Source: a virus
Virus record (IMG/VR): IMGVR_UViG_3300025728_000371
Coordinates: 3,560 to 67,559 of that record
Direction: 5' to 3' (one strand)
DNA: 64,000 nucleotides
The position numbers and the translations under genes are program-made. The notes under the pieces were generated by a model. The model saw nothing but the letters and a program-made list of their open reading frames with translations. It was not told the origin of the DNA and made no database searches. Below, in pieces: positions 1 through 64,000 of the stretch; position 1 is the first letter of the stretch; each line of letters starts with the position of its first letter.

Positions 1-267
1 GAGACTGTTATCATTCACCTGAACGATGGCTCATCCATTCGTGGGCTTGCAAAATTTAAGATCAAAAAGGTTGTACACGTAGAGGATATCGGTGGAAAAA
101 ATCCTAATCGTGATGAACTGATGCACAAAATGGTGCTCTATTTAGAGGAGTTATGCACTCCTGGAAGTGATGGTAAAAGGATTTTAGACGAATCTGGAGC
201 GCTGGCAGACAATGAAATATTTATACCTAATTCCAGAAGAAGTAAAAAACGCGAAGCTGGTAAGTGA
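1..267 (+). CDS. Partial AT-rich hypothetical protein (C-terminal 88 aa), prophage cargo
   Basis: Frame 1 open from base 1 (ETVIIHLNDG...KKREAGK) to TGA at 265-267; overlaps next gene. Confidence 0.7.
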   Translation, partial: ETVIIHLNDGSSIRGLAKFKIKKVVHVEDIGGKNPNRDELMHKMVLYLEELCTPGSDGKRILDESGALADNEIFIPNSRRSKKREAGK

Positions 268-826
268 AGAGCTTGGCGAAGTTGCGCGAACAGGGTCGAG
301 TAATGCTGCATATCTCTGCTGGAATCTTTTTGTTTTAGCGGTCGGCTGGTTGCTTGGTTTCTTGGGGGCGCAATATGTTGATGATAATCTTCTCAATGCT
401 GTGATAGCGTTTGATGGGGTCGTTATTGGTTTTGTGATAACGGCAATGCTTTTCTCGGGGCGGAGTCAATATTTGACTCGCATGAGCTATGAACAGACTT
501 TGCTGTATGCGCACAAAACAAAGTATATGTTGATGTCTCAGATAAATACCTTGTTTTCTTTCTTGATGTGCTTGTTGTTTTGTGTTCTTACTATGGTTTC
601 TATTAAAAGTGGTTTTTTACATAGAGGGGCTTTGGTTGTTTTGTCAGCGGGGTTCTTCATGTTGGGGTGTTATCGTATTCTACTGCTGCCGTTTCAGATC
701 TATGAGGTTCATTCTTTTGCCCTTGATAATTTGGTTGCAGACTCCGAGGGGGAGTCTGTACGGAATGTGAAAAATAAAACAGAGGAAAGGTTGCGCTTGT
801 TAAAGGGTGATTTGAAGGCTCGTTAA
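212..826 (+). CDS. AT-rich membrane protein (~4 TM), prophage cargo
   Basis: 204 aa ORF with four hydrophobic segments; converges on integrase; start uncertain. Confidence 0.75.
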   Translation: MKYLYLIPEEVKNAKLVSEELGEVARTGSSNAAYLCWNLFVLAVGWLLGFLGAQYVDDNLLNAVIAFDGVVIGFVITAMLFSGRSQYLTRMSYEQTLLYAHKTKYMLMSQINTLFSFLMCLLFCVLTMVSIKSGFLHRGALVVLSAGFFMLGCYRILLLPFQIYEVHSFALDNLVADSEGESVRNVKNKTEERLRLLKGDLKAR

Positions 827-2070
827 GCGGTTTTTTCCTGAGATAGGTTTGACCAAATACGTTGTAGCTCTGTTGGTGATTCGTCATCCATCCACTTAGC
901 ATAGACTTCCACCAGCATGGTGAAGTCCTTATGTCCCATCTGTTTCGCGATGAAAGCGAGGTTGCCACGTGCAGTTAGGCACCAGCATGCATAGGTATGC
1001 CTGGTCTGGTAAGGTCGACGTGGCCTTATCTCTGACCTACGCTGCAGCGCCGCCCACTTGGTGTTCCAGGCTGATGGTACGAACCACTGGTTGATCACCT
1101 TCTTTCGTGCCTGAGTAGCTGGCGAAAGGAGCGGTGTGACCGTTTCGAGGCGGCTCTCATGGCGATTTTGAAAGACATTGATCTCCATTGGTGGTGTGCC
1201 TTTAACTAGTTCGATTAGTACTTGGCAGGCCTCAACGGCAGGCGGCATCAGCAGTACGGTTCGTGGTTTTCCAGTTTTGGGTAGTTTAAATGTGCCGCGG
1301 GCGGTAATGGCCCTGGTGATCTTGATTTGCCCTAAGCCGAGATCAATATCCTCTACGGCTAGGGCGCACAGTTCGCCGGGACGCAAGCCGGTATATACGG
1401 CCAGAGTTACTGCGGCTGAATCCTGAGCGTGTAGACATCCCTTATGTACGAGCTGGTTGAATTCCGCTTTGGTCAGTGGGTCGGGCTCGCGATCCTGCAT
1501 GGAAAAGCGACTGCACGCGAGGGCTAGTCCTTCCCGTGAGTACTTGTTGCTTTCGCACCAGTTCAAGAATCCGGCGAAAGTGGCGAGGTAATGATTAGTA
1601 GTCGAAGGAGCCCTGTCTGCAATCAGCAGCGTCCTTAGCAGTTGGATATCTTCTGGCAGCAGGGTGCTCACCAGCCGGTCCTTGCCTATCAGATCCGCGC
1701 AGATATCAAGCGCGTAGCCGTACTTTTCCTCGGTCATCGGTGTGATATCAACGGCTTTTAGTGGCTTGTACCGGTCAATGAGCGTGTGAAGGCGTTCGTC
1801 TCTGGCGGTGCTGACGTTGGTAGCGTTTTTTGAGTTTGGGAAGTGTCGGCTGTAATCGAAGTGTCCAGTTTTAATCTCATGAGTAATTGCTGCCCTGAGC
1901 AGGGCGGCATGTTTGATATTGGCTTTTGTGAGAGGAAGCCCCAGGGATTCGCGGCAGCGGACTCGGCGCCAGATGAACCAGATACGCAGGTTGCCGCCGT
2001 GAACTTCGACCCCTTTGTGCTTCGCCAGCTCTGCCTCTAGGCTGCTTCCTGGGGTGCGCTTTCGGCCCAC
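823..2070 (-). CDS. int: Tyrosine integrase with N-terminal arm-binding domain
   Basis: TGLRPGEL, YQTRHTYA, MGH and catalytic Y (VEVYAKW) motifs; N-terminal LRIWF..RCRESLGL arm domain. Confidence 0.95.
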   Translation of the reverse strand: MGRKRTPGSSLEAELAKHKGVEVHGGNLRIWFIWRRVRCRESLGLPLTKANIKHAALLRAAITHEIKTGHFDYSRHFPNSKNATNVSTARDERLHTLIDRYKPLKAVDITPMTEEKYGYALDICADLIGKDRLVSTLLPEDIQLLRTLLIADRAPSTTNHYLATFAGFLNWCESNKYSREGLALACSRFSMQDREPDPLTKAEFNQLVHKGCLHAQDSAAVTLAVYTGLRPGELCALAVEDIDLGLGQIKITRAITARGTFKLPKTGKPRTVLLMPPAVEACQVLIELVKGTPPMEINVFQNRHESRLETVTPLLSPATQARKKVINQWFVPSAWNTKWAALQRRSEIRPRRPYQTRHTYACWCLTARGNLAFIAKQMGHKDFTMLVEVYAKWMDDESPTELQRIWSNLSQEKTA

Positions 2071-2234
2071 TTGTCATACTCCGTCATGTTGATTGCGATT
2101 CGACCGTCAGGGGTTTTGCGCCAGATGCGGCCTTGGGCCCAGGTCCCATTTTTTACCTTGTGGCGGATAGCGTCTTCGCTGTAGCCAGTCAGCTCCGATG
2201 CGCGATTGATCATTACCCAGCGTGGGATGCTCAT
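2037..2234 (-). CDS. xis: Excisionase
   Basis: 65 aa winged-HTH-like (ASELTGYSEDAIR..W..G.IWRK) overlapping the int start. Confidence 0.85.
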   Translation of the reverse strand: MSIPRWVMINRASELTGYSEDAIRHKVKNGTWAQGRIWRKTPDGRIAINMTEYDKWAESAPQEAA

Positions 2235-2866
2235 GCTCCCTCCTGACCTTCCGATTGTTCGTGGGCCTTATGGCGTTCGAAGGCCTCGCGCAGGGCGTCG
2301 CGGATGTGCGAATACCCTTCGGTGTCTGCTGTGTGTGGAAAACGAATCTCGCTGGTTTCAAAGGCGGCGGTCAGGTCACCATGGCGGTCCAGCCACTCGA
2401 TCAGTTGGGTATCCAGCGAGTCGCCGTTGATGCTTGCGGCTGAATTGATGGTGTCGAGCATCCGGTAGGCCAACTCGCCAATGAGGTGGGATTGGCTTAT
2501 GGCTTTCTTCCGATAGGGCTCGGTGCCAGGGAACGCGTCCCAAGACTCTTTCGCCAGGCGGAGCGTGGTGACGACTTCCAGCAGGGCCAGGTGGTCGGCC
2601 TTGGTGAACGGGGTTGCGCGGATCACCCGGGCCCGGCGTTCCAGTTCGGTCAGTCTCGCCTGGTCGGCCTTGTGCAGGCGGTTTAGGTCGGTGATGTCCT
2701 TGTTCAACGCCTCAATGCGCTGGCTGTGCCGTGCATTGAGTGAGTTGTGGAGAGCATCGAAGCGCTTGTGATAGGCGCTCAGCAGAATCGCGCGGGTTGT
2801 GAAACAGGTCAGCAGGATCAGGCCGATGGCGATACCTGCGAAGATGATCATGTGCTGTGCTTGCAT
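2231..2866 (-). CDS. Phage hypothetical protein with N-terminal TM anchor and coiled coil
   Basis: 211 aa ORF coupled to xis. Confidence 0.75.
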   Translation of the reverse strand: MQAQHMIIFAGIAIGLILLTCFTTRAILLSAYHKRFDALHNSLNARHSQRIEALNKDITDLNRLHKADQARLTELERRARVIRATPFTKADHLALLEVVTTLRLAKESWDAFPGTEPYRKKAISQSHLIGELAYRMLDTINSAASINGDSLDTQLIEWLDRHGDLTAAFETSEIRFPHTADTEGYSHIRDALREAFERHKAHEQSEGQEGA

Positions 2867-2941
2867 GTGCTGTGTCCTCGGTAGAGCCCGCCGGCCGGGA
2901 TCGATAAGTGGTGAGAGACCGGGCGGCGGGGTGTTGCAGGC

Positions 2942-3751
2942 TTATGCCAGGGTGAAGTTGCCCACGGTCAGGGTTGCTTTTTCGCCGACCTGAATCTGGA
3001 CGACCGATTTGAACTCCTGGGCCAGGTCTTCGCGCAGCTGCGCTTCACCAATCCAGCGCAGTCGCAGCATTGGTTTGTCGCCGCCGGTCAGCACGGCCAC
3101 GCGCAGTTGAATCACGCGCTCAGCAAGGCCCTCGAAAGGTCGAACCTTGAACAGAAAGTCGCTCGGCAGACCTTCCGAGGACTTGGCCTCGATCCGGTCC
3201 ATCGCTGATTTCGACTGGCTCAGGTCGCTGACGGTGTGTTCGCTGTTGCGGGCCTGTTCGATAGTGATCGAGCGGATGGCGCCGGCGGCCTTGCGAAGGT
3301 CGATTGGCTCCCCGTCCGCGGCGATGGCCGTCAGGTTCGGGGCCCAGTCCTCGATCCAGTCGCTGAGATCCTTCTGGGCCAGTGCCCGGCTGGCCGCGTA
3401 CTCGAGGGCCACGAACGCGGCGGTCTTCGCCAGGGTGAGGGTGGCGGTGAAGTCGCCATGACCTGGCTCTGCCTCGGTACCGAGGTTGAAGTAGATCTTG
3501 CAGGACATGGCCTCACCGTCGACGAAGCCGACGATGTTCGCGCTGACCTGGGTGGTGACGTAGGTAGTGAAGTCAGGCAGCGAATGCGTGGTCATCGCAC
3601 CGCGGAAGCGGCAGCGGTTCAACTGGTATTGCTCGATGCTCTGGACCTTGACGCCCGCTGGCAGGGCGACAGTGGGGATATGGGTCGCCAGCGACTTGGC
3701 GGCTGCGATGATGGCTGTGTCTTGAATCAACTGTACGGCTTGGGCTTCCAT
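2942..3751 (-). CDS. DUF2303/YfdQ-family phage protein
   Basis: RFRG.MTT.SL.DF, QKDLSDWIEDW and PFEGL motifs. Confidence 0.8.
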   Translation of the reverse strand: MEAQAVQLIQDTAIIAAAKSLATHIPTVALPAGVKVQSIEQYQLNRCRFRGAMTTHSLPDFTTYVTTQVSANIVGFVDGEAMSCKIYFNLGTEAEPGHGDFTATLTLAKTAAFVALEYAASRALAQKDLSDWIEDWAPNLTAIAADGEPIDLRKAAGAIRSITIEQARNSEHTVSDLSQSKSAMDRIEAKSSEGLPSDFLFKVRPFEGLAERVIQLRVAVLTGGDKPMLRLRWIGEAQLREDLAQEFKSVVQIQVGEKATLTVGNFTLA

Positions 3752-3805
3752 TGGATCTGTCCTTGCGGTGGTGAGAGAAATGGCTAGCGGTCGCGTTGGA
3801 GTGCG

Positions 3806-4156
3806 CTACGACCGGGAGTTGATCGGTGCTTCATCCCGGTTGAAGAGCTGGCCGGGGCCAGGCGCTTCAGGGAACAGGGTCAGCTTTCCGCCTTCGCCGA
3901 CATGCATCGGCGTGTCGAGGGTGGTGTCCTCGGTGCGGCTACCGCGTTTGGTCGGTACCTTGTAGGCCAGCTTGTGGTTCACGGTGACCTGGTGGCTGGT
4001 GCCGATCTGCTTCAGGTTGAAGGTCACGGTGACCACGCCGGCCTTGCCGTGGTCGACCACGCCGGCCGCTACTTCGGACAGGGCGTGGCCGATCTGGCTG
4101 GCGAAAACCCCGGCGTTGAGTTCGGCGAGGAACTCGGCGGTATCAGTAGGTTTCAT
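3806..4156 (-). CDS. Phage protein (YfdP-like, typical DUF2303 partner)
   Basis: MKPTDTAEFLAELNAGVF...PTKRG..TEDTTLDTPMHV; start set at the internal Met. Confidence 0.75.
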   Translation of the reverse strand: MKPTDTAEFLAELNAGVFASQIGHALSEVAAGVVDHGKAGVVTVTFNLKQIGTSHQVTVNHKLAYKVPTKRGSRTEDTTLDTPMHVGEGGKLTLFPEAPGPGQLFNRDEAPINSRS

Positions 4157-4214
4157 GTGCTGTGTCTCTGGTTGGTTTGAGTTCGCCCCTGAGTAGGCAG
4201 GGACCACCTTTGAA

Positions 4215-4466
4215 TCAAGCCGCCTTCGACGGCGCCTGGGCATCGAGGAAGGCGGCCAGGTCGTGCAGATAGACCACTCGCTTGGCGCGGGCGGAGTTGT
4301 GCAGCTTGGTGACCTTCAGCGCGATGCGGCCGGCGTTGATCTCGTTGAGCAGATAGCGGTCAGTCCGGATGTGAGAGAAGTAGCGCTCCCGGACAGCGGC
4401 CAGCGTTGGGCACGGGGTTGCGAAGTCCCGGCGCAACTGGTCGAGGGTGTCGATTGATTTGCTCAC
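4215..4466 (-). CDS. Pyocin activator PrtN-family protein
   Basis: 83 aa; YFSHI, I.AG.I.L.V.KL..S.RA...V.L.DLA.FLD pattern of the PrtN family. Confidence 0.7.
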   Translation of the reverse strand: MSKSIDTLDQLRRDFATPCPTLAAVRERYFSHIRTDRYLLNEINAGRIALKVTKLHNSARAKRVVYLHDLAAFLDAQAPSKAA

Positions 4467-4834
4467 GTCGATACCTCCCCGCGCCCCGCCGCAGGCAGCA
4501 GCTTGATCCGGATCAACTCGGCCAGACCCTCTTTGCTGACGCCCGTGGCGGCGGCGAGGATCTGTCCGTCCTTATCCGCGACCACAGCGCCGAAGGGCAG
4601 GCCGGGGTTGTTGGTCGGGGTGACGTACGCCACCTGGTCGTGACCGGTGACGGCATCGACAGCGCGGAAGACCTCGGCCAGGGCCAGATCCAGAGGCGGT
4701 ATGGTGCCAATGGCGGCCAAGGCGTCAGCGGTGATGCCGATCAGAGTGTCGCGGGTGACTGTGCCGGGTTGGGTGAAGTAGACCGGGACCATTTTCAGGG
4801 CGCCGACGGCGATATCGATCGGGTTCTGTTTCAT
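4463..4834 (-). CDS. Phage hypothetical protein
   Basis: Translationally coupled ORF in the leftward operon. Confidence 0.65.
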   Translation of the reverse strand: MKQNPIDIAVGALKMVPVYFTQPGTVTRDTLIGITADALAAIGTIPPLDLALAEVFRAVDAVTGHDQVAYVTPTNNPGLPFGAVVADKDGQILAAATGVSKEGLAELIRIKLLPAAGRGEVST

Positions 4835-5106
4835 GCTGCGGCATCCTTGTTCGTGATGGTGATTCCCAGCTTCTTCGCCAGCCACTGCACGCCGACTTCG
4901 GTGACCATGACCACTGAGTAGTGCTTGGGGATCTTGGCCTTGCCGACGGTCACGGTGCGCGGGTCGGAGAACAGGTTGCCGCCGTCACGGTGGTGGCTGG
5001 CGAGGTCGCCCGAGCTGTTCAAGATCCGCAGTTCGCGCAGCTTCGCGCGAAAGGCCCGTGGCTTGAGGCCGAGCACAGCCGCTGTTTCGTCCAGGGTGCG
5101 ATTCAT
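4831..5106 (-). CDS. Antirepressor KilA-C-like protein
   Basis: TAAVLGL.PR.F.AKLRE ... VMVTEVGVQWLAKKL pattern. Confidence 0.7.
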   Translation of the reverse strand: MNRTLDETAAVLGLKPRAFRAKLRELRILNSSGDLASHHRDGGNLFSDPRTVTVGKAKIPKHYSVVMVTEVGVQWLAKKLGITITNKDAAA

Positions 5107-5115
5107 GGCTGTCTC

Positions 5116-5712
5116 CTAGACGATCGTCAGTGAGCCGCAATGCATTGCTTGAGGCTTGGCGCCGCCCTTGATAGCCGCAAGCCAGCAACTGAGCGCCCAG
5201 CACAGCGCCTCTACCGTGCTGTTGTTCGTGAGCGTCCAATCGCCCTTCAGGCGGGCGATGCCGGCTTCGCTTGAGTGCGGGTTGACGTTCTTGGCGTCAG
5301 GGCGCTTGAGGTGGATCACGATGCCGCCGCGGTCGCGGATGAAGGCGGCCTCGTTCTCGAAGCGCAGATCGCTGACAACGAATCCCTGGGCGGAATCGTG
5401 GGTGCGGGCCAGTAGGTCGAGGTTTTGCGCGGCAAGAATCAGCCACAGATCCGGGTGCACAAGGTTGCGACCCCACTCCGTTCCGAGCAGCTGCATCAGT
5501 TCGCGGGGGGAGCGGTTGATTGCAGGCAGCGGTAGCTCTTTGCGATCGTCGGCAAAGTCGCATGGGCTCAGGTTGAGTATGTGCATCAGGCCGTCGCGTA
5601 GCGGGTCGGCGAACGCGTAGGACTGGAAGTTGTGGTTGTTCACCAGGTGCTGCGCAGCGGTGTCTTTGCCGGAGCGGGCCAGGCCAGCAAGGCCGATCAG
5701 TAGAGGCTTCAT
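5116..5712 (-). CDS. Deoxynucleoside monophosphate kinase
   Basis: P-loop GLARSGKDT, FADPL, SPRELMQLLGTEWGR, SDLRFENE, HSSE. Confidence 0.9.
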   Translation of the reverse strand: MKPLLIGLAGLARSGKDTAAQHLVNNHNFQSYAFADPLRDGLMHILNLSPCDFADDRKELPLPAINRSPRELMQLLGTEWGRNLVHPDLWLILAAQNLDLLARTHDSAQGFVVSDLRFENEAAFIRDRGGIVIHLKRPDAKNVNPHSSEAGIARLKGDWTLTNNSTVEALCWALSCWLAAIKGGAKPQAMHCGSLTIV

Positions 5713-6026
5713 GCTGCGGGCTCCGTGGTGAGATAGTTCTTGGTCCAGTCCAGTAGCCCGATCAGGCGGTCGGCTCCTATAGCGGCCGTCAGTTCTGGGT
5801 TTGGGTGTTGAACTGTCGGTGTGAAAAAGACGCTCTTCCGCTCCCAGGCCTCACTGGTGGTGTCTGGGAAGTCTGGGAGTTCTTGGTCGGCCGGGACGAT
5901 ACGTACTATCGCTTTGCCGACGTGGCCGGAAATTTCGAAAAAGGCAAACCATTTCCCTTGATCATTGATCAAGAGTACGGCTGCCAGGATCTGCATGAGC
6001 AGCTGCTCGGGAGTCATTTGGCTCAT
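5709..6026 (-). CDS. Phage hypothetical protein
   Basis: 105 aa coupled ORF. Confidence 0.65.
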   Translation of the reverse strand: MSQMTPEQLLMQILAAVLLINDQGKWFAFFEISGHVGKAIVRIVPADQELPDFPDTTSEAWERKSVFFTPTVQHPNPELTAAIGADRLIGLLDWTKNYLTTEPAA

Positions 6027-6208
6027 GCTGCGTCACCCCCGAATGGGCCGTTGTCGACGGGCTTGGTGGTGGTAGCGGCGCGGCGGATGGTGGCGATCAC
6101 CAGCAGGCCGGTTTGGCGCTGGATGGCTTCCACGGCCTCGGGGCTGGTGCAGGCTGCCGGGTGGATGTACACCCGGCAGCGGGTCGTGCTGTGCTGGTTG
6201 GTTTGCAT
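6023..6208 (-). CDS. Small first gene of the leftward early operon
   Basis: MQTNQHSTTRCRVYIHPAAC..., ATGA overlap with next gene. Confidence 0.65.
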   Translation of the reverse strand: MQTNQHSTTRCRVYIHPAACTSPEAVEAIQRQTGLLVIATIRRAATTTKPVDNGPFGGDAA

Positions 6209-6240
6209 GGCTCGTACTCTGTGGTGAGAGGTTGACGAAC

Positions 6241-6290
6241 CTAAAATTAGCAATGGCTAAATAAATTGACAATAGCTTTTGCTAAAAATA
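6241..6290 (-). promoter_or_regulatory. Leftward promoter/operator (OL) with two TAGC-N4-GCTA palindromes
   Basis: TAGCAATGGCTA 6248-6259 and TAGCTTTTGCTA 6273-6284 in AT-rich DNA. Confidence 0.7.
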
Positions 6291-6303
6291 ATTTTCGGCG
6301 CAC

Positions 6304-6330
6304 AAAAAAAAGCCGCTCAAGGCGGCTTTT
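6304..6330 (-). terminator. Intrinsic terminator downstream of cI
   Basis: aaaagccgc-tcaag-gcggctttt hairpin with A/T tracts. Confidence 0.75.
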
Positions 6331-6343
6331 CTGATCGACGGTG

Positions 6344-6994
6344 CTAGTTTTGAAGTTGACTTGGTGGGCTGATGCCGCCGACGTAGTGGATCGACTCGAT
6401 CTCGGCGCGCGTTACGGTGAGTCGGCTATAAGTATCGTTCACGGCCATCAGGCTGACCTCTTCATCGTTCTCGTACAACAGCTCTTTGACCATCTTGGTC
6501 CCGTCGGTAAGCGTGACCAGCACGTACTCTCCTGGCACCAGGTCATGCCTTGGCTCGCACCAGATGATCCAGCCGTTGCGAATGGCTGGTGCAAGGGCAT
6601 TGCCCTTGATGCGTACGGAATAAACCGTAGGGTCTGAGGTTGGAGCATCCACCCAGCCAGTCCCGGCCGCCAGTTCATCCCATGTTCCATCTTGACTCAA
6701 TTGGGCCACTCCTTGAAGGGGAGCCCGCCGGAATGGATTCATGGGTATGGGGCCGGGTTCGATGCCTGGCGCCACCCCGTCCTGGGCTAAGCGCGCGGGC
6801 ATTAACAGTGTTCCGCCAGTAAGGCCGATCTTATCTTCAAGTTTCTTCGCTGCTCTGTCGCCCAATGGTCTATGGCCGTTCAGTAGCTGCGAAAGGTAGG
6901 AGGGGTCAATGTTGTAGCGATCGGCAAACTCCTTGGATTTGAGGTTGCCGATCAGGGCCCGGAGGGTATCAATGCGGAGCTGGTTGATGTTCAT
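6344..6994 (-). CDS. cI: CI-like repressor (HTH + S24 autopeptidase)
   Basis: HTH (FADRYNIDPSYLSQLLNG) and S24-like C-terminus (IKGNAL, VKEL); divergent from cro. Confidence 0.88.
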   Translation of the reverse strand: MNINQLRIDTLRALIGNLKSKEFADRYNIDPSYLSQLLNGHRPLGDRAAKKLEDKIGLTGGTLLMPARLAQDGVAPGIEPGPIPMNPFRRAPLQGVAQLSQDGTWDELAAGTGWVDAPTSDPTVYSVRIKGNALAPAIRNGWIIWCEPRHDLVPGEYVLVTLTDGTKMVKELLYENDEEVSLMAVNDTYSRLTVTRAEIESIHYVGGISPPSQLQN

Positions 6995-7013
6995 CCGTGA
7001 ATCTTGAAAGGCA

Positions 7014-7070
7014 GTTAGCATTTTGTAAATTACGGTTTGCTATTGTTAAATGCGTTAGCGGTTGCTATAT
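7014..7070 (+). promoter_or_regulatory. Rightward operator/promoter (OR)
   Basis: TAGCGGTTGCTA 7056-7067 plus degenerate copies between cI and cro. Confidence 0.65.
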
Positions 7071-7090
7071 TTTTCGAAACGGAGGTGCAT

Positions 7091-7318
7091 ATGAGCTTGC
7101 ATGCATACATAAAGATTCTCGGAAAGGCGAAGGTTGAAGATCTGGCTGTTCGCTGCGGCACGACAGTGGGGCAGCTGAAGCAGGTGGCCTATGGGAATCG
7201 GCGGGCCGGCGCCAGTCTGGCTGTTTCTCTGGAGCGTGAAACCCAGGGGCAGGTCACTTGTGAACAGCTTCGCCCTGACATTGATTGGGCATATTTGCGT
7301 GGCTCAAAGGCTGCGTAA
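7091..7318 (+). CDS. cro: Cro/YdaS-like regulator
   Basis: HTH plus ELRPDIDWAYLR-type C-terminus (QLRPDIDWAYLR); GGAGG RBS. Confidence 0.85.
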   Translation: MSLHAYIKILGKAKVEDLAVRCGTTVGQLKQVAYGNRRAGASLAVSLERETQGQVTCEQLRPDIDWAYLRGSKAA

Positions 7319-7521
7319 GGTGCCAAGCCTAGACCCTCTCACCACAAGATCAGTCTAGGCCTGGCGGGTCGGCGGCGCGGTTCTCTCACCACAAGAATCA
7401 CCGCGCCGCCTAGAGCGATGTACCGTGCCGCACAGCACGTTTGACACAGCACATCGGTCGTGGCTGTAGGATAGGGCGTGCCTGGTCTTATGGCTACACC
7501 GAAAACAGGGGATTTTCGGTT

Positions 7522-8010
7522 ATGAGTCGACAAGACTTGCTGCCGGGCGCTGGCCCGGTTCTTTCATTGCGCGAAGCGCTCTACCGTGCGGGTCGCGATT
7601 ACCGCGGTGGTATCACTGCCCTCGGCCATGCCATGAGCATGGACTATGACGAACTCCAGAAGAAGCTGATGCTGCGTGAAGAGCGGCGGTGGCTGAATCC
7701 CGACGAACTCGAAGAGTTCATAAGCCTGACCGACAGCCCTGCGGTCCTCGACGCCTTGATGCGTCCGGCTGGGGCTGTTTGGTACAAGCCAACGCCAGTG
7801 CCGGCCACGGGGCAGGCGCTGCAAGCGGTCGGCAAGTTGCTTGAGGAGACCGGTGAATTCGTTTCCAGCATGCACGACGGCGCTGCCGACAACATCTGGG
7901 AGCCTCACGAAGTTGCGACACTCGAAAAGCACGGCCTCGACGTGATCCGCGCTGTACTCGGCATTATGGCCGGGGCGCGGGCAGCGATGGAGGACCAGGC
8001 AAATGGTTGA
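7522..8010 (+). CDS. Phage regulatory CII-family protein
   Basis: GGITAL...LQKKL......LNPDEL pattern; position after cro. Confidence 0.7.
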   Translation: MSRQDLLPGAGPVLSLREALYRAGRDYRGGITALGHAMSMDYDELQKKLMLREERRWLNPDELEEFISLTDSPAVLDALMRPAGAVWYKPTPVPATGQALQAVGKLLEETGEFVSSMHDGAADNIWEPHEVATLEKHGLDVIRAVLGIMAGARAAMEDQANG

Positions 8011-8206
8011 TATCGTCGATCAGGCATCCGAGCAGGCCGAGTACCTGCTACAGCTCGCCCTTCATCGCCGCCCGCGGCTCTCTACTTCGGCCAGTGCTCA
8101 GTTCTGTGAGGACTGCGACGAGCCCATCCCGTTACTTCGCCAGCAGACCATTCAAGGGTGTGTCACCTGCGTCAGCTGCCAGGGGTTGCGGGAGCGCCGG
8201 AGATGA
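8003..8206 (+). CDS. TraR/DksA C4 zinc-finger protein
   Basis: DIVDQASE; CEDCDEPIP..R.....GCVTCVSCQ. Confidence 0.88.
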   Translation: MVDIVDQASEQAEYLLQLALHRRPRLSTSASAQFCEDCDEPIPLLRQQTIQGCVTCVSCQGLRERRR

Positions 8207-10896
8207 GTGAGCAGGCCAACGGAATGCCCACCTCGGAGTGGGCGCGGCACTACATCGAAACCTTCGGCCTGGCCCTGGTGCCGATCGCACCAGGCGAGAA
8301 AGGCCCGAAGGGGAGTGGTTGGAACAAGCCTGGTGGCTACATCACTGATGCTGGCAAGGCTGCTGCGTTCTGGGAGAAGAAACCGAATCACAACCTGGGC
8401 GTAGTGCTCGGGCCCAGTCGCGTCTGCTCGCTTGACGTCGACGACGTGCAGTGGACGCGGAGCGTTCTGTGGGACCTGCTCGGGATCGACCTCGATGCGA
8501 TGGCGCTGGTCTACCCGACCGTCGTCGGCAACCCGGCGCGCTTTCGCATCATGTTTCGTGTGCCTGAGGGGCTGGAACTGAACCGGGTTTCTCTGGCGTG
8601 GCCCAACGAGAACGACCCTGACGGTTCTATCCACAGGGCGCTGGCGGCGAAAGCCAGAGCGGCAAAGGAGGCCGGTGACACCGACGGCGAGGCCGCCGCC
8701 AAGTCCGAGGCGGAGCAGTACAAGCGCCTCACGGTTTTCGAGCTGCGGGGTGGTCCAGTGCAGGACGTTCTGCCGCCGTCGATTCACCCGGGCACGGGGA
8801 AACCCTACACCTGGCGCACGCCGATGAACGCGGAGGGCTTGCCAGAGCTGCCCCGTGACCTGCTCCAGGTCTGGAACAACTGGGATATCTTCAAGCGGGA
8901 CGGCGAACTCTACTGTCCATGGCAGCCGAAGGCCGCGAAACCGGTGGGCAAGCCGATCAAGCGGGCGGCGCCGAAAGGTGACGGCCCGTCGGTGATCGAC
9001 GAATTCAACCGCTGTCACGATGTCGAGGGGCTGTTGGCGGCGCACGATTACATCAGGCGTGGCAGCAAGTGGCTCTACCCACACAGCAGCACCGGAATGC
9101 CTGGTGTCACAGTGACCGAGGGCAAGGTCTATTCGCACCACGGCGCTGACCCTCTGGCGAACGGCCACATGAACGACGCGTTCGAGGTGTTCTGTCTGCT
9201 TGAGCACGGCGGCGATCAGTCGAAAGCGGTCAGGGCTGCCGCCAAGTTGCTCGGCATCCAGCATTCGTCACGGCCAGATCCACGTGATCTTCCCCCGTCC
9301 CCATCTGACCTGTCGAGCTGGCCGGGCCCCGCCGATGGAGAGCCGGCCAGCGAGGCCGCTCCGGCTCCTGACGGGGGCGCGGGGGAGGTGTTGGACCTAG
9401 CGCAAGTTCTGCGGCGGTATGCGCTCGTCGAAGGTACGACCCAGGTGTGGGACGTCGATCAGGCCAAGGCCATGAAGAAGTCGGCATTCGAGGCTAGGGT
9501 CGGAAAGCCCTTGGCGAAAGAGTGGATGAACGACACGGCAAAGCGTCTGATCGGCGAAGACCACGTGCGCGACATTGAGCACGCCAGGAAGCTGGCCGGC
9601 AAGAAGGACGGTGCCTTCGGCATGCTGTCGACCGATCGCTACGTGTACATCGATGGCACGAAGGATGTGTGGGATCGTGAGAAGAAGCGCCGGATCCCGG
9701 AAGGTGCTGTGAAAATGGCACTGGGCGACACGTATGCGCTTTGGCTGAACAGCCCGGAACGCCGTACTGTCGATGTCGACCACATCGTCTTCGACCCGAC
9801 GATGACCAAGGACCCGGACGTCTATATCAACACCTTCGACGGGCTGCCGCTGGTGCCTGTTCGCGATGATGCCGCGTGCGCGAATCTGCGGTGGTTGATC
9901 TCGTTCCTGTGCAACCACGACGAGGCGGCGGCCACATGGCTGACGCGGTGGCTTGCGTACCCGCTGCAGCACCTGGGCGCGAAGATGGACACCGCGGTGC
10001 TGATGCACTCGATCATGGAGGGCTCCGGTAAGAGCCTGCTGTTCGCCGATGCCCTCGGCATGTTGTACGGCCAGTACGCGGCCACGGTCGGGCAGACGCA
10101 ACTGGAGAGCAACTTCAATGCCTGGCAAAGCCGCAAGTTGTGGGCGGTGTTCGAAGAGGTTGTGAGCCGAGACCAGCGGTACAACCAAGTTGGCAAGATC
10201 AAGCACCTGGTCACCGGTAAAACGGTGCGCATGGAATCGAAGTTCATCAACGGCTGGGAAGAAGCCAACCACATGAACGCTGTGTTCCTGTCGAACGAGA
10301 TTCTGCCCTGGCCGATCAGCGAGAGTGATCGGCGGATGCTGGTCATGTGGCCCCAGGAGACGCTGTCCTTGGATCGGCAGAAGGCGATCGGTCGGGAGCT
10401 GGAGCAAGGTGGGGTCGCTGCGCTTTACGCCTGGTTGTTGTCCGTGAACCTCGGTGACTTCGACCAGCGCACGCGGCCGCCCTCGACTGATGCTCGCGAG
10501 CGCCTGGTCGCCCTCAGTCGGGCCGGCTGGCAGACGTTCCTCAATTTGTGGAAGTACGGCGAGCTGGGGCACGGCCTGTGGGGCCCTTGTCTGTCCACTG
10601 ACCTCTATTCACTGTTCCTTGAGTGGTGTCAGCGCAACAAGGAGCACTCGATGAGCCAGACCAAGTTTTCCCTGTTCATCAGTTCGGAGGTGGAGAAGAC
10701 CCGAGCGATACCCTGGACCGAAGGGAACACACGGCGGTTTGGAGCGTTCTTCTTTCCGCCCCTGGACTCGACTTCCCCGGCCCCATCGCTGAAGGCTGCC
10801 GAGCTGGGCAAGCAGGTGGATGAGTGGCGCGCGCGCGCCAGGTTGGGTGGCTGGAACGTCGACAACTGGGACCATGTGAAGGCGGCAGCAGCATGA
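8203..10896 (+). CDS. Bifunctional primase-polymerase fused to an SF3/D5-like helicase
   Basis: Prim-Pol motifs (NLGV, LDVD, LPPSIHP.TG.PY.W); Walker A GSGKS, Walker B VFEE. Confidence 0.88.
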   Translation: MSEQANGMPTSEWARHYIETFGLALVPIAPGEKGPKGSGWNKPGGYITDAGKAAAFWEKKPNHNLGVVLGPSRVCSLDVDDVQWTRSVLWDLLGIDLDAMALVYPTVVGNPARFRIMFRVPEGLELNRVSLAWPNENDPDGSIHRALAAKARAAKEAGDTDGEAAAKSEAEQYKRLTVFELRGGPVQDVLPPSIHPGTGKPYTWRTPMNAEGLPELPRDLLQVWNNWDIFKRDGELYCPWQPKAAKPVGKPIKRAAPKGDGPSVIDEFNRCHDVEGLLAAHDYIRRGSKWLYPHSSTGMPGVTVTEGKVYSHHGADPLANGHMNDAFEVFCLLEHGGDQSKAVRAAAKLLGIQHSSRPDPRDLPPSPSDLSSWPGPADGEPASEAAPAPDGGAGEVLDLAQVLRRYALVEGTTQVWDVDQAKAMKKSAFEARVGKPLAKEWMNDTAKRLIGEDHVRDIEHARKLAGKKDGAFGMLSTDRYVYIDGTKDVWDREKKRRIPEGAVKMALGDTYALWLNSPERRTVDVDHIVFDPTMTKDPDVYINTFDGLPLVPVRDDAACANLRWLISFLCNHDEAAATWLTRWLAYPLQHLGAKMDTAVLMHSIMEGSGKSLLFADALGMLYGQYAATVGQTQLESNFNAWQSRKLWAVFEEVVSRDQRYNQVGKIKHLVTGKTVRMESKFINGWEEANHMNAVFLSNEILPWPISESDRRMLVMWPQETLSLDRQKAIGRELEQGGVAALYAWLLSVNLGDFDQRTRPPSTDARERLVALSRAGWQTFLNLWKYGELGHGLWGPCLSTDLYSLFLEWCQRNKEHSMSQTKFSLFISSEVEKTRAIPWTEGNTRRFGAFFFPPLDSTSPAPSLKAAELGKQVDEWRARARLGGWNVDNWDHVKAAAA

Positions 10897-10907
10897 GTGC
10901 GCCCAAT

Positions 10908-11215
10908 AGTGTGTTGGGTGTGTCGGGTGTGTGTTGGGTTGATTTTTCTGACCCTACACAGGTGGAGGCCTTCTATTTCGCTGGTTCTGGGCGTGTGTGT
11001 TGGGTGTGTTGGGTTTTTACGCGCGCACGCGCGTGCGCGACGTCAATTCCATCTGTTTTCAAGTCGGAATTGATGGACGTGTTTTTTCTTCATGCGAGAG
11101 CAAATAAACCCAACAAACCCAACACACCTAACACAGTCTTGTTGAATTCATTGATTTTTAAAGGTTTTGTCTGTGTTGGGTTTGTGTCGGGTTCGGTGTT
11201 TTCTGTGTTGGGTTC
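10908..11215. repeat. Direct and inverted TGTTGGGT iterons; probable replication origin
   Basis: Multiple TGTGTTGGGT copies and inverted ACCCAACA copies around an AT-rich tract just after the primase-helicase. Confidence 0.7.
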
Positions 11216-11236
11216 GGATTTGATGGGGGTGGCGCG

Positions 11237-11710
11237 ATGATCGACGAGGTTGAAGCGTTGTTGAGGCACTGGGGCCAGCAAGGCCAGGGCTGCGGTTCGA
11301 GCGGAGCGCTGGGCAGTCCGTTGGCATCGCTCATCGAGTGGAGCGGCACAGCTCCCCGTAGTACGCCAGGTCCGCGATTCCCTGTTGGTGGTGGGCCTGA
11401 TGCGGTTTCGCAGGAGGTTGAGGCTGCGTTGTGCGAAATCGATCGGCAGGATGAACGCGGAAAGCTGCTGGTGCGGCTGGCGCTGGTGCGCTACGCGAGT
11501 TCTGACGTCACCTGGCGAATGCAGATGCACTTGATTGACCTGAAGTCGCAGGCCCGTCAGACCTACTACGACCTGGTGCATGCCCTGCATCTGCGGGTGT
11601 TGCAGGTGCTGACCAAGCGTGCCGAGGGGCGTGGACAGCTAACCGTTCGTCGGGCTGGGCAGACTCAAAGTATCCTCAAAGTTGCGTCAAAGTCGCGTCG
11701 AGCTGGATAA
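11237..11710 (+). CDS. Putative late-gene regulator (Q position)
   Basis: E.LL.HWG N-terminus and C-terminal HTH-like region directly before the late operon. Confidence 0.55.
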   Translation: MIDEVEALLRHWGQQGQGCGSSGALGSPLASLIEWSGTAPRSTPGPRFPVGGGPDAVSQEVEAALCEIDRQDERGKLLVRLALVRYASSDVTWRMQMHLIDLKSQARQTYYDLVHALHLRVLQVLTKRAEGRGQLTVRRAGQTQSILKVASKSRRAG

Positions 11711-11840
11711 CCGAAAATGCCCTCTTTTCGGTTCCGTACTCAGGGGGTAAAAAGTCACCACGATATGCAATTTGCGCCTTGGCGCTCCCATCGCACGTGC
11801 TGTGCAGCTTCACCCGGGATTCCCTAACCCGGTCACCTGA

Positions 11841-11861
11841 CCCCGCTTCGGCGGGGTTTTT
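11841..11861 (+). terminator. Late-leader terminator
   Basis: ccccgc-ttcg-gcgggg followed by T tract. Confidence 0.8.
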
Positions 11862-11902
11862 CATTTCGGCGGTCCGCGTCGTTCAATTTCTTGAGGCACA
11901 AC

Positions 11903-12247
11903 ATGACTAACGAGCAGCAGGCGCTGTTGGAGATGCCAATTTGGATGGTTATCGTCCTGTCCCTGGTTGGCGGCGTATCCGGTGAGATGTGGCGGGCCGA
12001 CAAGGACGGCATGCGGGGCTGGTCGCTGGTGCGGCGCCTTGCGCTTCGGTCTGGTGCGTGTGTCGTCTGCGGGCTGTCGACGATGATGCTGCTGTATGCA
12101 GCTGGTGTGTCGATCTGGACGGCTGGTGGCATTGGTTGTTTGACCGCGATGGCTGGCGCCGATGTTGCCATTGGCCTGTACGAGCGGTGGGCTGCGAAGC
12201 GCCTCGGCGTCTGCGAGGTACCAGGTAATGGTGAATCAGGCCAGTGA
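11903..12247 (+). CDS. Holin
   Basis: TM segments; near-identical to the tailocin holin at 35998. Confidence 0.88.
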   Translation: MTNEQQALLEMPIWMVIVLSLVGGVSGEMWRADKDGMRGWSLVRRLALRSGACVVCGLSTMMLLYAAGVSIWTAGGIGCLTAMAGADVAIGLYERWAAKRLGVCEVPGNGESGQ

Positions 12248-12596
12248 CCGGCGTGGTAGCAGTACCCAGCGTGGGTATGGCTACCGATGGCAACAGTCCC
12301 GTGATGCTCACTTGCGGGCGAACCCGTTCTGTTCCGAATGCTCGACCCCGGATCGGCCGGTGGCTGCCACTGTGGTGGACCACAAGGTGGCCCCGAAGCT
12401 GGGCCCGGCGAAAGCCGGTGGTGATCCCGCTGTCATCAAGCAGGCCTGGAAGTTGTTCTGGGATCCAGAGAACTGGACCAGCCTCTGCAAGTTCTGTCAC
12501 GACTCGACGAAACAGCGGGAGGAAAAGAGTGGTCGCCGGCCGGGTTGTCGGGCTGATGGCGTGCCGCTGGACCCGAGGCATCACTGGAACCGCTGA
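12228..12596 (+). CDS. HNH endonuclease (packaging associated)
   Basis: RGYGYRW, CSEC, VDH, NW.SLCKFCH. Confidence 0.88.
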   Translation: MVNQASDRRGSSTQRGYGYRWQQSRDAHLRANPFCSECSTPDRPVAATVVDHKVAPKLGPAKAGGDPAVIKQAWKLFWDPENWTSLCKFCHDSTKQREEKSGRRPGCRADGVPLDPRHHWNR

Positions 12597-12815
12597 TTGG
12601 TGGCGGGTTGATCAAGTGAGATAAATTCTCATTTGGTTCTCGGTGGACGGCTTTAAACGAGATTATTTCTCATTTGTGAAAGGGGAGGGGGGGTAAAAAA
12701 CCTTTTTCCCGACTTCTTCTAGACCGGTCGCCCCCCTCGCTTCGCAACGCCGTGAAAAATGGGTAGGGGGGGGATCGACCGGGGTGGTTTCTGGGATTGA
12801 TTAAGGAGTTGCTCC
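12597..12815. other. Probable cos/packaging region
   Basis: Non-coding gap between HNH and terS with G-runs, as in HK97-type cos phages. Confidence 0.5.
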
Positions 12816-13343
12816 ATGGCTGGAAATTCGAACTCAGGACGGCCGGGGCAACCGGCTGTTCTCAAACTGTTGAAGGGCAATCCTGGCAAACAGAGTTTCG
12901 GCGAGTTGATGGATGACGTGGCAAGCCCTGGTGTGCCGGTGGCAGCTCCGCCGATGCCGACTTGCCTCAGTGACGAAGCGGTCGCCGAGTGGGAGCGAGT
13001 GGTCCCGGATCTGCTGCTGCTCGGACTGATCAGCACGCTCGACGGGATGGCACTCGCCACCTACTGCGAAGCTGTCGCTGACTGGCAGCGCTTCCGCCGC
13101 CGCATCGCTGAAATGAATGCCATGGCGGATAGCAAGGATGCCGGTGATGTCCAGACCTTTGCCACCGGCGCCAAGCAAATTTCGGTCTGGCGGCAACTGG
13201 CAAACGACGCTGAAAAACGCGCGAACAGCGCTGGCGCGCAGTTCGGTTTCTCTCCAATGGCCCGCCGCAACCTGAAAACGACGGCCCCGCAAGGAGAGCT
13301 TTTCCCGAATGAGCAACGAGACGCCGCCGCCCGATACTTCTGA
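12816..13343 (+). CDS. terS: Terminase small subunit (P27 family)
   Basis: GRP.....L.GNPGK, P..LS.EA..EW, FGFSP.AR. Confidence 0.9.
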   Translation: MAGNSNSGRPGQPAVLKLLKGNPGKQSFGELMDDVASPGVPVAAPPMPTCLSDEAVAEWERVVPDLLLLGLISTLDGMALATYCEAVADWQRFRRRIAEMNAMADSKDAGDVQTFATGAKQISVWRQLANDAEKRANSAGAQFGFSPMARRNLKTTAPQGELFPNEQRDAAARYF

Positions 13344-15141
13344 TCGGGTTCGTGCCTTTGCCGACGAGGTGTTGGCTGGGCGCATCATCGCTGGGCCTGA
13401 TGTTCGCAACGCTTGCAAGCGACATCTGCGGGATTTGGAGCACGGCCCAGCCCGTGGGTTGATCTGGGATCAGGAGCGAGCCGACCGGGCAATCGGCTTC
13501 TTCGAAGACGTACTCTGTTTGAATGGCGGTGAGTATGAAGGGATGCCCTTCCTGCTGGCCCCTTGGCAAGCCTTCGTTGTTGGAAGTCTATTTGGCTGGA
13601 TGACCGACGACGGTTTCCGGCGCTTCCGCTTAGCGTACATTGAAACCGGCAAAGGCTCTGGAAAAAGCCCCTTGGTCGCCGGGATCGGGCTGTATGGGCT
13701 GACTTCCGACGGTGAAAATCGCGCCGAGATCTACGCGGCTGCCACCAAGCGCGACCAGGCCATGGTTCTGTTTCGTGACGCTGTTTCGATGGTCGAAATG
13801 TCGAAGCATCTGCGCACTCGGATTCAGCCGTCAGGGCGGGACGAAAAGGTTTGGAACCTGTACTACCCGAAGACTCGTTCGTTCTTCCGCCCAATCAGCG
13901 CGGACGAAGGGCAGTCCGGCCCCCGTCCTCATATCGGCTTGTTGGACGAATTGCACGAACACAAATCTGCTACGACCGTGAACATGATGCGGGCGGGTAC
14001 GAAGAACCGCCGCAAAGCACTGGTGGTGATGATCACAAACAGCGGCTCGGACAAGAAGACCGTTTGTGGCCAGTACCACGATTACGGCGTAGACGTGTGT
14101 AAGGGTAAAGAGGAAGACGACAGCTTCTTCGCTTTCATCTGTTCGCTCGATGAGGGTGAGGACCCGTTTAAAGACGAATCCTGCTGGCCGAAGGTCAACC
14201 CCTCGCTGGACTACATCGCTGAAGGCCAGACCGACGGGATTCCAGGCCGCAATTATCTACGCGCCCAGGTGCGGTCGGCTCGCGGCTTGCCCGCGCAGGC
14301 AGCAGTCGTGAGGCGGCTCAACTTCTGCGAGTGGACGCAAGCAGAATCACCATGGCTCTCCTACGAAGTGTGGAAGCAGGCCGCTGAGCGCGTGCCGATG
14401 CGGGTGCTGCGTAACCGTCCCTGTGTGGGCGGGCTCGACTTGTCCAGTACCACCGACCTAACAGCTTTCATCCTGCTGTTCTGGCCAACGCTGGAAGATC
14501 CGCACTGGCGGCTTCTCTCGTACTTCTGGATACCTGATCACGATATCGAGGCGCGCGAAAAGCTGGACAAGGTGCCGTACGCGCTTTGGATCAAACAAGG
14601 GCATCTGGAAACAACACCTGGTCGTGCAATCAGCAAACTGTTCGTGCTCCGGCGTTTGCGAAAGATCTGCGATTACTTCGACGTAAGCCGGATCGCATAT
14701 GACCGCTGGCGAATTGAAGACCTGGTGCAGCTCATGAGCGAGCACGACATAGTTCTGCCAGAAATGGTCGGCTTCGGTCAGGGCTACAACTCCATGGGCC
14801 CCGCTGTTGATGAGTTCGAACGCCGTCTGCTAGGCCTGCCCGAGAAGACGACAGAGGATCAGTCCGTCATCGATTTAGGGCCGGATGACTTTGAAGTCAT
14901 CAGCGAGGAGGTCGATCAGGAGATGGTCGAAACCCTGCGCCACGATGAAAACCCGGTCCTGACTTGGAACGCCGGTAACGCTGTCATCACGGCAGACCCT
15001 GCCAACAATCGAAAGGTCGACAAGGCCAAGGCGACGGGGCGGGTCGACGGCATCGTAGCCGCAATCATGGCCACCGGCATCAGCAGTAAGGTTTCTGGTG
15101 ATGGTGGCAAATCCATTTATGACGAAGGTGTCGGCATATGA
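13309..15141 (+). CDS. terL: Terminase large subunit
   Basis: LAPWQ, GKGSGKS, LLDELHEH, GGLDLSSTTDLTA, RVDGIVA. Confidence 0.95.
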   Translation: MSNETPPPDTSDRVRAFADEVLAGRIIAGPDVRNACKRHLRDLEHGPARGLIWDQERADRAIGFFEDVLCLNGGEYEGMPFLLAPWQAFVVGSLFGWMTDDGFRRFRLAYIETGKGSGKSPLVAGIGLYGLTSDGENRAEIYAAATKRDQAMVLFRDAVSMVEMSKHLRTRIQPSGRDEKVWNLYYPKTRSFFRPISADEGQSGPRPHIGLLDELHEHKSATTVNMMRAGTKNRRKALVVMITNSGSDKKTVCGQYHDYGVDVCKGKEEDDSFFAFICSLDEGEDPFKDESCWPKVNPSLDYIAEGQTDGIPGRNYLRAQVRSARGLPAQAAVVRRLNFCEWTQAESPWLSYEVWKQAAERVPMRVLRNRPCVGGLDLSSTTDLTAFILLFWPTLEDPHWRLLSYFWIPDHDIEAREKLDKVPYALWIKQGHLETTPGRAISKLFVLRRLRKICDYFDVSRIAYDRWRIEDLVQLMSEHDIVLPEMVGFGQGYNSMGPAVDEFERRLLGLPEKTTEDQSVIDLGPDDFEVISEEVDQEMVETLRHDENPVLTWNAGNAVITADPANNRKVDKAKATGRVDGIVAAIMATGISSKVSGDGGKSIYDEGVGI

Positions 15142-15326
15142 ACCTGACGATATTGGCCTGGGTGGCCGGCCTGCTCGGCTTTGCTCTGCTGGTGGCCGGT
15201 GTGGCGCTGGTCCATGTGCCAGCGGCGATGATAGTCGGTGGTGTGTTGCTGCTGCTCTGGGCGCGGCTCGTTGATCGAGCTGCTGCGGCCCGAGCAGCGG
15301 CGCAAATCAAAGCGAAGGGGGGTTGA
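15138..15326 (+). CDS. Small membrane protein between terL and portal
   Basis: 62 aa, two TM segments, coupled. Confidence 0.7.
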   Translation: MNLTILAWVAGLLGFALLVAGVALVHVPAAMIVGGVLLLLWARLVDRAAAARAAAQIKAKGG

Positions 15327-15328
15327 GC

Positions 15329-16594
15329 ATGTTCTTTTCCAGTTTGCTCGGCTCTGGCGAAGGGAACCTGGTGGAGAGCGGTTTCTGGTCGCGGTTCATC
15401 GGTCGCGGCAGCAACTCGACGGGCGTCCGTGTCACACCCGACACGGCGCTGGCGCTGCCGATCCTGCAGAACTGCGTCAGTTTGCTGGCCGAGAGCGTTG
15501 CGCAGCTCCCGCTGGAGCTGTACCGGCGCGAGGCTGAAGGGCAGCGCGCTGCTGCTATCAGCCATCCGCTCTACGACGTCCTGCGGTACCAGCCGAACGG
15601 TTTTCAGACACCATTCGAGTTCCGGGAGTGCAGCCAGCTGGCTGCCGGCCTGCGGGGCAACAGCTACACCTTCATCGACCGGCGCGAGGACGGCAACGTC
15701 GCGGCCCTCTGGCCGTTGTGCAATGACAAGGTGCAGGTGCTCAAGGGCGCCGACATGCTGCCTTACTACCGTGTGGGTACCAGTGAGCCGTTGCCGATGC
15801 GGATGATTCATCACGTTCGCTGGCTTGGGACTCGACACTACGTTGGGTGCTCGCCGATCGAGCTGCACGCCGAATCGATCGGCCTGGCGCAGGCGGTGCG
15901 GCAGTACACCGGCACCAGCTTCAAGAATGGCGTCAGCGTGTCGGGCGTCATTGAGCGGCCCCGCGAGGCGCCGCCCATCAAGGATCAGGCCTCGGTCGAT
16001 AAGATCGTGGATCAGTGGGGGGCCAAGTTCTCCGGGGTGGACAACGCGAAGAAGGTCGTGCTGTTGCAGGAGGGCATGACCTTCAAGCCGGTATCGATGA
16101 ACAACGTCGACGCCGAGGTGGTTGGGATCATGAAATTGACTGCCACGGACGTGGCGCGGATCTACAAGATCCCGTTGCCGATGGTCAACGACCTGGAGAA
16201 GTCGAACTACAACACCCTGGAGCAACTGCTGATCCAGTTCGTGGTGTTTGCCCTGCTGCCGTGGGTCAAGCGGCACGAGCAGGCGATGATGCGCGACTTC
16301 CTGTTGCCGGGTGACCGTCGTGACTACTTCATCGAGTTCAACCTGTCCGGCCTGTTGCGCGGCGACCAGAAGTCCCGCTACGAGGCCTATGCCATTGGCC
16401 GGCAGTGGGGCTGGCTCAGTGTGAACGATATCCGGCGGCTCGAGAACATGCCGCCAGTGGCGGGCGGTGACATCTACCTGCAGCCGCTGAACATGGTCGA
16501 CGCAGGCAAGTCCGGCGCCGATCTCAACAACCCGAAGGTGCGCGCGCAGCTTGAAATGCAGCGTGCTGAAATCGACAGGATCCTGGCCCAATGA
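15329..16594 (+). CDS. Portal protein (HK97 family)
   Basis: PNGFQT.FEF, GNSY, LRGD..SR, GWLSVNDIR.LEN.PP..GGD. Confidence 0.95.
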   Translation: MFFSSLLGSGEGNLVESGFWSRFIGRGSNSTGVRVTPDTALALPILQNCVSLLAESVAQLPLELYRREAEGQRAAAISHPLYDVLRYQPNGFQTPFEFRECSQLAAGLRGNSYTFIDRREDGNVAALWPLCNDKVQVLKGADMLPYYRVGTSEPLPMRMIHHVRWLGTRHYVGCSPIELHAESIGLAQAVRQYTGTSFKNGVSVSGVIERPREAPPIKDQASVDKIVDQWGAKFSGVDNAKKVVLLQEGMTFKPVSMNNVDAEVVGIMKLTATDVARIYKIPLPMVNDLEKSNYNTLEQLLIQFVVFALLPWVKRHEQAMMRDFLLPGDRRDYFIEFNLSGLLRGDQKSRYEAYAIGRQWGWLSVNDIRRLENMPPVAGGDIYLQPLNMVDAGKSGADLNNPKVRAQLEMQRAEIDRILAQ

Positions 16595-17538
16595 AACATC
16601 ATCTGCGTGCATCAAGCCTGCTGTTCAACCAACCGCTGCTCATTGCCCCGGATATGCTGGAGCTGGGGGTGCGTTGGGCGAATCAGGCGATGAACCTCAA
16701 CATCATCAACCTCGGTCCGGCCACAGCGCCGAGCATGTGGAAGGATGACGAGGCCGAAGACCGGCTGGCTACCTATGAAGAAAACCGGAGGTCAGCCATC
16801 GCTCAGACCGGAATTCAGGTGGTGCCCGTGAGCGGTATCCTCGTCAGCCGCGGCGCACACATCAATGCCTGCGAGCAGATGACCAGCTTCGAGGGGCTGC
16901 GCGCGGTCCTGCGCCAGGCTGTCGCCGATCCGATGGTCGAACACATCGTGCTGGATATCGACTCGCCCGGTGGCTCGGCGGTCGGTGCGTTCGAGCTGGC
17001 GGCGGACATCCGTGAGATGACCCAGCAGAAGCCAATCACCGGCCTTGTGAACTTCATGGCCTACAGCGGCGGCTACCTGCTCGGTTCCGCCTGCAGTGAA
17101 TTGGTTGTCAGCCAAACCAGTGGCGTCGGTTCGATCGGCGTCATCGCCAGCCACATGGAGCGGTCCCTGGCCCTGGCGGCGGCCGGCGTGAAGGTCACGA
17201 CGGTTTTTGCCGGTGCGCACAAGAACGACCTGACACCGAATGAACCGCTGACGGACCAGTCGCTGCAGGTGCTGACTGACCTGGTGCAGGAAAGCTACCA
17301 GATGTTCGTCGGCGCTGTGTCCGATTACCGAGGCCTGCCGGTCCAGAAAGTGATCGACACCCAGGCCGCGCTCTACCGCGGCCAGGCTGGTATCAACGCC
17401 GGCCTGGCTGACCGCCTGCAGAACCCGCAACACGCTGTTGATGAGTTGTCCCGCGCCGTCGCAAACAGCCGCGCGGCGCGGCCGGCTGGACGCATTGCAG
17501 TCCGCGCCGCTGCCATGAACATGCAAACCCTGATCTGA
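16591..17538 (+). CDS. S49 (SppA-like) prohead protease
   Basis: LDIDSPGG, AYSGGY, VGSIGV, GLAD. Confidence 0.92.
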   Translation: MKHHLRASSLLFNQPLLIAPDMLELGVRWANQAMNLNIINLGPATAPSMWKDDEAEDRLATYEENRRSAIAQTGIQVVPVSGILVSRGAHINACEQMTSFEGLRAVLRQAVADPMVEHIVLDIDSPGGSAVGAFELAADIREMTQQKPITGLVNFMAYSGGYLLGSACSELVVSQTSGVGSIGVIASHMERSLALAAAGVKVTTVFAGAHKNDLTPNEPLTDQSLQVLTDLVQESYQMFVGAVSDYRGLPVQKVIDTQAALYRGQAGINAGLADRLQNPQHAVDELSRAVANSRAARPAGRIAVRAAAMNMQTLI

Positions 17539-17597
17539 CCGCGTTCGCGGCAGTCCTACAGCCCGCCCAGTGCGGGCTTTTTCATGCCCTGGAGGTA

Positions 17598-18926
17598 ATG
17601 ATGTCCCTTGTACTTCAAATGCGTAGCGAACGCGCCAAGCTGAACGAGCAGGTGCAAGCGCTGGCGAAGATCGAAGCCGACGGCGGAACACTGAGTACCG
17701 AGCAGTTGACCCAGTTCGGCCAGTTGGAGGTCCAGATCACCGCGCTGACCGAGAAAATTCAACGCGCGGAATCTGCTGAACGACTCGCCGCCGCAACGGC
17801 GGTACCTGTCACCGAGAGTGCTGCCGGGATTACTGGTCCGCCCAAGACCCATATCGAGGGTCCGTATGCGGCCAAGCCAGTGCCCGGTGAGAAAATGGCG
17901 CAAATGGCTCGGCTGCTTGCCGCTGCCCAGGGTAACCAGCATCAGGCGGCACAACTGGCGAAGTCCGGCGGGTTCGGTGGAGACATCGAAATGGCCCTTT
18001 CTACTGTCACGCCCGGGGCTGGTGGTGTGCTGGTCCCCGAGAACTTCGCGGCAGATGTGATTGAGGCTCTGACGCCGGCGTCGATCATGCGAAGCATGGG
18101 AATCATGAGCCTGCCGCTGAACAACGGTAATTTGACCATGCCGCGTGTCACTGGTCGAACCGTCGTCACGTACATCGGTACCGAGACGGACATCCCGCTG
18201 ACCGGTATGTCCTTCGCTGATACCAAGCTGTCGGCGAAGAAAGCTGCTGCGTTGGTGCCGATCTCCAACGATCTGCTGCGCATGGCCGGTGTCAGCCCTC
18301 GCGTCGATCAGTTGGTAGCGAATGATTTGACCCTGAGCATGGGCCTGTCCGAGGACCTGCACTTCATCCGCTCGGACGGTGACAATGGCCTGGCTCCTAA
18401 AGGTCTGCGTTATTGGGCATTGCCCCAGAACCTGGTCCCGGCCCCAGCAGTGACGGATATCACGCTGGAAAAAATCGATCTGTACCTGGGCGGTTTGATG
18501 CTGCGCGTCGAGACTGCGAACGTTCAGATGAAGGCCTGTGGCTGGATGATGGCGCCCCGCACGATCCGGTGGCTGCAATCGTTGCGTGATGGCAACGGCA
18601 ACAAGGCTTATCCGGAAATCGAGCAAGGCCTGCTCAAGGGCTACAAGTACAGCCTCACCAACCAGATCCCGGTGAACCTGGGTGCCGGCGGAGATGAGTC
18701 GGAAATCTACTTCGTCAACTTTGCCGATCTCATGATCGGTGAAGACATGTCGCTGGTGATGGATATCAGCAAGGAGGCCTCTTACAAGGATGCCAACGGC
18801 GACATGGTTAGCGCGTTCCAGCGCGACCAGACCCTGGTGCGGGTGATCGCCAAGCACGACTTCGGGCCGCGCCACGTTGAGTGCGTTGTTGTTGGTACCC
18901 AGGTCAAGTGGGGCGTAGGCATGTAA
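17598..18926 (+). CDS. Major capsid protein (HK97 fold)
   Basis: Coiled-coil delta domain, GGVLVPE, ISNDLL. Confidence 0.92.
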   Translation: MMSLVLQMRSERAKLNEQVQALAKIEADGGTLSTEQLTQFGQLEVQITALTEKIQRAESAERLAAATAVPVTESAAGITGPPKTHIEGPYAAKPVPGEKMAQMARLLAAAQGNQHQAAQLAKSGGFGGDIEMALSTVTPGAGGVLVPENFAADVIEALTPASIMRSMGIMSLPLNNGNLTMPRVTGRTVVTYIGTETDIPLTGMSFADTKLSAKKAAALVPISNDLLRMAGVSPRVDQLVANDLTLSMGLSEDLHFIRSDGDNGLAPKGLRYWALPQNLVPAPAVTDITLEKIDLYLGGLMLRVETANVQMKACGWMMAPRTIRWLQSLRDGNGNKAYPEIEQGLLKGYKYSLTNQIPVNLGAGGDESEIYFVNFADLMIGEDMSLVMDISKEASYKDANGDMVSAFQRDQTLVRVIAKHDFGPRHVECVVVGTQVKWGVGM

Positions 18927-18969
18927 CCGCCGGCCCCGACGATCGGGGCTGGCAATAGAGGGGTTCATC

Positions 18970-19293
18970 ATGAGCGAAAAAGTAATCATCACGTTCCTCA
19001 AGTCGTGGCGTGGTTATGGTGTGGGTGAAACTGCTGGATTCGATCCTGCCGTTGCGAAGGACCTGGTCAGTGGCGGGGTTGCCGAAAAGTACAAGCCTGT
19101 CGAAGCCGACAAGTCCGGCGCACCTGTAAAGAAAGGGGGGCGAGCAGCTAATGCCGGTGCTGCTGGAAACAAGTCGTCGGCGGCACCAGAAAATCCGCCA
19201 CCACCTGAAGATCCGGGTTCCGGTGGCGGCGATGGTGCTGACAATGGCTCGTCTGCTGGCGGCCCGGGTGATGACGATGAGTCCAAACCCTAA
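18970..19293 (+). CDS. Head-associated hypothetical protein with low-complexity tail
   Basis: ORF between capsid and connector. Confidence 0.65.
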   Translation: MSEKVIITFLKSWRGYGVGETAGFDPAVAKDLVSGGVAEKYKPVEADKSGAPVKKGGRAANAGAAGNKSSAAPENPPPPEDPGSGGGDGADNGSSAGGPGDDDESKP

Positions 19294-19844
19294 TGGCCCG
19301 GCGAATCGAGTACCTCGGCGACGCGGTACTGAGCCTGGCGCAGGTGGCCTACCAAGTCCGGGCTGAGCCTGAAGACCTCCAACCTGAGCTGATCGACCAG
19401 ATCGTCATACCTGGTGTCACTGGTCAGTGCGAGTCACGAACCGGTGCTGCCATTCGGCAGGCCCTCTACGAAGAGGACTGGCCGGTCAGCTATGTGTCTG
19501 GGCACTCCCTTGACATGGGGCAGGCCACTGAGGTTGTGTCCGTGGGCGTCATCCAGCGCGACGGCTCAGTCACGCCGGTTGCAGGGCCGTTTGACCTGCG
19601 GCGTGGTCAGCGCGAAAGCCAATTGTTCTTTCCTGCCGGCCGGCCTGTTGGCGAGCTGCGTATCCGCTACAAGGCGGGTGTGGATCTCGATCAGTATCCC
19701 AGCGTGCGCAGTTGGCTGCTGATGGCTGCGGATACTGCATTCCAGCACCGTGGCCTGATGGTAGTCGGCCAGACCTTGGCGGAGCTGCCGTCATCCTTCC
19801 TTGATCATCTGCTGGCGGATATCACGGTACCGCCGAGGTTCTGA
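19293..19844 (+). CDS. Head-tail connector protein
   Basis: Position; C-terminal LP..F.DHLL pattern. Confidence 0.7.
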   Translation: MARRIEYLGDAVLSLAQVAYQVRAEPEDLQPELIDQIVIPGVTGQCESRTGAAIRQALYEEDWPVSYVSGHSLDMGQATEVVSVGVIQRDGSVTPVAGPFDLRRGQRESQLFFPAGRPVGELRIRYKAGVDLDQYPSVRSWLLMAADTAFQHRGLMVVGQTLAELPSSFLDHLLADITVPPRF

Positions 19845-19846
19845 TT

Positions 19847-20254
19847 ATGGCCCTGCGCGAACCCAGCTCTGGCGAGCTGAATCGACGGATTGGTGTGCGG
19901 CGGCGAACGGATTTGCCGAGCAGCGATATGGGTCTGTCGTCCGAGTTCTCGGATCTCAGACCGCGTTGGGCAAGGATCGAGCCGGTCGGTACCGCGGTGT
20001 ATGCGGAGGGCGTGCAGACGGAAGTCAAGCTGACCCACCGGATTATCTTCCGGCTCCTGAAAGGCATCACCGACTCGCATGAAGTGGTGCATATCCGGGG
20101 GCTTCCTGGGTCGCCAGGGCAGTACGAGGTGGTTCAAGGAAGCCCGGTCTACCGAGTCAAGCGTAGTGCTGACATGAACGGTACCGGGCGTTTCACCCTG
20201 CTTGAAGTTGAAGAGCTTGGTGGGGCGAATGCCAGCGGAGGTATCTATGGCTAA
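19847..20254 (+). CDS. Head closure protein
   Basis: GELNRRI, WARIEP, THRI..R. Confidence 0.8.
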   Translation: MALREPSSGELNRRIGVRRRTDLPSSDMGLSSEFSDLRPRWARIEPVGTAVYAEGVQTEVKLTHRIIFRLLKGITDSHEVVHIRGLPGSPGQYEVVQGSPVYRVKRSADMNGTGRFTLLEVEELGGANASGGIYG

Positions 20255-20771
20255 CTCAGTGGGTGTCGAGGGCTATTTTCACATTGAAGGTTTCGAGAAC
20301 TTCGAGCGGGAGGCCTTCGACAAGAAGAAGATCCGGGCAGGGATGCGCAAGGCGGGTAAGCTGGTCCGGCAGAAGGCCCAGATGAACGTAGCGCTGGCCC
20401 GGGGCCAGGGTGACTACCCTCACAACCAGACCGGCCGGCTCCTGCACTCGATCAACTTCAAGGTGTCCCGGTCTGGGTTCCTGGTGAAGATCGCGCCGAC
20501 GAAAGCCAGCGGGATGAAGGATTTCTACCCGGCATTTCTCTACTACGGCGTCCGGCAGGGAAGCCGGGTCAGGCCGTTGGCGCCGGGCCTCGGTCGCGGC
20601 AAGAGCAATCGGCGGGCGAGTGGCGCGCGTGCAGCTCTTACTGCTGCCCGAAAGAACAACGGGTGGCGCATCGCGCCGCGGGCCAACTACATGTCTGATG
20701 CTCTGGAGGATGCCCGCTCGGATGTTCAGTCGATACTGGCAGCGGCATTTGCCCAGGCCTTCGTCGGCTGA
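20247..20771 (+). CDS. Neck/tail completion protein (HK97 gp10-like)
   Basis: TGRL..SI, YPAFLYYG, IAPR.NYM..AL. Confidence 0.75.
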   Translation: MANSVGVEGYFHIEGFENFEREAFDKKKIRAGMRKAGKLVRQKAQMNVALARGQGDYPHNQTGRLLHSINFKVSRSGFLVKIAPTKASGMKDFYPAFLYYGVRQGSRVRPLAPGLGRGKSNRRASGARAALTAARKNNGWRIAPRANYMSDALEDARSDVQSILAAAFAQAFVG

Positions 20772-20789
20772 GTTGCCTTCAACCAACAC

Positions 20790-20813
20790 AACCTCGCTCC
20801 GGCGGGGTTTTTT
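20790..20813 (+). terminator. Hairpin-T tract at the head/tail module boundary
   Basis: aacctcgc-tccg-gcggggtt followed by T run. Confidence 0.6.
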
Positions 20814-20831
20814 ATTCTCTGGGGTTTGCCG

Positions 20832-21422
20832 ATGAGGATCAGTCTGATCGTGGCGCAGCTCCGCCAGTACTGCCCGGGGTTTGGCGGCCGGGTGGCGGGG
20901 GGCATCGACTTCGAGGCGGTTGCGAACAGCGCAAAGCTGGCGCACCCGAGCGGCTACGTCATTGCCACGGCTGACCGAGCCGGTGACAACGATGTGCAGA
21001 ACGGTGTTCGCCAGCCCGTGACAGACCAGTTCGAGGTGGTGCTTGTGGTTGATGCCAACGATGAGCGCGGTCAGGAGGCTTCGGACCTGACGCATGTTTT
21101 TCGTGCGGAGATCTGGCGGGCCTTGATCGGCTGGTCGCCAGAGCCGGAGTACAGGCCAATCGAGTATGAGGGCGGGGAGCTGATCTCGATCAACCGTAAT
21201 CGGGTGGTCTACCGATTTACCTTCTCCGCCGCGTTCCAGCTGGGGCGCAACGCCCCCGGCGACCCGCCGGAAACCTGGCATGAACTGGAGCTTGATGGCC
21301 TTCCCGGCTTCACGGGCGTCAGCTTCGATATGGATTGCATCGACCCCGCGGACCCCAACCTCAAACGCCCCGGGCCTGATGGCCGAATCGAGGCGAAATT
21401 CTCAGGAGACGTTATCCCATGA
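20832..21422 (+). CDS. Tail terminator-like protein
   Basis: Paralogue of 49125..49709; precedes sheath. Confidence 0.75.
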   Translation: MRISLIVAQLRQYCPGFGGRVAGGIDFEAVANSAKLAHPSGYVIATADRAGDNDVQNGVRQPVTDQFEVVLVVDANDERGQEASDLTHVFRAEIWRALIGWSPEPEYRPIEYEGGELISINRNRVVYRFTFSAAFQLGRNAPGDPPETWHELELDGLPGFTGVSFDMDCIDPADPNLKRPGPDGRIEAKFSGDVIP

Positions 21423-21619
21423 CTCGCATCACTGTGGTGCCGGCGCCTGATCGCGCCGTGCCCGACCCGGAGGCTGGCGATCTGCTGCCGGCGGTTGGCC
21501 GGGAAGTTACTGACAATGCCTGGTGGCGGCGCCGCCTGGCTGATGGTGATGTCAGCATCAAAGCTGACAAGACCCCCACGAAAGCCGCTAGGGCGGCGAA
21601 CCCCGAGGACGCGCAGTAA
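21419..21619 (+). CDS. DUF2635-like small tail protein
   Basis: VPDP...LLP..G.EV....WWRRRLADGD. Confidence 0.8.
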   Translation: MTRITVVPAPDRAVPDPEAGDLLPAVGREVTDNAWWRRRLADGDVSIKADKTPTKAARAANPEDAQ

Positions 21620-23115
21620 TGGCTATCGGATTCAGCAATATCCCGGCGGACCTGCGGGTACCGCTGTTCTACGCCGAAATGGACAACTCGGTGGCCAATA
21701 GCGCGTCGTCGACCTTGCGGCGGCTGATCGTCGCCCAGGTCAACGACAACGCCAGCAGTCCGGATATCGGTCACCTGGTACTGGTCCCCAGCTCTGGTCT
21801 GGCGCGCGATATCGGTGGGGCGGGTTCGATGCTCTCGGCGATGTACGACACTTGGCGCAAGGTCGACCCTATTGGTGAGGTTTGGTGCCTGCCGTTGGCG
21901 AGCGCGGCGGGTAGCGTGGCGACAGCGACAATCACGCTCACGGGCGCGGCTACGGAGGCTGGGCTGTTGAGCCTGTACGTAGCGGGTGTGCGGGTGCAGG
22001 CTACTGTCGTCTCGGCATCAACGGCGGATGCCGCGGCCACGGCGTTGGCGTTGCAGGTCAATGCCAGTCAGGACCTGCCCGTGACGGCGGTGGCAGTCGG
22101 CGGTGTCGTTACCCTGACGTGTAAGTGGAAGGGCGACAGCGGTAACGACATCAGCCTGCAGCTCAATCGCCTGGGTAAGGCAAACGGCGAGGCCACGCCG
22201 GCCGGGCTGACAGTCGTACTGACCAAGATGACTGGCGGTACAGGGACACCGGATCCAGTTGCGGCACTGGCGGCGCTGGGGGATGAGCCGTTCGAGTTCA
22301 TCTGTCAGCCATGGTCTGACACGACGTCCCTGAACGCTTGGCGGGCGGCGATGGACGATAACGTCGGGCGCTGGAGTTGGGCAAAACAGTTGTTTGGCCA
22401 CGTCTATACGGCCAAGCGCGGGACTGTCGGTACCCTGGTCGCGGCTGGCCAGGCGCGCAACGACCAGCATATGACCATCCAGGCCATGGAGGCCGGGGTG
22501 CCCCAGCCGTTCTGGGTGCAGGCGGCGGCGCTGGCGGCCCGGACAGCAGTGTTCATTTCCGCCGATGCCAGTCGACCCACCCAGAGCGGCAGCATGCCTG
22601 GCGTCGACCCTGCCTCGGCCAGCGAGCGTTTCACCCTGACCGAACGCCAGTCGCTGCTCAGTTACGGTATCGCCACGGCCTACTACGAGGGGGGCTATGT
22701 GCGGATCCAGCGGTCGATCACCACCTACCAGAAGAACGCCTACGGTCAGGCGGATAACTCCTACCTGGACAGCGAAACGATGCACCAGTCCGCGTTCATC
22801 ATTCGGCGGTTGCAAGGCGTGATCACCAGCAAGTACGGCCGCCATAAGCTGGCGAACGATGGCACCCAATTCGGTGCCGGCCAGCCGATCGTCACGCCGA
22901 GCACCATACGGGGCGAGCTGATCGCCCAGTACGCCAAGCTCGAACTGGAGGGCCACGTGGAAAACGCCGAGCTGTTCGCCGAACACCTGGTGGTGGAGCG
23001 CGACAGCAACGACCCGAGTCGGGTCAACGTGCTGTTCCCGCCGGACTACATCAACGGCCTGCGCGTGTTCGCGCTGCTCAACCAGTTCCGCCTGCAGTAC
23101 CAGACGGTCGAGTAA
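21619..23115 (+). CDS. Tail sheath protein (Mu/SfV type)
   Basis: RVPLFYAEMDNS, ADASRP.Q, SKYGRHKLA. Confidence 0.95.
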   Translation: MAIGFSNIPADLRVPLFYAEMDNSVANSASSTLRRLIVAQVNDNASSPDIGHLVLVPSSGLARDIGGAGSMLSAMYDTWRKVDPIGEVWCLPLASAAGSVATATITLTGAATEAGLLSLYVAGVRVQATVVSASTADAAATALALQVNASQDLPVTAVAVGGVVTLTCKWKGDSGNDISLQLNRLGKANGEATPAGLTVVLTKMTGGTGTPDPVAALAALGDEPFEFICQPWSDTTSLNAWRAAMDDNVGRWSWAKQLFGHVYTAKRGTVGTLVAAGQARNDQHMTIQAMEAGVPQPFWVQAAALAARTAVFISADASRPTQSGSMPGVDPASASERFTLTERQSLLSYGIATAYYEGGYVRIQRSITTYQKNAYGQADNSYLDSETMHQSAFIIRRLQGVITSKYGRHKLANDGTQFGAGQPIVTPSTIRGELIAQYAKLELEGHVENAELFAEHLVVERDSNDPSRVNVLFPPDYINGLRVFALLNQFRLQYQTVE

Positions 23116-23172
23116 AGCGGCCCGCTGAACCTTCACCCGCCTTGTGCGGTTTTTTTCATTCTGGAGAACATC

Positions 23173-23520
23173 ATGGGCCAATTAGTTGCAGGTACCGCCT
23201 ACGTGAAAGTAGACGGTGCGCAGTTGACCATTACCGGCGGCGCAGAAGCGCCGCTCATGAACGTCAAGCGCGAGACGGTCGCGCCGGGCTTCTACAAGGA
23301 GGAGGACCTGGCCCCGTACTTGAAACTTACGGCGGTCCACACGCCTGACCTCGATATCAAGAAGCTCGTCAATGGCCGCGACATGACGGTCACCTGCGAG
23401 TTCAAGAACGGCAAGGTCTATGTCCTGGCCGGCGCTTACTTGGTCGATGAGCCTACCTCGAAAGGGGACGACGGTACCATCGAACTGCAATTCGACGGAA
23501 TCAAGGGGAGCTGGCAATGA
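23173..23520 (+). CDS. Tail tube protein
   Basis: AGTAYVKVDGAQL; follows sheath. Confidence 0.9.
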   Translation: MGQLVAGTAYVKVDGAQLTITGGAEAPLMNVKRETVAPGFYKEEDLAPYLKLTAVHTPDLDIKKLVNGRDMTVTCEFKNGKVYVLAGAYLVDEPTSKGDDGTIELQFDGIKGSWQ

Positions 23521-23813
23521 CCGATCCGATCAAGTTGAACGTGCCGATTGAAGCTCACGGCGAGCAACTGGCCGAACTCACCCTGCGGCGACCCACCGTG
23601 CAGGAGGTCCGCACGATCAAGGCGCTGCCCTACAAGATCGACAAGAGCGAGGACGTCAGCCTCGACATGGATGTCGCTGCCAAGTACATCGCGGTCTGTG
23701 CGGGCATCCCGCCGTCTTCGGTCAACCAGTTGGACCTGTCGGACCTCAACACCCTCAGTTGGGCGGTGGCGGGTTTTTTCATGACGCCGGCATCGGGTCA
23801 ATCGACGACCTGA
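23517..23813 (+). CDS. Tail assembly chaperone
   Basis: PIEAHGE...ELTLRRP; GGGTTTTTTC slippery site at 23771-23780. Confidence 0.88.
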   Translation: MTDPIKLNVPIEAHGEQLAELTLRRPTVQEVRTIKALPYKIDKSEDVSLDMDVAAKYIAVCAGIPPSSVNQLDLSDLNTLSWAVAGFFMTPASGQSTT

Positions 23814-23941
23814 TCGCCCTGACATACGACCTGGCCTTCTTCTGGAAGGTCGACCCCGAGCAGATGGCGGCCAGGCCGTTGGACCGTATCGTCGAGGCGC
23901 TGGTGCACGCCCAGCGCATTAACCAGTTGCAGCAGGTGTAG
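23771..23941 (+). CDS. -1 frameshift extension of tail chaperone (GpE/E'-like)
   Basis: Open -1 frame after slippery site (YDLAFFWKVDP) ending just before the tape measure. Confidence 0.75.
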   Translation, partial: GFFHDAGIGSIDDLIALTYDLAFFWKVDPEQMAARPLDRIVEALVHAQRINQLQQV

Positions 23942-23943
23942 CG

Positions 23944-25992
23944 ATGGCAGACAGGTTTCAGCTCAAGGCGTTGATTACCGGCGTTGACCGGCTGTCGCCG
24001 ACGCTCACGGGCATTCGCAAGAACGTTGCTAGCTTTCGCAAGACGCTCAATAGCTCAGGGTTGGGCAATATCGGCTTCATGGACGTGCTGCAGGGCGGTG
24101 CGTTTGCGGCGCCGTTCGTGGCGGGGGCCAAGGCGGCGATTGATTATGAGTCGGCGATGGCTGATGTGAAGAAGGTGGTCAACTTCGACACGCCGGAGCA
24201 GTTCCAGCAGATGAGCAAGGATGTTCTGGACCTGTCCGAACAGTTGCCGATGGCGGCCAACGGTATTGCCGCGATCGTTGCGGCAGGCGGCCAGGCCAGC
24301 ATTCCGCGGGAGGAACTGAAGGCCTTCGCCACCGATGCCGTGAAAATGGGCATTGCCTTCGACCAGACCGCTGAACAGAGCGGTGAAATGATGGCGAAGT
24401 GGCGGACGTCGTTCAAGCTGACCCAGCCCGAGGTCGTGGCGCTGGCCGACAAGATCAACTACTTGAGCAACACGGGCCCGGCCACGGCCCAGCAGGTGTC
24501 GGACATCGTGACGCGTATCGGGCCGCTGGGCGCAATCGCCGGCTTGGCGTCCGGGCAGATTGCGGCCATGGGTGCAACGTTGGCCGGTGTTGGCGTCCCA
24601 AGTGAGGTCGCGGCAACGGGCATGAAGAACTTCATGCTGGCGCTGACGAAGGGCGGATCGGCCACGAAACAACAGGCACAGGCGTTCAAGTCGTTGCGAC
24701 TGAATGTGAAGGACGTCGCCAAGGGGATGCAGAAGGATGCCCAGGGAACGATCCAGAATGTGCTGGAGCGGATCTCGAAAGTTGCGCCGGAGAAACAGGC
24801 CGGCCTGCTGACGGAGCTGTTTGGTACCGAGTCGGTGGCGGCCATCGCGCCAATGCTGACAAACCTGGATCTGCTGAAGAAGAACTTCAAGGCTGTCGGG
24901 GATGTGGCGCAATACACCGGCTCGATGGAGCAGGAGTACGCCTCCCGGTCTGCGACCACGGCGAACGCCATTCAACTGCTCAGTAACAAGATGACGCGTA
25001 TGGGCATCGAGGTCGGCAATGTCCTGCTTCCGCCGTTGAATGACGTGCTGACGATTATCGGGCCATGGATAAGCCAGTTGACAGCGCTTGCCGCGGCACA
25101 TCCTGAGGTAATTCGTGGGATCCTCGGCGCCGGCATAGCTTTCGGTGTGCTTCGGTTGGCAGTGGTCGCTAGCACTGTCGCGATGAAGCTGTTCAGCACG
25201 GTGACTGCGATGTCGCCGATTGGCCTGCTCGTTCGCGCGATAGCGCTGGCCGCTGGTGTCCTGATCGCGAACTGGTCGCTTGTCGCCCCGTACTTCAAGG
25301 CGCTGTGGGAAAAGATCAAGGGCCCGGTCATGGTTGCATGGGAGGTGTTCAAGACCTTTGTGAGCTGGACGCCCATCGGCTTGATCATCGAGAACTGGGG
25401 GCCGTTGACCAAGTTCTTCGGCGCAGTCTGGGAGGCGATCAAGGCGCTGTCTGTTCCGTTCTTCGACTTCCTCAAAATGGTGTTCGACTGGTCCCCACTG
25501 GGTCTGATCATCAAACACTGGGAGCCGATCACGGCCTGGTTCAAGAATCTGTGGGAACGGATCAAGCCGATTATTGAGCCGATTATGAAATGGTTTGGTG
25601 GCGGTGACGGTGGCGATGGAATTGTCCAGAACGCGACGAACAAGGTGAATGCCTTCACTGAGGCGCAGCGACAGCGCAATGCTGGCGTAGGCGGCGGGAC
25701 TGGGGAGCTGCTGCGCGATAACGCGGTGCAGATCGCCCGCGGGCGGCAGGATGCCAACAACCTCGGTACCGGAGTCGACCCAGCGGCGCTGCTGCGGTCG
25801 CCGGGTCAGATGCCTGCGCCGGGCTCTCTGCTGATGCAGTCGGCGGCCAATAACCGCCAGAGCCTGCAGGGTGAGCTGCGCATCAACATTGCTAATGCGC
25901 CGGAAGGCACGACCGTTGACTCCGCGAAAACCAACCAGCCCGGCCTGAGTGTCAAACCCAGCGTCGGTCGCCGTAGCATAGGGGGTGGGTGA
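23944..25992 (+). CDS. Tape measure protein
   Basis: AIDYESAMADV.KV core domain and Trp-periodic C-terminal repeats. Confidence 0.92.
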   Translation: MADRFQLKALITGVDRLSPTLTGIRKNVASFRKTLNSSGLGNIGFMDVLQGGAFAAPFVAGAKAAIDYESAMADVKKVVNFDTPEQFQQMSKDVLDLSEQLPMAANGIAAIVAAGGQASIPREELKAFATDAVKMGIAFDQTAEQSGEMMAKWRTSFKLTQPEVVALADKINYLSNTGPATAQQVSDIVTRIGPLGAIAGLASGQIAAMGATLAGVGVPSEVAATGMKNFMLALTKGGSATKQQAQAFKSLRLNVKDVAKGMQKDAQGTIQNVLERISKVAPEKQAGLLTELFGTESVAAIAPMLTNLDLLKKNFKAVGDVAQYTGSMEQEYASRSATTANAIQLLSNKMTRMGIEVGNVLLPPLNDVLTIIGPWISQLTALAAAHPEVIRGILGAGIAFGVLRLAVVASTVAMKLFSTVTAMSPIGLLVRAIALAAGVLIANWSLVAPYFKALWEKIKGPVMVAWEVFKTFVSWTPIGLIIENWGPLTKFFGAVWEAIKALSVPFFDFLKMVFDWSPLGLIIKHWEPITAWFKNLWERIKPIIEPIMKWFGGGDGGDGIVQNATNKVNAFTEAQRQRNAGVGGGTGELLRDNAVQIARGRQDANNLGTGVDPAALLRSPGQMPAPGSLLMQSAANNRQSLQGELRINIANAPEGTTVDSAKTNQPGLSVKPSVGRRSIGGG

Positions 25993-27245
25993 TGGCGGAT
26001 AGAACTTGGCGTGATGATCTGCTGCCCGCGTCGTTCCGCGGCATCCCTTTCCTGGTCGAACAGGCCGGGGTGCCGGCCGGGCAGAAGGGGCAGCTCCACG
26101 AGTATCCCCAGCGGGATGAACCGTACTTCGAGCAGTTGGGCAAGCAGTCGCAAGTCCACAAGATGTCGGCATGGGTGATCGGTGACGATTGCTTCACGCG
26201 CCGGGACAAACTGCTGGAGGCACTGGAGGTCGAGGGTCCGGGGGAGCTGGTGCATCCATGGCTGGGGCGGATGCAGGTCAAGGTGGGCGAATGCAGTGTT
26301 TCGCACTCCAGACGAGAGGGTGGCGTTGCTCAGTTCGAGTTGACCTTCTATCCGGAGCTGCCGCGCAAGTACCCCACGGCCACGGCGAACACTCGAAAGC
26401 AGGTCTCCGAGGCCTCCGAAAGCCTGCTGGACTCGGCGCTGGCGCGTTACAAGGCAGCGATGGCAAAGGTCGATGCGGCTCGCCTGAGCGTCATCGGTTT
26501 GCGCAACAGCCTGTCGAACGTCTTCAACGTGATTCAGCAGCAGTTCGCGCCGCTGGTTGGGCTGTTCACGAATATCAGCGGCTTTGTGCAGTCGCTGATC
26601 AACTCGCCGGGGGCGCTCGGGGCGTTGTTCTCAAGCTATTTCAGCGACTTCAGTGGGCTGAGCTTTTCGAGCCCGGGGTCCACCTACCGCGGGACGGTTG
26701 CTACAGCGACGCAGCACACGGAGGCGGTGAGCAGCATCAACACGGTCAGCCAGGCCAGTGGCGTCGACACCGCTGCAGCCGCGCAGGCCGCCGCGAACCT
26801 GGTGCAAGACGCGCTGCTGGTGCAGGTCGGGCTGATCATCAGTGAATTGCCGGTGGCCGTTCAGCCGGGGGCGCTCGACTCGGTGCCGGCGGTTGATCAG
26901 CAGACCGTCGCGCCGGTGGAGCGGCCAGATGTTCCGGTCGCCGATGACGTCATTGAGCTGCGCGATAACCTGTCAGAAGCGATTTGGGAGGCGTCACTCA
27001 AGGCTGACCCGGAGCACTACCGGGCCCTGACCACGCTTCGTCAGGTGCTGGTGAAGCATCTCACAGCGGTAGCAGCGTCGGGGGTTCGGCTTGTCGACAT
27101 CACGCCGGCCGAGACTCTGCCGGCCCTGGTGCTGGCTTATCGACGTTTTGGTGACTCGACCCGGGAGGGCGAGGTGGTTCAGCGCAATCGGATCCGTCAC
27201 CCGGGCTTTGTCCCGCCGCTGCCGCTCAAGGTCGCCCAGGAGTAA
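25992..27245 (+). CDS. Mu gpN-like DNA circularization/tail protein
   Basis: WRD.LLPASFRG.PF, HEYPQRD, GELVHPWLG, NRIRHPGF. Confidence 0.9.
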   Translation: MADRTWRDDLLPASFRGIPFLVEQAGVPAGQKGQLHEYPQRDEPYFEQLGKQSQVHKMSAWVIGDDCFTRRDKLLEALEVEGPGELVHPWLGRMQVKVGECSVSHSRREGGVAQFELTFYPELPRKYPTATANTRKQVSEASESLLDSALARYKAAMAKVDAARLSVIGLRNSLSNVFNVIQQQFAPLVGLFTNISGFVQSLINSPGALGALFSSYFSDFSGLSFSSPGSTYRGTVATATQHTEAVSSINTVSQASGVDTAAAAQAAANLVQDALLVQVGLIISELPVAVQPGALDSVPAVDQQTVAPVERPDVPVADDVIELRDNLSEAIWEASLKADPEHYRALTTLRQVLVKHLTAVAASGVRLVDITPAETLPALVLAYRRFGDSTREGEVVQRNRIRHPGFVPPLPLKVAQE

Positions 27246-27248
27246 CCC

Positions 27249-28364
27249 ATGCTTGATGACGAAAATGCGGTCAGCCTGACGGTTGACGGCCTGGACTACC
27301 GTGGCTGGAAATCGGTGGAAATCACCGCTGGCCTGGAGCGGCAGACCCGTGACTTCACGCTCGGTATCACCTGGCGCTGGCCTGGTCAGGCCAGCGCGGT
27401 CCCGATCCGGCAGGGTGCCAAGTGCGAAGTCCGGATTGGCCGCGACTTGGTGCTGACGGGTTGGGTATTCGCCACGCCAATCAGCTACGACGACAAGCAG
27501 ATCACACTGTCGATCTCCGGACGCTCTCTCACTGCCGATCTGGTCGACTGTGCCGCGGTGAATCAGCCCGGCCAATGGAGCGGGCAGAGCGCACTGCCGA
27601 TCGTCAAGGCGCTGGCCGAGCCCTATGGGATCAAGGTGCGCAGTGAAATTGGCGACACAGACAAGGTGGCGGACCACACCATCAAGCCAGGCGAGACGGT
27701 GTTTGAGTCGATTGACCGTCTGCTGACCGTGTTCCGGATCTTCTCGACAGACGACGCGGCGGGTATGGCGGTCCTCGCCAAGCCCGGCAGCGAGGGCTGG
27801 GCGTTCGATGCCCTGGAGGTCGGCAAGAACATTCTCACGGGTAATGCTGGCCTGGACTTCTCAGGTGTGTTTTCCGAGTACCGGGTTTTGGGGCAGCGCA
27901 AGGGCACCGACGAGGACTTCGGCAAGACCGTCAGCGAAATCAATGCCGTGGTCACCGACGACCGTACCACGCGCAAACGGGTGATGATCATCAAGGAATC
28001 CGGCCAGATGACCCCGGAGCTGGTTCAGGCTCGGGCGAACTGGGAGCGGGTCACCCGCATGGGGAAGGCGCTCAGTACGACCTACAAGGTACAGGGCTGG
28101 CGGCAGAGCAACGGTGCGCTATGGCGCCACAACATGCTGGTGCGAGTGCGTGACCCGGTGATCGGGCTCGATCGCGACATGCTGATCGGAGAGATCACCT
28201 ACTCGCTGAGCGAGGCCGGGACGGTGACAACGATGGTTGTTGGCCCGCCGGATAGCTTCGAACCAGAGCCGAATGACCGGCGCAAGAACAACAAGCTCAA
28301 GAAGGGCGGCAAGGCCGACAACTTCGAGTATTTGATCCCTCCTGATTGGAAGCCTTCAGAATGA
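27249..28364 (+). CDS. Baseplate hub (Mu gpP-like)
   Basis: GW.SV.I, GRSLTADLVDC, VQGWRQ.NG.LW. Confidence 0.9.
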   Translation: MLDDENAVSLTVDGLDYRGWKSVEITAGLERQTRDFTLGITWRWPGQASAVPIRQGAKCEVRIGRDLVLTGWVFATPISYDDKQITLSISGRSLTADLVDCAAVNQPGQWSGQSALPIVKALAEPYGIKVRSEIGDTDKVADHTIKPGETVFESIDRLLTVFRIFSTDDAAGMAVLAKPGSEGWAFDALEVGKNILTGNAGLDFSGVFSEYRVLGQRKGTDEDFGKTVSEINAVVTDDRTTRKRVMIIKESGQMTPELVQARANWERVTRMGKALSTTYKVQGWRQSNGALWRHNMLVRVRDPVIGLDRDMLIGEITYSLSEAGTVTTMVVGPPDSFEPEPNDRRKNNKLKKGGKADNFEYLIPPDWKPSE

Positions 28365-28870
28365 GCCTACTTGACGTAGTGATGCGTGGTGTCGTCGTGC
28401 TCGGCGCGGGCGCGAAGAAAATGCGGGAGCTGCAAATGCGGTTGTACGCAGGGGAGGTCAAGGACGGCCTGGAACACTTCGAACCCTACGGTTTCACCAG
28501 CAGTCCGTTGGCGGGCGCTGAGGGGATTGTCGCCTTCCTCGGCGGGGATCGGTCGCACGGCGTTGTGCTGGTGGCTGCTGATCGCCGATACCGGGTGCAA
28601 ACGCTGCAGGATGGTGAGGTGGCGATCTACACAGATGAAGGGGACAAGATCCACCTCAAGCGCGGCCGCATCATCGATATCGAAACCCAGACGCTGAATA
28701 TCAAGGCCGGCGTTGCAGTGAACTTCGATACGCCACAGATCACCCAGACCGGGAAGATCATCTCCCAGGGTGATCAGGTGGCCGCTGGTATCAGCCAGGC
28801 CCAACACTTGCATGGCGGCGTTTCACCGGGTGGCGGACAAACCGGGGTTCCCGTCGGGGGTGCCGGATGA
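28361..28870 (+). CDS. Baseplate spike (Mu gp45-like)
   Basis: EHFEPYGFTS.P..GAEG, GGDRSH, terminal H.H. Confidence 0.9.
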   Translation: MSLLDVVMRGVVVLGAGAKKMRELQMRLYAGEVKDGLEHFEPYGFTSSPLAGAEGIVAFLGGDRSHGVVLVAADRRYRVQTLQDGEVAIYTDEGDKIHLKRGRIIDIETQTLNIKAGVAVNFDTPQITQTGKIISQGDQVAAGISQAQHLHGGVSPGGGQTGVPVGGAG

Positions 28871-29262
28871 TCATCGAGCCGGACACCGAGGCCGGTCTGG
28901 TGCGTGCCGTCGTTATCAGTCTGTTCACATGGCGGCGGGCCTCACCTGATGACCTGATCGACGACGCCGAGCGCTACGGCTGGTGGGGGGACAGCTATCC
29001 CGCTGTTGCTGACGACAAGATTGGCTCGCGGCTCTGGCTGTTGCGTCGGGTCAAGTTGACGGCGGCCACTGAGCGCGATGCTGAATTCTACGCCCGGGAA
29101 GCCCTTCAGTGGCTGATCGATGATGGGCACGTCCTTGGGCTCGACGTTCTGACCGAGCGTCAGGACAGCTATCGCCTGAACCTGCGAGTCATCCTCACCC
29201 TTTTGACGGGCGACAGCCTGCAAATCAATCCAACTCAGTGGCAGGTGATTTATGCCGTTTGA
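28867..29262 (+). CDS. Baseplate protein (Mu gp46-like)
   Basis: ISLFTWRRA, GWWGD, GSRLWLL.R.K. Confidence 0.9.
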   Translation: MIIEPDTEAGLVRAVVISLFTWRRASPDDLIDDAERYGWWGDSYPAVADDKIGSRLWLLRRVKLTAATERDAEFYAREALQWLIDDGHVLGLDVLTERQDSYRLNLRVILTLLTGDSLQINPTQWQVIYAV

Positions 29263-30292
29263 AACGCCGTCTCTGCCGGTGCTGGTCAGCCGTACCCAGG
29301 GCGACCTGGCCGGCGATGCAATGCGCCGGTCTGACGCTCAGGTGCTGGCGCGGGCGCTCAGTGGCAGCGCCTATGGTCTGTATGGTTACCTCGCCTGGAT
29401 CGCCGATCAGATCCTTCCGGATACAGCGGACGAAGAGACGCTGGAACGCATCGCAACCTTGCGCTTGAGTCAGCCCCGGAAGGCCGCGGCGCCGGCTGCT
29501 GGCGATGTCAGTTTCACAGCCGCGGCCGGTGCGGCGTTGGACGTCGATGTTTTGATGCAGGCCGGTGACGGCCGGTCGTACAAGGTCTCGGCCGGCAAGA
29601 CTACGGTCGCCGGCACCAATACAACGACTGTCGAAGCTGTGGATGCGGGCACGCTTGGTAATGCCGACGCGGGTCTTGTGCTAACCCTCGTACAGCCTGT
29701 GGAGGGGATTGTCAGCACCTTCACCGTGCTTGCGCCGGGCCTGGTCGGTGGCGTTGCCCAGGAAAGCGTCGAGTCCTTGCGCGCGAGGGTTGTGCGCTCG
29801 TATCGAGTTATCCCGCACGGTGGCTCGAAAGATGACTACGAGACCTGGGCGCTGGAATGTGCAGGCGTGACCCGGGCCTGGTGCCGCCGAAACTACCTTG
29901 GCCCGGGCACTGTCGGGCTGTTCTTCATGCGTGATGACGACGGCGACCCGATACCGGGTGACGATCAGTTGGCAGAAGTGAAGGCTTACATTGAGCCGCT
30001 GCGCCCAGTCACAGCCGAGCTGTATGTGCTTGCCCCGGTGCCTGTGCCGGTGGTCTACAGCATCCGGCTCACGCCTGACACCACGGCGGTACGGGCCGCT
30101 GTTGAGGCTCAGTTGCAGGACCTGCACAACCGAGAGGCGGGGCTGGGCGAATCGCTGTTGCTGACGCATATCGCTGAGGCCATCAGTAGTTCGAGTGGGG
30201 AGACTGACCACAAGCTGATCTCGCCTGTAGCTGATGTGCCGGCGGCCACCAACCAGCTTCTGACATACGGGGGGTGTGTATGGCTGGCTTGA
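29252..30292 (+). CDS. Baseplate J/gp47 protein
   Basis: QILPDTAD, GG...DY..WA, GPGTV. Confidence 0.9.
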   Translation: MPFETPSLPVLVSRTQGDLAGDAMRRSDAQVLARALSGSAYGLYGYLAWIADQILPDTADEETLERIATLRLSQPRKAAAPAAGDVSFTAAAGAALDVDVLMQAGDGRSYKVSAGKTTVAGTNTTTVEAVDAGTLGNADAGLVLTLVQPVEGIVSTFTVLAPGLVGGVAQESVESLRARVVRSYRVIPHGGSKDDYETWALECAGVTRAWCRRNYLGPGTVGLFFMRDDDGDPIPGDDQLAEVKAYIEPLRPVTAELYVLAPVPVPVVYSIRLTPDTTAVRAAVEAQLQDLHNREAGLGESLLLTHIAEAISSSSGETDHKLISPVADVPAATNQLLTYGGCVWLA

Positions 30293-30888
30293 GAACGCCG
30301 GAACAATACCGGGCGCAGTTAAATGCGCTGCTCCCCCTCGGCCCTGCCTGGGATCCTGACCTGGTGCCGGAGATCGGGCAGGTCCTCACGGGGCTGTCGC
30401 AGGAACTCGCTCGGGTCGATGCCCGGGCCTTCGATCTGCTCAATGAGATGGATCTGGGCGGCGTGACCGAACTGGTTCCTGATTGGGAGCGGGTGATGAA
30501 TCTGCCTGATCCGTGTGTCGGGCTCGAACCGGTCTTCGAGGATCGGCGACTGGCTGTTCGTGAGCGCCTGGTAGCAACGGGTGGGCAGAGCCGGGCCTAC
30601 TTCATCGATATCGCGATCCGACAGGGATACCCCCAGGCAAGCATCACAGAGCACCGGGCGCCTCGGTTCGGGCGCATGCGCTTCGGTGCAGCGCGGTTCG
30701 GCACCTGGAATGCGCAATTCATGTGGACACTTCACACGGGCCCGCGGCGACGCTTGGGACGGCGCTTCGGTGCGAGCTACTGGGGTGAGCGTTTCGGGGT
30801 GAACCCGAGCAGTGCGCTGGAGTGCGTCATCCGGCGCAGCTCGCCTGCTCACACACTTGAATTTATCAACTACGGGGAGAGTGAGTAA
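30280..30888 (+). CDS. YmfQ/gp48-like baseplate protein
   Basis: LLP.GPAW, DWERV..LPD.C, LEC.I....PAHT. Confidence 0.88.
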   Translation: MAGLRTPEQYRAQLNALLPLGPAWDPDLVPEIGQVLTGLSQELARVDARAFDLLNEMDLGGVTELVPDWERVMNLPDPCVGLEPVFEDRRLAVRERLVATGGQSRAYFIDIAIRQGYPQASITEHRAPRFGRMRFGAARFGTWNAQFMWTLHTGPRRRLGRRFGASYWGERFGVNPSSALECVIRRSSPAHTLEFINYGESE

Positions 30889-32399
30889 TGGATTTTCCGA
30901 AGAGTGTGCCGAATGTTGGTTTGGACGGCGGAAAGTTTGTTGATGAGAATACTGTGACCGGGACACCTGGATCGTTAATTCCGGCGCAGTGGGGGAATGC
31001 GGTCACTACCGAAATCCTCGGTGTTATTCAAGAGTCTGGCGCTACGCCAGACGAGTCGAATAACTTGCAGTTGGTTGCAGCAGTTAAGCAAATTGCAGCT
31101 CAGTCAAAGCCAGGCGCTGCCACGCAAGGCGTTGCCGGTGTTATTAAGTTGGCAACAAGCTCTGATGTAACGGAAGGAACTGATGACTCGAAAGCTGTAA
31201 CCCCGTTGAGACTGTTTCAGCGATTGAGTGGATACTTTGTTCAAGCCACTGAAACAGTTCTTGGGTTGGTGAAAATTGCAACGCAGGTTCTGACAAACGC
31301 TGGTGTTGATGACAAGACCAGCGTTACACCGAAGAAATTGGCAGTGGCTGTTCAGGGGCAGGCGTTTACTGCATTCACAACAGCAGGATCTGCCCCAGCT
31401 TTCACGTTGGAAGTGACACCGGCGGTAACCGCATATGCGCCGAATCAGCGGTTTCAAGTTGCCTTTCATGCGTCGGGTGGCGCAAATCCTACGCTTAATA
31501 TTTCCGGCGTTGGTCCGAAGTCTCTGAAGCAATATGATTCGACCGCGACAAAAGTTTCTGCCTTTGTTGTGAATGGTCAGATTTCTGATGTTGTTTATGA
31601 TGGAACTGATTTATTAGTTGTCGACTCGCTTCCGCCTCAAGTCAATAATTTGGTTGGCACGCAGGGGGCGTTTAAAAATCTCACGGTTTCCGCGACCGGG
31701 ACAAGTTCTGTAGTTTCGATTACAGTCGACGAGATCGTTTTGGAGAATGCGGCTGGTTCATACCAGACTGTGCGCAGTGTTGCGGTTAACCCGAACATAT
31801 CGGCGAGCGGCATCAGCGGGCTCGATGTCGGTACTGTAGCGGCGTCAACCTGGTATTCAGTTTGGGTCGTCTGGAGCAGCACGAACGGCGCAGCTGGACT
31901 CCTTTCTCTGAGAGCGACAGATCCGACCCTTCCTGGAGGATGGACGCATAAAGCGCGGGTGAGTTGGGTTAGGACAGATTCGTCTGGAAGGCCGCTTAAC
32001 TTCATTCAAGTTGGGCGTCGTGCTCAATACCGAGTTGGCAGTGGTACAAATCTTACTGTGTTGCCTGTGATTTCTAATGCAGTGGCTCCTGTGTCTTTGT
32101 GGACACCACTTGCGGTTGCCGCATTTGTTCCGCCCACAGCAGGCGCTATTGACGTCGGTGTGATATCTCAGTCCGCTGCGTCGCAACTTGCCTGGGCATA
32201 TGTTGTGCCGAACAACTCGTATTCAACTACGCCTTCCGCAACATCTCCTGTTGCGATCGGTTCTGGATCTTACAACTCGTCTCTTACTGCTACGCGGACG
32301 CTGATGACGCTTGAAAGCACCAACATCTATTGGGGCACCCTGACATCGAGTGGCGGCAGCATGGGTGTGTATTGTGCAGGCTGGGAAGACAATCTATGA
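30888..32399 (+). CDS. Tail fibre protein
   Basis: [17 protein letters not shown] anchor, AT....G..KLAT repeats, lower GC. Confidence 0.9.
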
Positions 32400-32761
32400 G
32401 CTATGCAGTGAAGAGTGATATGACAAGTTTCCGTGCAGTGATTGGGCCGGATAAGAGGTCGGAGGAATTTCCGGACGGGTTGACCGATGACGAGATTTAC
32501 TCGTTAGAGGTTCCTGTCCTTGTTCCGCCATCCCCAACCGCTGAGGAAGTTCTTGCTTTGGCAAATGCGCAACGCGATCTGTTACTTGGTGAGGCATCGT
32601 TGCGCATCGCTCCGTTACAGGATGCCGTCGACTTGGGAGAGGCGACCGATGATGAGGCGGCGAGCCTGAAAGCTTGGAAACAGTACCGCGTTGCCGTGAA
32701 CCGAGTTCATTTGCAGCCTGGGTGGCCTGATGCCCCGGCTTGGCCTGGCGTTCCGACCTGA
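32396..32761 (+). CDS. Tail fibre assembly chaperone
   Basis: [15 protein letters not shown]...L.AWKQYRV..NRV...PGWP....WP. Confidence 0.9.
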
Positions 32762-32816
32762 TCACCGTAGATCAAACCGACCGCCACTTGGCGGTATTTT
32801 TTGCCTGGAGGAAAAC

Positions 32817-33365
32817 ATGCCCATCAACCAGCAGCAACTGCTGAATATTCTCCCGAACGCCGGCACCAAAGCCGGCGTTTTTGTTCCTGCTCTCAACACC
32901 GCGATGGGCAAATACGGCATCGTTGGCCGCCTGCGGGTTGCGGCGTTCATCGCCCAGGTCGGGCATGAGTCAGGACAGCTCCGCTACATGCGGGAAATCT
33001 GGGGGCCGACGCCGACCCAGGTCGGCTACGAAGGCCGGAAGGATCTGGGCAACACCCAGCCAGGCGACGGCTCGAAATACCGGGGCCGCGGACCGATCCA
33101 GATCACTGGTCGTGCCAATTATGCCGTGTGCGGTGAAGCCCTGGGGCTGGACCTTATCAATCAGCCTGAACTGCTCGAACAGCCTGGCCCTGCATGCATG
33201 TCTGCCGCCTGGTGGTGGGCGACCCACGGGCTGAACACGCTGGCCGACGCCGGCAACAACGCCGATATCGGCAGCATCATCAACACCGGTCGGCCAGGGC
33301 GAACCCCGAATGGAGCTGCTGAACGCAAGAATCTATATCTCAAGGCGTTGGAGGTGCTGGTATGA
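32817..33365 (+). CDS. GH19 endolysin
   Basis: AAFIAQVGHESG.L, LGN...GDG..YRGRG.IQITGR.NY. Confidence 0.93.
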   Translation: MPINQQQLLNILPNAGTKAGVFVPALNTAMGKYGIVGRLRVAAFIAQVGHESGQLRYMREIWGPTPTQVGYEGRKDLGNTQPGDGSKYRGRGPIQITGRANYAVCGEALGLDLINQPELLEQPGPACMSAAWWWATHGLNTLADAGNNADIGSIINTGRPGRTPNGAAERKNLYLKALEVLV

Positions 33366-33895
33366 GCCCTACAGTCTGGAAGCTTGCGAGCATCGGTTTC
33401 GCCCTGTTGCTCTTGATAGGGCTGGGTGCTGCGGGGGCGTGGGTGGTTCAAGGCTGGCGCTACGGGCAACAGCTCGCCAGCCAGGCCGGCCTGCACCAGC
33501 AGGATCTGGCTGAAATCAGCATGGCCTCCGCCGCCCAGCAGCGTGCCGAGCAGGATAAACGGGTGGCGCTTGAGCAGCGCCTAGCCGCCTCCGATAAATC
33601 ACATCAGCAGGAGTTGACGAATGTTCAGAATGATCAGGCTCGCCTGCGCGATCGCCTTGCTACCGCTGATCTACGGCTGTCAGTCCTCGTTGCCCAGGAC
33701 GCTGCCGGTGGCAGCGCCGACGTGCACGCCTCCGCCACCGCCGGCGGCCTGGTTCATGGAGCCACGCGCGCCAGAATTGACCCGGCGGCTGCTCAACGAA
33801 TTGTCGCCGTCAGCGACGACGGCGACCGGGCAATAATCGCGCTGAGCGCCTGCCAAGCCTATGCCAGGCAGGTGTCGGGTCAGGGCGGCCCCTAG
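33362..33895 (+). CDS. i-spanin (Rz-like)
   Basis: N-terminal TM, coiled coil, L.ACQAY. Confidence 0.88.
   Translation: MSPTVWKLASIGFALLLLIGLGAAGAWVVQGWRYGQQLASQAGLHQQDLAEISMASAAQQRAEQDKRVALEQRLAASDKSHQQELTNVQNDQARLRDRLATADLRLSVLVAQDAAGGSADVHASATAGGLVHGATRARIDPAAAQRIVAVSDDGDRAIIALSACQAYARQVSGQGGP
33621..33836 (+). CDS. Embedded o-spanin (Rz1-like lipoprotein)
   Basis: +1 frame inside Rz; lipobox IYGC; Pro-rich; AGGAG RBS; conserved in the tailocin copy. Confidence 0.8.
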   Translation: MFRMIRLACAIALLPLIYGCQSSLPRTLPVAAPTCTPPPPPAAWFMEPRAPELTRRLLNELSPSATTATGQ

Positions 33896-33959
33896 GTAGT
33901 TGTGCTCCCGTTGGATATTCGGGATTATGGCCTTTTGCTGTCAACCAAAGGGAATTGCT

Positions 33960-34277
33960 ATGAAATTGCTGTTGGCTGTCTTCGCTGTGCTTGCCGCTGG
34001 TGCATCGTCTTCTGTCCTGGCCCAGGACTATCCCCTCAAGACCCTTCAGCCTCAATCGATCATCTGTTTCAGCTATGGGGACTGGAAGGAAATGGTCTCG
34101 GCGTCCATCGACAATGATGCGGCGGCGGCCAGCCGCCTGGTGCAGTCCGGTGCGTGCCGGGTGGTACCTGGTGCAACGAAGGTTGCCTACCTGGACAAGG
34201 CCGCCGGCAACCTCGGCGGCCTGATTCAAATGCCCAGCGGAAAGGCGGCGTACACGTCGGACAAGTTCCTGAAGTAA
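33960..34277 (+). CDS. Small exported moron protein
   Basis: Signal peptide MKLLLAVFAVLAAGASSSVLA; two Cys; last prophage gene. Confidence 0.75.
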   Translation: MKLLLAVFAVLAAGASSSVLAQDYPLKTLQPQSIICFSYGDWKEMVSASIDNDAAAASRLVQSGACRVVPGATKVAYLDKAAGNLGGLIQMPSGKAAYTSDKFLK

Positions 34278-34288
34278 GGGCGGATGCT

Positions 34289-34340
34289 TGGGGCAAAAAT
34301 GGGGCATTTCGGGCGCCAGACTATGCCAATCAATGCCAAG
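34289..34340. repeat. Putative integrase arm-type and Xis-type repeats (TGGGGCA x2, TGCCAA x2)
   Basis: TGGGGCA at 34289 and 34300; TGCCAA at 34324 and 34334, about 100 bp inside the junction. Confidence 0.5.
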
Positions 34341-34362
34341 TAGCTTGCCTGTCGCAGTTATC

Positions 34363-34408
34363 GAAAAAGCCCTACACCCCCTGTATTACGGGGGTGTAGG
34401 GCTTTTTC
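34363..34408. terminator. Perfect 19-bp inverted repeat, bidirectional terminator
   Basis: gaaaaagccctacaccccc-tgtattac-gggggtgtagggctttttc. Confidence 0.85.
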
Positions 34409-34414
34409 TCGTTA

Positions 34415-34468
34415 CTACTCAAACACAATCGGGGTGTGCGAGGACAGATCGGAGATTGGCTTATTCAT
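34415..34468 (-). pseudogene. mutS: 5' stub of mutS cut by prophage integration (att junction ~34428)
   Basis: Minus strand reads MNKPISDLSSHTP-IVFE**; Pseudomonas MutS begins ...SDLSSHTPMMQQY; expected position divergent from prtR. Confidence 0.85.
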
Positions 34469-34657
34469 CAGTGGGATAGGCGATAGCTTGAAAAGGGTGG
34501 GGGCAAAATGGGGGTTATTTGCCTGGCAATGGGCGCAAGGTTAACACGGGCGGTCCGGCTCCGTAGACATGGCCTTTTGCTGTTGCTGTAATGGATATGC
34601 ACTAAATATGCAAATTAGCATTTGCCATTCAGCCAAAGCCCCATCAATATGCGCATT

Positions 34658-35392
34658 ATGCAAATACGCAACGTTTCTACCGTCCTCCGAGCACTGCTCG
34701 ACCGCCACGGGATCTCCCCCACGGAGCTTCACCGGCGCACCGGCGTGCCCCAATCCACCTTGTCGCGGATACTCAGCGGGAAGATCGTCGACCCTTCGGA
34801 CAAACACATCTCGAAGATCGCCGAGTATTTCCAGGTCAGTACCGACCAGCTGCGCGGCCGTGCCGATATCGGTGCCGCCCGTGACCAGGAACAGGGCCCG
34901 CTGCACTCTGAACTCAAGGATATAAGCCTGTGGGACGACGACACCCCCGTCAATGACGACGAGGTGTCCGTGCCCTTTCTTCGCGAGGTTGAATTGGCTG
35001 CTGGATCAGGAAGATTCGTCATCGAGGAAAGCGAGAAGGCCAGCCTGCGCTTCGGCAAGCGCAGCCTGCGTCACAACGGCGTGCAGTTCGACCAGGCCAA
35101 GTGCGTGACAGTGCGTGGCAACAGCATGTTGCCGGTGCTGCGTGATGGCGCCACGGTCGGGGTCAACGCCGGCAAGAGTGCCATTGGCGACATCGTCGAT
35201 GGCGATCTCTACGCGATCAACCATAACGGCCAACTGCGGGTGAAGCAGCTCTATCGTCTGCCGACCGGTATTCGCCTGCGCAGCTTCAATCGCGACGAGC
35301 ACCCGGATGAAGACTACAGCTTCCAGGAAATCCAGGAAGAGCAGATCACCATCCTCGGCCACGTCTTCTGGTGGGGCATGTACGCCCGTTAA
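34658..35392 (+). CDS. prtR: PrtR-like repressor (HTH + S24)
   Basis: HTH (TELHRRTGVPQSTLSRIL), AAGSG cleavage site, GNSM, VKQL; leads the tailocin locus. Confidence 0.9.
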   Translation: MQIRNVSTVLRALLDRHGISPTELHRRTGVPQSTLSRILSGKIVDPSDKHISKIAEYFQVSTDQLRGRADIGAARDQEQGPLHSELKDISLWDDDTPVNDDEVSVPFLREVELAAGSGRFVIEESEKASLRFGKRSLRHNGVQFDQAKCVTVRGNSMLPVLRDGATVGVNAGKSAIGDIVDGDLYAINHNGQLRVKQLYRLPTGIRLRSFNRDEHPDEDYSFQEIQEEQITILGHVFWWGMYAR

Positions 35393-35407
35393 CGCTCTCT
35401 GATTCGG

Positions 35408-35437
35408 AAAAAACCCACAGCGATGTGGGTTTTTTTT
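35408..35437 (+). terminator. prtR terminator
   Basis: aaaaacccaca-gcga-tgtgggttttt. Confidence 0.8.
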
Positions 35438-35522
35438 CGCCTGCAAAAAAGCCCCAGCCCTTGATCGGCGCGGCTTCCATGCGCTTGTGCATTTTCCGCG
35501 CAAAAATAAATGCATTTGTGCA

Positions 35523-35551
35523 TTGACTGTATATGCATACATGCATATTCT
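35523..35551 (+). promoter_or_regulatory. Sigma70 promoter of the tailocin operon overlapped by an SOS-box-like site
   Basis: TTGACT-17 bp-TATTCT; CTGTATATGCATACAT at 35527-35542. Confidence 0.65.
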
Positions 35552-35997
35552 TTGCTCCAAGCCGGCCGGAAAGGCCAGCCAAGGGCAGCGATGCCAGGGG
35601 GTGACCCCGAAGCTCTTTAGTCGTACCGCTTCAAAGAACAGGCAGCGATGAACCGGCCTTGACGGTTCAGAGGGTTGGCAACTGACCCGGGTGTGCAGCG
35701 TAAAGCACCGTGAACAGTTATCCGGCGGGCATGGACCGCGGTCGGAAGAACAATTTGAATCGATTCGTACCGCGCCAGTCGCGCCGAAGGATCGGGTGTC
35801 CGTTTCGCGTATCCCATGTTCGCCCCAAGGGCGTGCGGGGCCGGAACGGACGCCGGCATTACCAAAGAGCCTGGTATGAGCCGGGCTTTTTGGAATGCCC
35901 ACCGAACATGGGCTTCGTCGAGAACCCCTTATCTTGAAAAACAAGCCAAACCATCACCGGCCAATGAGTGGCCTTTTTTTATTGCAGGAGGCGTGAC

Positions 35998-36345
35998 ATG
36001 ACGAGCGAGCAACAAGCGTTGGCGGACATGCCTATCTGGCTGGTCATCGTGCTGGCCGTGATCGGCGGCGTATCCGGCGAAATGTGGCGCGCCGACAAGG
36101 AAGGCGCCCGCGGCTGGTCGCTGTTGCGGCGGCTGGTATTGCGCTCCGGGGCCTGCATGGTCTGTGGCGTGTCGACCATCATGCTGCTGTACGCCGCCGG
36201 ACTGTCGATCTGGACCGCCGGCGCCTTCGGCTGCCTGACCGCGATGGCCGGGGCGGATGTCGCCATCGGTCTTTACGAGCGCTGGGCGGCCAGACGATTG
36301 GGGGTTGGCGAAGTGCCTCCTCCGGAGCCCGGGAACAGCCAGTGA
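35998..36345 (+). CDS. Tailocin holin
   Basis: AGGAGG RBS; TM segments; first operon gene. Confidence 0.9.
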   Translation: MTSEQQALADMPIWLVIVLAVIGGVSGEMWRADKEGARGWSLLRRLVLRSGACMVCGVSTIMLLYAAGLSIWTAGAFGCLTAMAGADVAIGLYERWAARRLGVGEVPPPEPGNSQ

Positions 36346-36377
36346 GCGCATCGCCAGTTGAACAGGGAGGTCCACCG

Positions 36378-36563
36378 ATGTTGCAAGATTTTCGCTGCGG
36401 CAAATGCAATCGACTGCTGGCCCGCATCGGCGAGTTCAGCCAGATCCAGATCAAGTGCTCGCGGTGCGCGGCACTCAACCACATGAAGACCGAGCGTCTC
36501 CAACCATCGCCCCAGAGCGAATCGTCCAGCGCGCCAGTGCGCGCCTCATCCATTCGATCTTGA
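36378..36563 (+). CDS. Mu Com-like zinc-finger regulator
   Basis: DFRCGKCNRLLA......IQIKCSRC..LN; GGAGG RBS. Confidence 0.88.
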   Translation: MLQDFRCGKCNRLLARIGEFSQIQIKCSRCAALNHMKTERLQPSPQSESSSAPVRASSIRS

Positions 36564-36573
36564 GGTCACTACC

Positions 36574-37329
36574 ATGACGTTCCATCAAAAACTGTTTGTT
36601 TTCGCGGCGATTGCCGCCAGCTCGCTGCTGGCCTCCATCAACGCCCAGGCGGCGCAGATCCAGCAATGCGAAAACATGTCCCGGCCCATCGGCTACCTGA
36701 CGGTCGAGGCCAATATTCTCTCCGGAAACTGCCCGACCCGTAAGGCCATTCGCTACCGTACTCCGGAGGAGAACCTGACTATCATCAAGCCACAGGAACT
36801 GCCGAGCCTGAGCGAACCGTGGGTGGTGATTTCCGCCAACGACAGCCTGGGTGCGAATGCCAACTATCGTATCGCTGCGGCGCGAGATGGCATTGTCGCT
36901 TGCGCGATCCCCGGCACCTATCGTCCGGCGGGTTATTTCTCCCTGCCTGCCGGTCGTGTCGGCGGCTGCGGTAACAGCGGTGGTTCTGTGGACAATGCCC
37001 TGACCCACTACAAGATTGTGATCACCGATATCGTCAAGTCAGCAGGCACTCCCGCCTCGATCAAGGTCACGCTCAACCCGAAGAACCCTGAGCGCACCCT
37101 CAACTACGTGATCCGCGTCTCCGCCGACCTGAACGGCACCCGCACCACGGTGAGCAAACAAGGGCTGACCGGCTCGGGTTCGTACACCCTCAACAGCCTG
37201 GCGCCGTCGCTGGTGCCGCTGGCGCAGCAGAACGCCTACTTCACCTTTGAAACGGAAGTATTTGCCCTGGGCACTTCGCTGACCAAGTCGCTGAACATGG
37301 CCTATGGCCTGGAGTTGCTGGGGCAGTAA
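36574..37329 (+). CDS. Exported cargo protein of unknown function
   Basis: Signal peptide ending AQA; four Cys; non-phage-like. Confidence 0.8.
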   Translation: MTFHQKLFVFAAIAASSLLASINAQAAQIQQCENMSRPIGYLTVEANILSGNCPTRKAIRYRTPEENLTIIKPQELPSLSEPWVVISANDSLGANANYRIAAARDGIVACAIPGTYRPAGYFSLPAGRVGGCGNSGGSVDNALTHYKIVITDIVKSAGTPASIKVTLNPKNPERTLNYVIRVSADLNGTRTTVSKQGLTGSGSYTLNSLAPSLVPLAQQNAYFTFETEVFALGTSLTKSLNMAYGLELLGQ

Positions 37330-37471
37330 GCGGCGCCCGACCTGGATGGTTTGCAGTGTCTGACCATTGGCCTTTACCAGCACTGGACGGCCGGGCGTAT
37401 CGGCATCAATGCGTCCGGCCGTACGCAACTCTCAAATCGGATCCACCGTGACTCTGCAACGGGAACCCCTC

Positions 37472-37993
37472 ATGCATGCAAACCCTATCGATAGCCCCTC
37501 GATGCTGTTTTCTACTATCCAGAGCGTGATCAAGGCCGCTTACCCTCAGCTCAAGGTGGGTACTCGCCGCGACTTCGACAGTGTAGTGGTGCCGGCCTGG
37601 GTGCTGATCAGCATCGACGGCGACCGTGCTGGCACTCGTTCCAGTAATGGCCGCCGCGCCCATGATTTCAGTCTCTCGTTGCAGGCGGTGGTCGCCACCC
37701 AGGAGATGGATGCGACCTTGTCGGCCTGCAACCTGGCCAGCCAGTTGATCGATCTGGTCATCGATAACCGCTGGGGCGCAACAGACCAGTGCGAATTGCC
37801 CAGCAATATCCAGGGTGTGCCGTCGACCTTCACCCTTGCCGGTCAGGTCTATGGCGGCTGGACCATTTCCTTCAACCAGACCTTTTACTTCGGTCCCCCG
37901 TTGCTGGACGACCCGACCGGAGTTCCCCGGTTCGCCCGCAGTTGGGAAGTGACCAACCTTGATGACCCCGACCAATACACGCCGCTTCCCTAG
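37472..37993 (+). CDS. Tailocin 1 tail completion/terminator-like protein
   Basis: DNRWG, W.I.F.Q..Y.G; first gene of the P2-like module; start uncertain. Confidence 0.7.
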   Translation: MHANPIDSPSMLFSTIQSVIKAAYPQLKVGTRRDFDSVVVPAWVLISIDGDRAGTRSSNGRRAHDFSLSLQAVVATQEMDATLSACNLASQLIDLVIDNRWGATDQCELPSNIQGVPSTFTLAGQVYGGWTISFNQTFYFGPPLLDDPTGVPRFARSWEVTNLDDPDQYTPLP

Positions 37994-38014
37994 GAAGCCT
38001 GCAAGGAGCTGACG

Positions 38015-38626
38015 ATGTTCGATGCGCTGCTACGCCTGCAACTGAGCCCGATCATCGAGCGCCTGGCTGAAATGGAGGCAGAAATCGACGACCTGCATCG
38101 TCGGGCCGAGAGTTTCTGTCGTATTGGCGTGTGCGTATCGGTGGACGCAGCGAGCAATACCTGCAAGGTCAGGCATGGCGAGCTGCTGACCCCGGCGATC
38201 CGCTTCTTCAATCCCAGCGCTGGCGAACAGAGCGAGTCGCGTATTCCCTCGGTGGGCGAGCAATGCTTGCTGCTGAACTACGGCGCAGGGGAGGGCGGTA
38301 GCCAGTCGGTGGCGTTGTTCGGCATCAATTGCGACCGCTTTCCTCCGGCCGCGACGACGGCAAACCTGACGCGTCGGTTGCACAAGGACGGCACCGAGAG
38401 CAGCTATGACGACAGCACCCACATACTCAACTGGAAAAACGGCGAGGCCGCCTTCCGCGGTTCCCGTGAAGGGGTTGAGCTGACCCTGGGGCCGGCGCGT
38501 CTGGCGCTGACCGCGCAGTCCATCGAGCTGAAGCTGGGCGCGGTGGGGCTGACCCTCGATGCCGCCGGCGTTCATCTGCTCGGCCCTCTGGTGGATCACC
38601 AGGGCCGAGTCATCAGTACCGCATAA
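38015..38626 (+). CDS. Baseplate spike (P2 gpV-like)
   Basis: RIG....VD, PSVGEQC.LL, DGT..SYD. Confidence 0.88.
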   Translation: MFDALLRLQLSPIIERLAEMEAEIDDLHRRAESFCRIGVCVSVDAASNTCKVRHGELLTPAIRFFNPSAGEQSESRIPSVGEQCLLLNYGAGEGGSQSVALFGINCDRFPPAATTANLTRRLHKDGTESSYDDSTHILNWKNGEAAFRGSREGVELTLGPARLALTAQSIELKLGAVGLTLDAAGVHLLGPLVDHQGRVISTA

Positions 38627-38636
38627 GGAGCCCGCC

Positions 38637-38969
38637 TTGATCGGAGTCGATAGAAACAGCGGAGTGACGGTCGATGACTGGCTCCAGTTCGTCCAACGCG
38701 CCACCCGCGCTCTCACTACGCCCCTGGGGACTCGCCAGAAACGGCCCCTTTATGGTTCGCAGATTCCCGAGTTGCTGGGGCAGAACCTCGGTGATGACCT
38801 CTTGCTGCTGGCCCAGAGTCACGCGGCGCAGGCGTTCTACAACCAGGCCAACGGCATCGGCGACTTCGTTCCGCAGGTCATCGTCGCCAGCCGCCAGGGG
38901 GCTGGCTTGCTGCTGCGTTTCGCCGGGACCTGGAAGAACCGTCAACAGACATTCGAGGTAGTCACATGA
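38637..38969 (+). CDS. Baseplate wedge (gpW-like)
   Basis: TTG start after AAGGAG; LTTPLGTR..RP.YGS. Confidence 0.82.
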   Translation: MIGVDRNSGVTVDDWLQFVQRATRALTTPLGTRQKRPLYGSQIPELLGQNLGDDLLLLAQSHAAQAFYNQANGIGDFVPQVIVASRQGAGLLLRFAGTWKNRQQTFEVVT

Positions 38970-39961
38970 GCATGTTGATCCCTGGCCAGAACCAACTGGC
39001 GGAACCGGAGATCGTCAAGGTCGAGGTCTTCGAGGACCTGCTCGCCGAGTTCAAGACCTTTGTCGTCGAGTACGTCGGTGCCCGTGCCCCCGACCGCGCG
39101 GCCAAGCTGAAAGTCAGCCTGGAGAATGAAAGCGAGTTGCTGACCATGGCACTCGAGGCTTTCTGCGTACGTCTGCAGACCCATGAGCGCAAGTACAACG
39201 CCCGTATCAAGCAGATGCTGGCCTGGTGGGCCACTGGCAGTAACCTCGATGCCCGCCTGGCTGACATGGGGCTGGAACGGCAGTTGCTGGATCCGGGGGA
39301 TCCGACGGCGTTTCCGCCGATTCCGCCCCTTTATGAAAGTGATGACGATGCGCGCCTGCGTTATTACCTGGCGCCCCATGCTCCGGCTGCGGGGTCGCGC
39401 ATGCAGTATCGCCGTGAGGTGTTCACCTTGGGGGAGCGCCCCTCGGTCAAGGTGGAAAACACGTCACCGGGCGTCGTTGCTGTCACCTACACCTTCGACC
39501 CCGATGGTTACGCCGCGCAGGTCAAGGATGGCAACGGCCGGCGCACGGCACCTGGTGAGGTGATGGTGACCGTTCTTGCACGCAGTGGCGACGGTACGCC
39601 GTCGGCCGAATTGCTCGATCGGGTTCGCAGTCATTTCTCCCGCCCCGATGTCCGGCCGGAGACGGATCTCGTCAGCGTCCAGGGTGCCGAGATCAAGAAC
39701 TACAAGATCCGCGTAGTGGCCAGGATCAACGGCGGACCCGATTCGGGGCTCACCCAACTGGCGGCGGTCCGTCAACTCCAGGCTTACGCCGAGGCCTGCC
39801 ATCGGCTGGAGGGACGGGTCGAACCGAGCTGGATCGACTACACCCTGCACAGTGCCGGCGCCGTGCAGGTCGAGATTCTCGAACCGCGTGAGCCCATTGT
39901 CACCACGGCATTTCAGGCACCTTACTGCACGGCTGTCGAGGTTGAGGTGCTGACGTTATGA
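38966..39961 (+). CDS. Baseplate J-like protein
   Basis: A.GSNLD, ESDDD.R.R, AG....Y, PGEV.VTVL. Confidence 0.9.
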   Translation: MSMLIPGQNQLAEPEIVKVEVFEDLLAEFKTFVVEYVGARAPDRAAKLKVSLENESELLTMALEAFCVRLQTHERKYNARIKQMLAWWATGSNLDARLADMGLERQLLDPGDPTAFPPIPPLYESDDDARLRYYLAPHAPAAGSRMQYRREVFTLGERPSVKVENTSPGVVAVTYTFDPDGYAAQVKDGNGRRTAPGEVMVTVLARSGDGTPSAELLDRVRSHFSRPDVRPETDLVSVQGAEIKNYKIRVVARINGGPDSGLTQLAAVRQLQAYAEACHRLEGRVEPSWIDYTLHSAGAVQVEILEPREPIVTTAFQAPYCTAVEVEVLTL

Positions 39962-40608
39962 CGGAGGAAGAAAACCTCGACAGCCTGTTACCCGCCAACA
40001 GTTCTCCACTGGAAAAGGCCCTTGATCTGGCTTTCGGGAAACTGCTCGAACGTGTTATCCCGCCTTTTCCCGAACTGATGAGCCCGCAGCAGACGCCTAT
40101 TGATTTCCTGCCTTATCTGGGTGCGGATCGGGGTGTCAGCGAGTGGGATGCGCAAGCCAGCGAGACCGAAAAACGTCTGACCGTCTCCCTGTCCTGGCAG
40201 ATCCAGCGCCAGGCCGGAGTACACAAGGCGCTGAGTCATGCAGTGGAGTCTCTGGGCTTCACGCCGAACATTTCTGCCTGGTACGAGCAACATCCCCGGG
40301 GTACGCCGTATACCTTCGATGTACAGGCGATCATCGGTCGCGTTTGGTCGAGCGGCGATCACAACCGTCTGATTCGTCGTATCAACGCGGCGAAGAGCGA
40401 GCGTGACCAGGGCACTATCACCATCGTGCACGAAACCCGCGGGGACGTGCGGGTCGCCGCTGCGCTCGACAGCCCGCTCAGCATTCACGACGACAGCCTC
40501 GAAGGCGCGTTGCCCGACCTGAGTCTGCGAGCAGCGCTGGGCCTCGGCAGTGGCACTCATCAGCCGTTAGGCGACGGTGAGCTTTTCCTCAGTGCGGTAT
40601 TGCCTTGA
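39958..40608 (+). CDS. P2 gpI-like tail protein
   Basis: SLLPANSSPLEKAL, FLPYL...RGV.EW. Confidence 0.85.
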   Translation: MTEEENLDSLLPANSSPLEKALDLAFGKLLERVIPPFPELMSPQQTPIDFLPYLGADRGVSEWDAQASETEKRLTVSLSWQIQRQAGVHKALSHAVESLGFTPNISAWYEQHPRGTPYTFDVQAIIGRVWSSGDHNRLIRRINAAKSERDQGTITIVHETRGDVRVAAALDSPLSIHDDSLEGALPDLSLRAALGLGSGTHQPLGDGELFLSAVLP

Positions 40609-40676
40609 GCTGACGGGCAGACGCGATCGATGGGGGCCGGTGCCCCTTCCTACACACGAAACTTCAAGGCGAAGCC

Positions 40677-41207
40677 ATGACACAAGACATTACGCGCCTG
40701 GTTCGCTTCACTTCAGCCGGGTTGGCTGAAGTGCTGCAGGCAAGAAACCAGGGCTTGAAAGGAAGCATCACCCATATTGGCGCCGGGACCGCGCGCTATG
40801 ACCCGAACGGTAGCGAGACGGCCCTGCGCGACGAGCGCCAGCGGGTGGCGATCATCGACTACGAGGATCTGGGCTCGCAACAACTGCGTATGGCCGCGTT
40901 ATTCGACGGCACCGATGAATATGAAATCGGTGAGTTCGGCTTCTACCTTGCCAGCGGCACTTTGCTGGCGGTGTATTCGGTGGCTGGCACGCTGTTGACC
41001 TATAAGGCGGCGGCTGCCCGCGTGCTGCAGAAGTTCACGCTGGATATTTCAGCCTTGCCGACCGACAGCGTCACGGTGGTCGTCGGCAGTGAAAATCTCA
41101 ATGTGTTGCTGGCGCAGGAGATCGCCGAACTGGCCGCAGCCTCGATCGGCAACATGTACCGCCATGTGGACCTGATGTTGCGGGTGATGGCGTTGGAGGC
41201 GAAGTAG
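40677..41207 (+). CDS. Tail fibre N-terminal anchor protein
   Basis: T.AGL, ITHI..G, EIGEFGF...SGTLLAV; unusually short. Confidence 0.75.
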   Translation: MTQDITRLVRFTSAGLAEVLQARNQGLKGSITHIGAGTARYDPNGSETALRDERQRVAIIDYEDLGSQQLRMAALFDGTDEYEIGEFGFYLASGTLLAVYSVAGTLLTYKAAAARVLQKFTLDISALPTDSVTVVVGSENLNVLLAQEIAELAAASIGNMYRHVDLMLRVMALEAK

Positions 41208-41273
41208 GGCCTGACGACGGTACCGTGACATTGAATGCCAGTATTGGTTACTTAAATTTTATTGGGGTTGATA

Positions 41274-42068
41274 ATGGGAATTGAAACAACGATTACCAAG
41301 GTTGTGGATGCGTGTAACAAACTGACCGAGACGGTGACCAACCAGCTCGGCAAGATCGACGCGCGTATGGATGTCGCACTCGACCAGTTTACGAACTGGC
41401 GCAATTCGGTAAAGGCGAAGGACATCAATGGCAAGGAGTCTTATGCCCAGATCATCGACTTGACCGGACTGCCTACGGATATGATGTATCCGGTCTGGTG
41501 GCGGATGCCGGGTAACGATCGAGGTGTCTCTGAGATCAGTATCACTCGTACCTTTTCACAGGATTCTGATCGTGATCCGTTCAAGAACAATGCGGAAGTT
41601 CATGTTGCAGGCTTGAATCTGGAACTGGAAGGGTGTGGTTGCCTTTGGCATGGCGATGCCAACTTCATGGCTATCAAGCGAGTATCCCAGACATATCGTG
41701 AAACAGTGCGCCGTGCTGAGTTTGGCATGTTGTGTATTGCCCGACCAGCTACAGGCACGCTTCCCATGTATGCAGGTATTAAGAGTGGTGACCTGGTCAA
41801 CTCTTACCAGGACTCGGGTTGCTATTTGCGCGGTGGGCTTACCTATAAGTTGGTCAAGAACTTCTCTGAGGAGGTTCACTACAGTCGTGTTGATAAGGAA
41901 GTTGAGATTAGCCGGGCGGTAGTCAATGAGGTAAATAATACGGGAGAGATTGCCTGGATGGTTAAATCATTTTCCATCAATGCGCCTGAGATGGGACAGG
42001 CTTATCCTGAAACCCGTCTTGCCTATACCAATGACAACGACAAACGCTACACCGTGAAGGGGGCCTGA
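41274..42068 (+). CDS. Putative tail fibre/receptor-binding subunit of tailocin 1
   Basis: Coiled-coil N-terminus then lower-GC globular domain (YPVWW, YLRGG). Confidence 0.65.
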   Translation: MGIETTITKVVDACNKLTETVTNQLGKIDARMDVALDQFTNWRNSVKAKDINGKESYAQIIDLTGLPTDMMYPVWWRMPGNDRGVSEISITRTFSQDSDRDPFKNNAEVHVAGLNLELEGCGCLWHGDANFMAIKRVSQTYRETVRRAEFGMLCIARPATGTLPMYAGIKSGDLVNSYQDSGCYLRGGLTYKLVKNFSEEVHYSRVDKEVEISRAVVNEVNNTGEIAWMVKSFSINAPEMGQAYPETRLAYTNDNDKRYTVKGA

Positions 42069-42070
42069 GC

Positions 42071-42373
42071 ATGTCCGGTTTTATCGAGAAACTCCTGGTC
42101 GCCTCTGGCGAAACCCTGATCAACGTCCCTGCCGACCGCTCCACACTGATCGCATTGGGCTTCAGTGCCGAACACGCTGATGAAATCTGCCTGGAAAACG
42201 AACGTGCGCAAAAGCTGGAAAACCTGGTCGCTGCGCGCCGTACCCGGTATGTCAGCGAGGCCGATCCGCTTTTCCTGGAATGGCAATACGACCAGAGCCC
42301 CGAAAAGGAAAAAGCCTGGCGCGACAAGGTCGCCGAGATCAAGGCGCTTTATCCCTTGCCGGCTCGTAGTTAA
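42071..42373 (+). CDS. Fibre chaperone-like protein
   Basis: RR..Y..EADPLFLEWQYD......WR.KV.EIK..YP. Confidence 0.7.
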   Translation: MSGFIEKLLVASGETLINVPADRSTLIALGFSAEHADEICLENERAQKLENLVAARRTRYVSEADPLFLEWQYDQSPEKEKAWRDKVAEIKALYPLPARS

Positions 42374-42459
42374 TCCACCACCGCGAAAGCTGTTTTTTTT
42401 CGCCTGCACACAGCCCCTATCCGGGGCTTTCGTGTTTTTGCGTCTGGAGAAATTCGCAA

Positions 42460-42657
42460 ATGTCCAACCGCCAGAAATACACCGTCATCGTGCCGTTCCC
42501 CATCGGGGGCGGGCACTGGTCGAGCGTCGGCCAGGAGCTCGAACTGCTCGATGTCGAAGCCAGCGCGCTGCGTAGCGCCGGACGCCTGGAACTGTCCAGC
42601 GTCCTGGCCCAGAACTCCCACCCGGCCAAGACGGCCGCCACCAGGAAGGTAGAATAA
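42460..42657 (+). CDS. Small hypothetical tail protein
   Basis: 65 aa with GGAG RBS before sheath. Confidence 0.65.
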   Translation: MSNRQKYTVIVPFPIGGGHWSSVGQELELLDVEASALRSAGRLELSSVLAQNSHPAKTAATRKVE

Positions 42658-42659
42658 CC

Positions 42660-43826
42660 ATGGCTGAGGTTTTGAACTTCGAGCACAACGGCATCACTGT
42701 CAATGCCACCGAATCGCCGGAGGCCATGGGTGGCCTGGGCGACAACGTCATCGGTCTGGTCGGTACCGCACCGAACGCCAGCGCCCTGCTGCCGCGCAAC
42801 ACTCCGCTGCGCTTGAACAGCTTCACCACCCAGGCACAGTTGGACCCCACCGGTGCTGAAGCCGGCACCCTGTTCCAGGCGGTCTACCAGATTCTGAAAG
42901 TGGTCAAGGTACCGGTCTACGTGGTCATCGTCGAAGAGGGCGCTACCCCCGCCGATACCCTGAACAACGTGATCGGCGGCGAAGACCCGACCACCGGTCG
43001 CAAGCTGGGCCTGGCGGCGCTGAACAGCGTTCCCGAGGACCTGACCATCATTGGTGCGCCGGGCTTCACCGGCTCCAAGGCTGTTGCCGGCGAATTCGCC
43101 GCCTTCGGCAAGCGCATCAAGGCCCGTGTGGTGCTCGATGGCAAGGATGTCTCGGTCGCCGACCAAGTGAACTACAGCAAGGAACTGGGCGGCGCCGAAC
43201 TGGACTTCGACCGTTGCCTGCTGGTGCACAACCTGCCGGCCATCTACTCCAGGGCGGCGAAGAAGAACGTGTTCCTGGCACCGTCCAGCCTGGCCATCGC
43301 CGCACTGGCCAAGGTCAAGCAATGGGAAAGCCCGGGCAACCAGGTGACCTTCGCCGAGGACGTTTCCCGCGTCGTCGAATACAACATCCTCGACACTTCC
43401 ACCGAGGGCGATCTGCTCAACCGCTATGGCGTCAGCTACTACGCCCGCACCGTACTCGGTGGCTTTTCCCTGCTGGGCAATCGCTCGGTCACCGGCAAGT
43501 TCATCAGCTACGTCGGCCTGGAAGATGCCATCAGCCGCAAGCTGGTCAAGGCCGGCCAGAAAGCCATGGCGCGCAATCTCACCAAATCCTTCATGGAGCA
43601 GGAGGTCAAGCGCATCAACGACTGGCTGCAGACCCTGGTGGCCGATGAAACCATCCCGGGTGGCAACGTCTACCTGCACCCCGAGCTGAACAGCGTCGAG
43701 AAATACAAGAACGGCACCTGGTTCGTGGTCATCGACTACGGCCGCTATGCCCCGAACGAGCACATGGTTTACCAGCTCAACGCCCGCGATGAAATCATCG
43801 AACAGTTCCTGGAGGACGTTCTCTAA
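42660..43826 (+). CDS. Tail sheath (P2 FI-like)
   Basis: HNGI.V, VIGLVGTAP, APGF, SPGNQ, GNR. Confidence 0.92.
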   Translation: MAEVLNFEHNGITVNATESPEAMGGLGDNVIGLVGTAPNASALLPRNTPLRLNSFTTQAQLDPTGAEAGTLFQAVYQILKVVKVPVYVVIVEEGATPADTLNNVIGGEDPTTGRKLGLAALNSVPEDLTIIGAPGFTGSKAVAGEFAAFGKRIKARVVLDGKDVSVADQVNYSKELGGAELDFDRCLLVHNLPAIYSRAAKKNVFLAPSSLAIAALAKVKQWESPGNQVTFAEDVSRVVEYNILDTSTEGDLLNRYGVSYYARTVLGGFSLLGNRSVTGKFISYVGLEDAISRKLVKAGQKAMARNLTKSFMEQEVKRINDWLQTLVADETIPGGNVYLHPELNSVEKYKNGTWFVVIDYGRYAPNEHMVYQLNARDEIIEQFLEDVL

Positions 43827-44332
43827 TGTTTACCAACCGCGTAAGACAGGCCATTGCGGCCACCCTCCAAGGCCTGCCGCTGTCGGCCACGGTGGAGGAA
43901 TTCACCCCGCCGAAGATCGAGTTCGACATGGAAACGATGCAGGGCGGCCGTTTCATCGTCGAGGAAATGGCCAAGGGCGCCAAGGCGCTGTCGGCCAAGC
44001 TGATCCTGCAGGGCGCCGGTCCCGAGCTGATGCTGGCACTGGGCGTGACCGTGGGCGACGACATCCTGCTCAATGTCCGCGAGGCTGGCCAGGACCAGGA
44101 TGGCAACACCTACTTCATCTACCACACCGTCGGTGGCCGGCTGAAATCCCTCGAGGAAAGCACCCTGAAAATGGGCGACAAGCCCAAGACCACCCTGGAG
44201 TTCTCCTGCCGTACCTACAACCGCCTGGAAAACGGCGTGCCGGTCATCGACATCGATGTGCGCACGCAGAAATTCATGCTCAACGGCGTGGACATCCTGG
44301 GTAGTGCACGCCGCGCCGTGCTGATGCCCTGA
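43826..44332 (+). CDS. Tail tube (P2 FII-like)
   Basis: EEFTPPKI, IDID......NGVD.L. Confidence 0.9.
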   Translation: MFTNRVRQAIAATLQGLPLSATVEEFTPPKIEFDMETMQGGRFIVEEMAKGAKALSAKLILQGAGPELMLALGVTVGDDILLNVREAGQDQDGNTYFIYHTVGGRLKSLEESTLKMGDKPKTTLEFSCRTYNRLENGVPVIDIDVRTQKFMLNGVDILGSARRAVLMP

Positions 44333-44417
44333 GCCGCGTTTCGCGGTTTTTATCGGCCGTCTCGACCCATTCAAGGGTGTCGCTGACGGCCCCATCCGTC
44401 TTCAAGGAGTTCACTAC

Positions 44418-45017
44418 ATGTCCTGGATGCCCCCCAAGCATCGCCTGCTTTCGCCCATCACCGCCGATGACGGTGGGCAGATCGAGCAGATCCAGCTCAA
44501 GCCGCTGCTTTATGCCGCGCAAAAGGAAGCCCTGGCTCGTGCCGGAGACGATGAGGATGATCAGTTCTTCGCGCTGGCCAAGCTGGCGACCGGTCTTTCG
44601 GACAAGGTACTCGACCAGCTCAAGCGCCCGGACTACGTAAGCATCGCCCAGTACGTGCACGACATGTCGACGCGCCCCGCCAGCTATTTCCTGGAGCAGT
44701 CCGCCGAGGCTCAGCGTGCCACTGGCGAAGTGCAGGAGTCGGATCCCGACCAGGTGCAACTGCTGCAGCCGCTGGACCTGGGCGGGCGCAGCATCAGCTC
44801 GCTGAGCCTGGAAATGCCCGCGTTGCGGGCGACCAAGGTGATGAAGACGCTGAAGACGGCCAAGGAACGGGCCGAGTTCATCACCGCCCATTGCACCGGG
44901 CTGATGATTCCCGATCTGGCCCATCTCACCGTACCTGACTGGACCCAGTTGCAGGTGCGTATCGATGATTTTTTAAACAAACCGGCGGCCTTCTTTCAGA
45001 GCGCGACATCGAAGTAA
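44418..45017 (+). CDS. Tail assembly chaperone (two-domain)
   Basis: Position after tube; TTTTTTAAAC slippery site 44969-44978. Confidence 0.82.
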   Translation: MSWMPPKHRLLSPITADDGGQIEQIQLKPLLYAAQKEALARAGDDEDDQFFALAKLATGLSDKVLDQLKRPDYVSIAQYVHDMSTRPASYFLEQSAEAQRATGEVQESDPDQVQLLQPLDLGGRSISSLSLEMPALRATKVMKTLKTAKERAEFITAHCTGLMIPDLAHLTVPDWTQLQVRIDDFLNKPAAFFQSATSK

Positions 45018-45139
45018 TTCTCGATGTCGTGCCGCTCGTCTACCTGGCGAGCGAGGCGGAGATCCTCGAGTGGGACGCCGCAAAGGCCATGCGCCGCTAC
45101 GACATAGCGGTGGCACGCCTGGGGTTGAAAGAGGAGTAG
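44969..45139 (+). CDS. -1 frameshift extension of tail chaperone (E'-like)
   Basis: -1 frame reads KQTGGLLSERDIEVILDVVPLVY...EILEWD...GLKEE* to TAG 45137-45139. Confidence 0.72.
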   Translation, partial: FFKQTGGLLSERDIEVILDVVPLVYLASEAEILEWDAAKAMRRYDIAVARLGLKEE

Positions 45140-45145
45140 CGCCGG

Positions 45146-47413
45146 ATGGCACAAGATAGCACTGAGCGCGCGGCGCCCGGACGGCTGCAGTCAGCGATTG
45201 CCCTGGATGCGGCAATCGCTGATCTGGCCGTGGTGCTGCAGCTCGATCGCAATGAGCGCGAAGCCTGGTCGAAAGTCAGTCTGCAGATGGCCAGCGAGCG
45301 TCCATTGGCCACCAGGGGAATCAGTGCCGTGGACCTGGTCAAGGTGGAGCGGCTGGCGCTCACCGCAGGTATCGGCAAGGACGCAAGCAACCCCGAAGCC
45401 AGGCGCGAAGCCGTGTTGGGCTTCACCCACGATGCCGCACTGATGGCCTCTGCGTTTCGCATGGGTACCGAACAGTCCGGCGAGCTTATGGCCGGTTGGC
45501 GCAGCGCACTGAAGCTCAATCAGGTACAGGTGCTGGATCTGGGGGATGCCTCCAGCCTGCTTGCGCAGAAGTTCGGTGCGCTGCCTGCGGATATTGGTGC
45601 GGTCGTTCGACAAGTTGGCGCTGCCAGCGCTGTACTCGGCCTTTTGCCGGAACAGACAGCAGCGTTTTCGGCGGTTCTGTTACAAGCTGGCATGAACAAG
45701 GACCAGGCGTCTGGTGCCTTGACGACGCTCAGTACTGCCCTGGGCAAGGATGCCTCGGCGGCGCAGCAGGCAGCGTTTACCGATCTCGATCTGGATCGCA
45801 ACGAGTTATCAGCGGCGATGAAGCAAGACGCCCCTGCGGCCATCGCCTCTTTGCTTGAGTCCCTGGGCAAGGTTTCTCCTGACAAACAGGCCGGTCTGGC
45901 GAAAAGCCTGTTTGGCAATGACGACTTGATTCTCCAACTGCTGAAAGACCCGGCTCCGCTGAAGCAGGCCTTTTCCCAGGTTGCCGATAAAGGCAGTTAT
46001 GCCAGTTCGGTACTGGGTGACAAAAGTGCCCTGCACCAGGCTGCTGAAAGCGGCGGTGATTCTCTGTCTGGGAGTTGGAATCAGTTCTCGGCCAGCCTGA
46101 ATCGTTTCTCTACGACGTTGGGTAATGCCTTCGCGCCCTTGATCGAGGGAGGGCTGGGGTGGCTCAGCAGTGGGGTCAACGGTTTGAGCCAATGGGCTGA
46201 GGGTATGCCCAAGGTGGCCGCCGCCGTTGCTACCGGTGTTGCTGTCCTGGCGGCGGCGGGAGCCAAGGCCCTGGCGGGGGTGGTGGTCAAGCATGGGCTG
46301 GAGTCCGTGAAGGCCCGTATCGAGAATAAGGCGGAAGAGAAACTGCCCTCGCTTTTCAAGAAACCGACTGAGAAATCTTCGACGCCGGGCTCGAACGCGC
46401 GAGCCTCCAGCACTGAAATCAAATACTGCGAATGCAAGTGCCTCTGTTCCGAGGAGCGCAAGACCGGTGATATTCAGGGCAAACCGCCGAAAACCGCCAA
46501 GAACATCCCCCCGCAGCAATCGCAGGACAAACCCCGGGGCAAGTCCCGACAACAGCAGAACAAGCGTCGGGATAACCGTATCCAGTATTGCGAGTGCAAG
46601 TGCCTCGGTGCAGACCGTGGCAACAATCTCCGCAAGAGAGGCGGTAAATCGCGCAATAGAACTGGAGCAGCGTCCTCCCTCAGTCATTCCGCTGGTCGTT
46701 CCAGGAATAAGTTGCGCAACAACCCCAGGGTGACGAGGACGAAGGTCAACCAGCCTGTCTCGGCGACCGTCCGTTCGCTCTCGGGCACGGCGATAGGTTT
46801 CGCTGGGCCTTCCGGTGCAAGCCTGTCGTTGGCTCAGGGGCTGACAGGCTCCATGGCCAGTGAGCGCTTGATGGCCGGTACCCGTTCGATGCGTGGCCGC
46901 CTGCCGGGACCGATGAGGTTGCTGGATGCCGGCATGCAGGTGTTCGATGCGGCCCGTGAAGGCGATACCAAATCCATGCTCAGCGGCCTTGGCATGGCTG
47001 GCGGTGGCTGGGCGGGGGCCTCTGCCGGGGCTTCGGCAGGCGCAGCCCTTGGCACGCTGATTTTCCCCGGTGTCGGCACGGCCATCGGTGGTGCCTTGGG
47101 CGGTGTGCTCGGCGGTATCGCCGGCAGTGATGTCGGCTCATGGCTGGGGGACAAGTTGGGCGACAGGATCAGTAGTCCTGGCAACCGCTTGCCGGCGCCA
47201 GGTGCGGTCGGCAGCGAGCTGGCTGCCAAGCCCGCGGACAACCGCCAGGTCAGCTTCGCCCCGGTCATCCAGATCAACGGCCTGGACCAGGCCACCGCCC
47301 GGCAGTTGGCCGATACCGTGATGCAACAGATGCAGGCGCAATTCGTGCCGATGATGATGGCCGATCCCCTCGCTGCACGGCGTGGCACGGCCCTGACCGA
47401 TGGAGGTGACTGA
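45146..47413 (+). CDS. Tape measure protein, tailocin 1
   Basis: Ala-rich core, glycine-zipper C-terminus; basic Cys-containing insert. Confidence 0.85.
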   Translation: MAQDSTERAAPGRLQSAIALDAAIADLAVVLQLDRNEREAWSKVSLQMASERPLATRGISAVDLVKVERLALTAGIGKDASNPEARREAVLGFTHDAALMASAFRMGTEQSGELMAGWRSALKLNQVQVLDLGDASSLLAQKFGALPADIGAVVRQVGAASAVLGLLPEQTAAFSAVLLQAGMNKDQASGALTTLSTALGKDASAAQQAAFTDLDLDRNELSAAMKQDAPAAIASLLESLGKVSPDKQAGLAKSLFGNDDLILQLLKDPAPLKQAFSQVADKGSYASSVLGDKSALHQAAESGGDSLSGSWNQFSASLNRFSTTLGNAFAPLIEGGLGWLSSGVNGLSQWAEGMPKVAAAVATGVAVLAAAGAKALAGVVVKHGLESVKARIENKAEEKLPSLFKKPTEKSSTPGSNARASSTEIKYCECKCLCSEERKTGDIQGKPPKTAKNIPPQQSQDKPRGKSRQQQNKRRDNRIQYCECKCLGADRGNNLRKRGGKSRNRTGAASSLSHSAGRSRNKLRNNPRVTRTKVNQPVSATVRSLSGTAIGFAGPSGASLSLAQGLTGSMASERLMAGTRSMRGRLPGPMRLLDAGMQVFDAAREGDTKSMLSGLGMAGGGWAGASAGASAGAALGTLIFPGVGTAIGGALGGVLGGIAGSDVGSWLGDKLGDRISSPGNRLPAPGAVGSELAAKPADNRQVSFAPVIQINGLDQATARQLADTVMQQMQAQFVPMMMADPLAARRGTALTDGGD

Positions 47414-47796
47414 TGCGACAGCAGATGGCGTTGGGCGATTTCATCTTTGGCCTGTCCAGGGATTTCGCCTACAGCACGCTGGTACGCAAGACCGCCGGCG
47501 GCTGGGTCGAACTGAACATCCTGCAGAGCAAACCGAAGTCCAGCCAGACCGGTCCCGGACTGGAGAGCCTGACCATTGGCGGCAAGGCCATGGGCGCGGC
47601 TGGCATGGAGCGGCTCGACCAATTGCGAACCCTGCAGGCCCGTGCCGTGCCCTTGCCGCTGGTCGATGGGATCGGGCGCAACTGGGGACTGTGGCGAATC
47701 GACAGTGTGTCGGAGACCCAGGGGCAGATCATCGACGATGGCACGGCCATGGTCGTCGATTGGACAGTGGACCTCAAGGAGTTCGTCAATGCGTAG
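47413..47796 (+). CDS. P2 gpU-like tail protein
   Basis: MALGDFIF, Q.G.GLE, LVDG.G..WG.W.I. Confidence 0.88.
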   Translation: MRQQMALGDFIFGLSRDFAYSTLVRKTAGGWVELNILQSKPKSSQTGPGLESLTIGGKAMGAAGMERLDQLRTLQARAVPLPLVDGIGRNWGLWRIDSVSETQGQIIDDGTAMVVDWTVDLKEFVNA

Positions 47797-48001
47797 AGCA
47801 CGAAGCATGGCCGGTGATTCGGTGAATCTGTTGCTGTACCGCGAGCAGGGACGTTGCGACGACGTTGTGGAGGAGGCGCTCTGGCGTCTCAATCCGCGCC
47901 TGGCCGAGTACGGTGCGGTGTTGCCCGCAGGCATCTGGGTGATTCTGCCGGAAGTCGAGGCACGCGCTCCGAGTGCCGCCCCTGTATCGGCCTGGGATTG
48001 A
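47789..48001 (+). CDS. P2 gpX-like tail protein
   Basis: GDSV..L.YR..G, NP.LA..G.VLPAG....LP, terminal WD. Confidence 0.88.
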   Translation: MRRARSMAGDSVNLLLYREQGRCDDVVEEALWRLNPRLAEYGAVLPAGIWVILPEVEARAPSAAPVSAWD

Positions 48002-48011
48002 GGAGGGAGTC

Positions 48012-49022
48012 ATGAGCCTGGGATTTACCCCCGAGGTAGAACTGTATGGTGCCAATGCCGCGCTGCTCAACCAACGGCTGATCGATTGGGAATACACCGA
48101 TGCTGCGGGCATCGAGTCCGACCAGCTCAAACTGACACTGGATATCGAGGACTTGCCGGGCCTGCCCAGCCTGGGCGGCAAGGTGGGGCTGCGTATCGGC
48201 TACCGGGAGTCCGGGTTGGTCGACAAGGGCGAGTTCATCGTCACCCGACGTACACCGATGCTGTTCCCTCCGCGCCTTACTTTGCTGGCCACGGCGGCGC
48301 CGTTCGAGGTCAATGATGCGACCGGTTTCCGGGCTCGTCGCAGTGTCAGTCATGGTCCTACCACCTTGGGCGCACTGTTTCGGCAACTGACCTCCCGGCA
48401 CGGCTTTTCACCGCGGGTGGCATCGGAGTTGGATGGCATTCGCATCACACATCTGGACCAGTCCAATGAAACCGACATGGGCTTTCTCACACGGATTGCC
48501 CGTCGCTTCGACGCCGTCACCAAACCGGTGAACGAGCTGTATGTGCTGGCCCGCCGTGGGCAGGTCAAGTCGCTGTCCGGCAAACAGCTGGAGGATGTGC
48601 GCCTATCGGTGACCCGCGACAATCGTCCGGGTGATCCGGCCTTCATGGCTGCCACGCTCGACGACAGCAGCCGCGGCAAGTACCAGGGCTGCCAGACCAC
48701 CTGGTGGGATGCGGCGGCCGGACGCGAGCGAGTGGTCGAGACCGGCACCAAGCCCTTCAAGAAACTTCGCCAGCGTTATCCCTCCGAGGATGAGGCGCGG
48801 GCGGCGGGTGAAGGTGAGGTGCGGCGCATGGAGCGCGAGTCTCTGAAACTGCGTATCGACTGCCCGGGTAATCCGGCGCTGGCGGCCGAAGGGCTGGTGC
48901 TGCTGGACAGCAGTTGGCCTGATTTCATGCAGGGGCGCTGGTCCATCGACAAGGTGACCGCCAGTGGCAACCGCGCCAACAGTTACCGCTGCAGTATTTC
49001 TGCCAGTTGCCTGGAGCGTTAG
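48012..49022 (+). CDS. P2 gpD-like baseplate hub
   Basis: D.AG.ESD.L.L, DQSNETD..FL.R.A, GNP.L.AE. Confidence 0.9.
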   Translation: MSLGFTPEVELYGANAALLNQRLIDWEYTDAAGIESDQLKLTLDIEDLPGLPSLGGKVGLRIGYRESGLVDKGEFIVTRRTPMLFPPRLTLLATAAPFEVNDATGFRARRSVSHGPTTLGALFRQLTSRHGFSPRVASELDGIRITHLDQSNETDMGFLTRIARRFDAVTKPVNELYVLARRGQVKSLSGKQLEDVRLSVTRDNRPGDPAFMAATLDDSSRGKYQGCQTTWWDAAAGRERVVETGTKPFKKLRQRYPSEDEARAAGEGEVRRMERESLKLRIDCPGNPALAAEGLVLLDSSWPDFMQGRWSIDKVTASGNRANSYRCSISASCLER

Positions 49023-49124
49023 CGGATTCGGTTCTCCCTGCCCGATAGCCGGATTGTTGTTCGGTACCCAACGTAACTCGCCCAGTCTGCGACCGCGTCC
49101 TTCCATTCGAACCGGAATTTTCCC

Positions 49125-49709
49125 ATGAACATCACCCCAATCATCACGCAACTGCGTGCTGAATGCCCCAGCCTTGCCCAACACATTTCCACCGGCCTCG
49201 ACCTGGACCTGCTGCAAGGCAACACCACGCTGCCGACCCCGTCAGCCTTTATCACCGTTCGTTGCGACCTGGCTGCCGAGAACACCGCGCAGAACGTTTC
49301 CCGGCAGACCATCCGCGACCGCCTGGAACTGACCCTGGTGCTCGATGCCAGCAACGGCCAGGCCCCTTTCGATCAACTCCACGCCCTGCGCGCCGAACTC
49401 TGGCGCGCGCTAGTGGGGTTCAAGCCCGACACCTTCTATACGCCCCTGCAATACGGCGGCGGCCGGCTGGTGTCGATCAACGCCACTCGCTTGCTGTATC
49501 GCCTGCGTTTCTTCGCCGAGTTCCAACTGGGGCGCAACCGCACCACCGACCCGGCGGAAACCTGGCATGAGCGTGAACTGGACGGCTTGCCGTCCTTTAC
49601 CGGGGTGACGGTGCGGGTCGATGCCATCGACCCCGCCGACCCCAATCTGCACCGCCCAGGCCCCGACGGGCGCCTGGAGCTGGCCTTTTCAGGAAACGTA
49701 AAACCATGA
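49125..49709 (+). CDS. Tailocin 2 tail terminator-like protein
   Basis: Paralogue of 20832..21422 (RAE.WRAL.G, PAETWHE.ELDGLP, PGPDGR). Confidence 0.8.
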   Translation: MNITPIITQLRAECPSLAQHISTGLDLDLLQGNTTLPTPSAFITVRCDLAAENTAQNVSRQTIRDRLELTLVLDASNGQAPFDQLHALRAELWRALVGFKPDTFYTPLQYGGGRLVSINATRLLYRLRFFAEFQLGRNRTTDPAETWHERELDGLPSFTGVTVRVDAIDPADPNLHRPGPDGRLELAFSGNVKP

Positions 49710-49888
49710 CTCAACGTATCAACGTAGTGCCGGCTGCCGGCCGTTCCGTACCGGATCCGGAAGCCGGCGACCTGTTGCCGGTCACCGGTCGCGAAGTGGC
49801 CGACAGTGCCTGGTGGCGCCGCCGCCAGGCCGATGGCGATATCACCCTTTCCGCCGTGCAAGCGGCACAACCACAGGAAGCCCAATAA
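49706..49888 (+). CDS. DUF2635-like small tail protein
   Basis: Paralogue of 21419..21619. Confidence 0.8.
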   Translation: MTQRINVVPAAGRSVPDPEAGDLLPVTGREVADSAWWRRRQADGDITLSAVQAAQPQEAQ

Positions 49889-51384
49889 TGGCTATCGGAT
49901 TCAGCAACATTCCTTCGGACCTGCGTGTTCCGCTGTTCTACGCCGAGATGGACAACTCGGCGGCCAATAGCGCGTCGTCGACCCTGCGTCGACTGATCGT
50001 CGCCCAGGTCAACGACAACGCCACCAGCCCGGAAATCGGCAGCCTGGTGCTGGTCTCCAGCGTCGCCCTGGCCAAGAGCATCGGCGGTCAGGGTTCGATG
50101 CTCGCCGCCATGTACGACACCTGGCGCAAGGCCGACCCGGTCGGCGAGATCTGGTGCCTGCCGCTGCGCAACACCACCGGCGCGATTGCCAAGGCCGACC
50201 TGAAACTGACCGGCGCCGCCACCGAAAGCGGTGTGCTCAATCTGTATGTTGGTGGTGTCCGCGTACAGGCCGCCGTGGTCAGCGGCCAGACCGCCGCCCA
50301 GGTCGCCAGCACCCTGGCGCTGCAAGTAAATGCCGCCGCCGACCTGCCGGTCAGCGCCGTGGCCACTGATGGCACCGTCACCCTGAGCTGCAAATGGACC
50401 GGTGACAGCGGTAACGACATCAGCCTGCAGTTCAACCGCCTGGGCAAGAGCAACGGCGAGGAAACCCCGGCCGGCCTGACCATCGTCAGCGCGAAGATGG
50501 CCGGTGGTGCCGGTATTCCGGATCAGGTCGCGGCCCTCGCGGCACTGGGCGACGAGCCTTTCGAGTTCATCTGCCAGCCCTGGTCCGACGTGGCCTCGCT
50601 GAATGCCTGGCAGGCGGCAATGGATGACAGCGTCGGTCGCTGGTCCTGGTCCAAGCAACTGTTCGGACATGTCTACACCGCCAAGCGTGGCACCGTGGGC
50701 ACGCTGGTCGCTGCCGGTCAGACCCGCAACGACCAGCACGTCACCATCCTGGCGATGGAGCAGGGCGTACCGCAACCGGTCTGGGTTCAGGCCGCCGCAC
50801 TGGCTGCACGCACTTCGGTGTTCATCTCGGCTGACGCCAGCCGTCCGACCCAGAGCGGCAGCCTGCCGGGCGTCGATCCGGCCGCGGCCAGCGAGCGTTT
50901 CACCCTGACCGAGCGCCAGTCGCTGCTCAGCTACGGTGTCGCCACCGCCTACTACGAAGGTGGCTACGTGCGCATCCAGCGGGCGATCACCACCTACCAG
51001 AAGAATGCCTATGGTCAGGCGGACAACTCCTACCTGGACAGCGAGACCATGCACCAGTCGGCTTTCATCGTGCGCCGTCTGCAAAGCGTGATCACCAGCA
51101 AGTACGGCCGCCACAAACTGGCTGCCGATGGCACCCGCTTCGGCGCCGGCCAACCGATCGTCACCCCGAGCACCATCCGCGGTGAGCTGATCGCCCAGTA
51201 CGCCAAGCTCGAACTGGAAGGCCACGTGGAAAACGCCGAACTGTTCGCCGAACACCTGATCGTCGAGCGCGACAGCCAGGACCCGAGCCGGGTCAACGTG
51301 CTGTTCCCGCCTGACTACGTCAACGGCCTGCGCGTATTCGCGCTGCTCAACCAGTTCCGCCTGCAGTACGACGCGGCGGCCTGA
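49888..51384 (+). CDS. Tail sheath (Mu/SfV type), tailocin 2
   Basis: Close paralogue of 21619..23115. Confidence 0.95.
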   Translation: MAIGFSNIPSDLRVPLFYAEMDNSAANSASSTLRRLIVAQVNDNATSPEIGSLVLVSSVALAKSIGGQGSMLAAMYDTWRKADPVGEIWCLPLRNTTGAIAKADLKLTGAATESGVLNLYVGGVRVQAAVVSGQTAAQVASTLALQVNAAADLPVSAVATDGTVTLSCKWTGDSGNDISLQFNRLGKSNGEETPAGLTIVSAKMAGGAGIPDQVAALAALGDEPFEFICQPWSDVASLNAWQAAMDDSVGRWSWSKQLFGHVYTAKRGTVGTLVAAGQTRNDQHVTILAMEQGVPQPVWVQAAALAARTSVFISADASRPTQSGSLPGVDPAAASERFTLTERQSLLSYGVATAYYEGGYVRIQRAITTYQKNAYGQADNSYLDSETMHQSAFIVRRLQSVITSKYGRHKLAADGTRFGAGQPIVTPSTIRGELIAQYAKLELEGHVENAELFAEHLIVERDSQDPSRVNVLFPPDYVNGLRVFALLNQFRLQYDAAA

Positions 51385-51449
51385 GCCGCGTCCTCTTCAC
51401 GGTTTCATTTCAGCCCGCCATGAGCGGGCTTATTTTTTGGAGATACATC

Positions 51450-51797
51450 ATGGGACAACTGATTGCGGGCACCTGCTACGTCAAAGTGGACGGCGCTCAA
51501 CTGACCATCAACGGCGGCTGCGAAGCGCCGCTGATGGCTGTCAAACGGGAAACGGTGGTACCGGGTTTCTACAAGGAAACCGACATCGCTCCCTCTTTCA
51601 AGGTTACCGCGCTGCACACCGCGGACTTCCCCCTCAAGCAACTGATCGCCGGTTCCGACATGACCGTTACCTGCGAATTCAGCAACGGCAAGGTCTACGT
51701 CCTGGCCGGTGCCTACCTGGTCGAGGAGCCGGTCCTCAAGGGTGATGACGCGGCCATCGAACTGAAATTCGAAGGCATCAAGGGGACCTGGCAATGA
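51450..51797 (+). CDS. Tail tube, tailocin 2
   Basis: Paralogue of 23173..23520. Confidence 0.9.
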   Translation: MGQLIAGTCYVKVDGAQLTINGGCEAPLMAVKRETVVPGFYKETDIAPSFKVTALHTADFPLKQLIAGSDMTVTCEFSNGKVYVLAGAYLVEEPVLKGDDAAIELKFEGIKGTWQ

Positions 51798-52090
51798 GCG
51801 AGCCGATGAAGCTGCAGGTGCCCATCGAAGCCCACGGCGCAACCCTTGACGAACTCACCCTGCGCCGTCCGACGGTGCAGGAAGTGCGGGCGATCAAGGC
51901 GCTGCCGTACAAGATCGACAAGAGCGAAGAGGTCAGCCTCGACATGGATGTCGCGGCCAAGTACATCGCGGTCTGCGCCGGCATCCCGCCGTCGTCGGTC
52001 AACCAGCTGGATCTGTCCGACCTCAATACCTTGAGTTGGGCGGTGGCGGGTTTTTTCATGAGTGCGGCATCGCAGCCATCGGCGAACTGA
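51794..52090 (+). CDS. Tail assembly chaperone
   Basis: Paralogue of 23517..23813; GGGTTTTTTC at 52048-52057. Confidence 0.88.
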   Translation: MSEPMKLQVPIEAHGATLDELTLRRPTVQEVRAIKALPYKIDKSEEVSLDMDVAAKYIAVCAGIPPSSVNQLDLSDLNTLSWAVAGFFMSAASQPSAN

Positions 52091-52221
52091 TTGCGGTCGC
52101 CTATGACCTGGCCTGGTTCTGGAAGGTTGACCCCGAACAGATGATGGCAAGGCCACTGGATGTGCTCCGGGAGTCCCTGGAGCACGCGCAACGGATCAAT
52201 GCGATGCAGCAGGTGCAGTGA
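52048..52221 (+). CDS. -1 frameshift extension of tail chaperone
   Basis: YDLAWFWKVDPEQM conserved with the prophage copy. Confidence 0.75.
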   Translation, partial: GFFHECGIAAIGELIAVAYDLAWFWKVDPEQMMARPLDVLRESLEHAQRINAMQQVQ

Positions 52222-53693
52222 TGGCTAAGAAGAAACCAGGTAATGTCCGCTTGAAGGACTTCGTCCACGTGAAGGACTTGAAGGCTTTGGTGGAGACGGT
52301 CAGTGCGGCTCTCAAAGATAAAAGCACTCATCAGGAAAAAATCACTGACAAGGACCAAGGCACTGACAAGGATAAAAGTCCTGACGAAAAAAACAGAGGG
52401 TTCAACTTCAAGATCAGTGACCTGAAAACGGGATTCACAGACAGCGGTCTTGATAAGGTGGATCTGGAGGGCGGTGGTTTGTTGGCGCCCTTTACCAAGG
52501 GACTCAAGGCCGCTATCAACGAGCAGGATCGCCAGGCCCAGGCGGATTTCGCACGTAAAGCGTCGCAGCTGCAGGTGATACCGAAGGCGGGCGAAGTCTC
52601 AAACGGTTCAGGAGCTGTGTCCCCTGTAACGCCTTCAATCGGAACCGTGTCCAAGGTACCGATTGCCCAGAAGTCATCTGCGCAGGTACTGGGAGAAACT
52701 GCACAGCATGTGGCGGCGCTCAGCAAGGCCCTGGATCAAATCTCCCTGAAGATCGGTCAGGCGTTGCTACCAGCCTTCGACAGTATCGTGACCGCGTTGA
52801 TACCTCTGGCTACCCAGTTCGGACAATTCGTCGCGAACAATCCAGCCTTGGTACAAGGCTTGGCAGCTGGCGCTCTGGCATTCACTGCGATTGCCGGAGC
52901 AGCTGCCGGGTTTATTGCACTGTCCTCGCCTGTTGGGTTGGTGGCAGCAGGTATAGCGGCCGCGGCTACCTTGATTGTCACTTTCTGGAAACCCCTCTCG
53001 GGATTTTTCATGGGGATCTGGGGGGCTATCAGTGACTATTTCTCGAGTCATTGGGACACGCTCAAGGCCGGTGTTGCAGCCTATCTCGACTTTATCCTGA
53101 CGGTGTTTTCCTGGACTCCGATGGGAATAGTCATCAACAACTGGGGACCTTTGGCCGACTTCTTCAGCGCAATGTGGGGATTGCTGAAAGCGTTGGCCCT
53201 ACCGGTCATGGATTTTCTCAAGGGAATATTCGACTGGCTACCGCTGGACCTGATCATCAAGAACTGGGAGCCGATCATCGGCTGGTTCTTTGGCTGGGTG
53301 CAGAAGTTGAAGGAACTGTTTGAGCCGATCCGGGAATGGCTCGGTGGCCACGTCGGAGGCTTCGTCACCCAGATTACGGGCAAGGTGGAGGACTGGACCG
53401 AGCAGCAGCAACAGCGCAATGCCGTGACAACCGCAGATGGACGTCATTCGTTCTTCTGGGAGCGTGACGAAAGCACTGGGGCAGGCAGCGGCCTGACGCA
53501 GAACGCCAACCTGCTCGTCCAGCAAACCGCCACCAACAACCGTACCCAACTCGAAGGCGGCCTGACCGTGCGTTTCGAAAACGCGCCTCAGGGCCTGCGT
53601 GTCGACCAACCCCAAACCAACCAACCGGGCCTGAACCTGACGTCTGCCGTCGGCTACCGCTCGCTTTCCCTCGGAGGTGCCTATGGCGACTAA
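52221..53693 (+). CDS. Shortened tape measure protein, tailocin 2
   Basis: C-terminal half aligns by eye with the prophage TMP; core domain missing. Confidence 0.85.
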   Translation: MAKKKPGNVRLKDFVHVKDLKALVETVSAALKDKSTHQEKITDKDQGTDKDKSPDEKNRGFNFKISDLKTGFTDSGLDKVDLEGGGLLAPFTKGLKAAINEQDRQAQADFARKASQLQVIPKAGEVSNGSGAVSPVTPSIGTVSKVPIAQKSSAQVLGETAQHVAALSKALDQISLKIGQALLPAFDSIVTALIPLATQFGQFVANNPALVQGLAAGALAFTAIAGAAAGFIALSSPVGLVAAGIAAAATLIVTFWKPLSGFFMGIWGAISDYFSSHWDTLKAGVAAYLDFILTVFSWTPMGIVINNWGPLADFFSAMWGLLKALALPVMDFLKGIFDWLPLDLIIKNWEPIIGWFFGWVQKLKELFEPIREWLGGHVGGFVTQITGKVEDWTEQQQQRNAVTTADGRHSFFWERDESTGAGSGLTQNANLLVQQTATNNRTQLEGGLTVRFENAPQGLRVDQPQTNQPGLNLTSAVGYRSLSLGGAYGD

Positions 53694-54981
53694 CTGGCGT
53701 GATCGCCTGTTGCCGGCGTCGTTTCGCGGCGTGCCGTTCTGGGTCGACCAGGCGAAGACCCCGGTCGGCCAGAAAGGCCAGTTGCATGAATATCCCCAGC
53801 GCGACCAGCCGTTCTTCGAGCGGCTTGGCCAGCAGGCGAAAATCCATGACCTGACCGCCTTTATCGTCGGCGCCGATTGTCTGGAGCAACGTGACAACCT
53901 GCTCAAGGCGCTGGAGGAGGGCAGCGGCGAACTGGTCCACCCATGGCTGGGACGGATGCAGGTCAAGGTCGGCGAATGCGACATGACCCAGACCCGCGAG
54001 GATGGCGGACTGGTGACCTTCAACCTGAAGTTCTACCCGGACCAGCCGCTGCAGTTCCCCAAGCCCATCGTCAACACCCAGGAGCAACTGCAGGTGGCGT
54101 CGAGCAAGTTGCTCGACGCCTCGGTGGGCCGTTTCGATGAGGCGATGAAACTGGTCAACCAGGCGCGGATCGGCGTGGAGAACCTGCGCAAGGGCATCAC
54201 CCAGGCGTATCAGGTGATCGAACGGGAGTTGCAGCCGCTGATCGAAACCTACGCGAATGTCTATGCCCTGGTCCGTACGGTCAAGGAGTTTCCCCATCAG
54301 GTGAGCGCGGCGGTCAAGGGCGTGCTCGGGGAGGTCAAGGCCGAGTTCAATGGACTGGTCGGCGAGGTCCGTGGCCTGGTCGGCGAAGTTCGCGGCTTGA
54401 AGGACTTTGCGGTCCAGGGCTATCACGGGATGCTGGCCGATCTGTCGAAACAGGTCGAGGAAGCCAAGTCCCTCGACGCCTCGCAACTGGCTATTGGCAA
54501 GGACACCGCTGCGGCCTCGCAGGCCACGGTGAACCTGATCCAGGATGCCCTGCTAGTGCAGATCGCCCAGTTGGTGTCGGTGATCCCGGCGGCGACCCAG
54601 GCGGTGAAGCTGGCCGTCACCCCGTCGCTGGCGCAACAGGCCCAGCAGCCGGTGCAGCGCGCCGACGTGCCGGTGGTCGATGACGTGCTGGCGCTGCGCG
54701 ACAACCTCAACGAGGCGATCTGGCAGGCGGCGCTCAAGGCCGATTCGGTGCATTACCAGGCGCTCAATACCGTGCGCCAGGCGCTGGTGCAGCATCTCAA
54801 CGCGGTGGCCTCCAACGGTGTGCGACTGATTGATCTGGTGCCCAAGAGCAACCTGCCGGCGCTGGTCGTCGCCTACAAGAACTTCGGCGATGCCACACGG
54901 GTCGTGGAAGTGGTGCAGCGCAATCGCATTGCCCACCCCGGTTTCGTCCCGCCAGCACCGTTGCAGATCTCCCGGGAGTAA
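53683..54981 (+). CDS. Mu gpN-like protein, tailocin 2
   Basis: Paralogue of 25992..27245. Confidence 0.9.
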   Translation: MATNWRDRLLPASFRGVPFWVDQAKTPVGQKGQLHEYPQRDQPFFERLGQQAKIHDLTAFIVGADCLEQRDNLLKALEEGSGELVHPWLGRMQVKVGECDMTQTREDGGLVTFNLKFYPDQPLQFPKPIVNTQEQLQVASSKLLDASVGRFDEAMKLVNQARIGVENLRKGITQAYQVIERELQPLIETYANVYALVRTVKEFPHQVSAAVKGVLGEVKAEFNGLVGEVRGLVGEVRGLKDFAVQGYHGMLADLSKQVEEAKSLDASQLAIGKDTAAASQATVNLIQDALLVQIAQLVSVIPAATQAVKLAVTPSLAQQAQQPVQRADVPVVDDVLALRDNLNEAIWQAALKADSVHYQALNTVRQALVQHLNAVASNGVRLIDLVPKSNLPALVVAYKNFGDATRVVEVVQRNRIAHPGFVPPAPLQISRE

Positions 54982-54984
54982 GCC

Positions 54985-56028
54985 ATGAACGATATCGACA
55001 ACGCCGTCGTCCTGTTGGTCGACGGTCTGAGCTACGAAGGCTGGAAGGCCATCGAGATCAGTGCCGATCTCGAGCGCCAGTTCCGCACCTTCAAGCTGGG
55101 CATCACCTGGCAATGGCCGGGGCAGACCCTGGCCGTGCCGATCAAGGCCGGCGCCCGTTGCCAGGTGCTGATCGGCTGCGATCTGGTGCTCACCGGACAT
55201 GTCTACCAGGCGCCCATCAGCTATGACGGCAAGCAGATCAGCCTGACCATCGAGGGCAGTTCGCTGACCCGCGACCTGGTCGATTGCGCGGCGATCAACC
55301 AGCCGAGCCAATGGCGTCAGCAGGGCCTGCTGACGATCGTCGAGGCACTCGCCAAACCCTACCAGGTCAACGTGCGCAGCGAGATCGCGCAAACCACCAA
55401 GCTGCAGACCCACAGCATCGTGCCAGGGGAGACGGTGTTCAAGTCCATTGACCGTTTGCTGACCTTGTACCGGGTGTTCTCCACCGATGATGCGAACGGC
55501 AACCTGGTGCTGGCCAAACCCGGCAGTGCCGGGCGCGCCAGCGATGTGCTCGAGTTGGGCAAGAACATCCTCTCGGCCAGCACCGCGCGGGACTATAGCG
55601 CGGTGTTCTCCGAGTACCGGGTGATCGGCCAGCACAAGGGCAGCGACCAGAAAAGCGGTAGCGCGGTGAGCGAAGTCAGCGGCGTGTCCAGTGAGGCCAA
55701 CCCGCTGCGCAAGCGGGTCACGGTGATCAGCGAAAGTGTCCAACTCACCTCGGAACTGGCCCAGCAACGGGCCGACTGGGAACGGGCGACCCGCGTCGGC
55801 AAGGCCCTGGCTACTACCTACAGCGTACAGGGCTGGCGACAGTCCAACGGTGACCTGTGGCGGCACAACCTGTTGGTGCGGGTGAAGGACCCGGTGCTGG
55901 ACGTGGACCAGGACATGCTGATTTCGAAGATCACCTACTCGCTGTCTGCACAGGGTTCGATCACCACCCTGGAAGTGGCGCCGCCGGAGGTCTTCGAGGC
56001 CACGCCGACGAAGGCCAGGACCAGGTAA
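54985..56028 (+). CDS. Baseplate hub (gpP-like), tailocin 2
   Basis: Paralogue of 27249..28364. Confidence 0.9.
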   Translation: MNDIDNAVVLLVDGLSYEGWKAIEISADLERQFRTFKLGITWQWPGQTLAVPIKAGARCQVLIGCDLVLTGHVYQAPISYDGKQISLTIEGSSLTRDLVDCAAINQPSQWRQQGLLTIVEALAKPYQVNVRSEIAQTTKLQTHSIVPGETVFKSIDRLLTLYRVFSTDDANGNLVLAKPGSAGRASDVLELGKNILSASTARDYSAVFSEYRVIGQHKGSDQKSGSAVSEVSGVSSEANPLRKRVTVISESVQLTSELAQQRADWERATRVGKALATTYSVQGWRQSNGDLWRHNLLVRVKDPVLDVDQDMLISKITYSLSAQGSITTLEVAPPEVFEATPTKARTR

Positions 56029-56056
56029 CCACGTCATCTGCGATGCCGGTTCTGCC

Positions 56057-56156
56057 GCTATCGCCAGCAAGCCGGCTCCCACAACAGGGGGCGAGGCCGA
56101 GCCTGGTTTTTGTGTGCTGCCGCGCACCTTGTGGGAGCCGGCTTGCTGGCGATAGC
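56057..56156. repeat. Inverted REP pair (REPIN-like)
   Basis: 28-bp perfect inverted repeat gctatcgccagcaagccggctcccacaa / ttgtgggagccggcttgctggcgatagc, Pseudomonas GTGGGAGC REP type. Confidence 0.88.
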
Positions 56157-56210
56157 CATCTTCCAAACATCCAAGATTTCCTGACACACCGCTCGCCCAA
56201 GGAACCCCTC

Positions 56211-56720
56211 ATGAGCCTACTGACCCGCCTGCTGGCGCGCGGCACCGTCGTGCTTGCCAACTCGGCCAACAAACTGCAATCGCTGCAAATGCGCCTGACC
56301 GCCGGTGAAGTGAACGACGACATGGAGCACTTCGAACCCTACGGTTTCACCAGCAACCCGCTGGCCGGCGCCGAAGGCATCGCGACTTTCCTCGGTGGTG
56401 ACCGTTCCCACGGCATCGTGCTGGTGGTCGCCGACCGCCGCTACCGCCTGCAGAACCTCGCCCCCGGCGAAATCGCCCTCTACACCGACGAAGGCGACCG
56501 GATCCACTTCAAGCGCGGCCGGATCATCGAAATCGAGACCGGCACCCTGAACATCCGCGCCAGTACCGCGATCAACCTCGACAGCCCGACCCTGACCCAG
56601 ACCGGCAAGATCGTCTCCCAGGGCGATCAGGTCGCCGGCGGTATCAGCCAGATGCAGCACGTGCACGGCGGCATCCAGCCAGGCGGTGGCCAGACTGGCG
56701 TACCGGCGGGAGGTGCCTGA
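56211..56720 (+). CDS. Baseplate spike (gp45-like), tailocin 2
   Basis: Paralogue of 28361..28870. Confidence 0.9.
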   Translation: MSLLTRLLARGTVVLANSANKLQSLQMRLTAGEVNDDMEHFEPYGFTSNPLAGAEGIATFLGGDRSHGIVLVVADRRYRLQNLAPGEIALYTDEGDRIHFKRGRIIEIETGTLNIRASTAINLDSPTLTQTGKIVSQGDQVAGGISQMQHVHGGIQPGGGQTGVPAGGA

Positions 56721-57118
56721 TGTTCGTTTCCAACAACCTCAAGGCGGCGCTGACCCGTTCGGTGCTGATCAGCCTGTTCACCTGGCGTCGCGCCAACAGC
56801 GACGACCCGATTGACGACGATGAGCGTTACGGCTGGTGGGGCGACAGTTTCCCCATGGTCGCCAACGACCGTATCGGCTCGCGGCTGTGGCTGCTGCGAC
56901 GGGTCAAGCTGACCGCGCAGACCCAGCTCGATGCCGAATTCTATGCCCGTGAAGCCTTGCAATGGCTGATCGACGACGGCCATTGCAGCGCCATCGAGAT
57001 TCAAACCGAACGGCTCGACGCCCAGCGGCTGAACCTGCGAACGGTTCTGACCCTGGCCGGCGGCGAGCGCCTGGATATCAACCCGAACCACAGTTGGCAG
57101 GTGACTTATGCCGTTTGA
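56720..57118 (+). CDS. gp46-like baseplate protein
   Basis: Paralogue of 28867..29262. Confidence 0.9.
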   Translation: MFVSNNLKAALTRSVLISLFTWRRANSDDPIDDDERYGWWGDSFPMVANDRIGSRLWLLRRVKLTAQTQLDAEFYAREALQWLIDDGHCSAIEIQTERLDAQRLNLRTVLTLAGGERLDINPNHSWQVTYAV

Positions 57119-58148
57119 AACCCCTTCGCTGCCGGTGCTGATCAACCGCACCCAAAGCGACCTGGCCAGCGATGCGCTGCGCCAGTCCGATGCCCAGGTC
57201 CTGGCCCGCACCCTCAGCGGCGCGGCCTTTGGCCTGTATGGATACCTCGACTGGATTGCCGAGCAGATCCTGCCCGACACCGCCGATGAATCCACCCTGG
57301 AGCGCATCGCCGCACTGCGTCTGCACCAACCGCGCAAGGCCGCCCAGGCGGCCACCGGCAGCGTGAGTTTTACCGCTGCCGCCGGTGCGGTGCTGGACGT
57401 CGACACCCTGCTGCAGAGCAATGACGGCCGCAGCTACAAGGTGACCCAGGGAGGCACCACCAGCGCGGGTAGCAATACCGCGCAGATCCAGGCGCTGGAT
57501 GCCGGCAGCCTGGGCAATGCCGATGCTGGCCTGACGCTGTTTCCGATCCAGCCGGTGCAGGGCATCGGTAACACCTTCACGGTGCTCGCCCCCGGGTTGA
57601 GCGGTGGCGTGGCGGCGGAAAGTCTCGAGTCCCTGCGTTCCCGGGTCATCCGCTCGTACCGCGTCACGCCCCATGGCGGTTCGGCGGCCGACTACGAAAC
57701 CTGGGCGCTGGAGTGTCCGGGCATCACCCGGGCCTGGTGTCGCGGCAATTACCTCGGGCCAGGCACCGTCGGCCTGTTCGTCATGCGTGACGACGATCTG
57801 GTGCCGATCCCTGATGCGACTCAACTGGCCCTGGTCCAGGCCTATATCGAGCCGCTGCGCCCAGTGACTGCCGAGCTGCATGTACTGGCGCCGGTACAGG
57901 TGCCGGTGACCTACACCCTGCGCCTGGTGCCGGACACCTCGGCCACCCGTGCCGCTGTCGAAGCGCAACTGCGCGACTTGCACAAGCGTGAGGGCGGCCT
58001 CGGCGAGACCTTGCTGCTGACCCATATCGCCGAGTCCATCAGCAGTGCCACGGGCGAGAACGACCACTTGCTGGTCACCCCGTCCGCCGATGTGCCAGCA
58101 ACCACCAACCAGTTGCTGACCTTCGGAGGCTGCGTATGGCTGGAATAA
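57108..58148 (+). CDS. Baseplate J/gp47 protein
   Basis: Paralogue of 29252..30292, same length (346 aa). Confidence 0.9.
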   Translation: MPFETPSLPVLINRTQSDLASDALRQSDAQVLARTLSGAAFGLYGYLDWIAEQILPDTADESTLERIAALRLHQPRKAAQAATGSVSFTAAAGAVLDVDTLLQSNDGRSYKVTQGGTTSAGSNTAQIQALDAGSLGNADAGLTLFPIQPVQGIGNTFTVLAPGLSGGVAAESLESLRSRVIRSYRVTPHGGSAADYETWALECPGITRAWCRGNYLGPGTVGLFVMRDDDLVPIPDATQLALVQAYIEPLRPVTAELHVLAPVQVPVTYTLRLVPDTSATRAAVEAQLRDLHKREGGLGETLLLTHIAESISSATGENDHLLVTPSADVPATTNQLLTFGGCVWLE

Positions 58149-58735
58149 GAACTGCCGCGCAATACCAGGAGCAACTGCGCAGCCTGCTGCCGGCTGGTCC
58201 CGCCTGGGACCCGGAGCTGGTTCCGGAGATCCAGCAGGTGCTGCTGGGGATTGCCCAGGAACTGGCCCGGGTCGATGCCCGGGCGGTGGACCTGCTCAAC
58301 GAAGTGGACCCGGTGACCGTCAGCGAACTGGTGCCGGACTGGGAGCGGGTGATGAACCTGCCCGACCCGTGCCTGGGGCCCAAGCCGCTGTTCGACGACC
58401 GCCGCCTGGCGGTACGTCGGCGCCTGCTGGCGGTGGGCGACCAGAGCATCGGCTACTTCCTGGATATCGCCCGCAGCCAGGGTTATCCCAACGCCACCAT
58501 TACCGAGCAGCAGACCCCCCGTATGGGCCGCGCCCGCTTTGGCCAGGCGCGCTTCGGTACCTGGACGGCGCAGTTCATGTGGACGCTCAACACCGGCGGC
58601 CGCCTGCTGCTGGGCCGTCGTTTCGGCGCCAGCTACTGGGGCGAGCGCTTCGGCGCCAACCCGGGCAGCGCCCTGGAATGCCTGATTCACCGCACAGCCC
58701 CGGCGCACACGCTGGTGCACATCAATTACGACTGA
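58136..58735 (+). CDS. YmfQ/gp48-like protein
   Basis: Paralogue of 30280..30888. Confidence 0.88.
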   Translation: MAGIRTAAQYQEQLRSLLPAGPAWDPELVPEIQQVLLGIAQELARVDARAVDLLNEVDPVTVSELVPDWERVMNLPDPCLGPKPLFDDRRLAVRRRLLAVGDQSIGYFLDIARSQGYPNATITEQQTPRMGRARFGQARFGTWTAQFMWTLNTGGRLLLGRRFGASYWGERFGANPGSALECLIHRTAPAHTLVHINYD

Positions 58736-58748
58736 AGAGGACGGATAC

Positions 58749-60305
58749 GTGGATTATCCAAAAAGCACGCCCAGCATTGGGTTGGTCAATGGCAAGTTTG
58801 TTGATGAAAACCCGGTGAGTGGTTCGCCTGGCTCGCTGATTCCGGCGGTGTGGGGGAATGCGGTCACCGAGGAATTGCTCAATGTGGTTCAGGCTGGCGG
58901 GCTGGAGCCGGTGGAGGCGGAGCACGATCAGTTGCTCAAGGCCATCAGGACCATCATCCAGAGTTCGTTGCCGCCGGAGCAGATTCGCACGACGCTGGCG
59001 GCGTATGGGATTACCGATGCGTATACCAAGGCGGAGGTCGAGGCGCTGTTCAAGAACGCCACTGCGTTGCCGGTCGGGGCGATGATGGCGTTTCCCAAGG
59101 GGACTGTGCCGGCAGGGTTCTTGGAGGTCGATGGCAGTGTGCAGAGCATTGCGACCTATCCGGATCTGGCGGCGTATCTGGGTACGACGTTCAACAAGGG
59201 GGATGAGGGGGCAGGGAATTTCCGTTTGCCTGAGTCGCGCGGGGAGTTTCTGCGTGGGTGGGATCACGGGCGGGGAGTTGATACTGGGCGAGACATCGGT
59301 ACTTTTCAGTCCGATGCATTCAAGAGCCATACCCACGAATATGACAATATGCAGGGGGGCGGAGCTCGTAATAGTGTCTCGGATACTGTAGCCGCAGCTA
59401 GCAACGCTACTACCGAAACAGGCCATATCACCAGCGCCGCTGGCGGTACTGAAACACGCCCCCGTAACTTGTCGGTAATGTGGTGCATTAAAGCCTGGAA
59501 TGCCCCGGTCAGTCAGGGGAGTATCGATGTCGCTGCGTTGGCAGCCGATGTCCAAACGATACAGAAAATCGCTGTTGTTGGAGCATTCAAGCGCCTGACA
59601 GCCTCAGCCAATGGTTTGAGCTCTGTCGTTAATGTCGCTGCTGATCAATTGGTGGTTGGTAATGATGCCTCGTTTAGGATGGTGAATGGGGTAAATCTCA
59701 GTGTCAATGCTACTGCCATGGGGGCAAATGGGCTGGATACAGGAACGTTGACTGCTTCAACCTGGTATAGCGTATGGGTTATCTGGGGCGAACAAGGTGT
59801 TGCAGGCTTATTGTCCTTGAGTGCTAATAGTCCCGTACTTCCGGTAGGCTTCACGCATAAGGCACGTGTCACTTGGGCGAGAACAGATTCCACGGCAAAT
59901 AAATTTCTGCTCTCATTTGTTCAGGCTGGTAATAGCGTTCAGTACAAAGTCTCTTCTGGTTCCAATGTTCCAAACTTGCCGGTAATGGCTTCTGGCACTG
60001 TGAGCCCGGCAGCAGACGTTTCTGTATCTGCCTTTGTGCCGCCCACTGCTAGTAAGATTGCATTGGCAGCGGGCTCTACTGGGAGCTATATCTCTTTTGC
60101 ACCAAGTAGTGCGTATTCTGCGCAGGTTACGACTTACCTGAGTACCACTGCTTTAAATGCAGCCCCGTTTGTTGGTGGTTATAACCCTTCGTCACCTGTT
60201 CCCACGGCAAATGGATTGATTCTACTGGAAGGTAACACCGTGCGTTTTGGTTCCAGCGGTGGGACCGGAGTTTTGCAATGTTTGGGTTGGGAGGACAGCC
60301 TGTGA
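58749..60305 (+). CDS. Tail fibre 1 of tailocin 2 (tail-collar domain)
   Basis: MDYPKS anchor; collar motifs LPVG..., FRLP.SRGEFLRGWD.GRGVD, ETRPRN. Confidence 0.9.
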   Translation: MDYPKSTPSIGLVNGKFVDENPVSGSPGSLIPAVWGNAVTEELLNVVQAGGLEPVEAEHDQLLKAIRTIIQSSLPPEQIRTTLAAYGITDAYTKAEVEALFKNATALPVGAMMAFPKGTVPAGFLEVDGSVQSIATYPDLAAYLGTTFNKGDEGAGNFRLPESRGEFLRGWDHGRGVDTGRDIGTFQSDAFKSHTHEYDNMQGGGARNSVSDTVAAASNATTETGHITSAAGGTETRPRNLSVMWCIKAWNAPVSQGSIDVAALAADVQTIQKIAVVGAFKRLTASANGLSSVVNVAADQLVVGNDASFRMVNGVNLSVNATAMGANGLDTGTLTASTWYSVWVIWGEQGVAGLLSLSANSPVLPVGFTHKARVTWARTDSTANKFLLSFVQAGNSVQYKVSSGSNVPNLPVMASGTVSPAADVSVSAFVPPTASKIALAAGSTGSYISFAPSSAYSAQVTTYLSTTALNAAPFVGGYNPSSPVPTANGLILLEGNTVRFGSSGGTGVLQCLGWEDSL

Positions 60306-60649
60306 GTGGTTATGCAGTGAGAAATGATGGTCAGGGCTGGCGCTCTGTGAATAGTCCGGAAGATGTGTCTCCATATGAGTGGTATGCAAAGGAAAATCCG
60401 CCTGACCCGGTTCCGCTTCCTCCCAGCCGAGAGGAGTTGATCGAGCAGACCAATGCAAGAAGAGACAGCCTCCTGGCAGCCGCAGCCAACCGTATGGGGC
60501 CTTTACAGGATGCTGTGGAGTTTGATGAGGCGACCCCTGATGAGGTTTCGCTGCTAAAAGCCTGGAAGCAGTATCGTGTTGTATTGAATCGCGTAGAACA
60601 ACAAACAGGTTTTCCTGTCGACGTGACTTGGCCAGAACTCCCGAAGTGA
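60302..60649 (+). CDS. Tail fibre assembly chaperone
   Basis: PLQDAV....[17 protein letters not shown]. Confidence 0.88.
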   Translation: MSGYAVRNDGQGWRSVNSPEDVSPYEWYAKENPPDPVPLPPSREELIEQTNARRDSLLAAAANRMGPLQDAVEFDEATPDEVSLLKAWKQYRVVLNRVEQQTGFPVDVTWPELPK

Positions 60650-60935
60650 TTCGAAAGAGATAAAACTAATAATACTGGTTCGCTATCTGACGGGTAGTGT
60701 TGAATTTTCCTTCTTGAGGGAGTCGACGTGCCTGTCTGTGCTTGGTTTTTTATCTCTATCGTAGTGGCGATGTAGTGGATTTTAAATTCTATCTTACGTT
60801 CTTCTGGAGCTGAGGAGGGTTCGTTTTGGCTTGTGAAAAGTTTGGCTCAAAAAAAATTGGGCAGAGATGCCCTGAACAACGCGCCTCGTTTGTTAAGTGG
60901 AAGGTGCATATCAATGATGGTTAGAGGAAATGTAA

Positions 60936-61676
60936 ATGGATTATCCGAAAAGTGTACCCGGTGTCGGGCTGGTAAATGGAAAGTTTGTCGATGAGAATCC
61001 CCTGACTGGGGCTCCAGGGTCATTGGTTCCCGCCGCGTGGGGAAATGGAGTTACTGAAGAAATTGTCAACGTCATAAAGTCTGCCGGTCTCGAACCTGAT
61101 GAGGCTAAAACCGATCAGTTGGTAAGAGCGATTCGTAGTCTGGGATCACAGGACTTCAAAAACTCGGTACGAGCAGCCTCCACTACTGCGATGAGTTTGA
61201 GCGGGACGCAGCCAGTGGATAACGTTGCAATTGTGGTTGGGGACCGGGTTTTAGTGAAAAACCAGGCATTGGCAGCACAGAATGGGATTTTTATCGTGCA
61301 GGCGGGGACGTGGATCCGTTCTGGTGATTTCGCGTCCAATACCGACGTCACGACCAATGCGATTGTTGCAGTCGATGAGGGTAGCATTAACGGCTCCTCG
61401 ATTTGGCAACTGGTAACAACGGCTCCAATCGATATTGGTGTAACTCCTCTGCGCTTTGAGCTAGCTGTCGGCCCAACGGGAGTGGTTGAAGGGACGTATC
61501 GTTCTGTCACGGTGGATAAAAGAGGACGAGTTCAGGGAGGCAGTAACCCGACTACGCTCCAAGGGTATGGCATTACCGATGCCATGGGGAGTGATCGCTT
61601 TGTGTACTCTCCCAACGCCCCACTCCCTGCAGATGGTGCCGTGGGCACTTTGTGGCTGCAGTATGAGGCACCATGA
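60936..61676 (+). CDS. Tail fibre 2 stalk (short) of tailocin 2
   Basis: MDYPKSVPGVGLVNGKFVDENP anchor; GDRVLVKNQ....QNGI; ends G.LWLQYE. Confidence 0.85.
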   Translation: MDYPKSVPGVGLVNGKFVDENPLTGAPGSLVPAAWGNGVTEEIVNVIKSAGLEPDEAKTDQLVRAIRSLGSQDFKNSVRAASTTAMSLSGTQPVDNVAIVVGDRVLVKNQALAAQNGIFIVQAGTWIRSGDFASNTDVTTNAIVAVDEGSINGSSIWQLVTTAPIDIGVTPLRFELAVGPTGVVEGTYRSVTVDKRGRVQGGSNPTTLQGYGITDAMGSDRFVYSPNAPLPADGAVGTLWLQYEAP

Positions 61677-62446
61677 TGAACTTCCATGTAAAGCTGGCTG
61701 ACGGATACCGCCCAGGTGTTTTGCCTCAGGTGAAAATACCTGATGGTTGGCGGGAAGGGCTGGAAATGTTCGTCAAAACTCCAGATGGCTGGCGCACGGT
61801 TTGGCGTCGAACCATCATATTCATCAATACTGTAGAACGCTCTGGTGCTAGCGTTTTTGAACTCATGGGGAGGCCGACCAAGGCCCGTAATTACATTTTC
61901 ATCAACCGGGCAACTATCTCGGGAGGCGGGGCAGGATTCTCTCTGCGTACTGGTGTTTTTCCGGCAGGCTCCACGCTGAAAATAGTCAATGAAAGTTACA
62001 TTCGAGGCGCCGGTGGTGCGGGCGGTTATCCAAATCTGGGCGCTCCTGGCGCCACTGCGATGTGGCTGGATTTTCCTGTGAGTCTCGATAACCGCAACGG
62101 TTGCATTTTCGGCGGTGGCGGTGGTGGCGGTTTCATCTACTGGCCCAACACTCTGTACTCCGGCGGCGGCGGTGGAGCGGGCCTTCCTGGTGGCATGCGA
62201 GGTGGCATGTATCAGGTTTCTACTTACGGAGTCGTCTATCCGACCGCTGGCGGCCTGGAAACTGGCGGTGCAGGTGGGTACTACTCGGTGGGGTGGAATG
62301 GTCCTGCGGGAGGGGCGCCAGGTGCTCCAGGTGGTAATTCCACCTATGCAGGCGGCGCAGGCGGTAACTCAATTGATAAAAAGGGTAACAGCCTGACTTT
62401 TGAGGCAGGCAATTCCGCAGATCGACTAAAAGGAAACGTAGTGTGA
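61673..62446 (+). CDS. Glycine-rich fibre-tip adhesin (T-even gp38-like)
   Basis: IRGAGGAGG, NGCIFGGGGGGG, GGGGGAG, AGG...GGAG, GG..GA.G, GGAGG.SI motif series. Confidence 0.7.
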   Translation: MMNFHVKLADGYRPGVLPQVKIPDGWREGLEMFVKTPDGWRTVWRRTIIFINTVERSGASVFELMGRPTKARNYIFINRATISGGGAGFSLRTGVFPAGSTLKIVNESYIRGAGGAGGYPNLGAPGATAMWLDFPVSLDNRNGCIFGGGGGGGFIYWPNTLYSGGGGGAGLPGGMRGGMYQVSTYGVVYPTAGGLETGGAGGYYSVGWNGPAGGAPGAPGGNSTYAGGAGGNSIDKKGNSLTFEAGNSADRLKGNVV

Positions 62447-62883
62447 GTGCATTTAAAGTTTTATCTATTTCAGAAAGTGCCGGAACGATGGTCGTTGACT
62501 GGGGGAATGTGACGTTGAATCACTATATCCCTCCGGCAATTCTGGCACATCCTGACATCGAGAATTCGGCGTTGGTTGAAATCATTGAGTCAATGCGTCC
62601 TGCGGTCCAACCTGCAGTTGAAGTGCCTGCGGCGCTACAAGCACTGGTTGAGTCGAAAGGTGATGTTGAGGATGAGCGTCTCTGGCGAGACCTAGAGTTG
62701 TTCAAGTGGATTGCCATCAGAGACCGTCATCGTGACCAGCTTGAACTCGGTGTTGTTACCACACTCACTCCAGCGCAGTATACAGATGCATTGGCTTATA
62801 TTCAGGAACTGCGTGAGTGGCCACAGTCTGCGGATTTTCCGATAAAGGAAAAGCGTCCGGTCATTCCTGCGTCTTTGGGCTGA
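62443..62883 (+). CDS. Tail fibre chaperone-like protein
   Basis: ER.WRD.EL...RDRHRDQ..LG..TTLT..QY....Y.Q.LR.WPQ..DFP....RP. Confidence 0.8.
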   Translation: MSAFKVLSISESAGTMVVDWGNVTLNHYIPPAILAHPDIENSALVEIIESMRPAVQPAVEVPAALQALVESKGDVEDERLWRDLELFKWIAIRDRHRDQLELGVVTTLTPAQYTDALAYIQELREWPQSADFPIKEKRPVIPASLG

Positions 62884-62918
62884 ATATCCATGCGTCTCAT
62901 AACTTCTGGGACTTGCCA

Positions 62919-63482
62919 ATGTTAATTTCCGAGCAACAACTATTACGCATCATGCCCAACGCCGGCCCCAAAGCCGGCGTTTTCGTACCCGCTCTCAACA
63001 CCGCCATGTCCCGGCACGACATCACCACCCCCAAGCGCATCGCCGCCTTTCTGGCCCAAGTGGGCCATGAGTCTGCGCAACTGCGCTACGTGCGTGAGCT
63101 GGGCAGTGACCAGTACCTGAGCAAGTACGATACGGGCACCCTGGCGATTCGCCTAGGCAACACCCCGGACGCCGACGGCGATGGCCAACGCTATCGCGGT
63201 CGCGGGCTGATCCAGATCACCGGTCGCAGCAACTATCGTCAATGCAGCCTTGCGCTGTTCGGCGACGAGTGTCTGTTGCAACAACCGGAGCTGCTGGAGC
63301 AGCCACAATGGGCCGCCGAATCGGCGGCCTGGTTCTGGGAACAGCAAGGGTTGAACGGGTTGGCCGATGCCGACCAGTTCAACAGCATCACCCGCAGGAT
63401 CAACGGCGGCCTGAACGGCCTCGATGACCGCCTGCAACTCTGGGCTCGGGCGAGGGCGGTGTTATGCGCCTCCTCGACCTGA
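62919..63482 (+). CDS. GH19 endolysin of tailocin locus
   Basis: AAFLAQVGHES, DGDG.RYRGRGLIQITGR.NY, TRRINGG.NGL.DR. Confidence 0.93.
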   Translation: MLISEQQLLRIMPNAGPKAGVFVPALNTAMSRHDITTPKRIAAFLAQVGHESAQLRYVRELGSDQYLSKYDTGTLAIRLGNTPDADGDGQRYRGRGLIQITGRSNYRQCSLALFGDECLLQQPELLEQPQWAAESAAWFWEQQGLNGLADADQFNSITRRINGGLNGLDDRLQLWARARAVLCASST

Positions 63483-64000
63483 TCCCGGCGCCTTACCGTC
63501 TGTTCGCTGTCGTCGTGCTGCTGGCCCTGGTGGCCGGTGGTTCGGCGGCACTGGCCTGGCGGATTCAAGGCTTGCGTTACGGCCTGCAACTGGAGCATCA
63601 AGCCCGGTTGCAGGCTGATGCGCTCAAGCAGATTTCCCTTGCCGCGGCGACGCAACAGCGTGCCGAGCAGGATAAACGCCTGGCCTTGGAGCAGCAGCTC
63701 CAGGCCAGCGATCAGACACACTCAAAGGAGCTGAACGATGTGCAACAGGATCAGGCTCGCCTGCGTGATCGCCTGGCTACTGCCGATCTGCGGCTGTCAG
63801 TCCTCCTCGATAGCAGCGACCCCGCCAGCGGTTGTGCACTGCCTGCCACCTCCGCCACCGGCGGCGTGGTTCATGCAGCCCCGCGTGCCCGACTTGACCC
63901 GGCGCATGCTCAACGAATTATCGCCATCACCGACGACGGCGACCGCGCCCTGATTGCCCTGCAGGCCTGCCAGGCGTATGCCGCCAAGGTCTCGCACTGA
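63464..64000 (+). CDS. i-spanin (Rz-like)
   Basis: Paralogue of 33362..33895; stop at the window end. Confidence 0.88.
   Translation: MRLLDLIPAPYRLFAVVVLLALVAGGSAALAWRIQGLRYGLQLEHQARLQADALKQISLAAATQQRAEQDKRLALEQQLQASDQTHSKELNDVQQDQARLRDRLATADLRLSVLLDSSDPASGCALPATSATGGVVHAAPRARLDPAHAQRIIAITDDGDRALIALQACQAYAAKVSH
63738..63953 (+). CDS. Embedded o-spanin (Rz1-like)
   Basis: Lipobox ICGC, Pro-rich, AAGGAG RBS; paralogue of 33621..33836. Confidence 0.78.
   Translation: MCNRIRLACVIAWLLPICGCQSSSIAATPPAVVHCLPPPPPAAWFMQPRVPDLTRRMLNELSPSPTTATAP

Follow-up and report, generated by a model that had tools for sequence, protein, structure and literature searches.

A temperate Pseudomonas phage that probably integrates within the 5′ coding end of mutS and supplies the gene with a new start

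Mobile elements lodged in the mismatch-repair gene mutS have been described by Chu et al. (2017, mBio; PMC5296598), whose account of Vibrio splendidus 12B01 centres on a 27-kb element inserted at the codons of the MutS motif HTPMMQQ. This element provides mutS with a new start and a new promoter, and its excision leaves a 2-bp deletion. According to the same account, hundreds of Beta- and Gammaproteobacteria carry such mutS elements—some of them prophages—and excision was found by PCR to be scarless in E. coli 536, B. multivorans CF2, and P. putida F1. Chu et al. suggest that mutS passes from one regulatory region to another upon excision.

A comparable arrangement is that of the Rac prophage of E. 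coli K-12, which lies in the 5′ coding end of ttcA between imperfect att copies (Liu et al. 2015, Sci Rep; PMC4632033). The N-terminal residues of the gene product are reported to differ between lysogen and cured strain, and the orphaned start is a pseudogene. Active lysogeny offers further elements at repair or regulatory genes for which the state of excision could matter, as it could for the element considered here, namely SpyCIM1 (Streptococcus pyogenes, at mutL) and phi10403S (Listeria, in comK); both are described as silencing the gene or operon while integrated. In Pseudomonas, Mavrodi et al. (2009, PMC2647930) and, for P. putida BW11M1, Ghequire et al. (2015, PMC4684702) report a prophage that adjoins a tailocin cluster, 'between mutS and cinA'. 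The passages of these two papers that deal with the locus call the site intergenic and make no mention of an att site inside mutS or of a gene start brought in by the phage.

The locus analysed here comes from a 67,559-base IMG/VR provirus record (G000:C1), of which positions 3560–67559 make up the window, that is, the whole 64,000-nucleotide stretch of DNA under analysis; coordinates refer to the window unless marked G000:C1 or L001. The features at the right end of the prophage, together with their counterpart at the left end, are the following:

34415–34468, minus strand: orphaned resident mutS start (stub), running from the ATG through 13 mutS codons and four phage-encoded codons to the first stop; a second stop occupies 34412–34414.
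34428–34482, minus strand: attR copy of a 55-bp imperfect repeat, made up of 16 nt of leader and 13 codons.
G000:C1 2540–2594 (L001 1829–1883), outside the window: attL copy of the 55-bp repeat, at the live mutS start, identified by pairwise comparison of the ends.
34428–34444, minus strand: likely crossover core, TCCTCGCACACCCCGAT, 17 bp identical in attL and attR, covering codons S-S-H-T-P-M.

Read on the minus strand from 34468, the stub opens with ATG AAT AAG CCA ATC TCC GAT CTG TCC TCG, continues in the mutS frame (NKPISDLSSHTP) as far as CAC ACC CCG AT, and there loses that frame, proceeding as T GTG TTT GAG TAG TAA. Its translation is MNKPISDLSSHTP followed by IVFE and two stops, a stub of 17 codons and exactly what the original prediction, made from the letters of the window, had claimed. 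At the other end of the element, the live mutS start shares with the stub a direct repeat that is identical at 50 of 55 positions (E 3e-18 for the pair in a blastn of the two element ends), which shows that the stub is real and is the displaced mutS start, not a chance match. The degenerate codon pattern for D-L-S-x-H-T-P-M occurs once in the 64-kb window, against 0.17 occurrences expected in shuffles. Both repeat copies end in CAC ACC CCG AT (H-T-P-M), which puts the insertion point within the HTPMMQQ codons; the stub and its repeat at the live gene thus bear out the predicted insertion of a prophage in mutS at this motif. A search for the repeat to the left of the window had been proposed as a check and, once run, it located the second copy precisely where the real mutS starts. 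All five differences between attL and attR fall in the 5′ part of the repeat, and its last 17 bp are free of mismatches. To judge by this pattern, the 17-bp identical stretch is likely to be the crossover core, and it occupies the same position in all seven of the other genomes compared.

Beyond the left edge of the window, on the strand of the stub and about 35.4 kb from it, a Pfam MutS_I match (E 1.8e-46) marks the body of mutS. The two repeat copies are 35,447 bp apart, in agreement with the claim that the mutS body would lie more than 34 kb to the left, parted from its resident upstream region. Read downward from G000:C1 2580, mutS extends over 859 stop-free codons, beginning MNKQISDLSSHTPMMQQ (MNKQISDLSSHTPMMQQYW); its first 13 codons and the 16 bases upstream of them are phage DNA, and a single residue (P4Q) differs between the live start and the stub. 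The start codon supplied by the element thereby keeps mutS in one open frame. Mismatch repair had been expected to depend on a phage-supplied 5′ end or on excision; of these two, the former is borne out. An intact mutS unrelated to the left prophage end had been named as an argument against insertion, and what was found is a gene that is intact but joined to that very end. The leader of this phage also holds an in-frame ATG ATG 27 nt before the conserved start (G000:C1 2581–2607; L001 1870–1896, minus strand), a feature absent from most of its relatives. A MutS with nine extra residues (MMKKTPNPL) would therefore be possible, which makes the true start codon ambiguous.

Between the two ends of the element lie the following features of the prophage:

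1–34427: part of the prophage covered by the window; the element begins at G000:C1 2557, which is 1003 bases beyond the left edge.
823–2070, minus strand, as mutS: tyrosine integrase (Arm-DNA-bind_2, E 2.6e-22; Phage_integrase, E 4.4e-17).
6344–7021, minus strand: CI-like prophage repressor (HTH_3 and Peptidase_S24).
212–826, plus strand: low-GC cargo ORF of 204 aa, between integrase and attL.
G000:C1 2801–3826 (L001 2090–3115), plus strand: second low-GC cargo ORF, of 341 aa.

The integrase has the layout of the lambda Int type, with an N-terminal arm-binding domain (PF12167, residues 19–81) and a C-terminal catalytic domain (PF00589, residues 203–392). The prophage further encodes a DUF2303 protein, a dNMP kinase, and a primase. 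Packaging and virion assembly are represented by a large terminase, a portal, a major head protein, a tail sheath, and a tail fibre, and lysis by a spanin. In keeping with this gene content, matches at the DNA level (72%–77% identity) extend to parts of four Pseudomonas phage records and cover structural and early genes only. As part of the explanation set out below, and with the same high degree of confidence, the element can be regarded as a complete-looking 35.4-kb temperate myovirus of fluorescens-group Pseudomonas. The integrase stop and the mutS ATG are separated by about 1.8 kb holding the two cargo ORFs, neither of which has a match in Pfam, PHROG, or PADLOC, and the GC content of this patch between integrase and attL is 0.43. 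In about half of the related loci, the same position holds 1.2–4 kb of variable DNA, as is typical of accessory (moron) genes.

Two further features lie immediately inside the right end of the phage:

34363–34408: perfect hairpin of 19 bp with an A run on one side and a T run on the other, 20 nt inward of the right end of the phage; predicted two-way intrinsic terminator.
34288–34345, minus strand: P′ arm with two GGCAT repeats followed by TGCCCCATTTTTGCCCCA, candidate integrase arm sites; exact motif match at 34289–34306.

The hairpin has a folding energy of −39.6 kcal/mol (z −8.0, with 0 of 200 shuffles equally good), was also picked up by a terminator scan, and has a similar counterpart in 6 of 11 other right ends compared. 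Given this predicted fold, it should halt transcripts arriving from the resident mutS upstream region as well as the late transcripts of the phage. The P′ arm motif lies 122–124 nt past the core in this element and in all 11 others (four attP and seven attR), with a partner motif in the P arm 85–87 nt before the core (here at G000:C1 2610–2633); motif pairs thus flank the core at about −87 and +123, on both arms of attP. Among 90 unique left arms, GCCCCA-N4-TGCCCCA is shared some 30–50 nt before the ATG, as are CTAAG at 7–11 nt before the ATG, a start region whose DNA sequence is strongly conserved, and the HTPM codons. The GCCCCA-N4-TGCCCCA pairs of the two arms would be arm-type binding sites for the integrase.

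The explanation that best accounts for this architecture, and that we regard as highly probable, is site-specific integration by a phage that carries an imitation of the mutS start and so keeps the gene whole. On this account, the 35.4-kb temperate myovirus has entered the 5′ coding end of mutS, with crossover in the codons for the invariant H-T-P-M residues. Its attP, situated beside the integrase, carries the mimic—a weak Shine–Dalgarno-like CTAAG, an ATG, and 13 codons—so that integration restores a full-length mutS whose first 13 codons and entire upstream region are phage-derived. The original start stays behind as the 17-codon stub, with a strong phage terminator directly after it. MutS would then presumably be made at an adequate level from a phage-borne promoter, although none was located: ahead of the rebuilt gene, a sigma-70 scan of 220 bp found no promoter on the mutS strand, and the best promoter scores in the 90 unique P arms were no better than those of shuffles. 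One candidate, GTGACA-16-CACAAT, lies across the arm motif in locus L025 only.

The same arrangement recurs widely. Named species genomes of Pseudomonas, Stutzerimonas, Ectopseudomonas, Metapseudomonas, and Azorhizophilus yielded 38 loci with a relative of the integrase (65%–81% identity); mutS lies downstream on the same strand in 37 of these (the contig ends at the remaining one), aligning end to end in 35 and being cut by the sequence end in two. Among 17 further loci, mutS aligned end to end in 16. Even where decay has reduced the element to 5 kb or to integrase fragments, the adjoining mutS is full length, which suggests that expression from a phage-type leader suffices for the gene to be maintained by selection. 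In 17 of the 37 loci, no more than about 60 nt separate the integrase stop from the mutS ATG; in the others, 1.2–4 kb of variable cargo lies between them. An orphaned second mutS start was present 4.8–48.7 kb upstream of the live start in all seven other genomes tested, a range of distances that forms a series from full prophages down to small remnants. In three of those seven, the orphaned host start comprises only nine codons (M-T/S-DLSAHTP) and its leader is unrelated, such that lysogeny adds four residues to MutS.

With respect to frequency, 20 of 401 evenly sampled Pseudomonadaceae genomes contain the integrase (E<=1e-80) and mutS adjoins it in 19 of the 20, which corresponds roughly to 5% of the sampled Pseudomonadaceae species genomes. 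A class-wide sample of 400 genomes (one of them unscored) yielded one further case at E<=1e-60, its MutS being 66% identical. Metagenomic data add 76 IMG/VR contigs with the integrase: 54 represent attL with mutS, 16 end or have no core within the sequence covered, two diverge 12 nt further into mutS, and four represent attP. Of the four attP records, three are classed as carrying direct terminal repeats and rated 100% complete, at 36.5–39 kb and with no MutS_I domain; the mutS start therefore belongs to the free phage genome. Among isolated phages (a collection of 50,697 records), no integrase is more than 44% identical, which leaves prophages and metagenomic phage genomes as the only known members of the family; the closest relatives in phages include IntR-type integrases, at 34% identity. 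One IMG/VR contig (L241) carries an integrase relative of 67% identity with no recognisable mutS core within 5 kb downstream, and may be an exception or hold a larger cargo.

The choice of target can be set against the variation of MutS itself. In the 95 genomes that could be parsed out of 100, the tail ahead of HTPMMQQ varies from 6 to 31 codons, and the motif is present in all 95. By replacing the variable N-terminal tail and using the conserved motif as core, one integrase family would be usable in many genera without inactivating mismatch repair. The length of the N terminus was also considered as a signature of the phage and was rejected, as 13-codon tails are widespread and an alignment with E. 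coli MutS shows a 12-residue tail.

Insertion at mutS also occurs in a second register. In contigs L242 (about 7696–7920) and L250 (about 536–760), the phage-supplied start continues through MMQQ and diverges only after ...CAGTA, and the DNA past the divergence holds inverted repeats of the GTCTAAAA/TTTTAGAC type. The site in L242 lies downstream of an element of the present family, and two different elements thus appear to be stacked in one mutS. E. coli 536 (L253 23158 and 37974) recombines at a similar place, after ATGATGCA.

The present prophage belongs to a kind already described by Chu et al., whose elements include that of P. putida F1. Its resemblance to them extends to insertion at HTPMMQQ, an orphaned host start upstream, a new start and upstream region with mutS in frame, an integrase beside mutS, the prophage nature of some members, and sizes of a few kb to tens of kb; excision of the published elements is reported as precise outside 12B01 (PMC5296598). 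The original prediction drew an analogy with Vibrio mutS, and the same paper already reports such an element, with precise excision, in P. putida F1. In the detail of the crossover the systems differ: recombination here takes place at ...CCGAT, before the two Met codons, whereas E. coli 536 recombines some 6–11 nt further in. The integrase fragment of 536 (DUF4102 type, on the opposite strand) has no detectable similarity to the integrase described here, and common descent of all mutS elements is accordingly not established; on these comparisons, more than one integrase lineage probably uses the HTPMMQQ motif, as the text of Chu et al. allows. The island of E. coli 536 (L253 22846–37946) spans 14.8 kb between the orphaned and live mutS starts. 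Copies of IS630, IS21/IS100, and IS3 are present there, along with genes for a reverse transcriptase and a hypothetical protein of 1283 aa, and the only integrase is the 250-aa DUF4102 fragment; its excision was still detected by PCR (PMC5296598).

As described, the screen of Chu et al. took an integrase within 300 bp of mutS, a distance found in 17 of the 37 related loci but exceeded here (about 1.8 kb), such that the cargo genes would have caused this copy to be missed. Relative to Rac (PMC4632033), with which the present prophage shares the position in a 5′ coding end, imperfect att copies, altered N-terminal residues, and a pseudogene left at the old start, the target gene is a different one, Rac is defective, and four residues change in Rac as against one here. 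Unlike SpyCIM1 and phi10403S, which are described as silencing their targets while integrated, this element rebuilds mutS, whose reading frame is open in the integrated state. Full-text literature searches turned up no paper besides that of Chu et al. that names the HTPMMQQ motif, and this Pseudomonas site appears in none among the matches listed.

On the far side of the stub, the order of genes agrees with that in the Pseudomonas loci of PMC2647930 and PMC4684702, namely mutS, prophage, repressor gene, and tail-only cluster:

34469–34621, minus strand: resident mutS upstream region, now feeding only the stub.
34622–35392, plus strand: PrtR-like LexA-type repressor (Peptidase_S24, HTH_3), divergent from the stub and heading a tail-only cluster that runs to the end of the window.

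This tailocin-like cluster encodes Baseplate_J, PhageMin_Tail (tape measure), Phage_sheath_1, and Collar proteins and a weak Rz match, and has no head genes. A homologue of the PrtR-like repressor, 91% identical, stands beside mutS in genome G066. The predicted position of the mutS start, divergently upstream of prtR at a tailocin locus, is consequently correct: the stub adjoins a PrtR-like repressor and a tail-only cluster. Under the single label 'provirus', the IMG/VR record combines mutS, a complete prophage, and a distinct tail-only cluster (34622–64000) that has its own S24 repressor and lysis genes; the record ends inside those lysis genes.

Upstream of the stub there is no sigma-70 consensus, yet the resident leader has a phage-like character: its last 52 nt before the stub ATG score 35.9 bits in register against a matrix of the phage left arms, where the maximum of 950 shuffles is −4.7. 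The leaders of at least three sampled integrase-free genomes—G021, G066 (in which the PrtR-like gene is next door), and G081—likewise score above every shuffle. One possible, though rather doubtful, reading is that the start of Pseudomonas mutS has been overwritten repeatedly by phages, with earlier integrations becoming fixed after deletion of the prophage. The motif pair is also found in purely phage DNA on the right arm, which makes it likelier that such host leaders are relics of integration than that the phage copied a host leader. A fossil right end has no counterpart in the window, where 34.6–64 kb contains neither a second stub nor a P′ motif, nor is one found around the mutS gene of five genomes whose leader is phage-type or related to that type; with no matching right-end relic, the idea stays hypothetical and any link between the tailocin cluster and the attachment site speculative. 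Genomes with short-tail MutS (9–11 codons) share a conserved GGATACCGTACACTAGCGCC-like block about 20–45 nt before the ATG; the block bears no relation to the phage-type leader and is a candidate for the native mutS promoter region (loci L082, L087, L089, L091, L106, L109, L110, and L123, from G051, G049, G018, G030, G027, G020, G075, and G039, respectively).

Whether the replacement of the leader affects the host bears on a second reading, which adds to the explanation above and does not exclude it. Under this reading, the mutS frame is intact in either state, while phage-borne control shifts the level of MutS, and with it the mutation rate, according to lysogeny or induction. Such an effect is conceivable, if on balance unlikely. 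The resident upstream region is 35 kb away and sealed by the terminator, and the conserved pair of arm sites, 30–50 nt ahead of the ATG, occupies the expected place of a promoter; moreover, the 17 loci in which the mutS ATG follows the integrase stop by no more than about 60 nt leave no room for a terminator (none was found in L025), and mutS there would be co-transcribed with int. The same idea is raised in the discussion of Chu et al. (PMC5296598). The change in expression may nonetheless be small, as the resident leader at this locus already resembles that of the phage, and the persistence of intact mutS beside long-decayed elements indicates that a phage-type leader is apparently sufficient.

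Sequencing runs offer a view of the unoccupied site. In runs X3 (DNA) and X4 (an RNA library), of other organisms, contigs follow mutS to L001 1883 and then continue into the resident upstream sequence of the stub, carrying stub bases at two of the five positions at which attL and attR differ; these contigs represent the empty site in near-identical strains. The MutS of G021 begins with the same 13 residues as the stub. Run X1, which shares 0.96 of sampled words and may be the source, contains a contig of 11,365 nt in which mutS and phage DNA are joined across attL with even depth, plus one contig of the empty form that may come from another strain. A loose end at L001 1899 in X1 was considered as an attP junction and rejected, being the P′/P arm repeat aligning to itself.

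The prophage would, by our reading, still be able to excise. The opposing view, that it is grounded (defective) and that the replacement of the gene start is fixed rather than reversible, appears improbable. It draws on the decayed versions that are known (elements of 10.7, 5.7, and 4.8 kb and integrase fragments beside mutS) and on the contigs of the sequencing runs, none of which shows this copy excised. The element itself argues otherwise, as frames are open for integrase, repressor, replication, packaging, head, tail, and lysis genes, both arms have intact motifs, and its size is comparable to that of the free phage genomes (36.5–39 kb).

Far less credible is the mutator switch put forward in the original prediction, in which mutS would be silent or truncated in the lysogen, or frameshifted on excision as in V. 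splendidus 12B01. The 2-bp deletion reported there (PMC5296598) is a precedent, and the scans did find no promoter for the rebuilt gene. The frame is nevertheless open over all 859 codons here and intact in 35 of 38 and 16 of 17 related loci, that is, in every related locus with enough sequence. Imprecise excision, from which hypermutators had been expected to arise, fits poorly with a 17-bp identical core that predicts in-frame products in both directions; the empty-site contigs of related strains are in frame, and the excision reported for P. putida F1, E. coli 536, and B. multivorans is scarless (PMC5296598). Finally, a metagenome mis-assembly that joined stub and mutS body to phage DNA can be set aside, as the metagenomic origin of the provirus record and a mutS depth in X1 indicative of a strain mixture are outweighed by the independent 11,365-nt contig spanning attL at even depth and by the same architecture in dozens of isolate genomes, complete chromosomes included.

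The principle of such integration and its occurrence in Pseudomonas have been published (PMC5296598). What is added here is the anatomy of attP, with its core, its terminator, and the motif pairs of its arms; the presence of the mutS mimic in free phage genomes; and a rough frequency, along with a correction, in that the 'intergenic' mutS–cinA prophage site actually lies inside mutS. If host leaders are indeed fossils of earlier integrations, a pair of arm sites would sit permanently at the position of the mutS promoter, giving phage proteins a handle on the level of mismatch repair, and the attachment site would account, as a side effect, for the well-known mutS–cinA hotspot of tailocins and prophages. 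For the phage, in this environmental Pseudomonas, the arrangement makes a repair gene of essential quality available as a landing site without the cost of a mutator host, for the invariant HTPM codons are recombined and only the variable tail of MutS is replaced.
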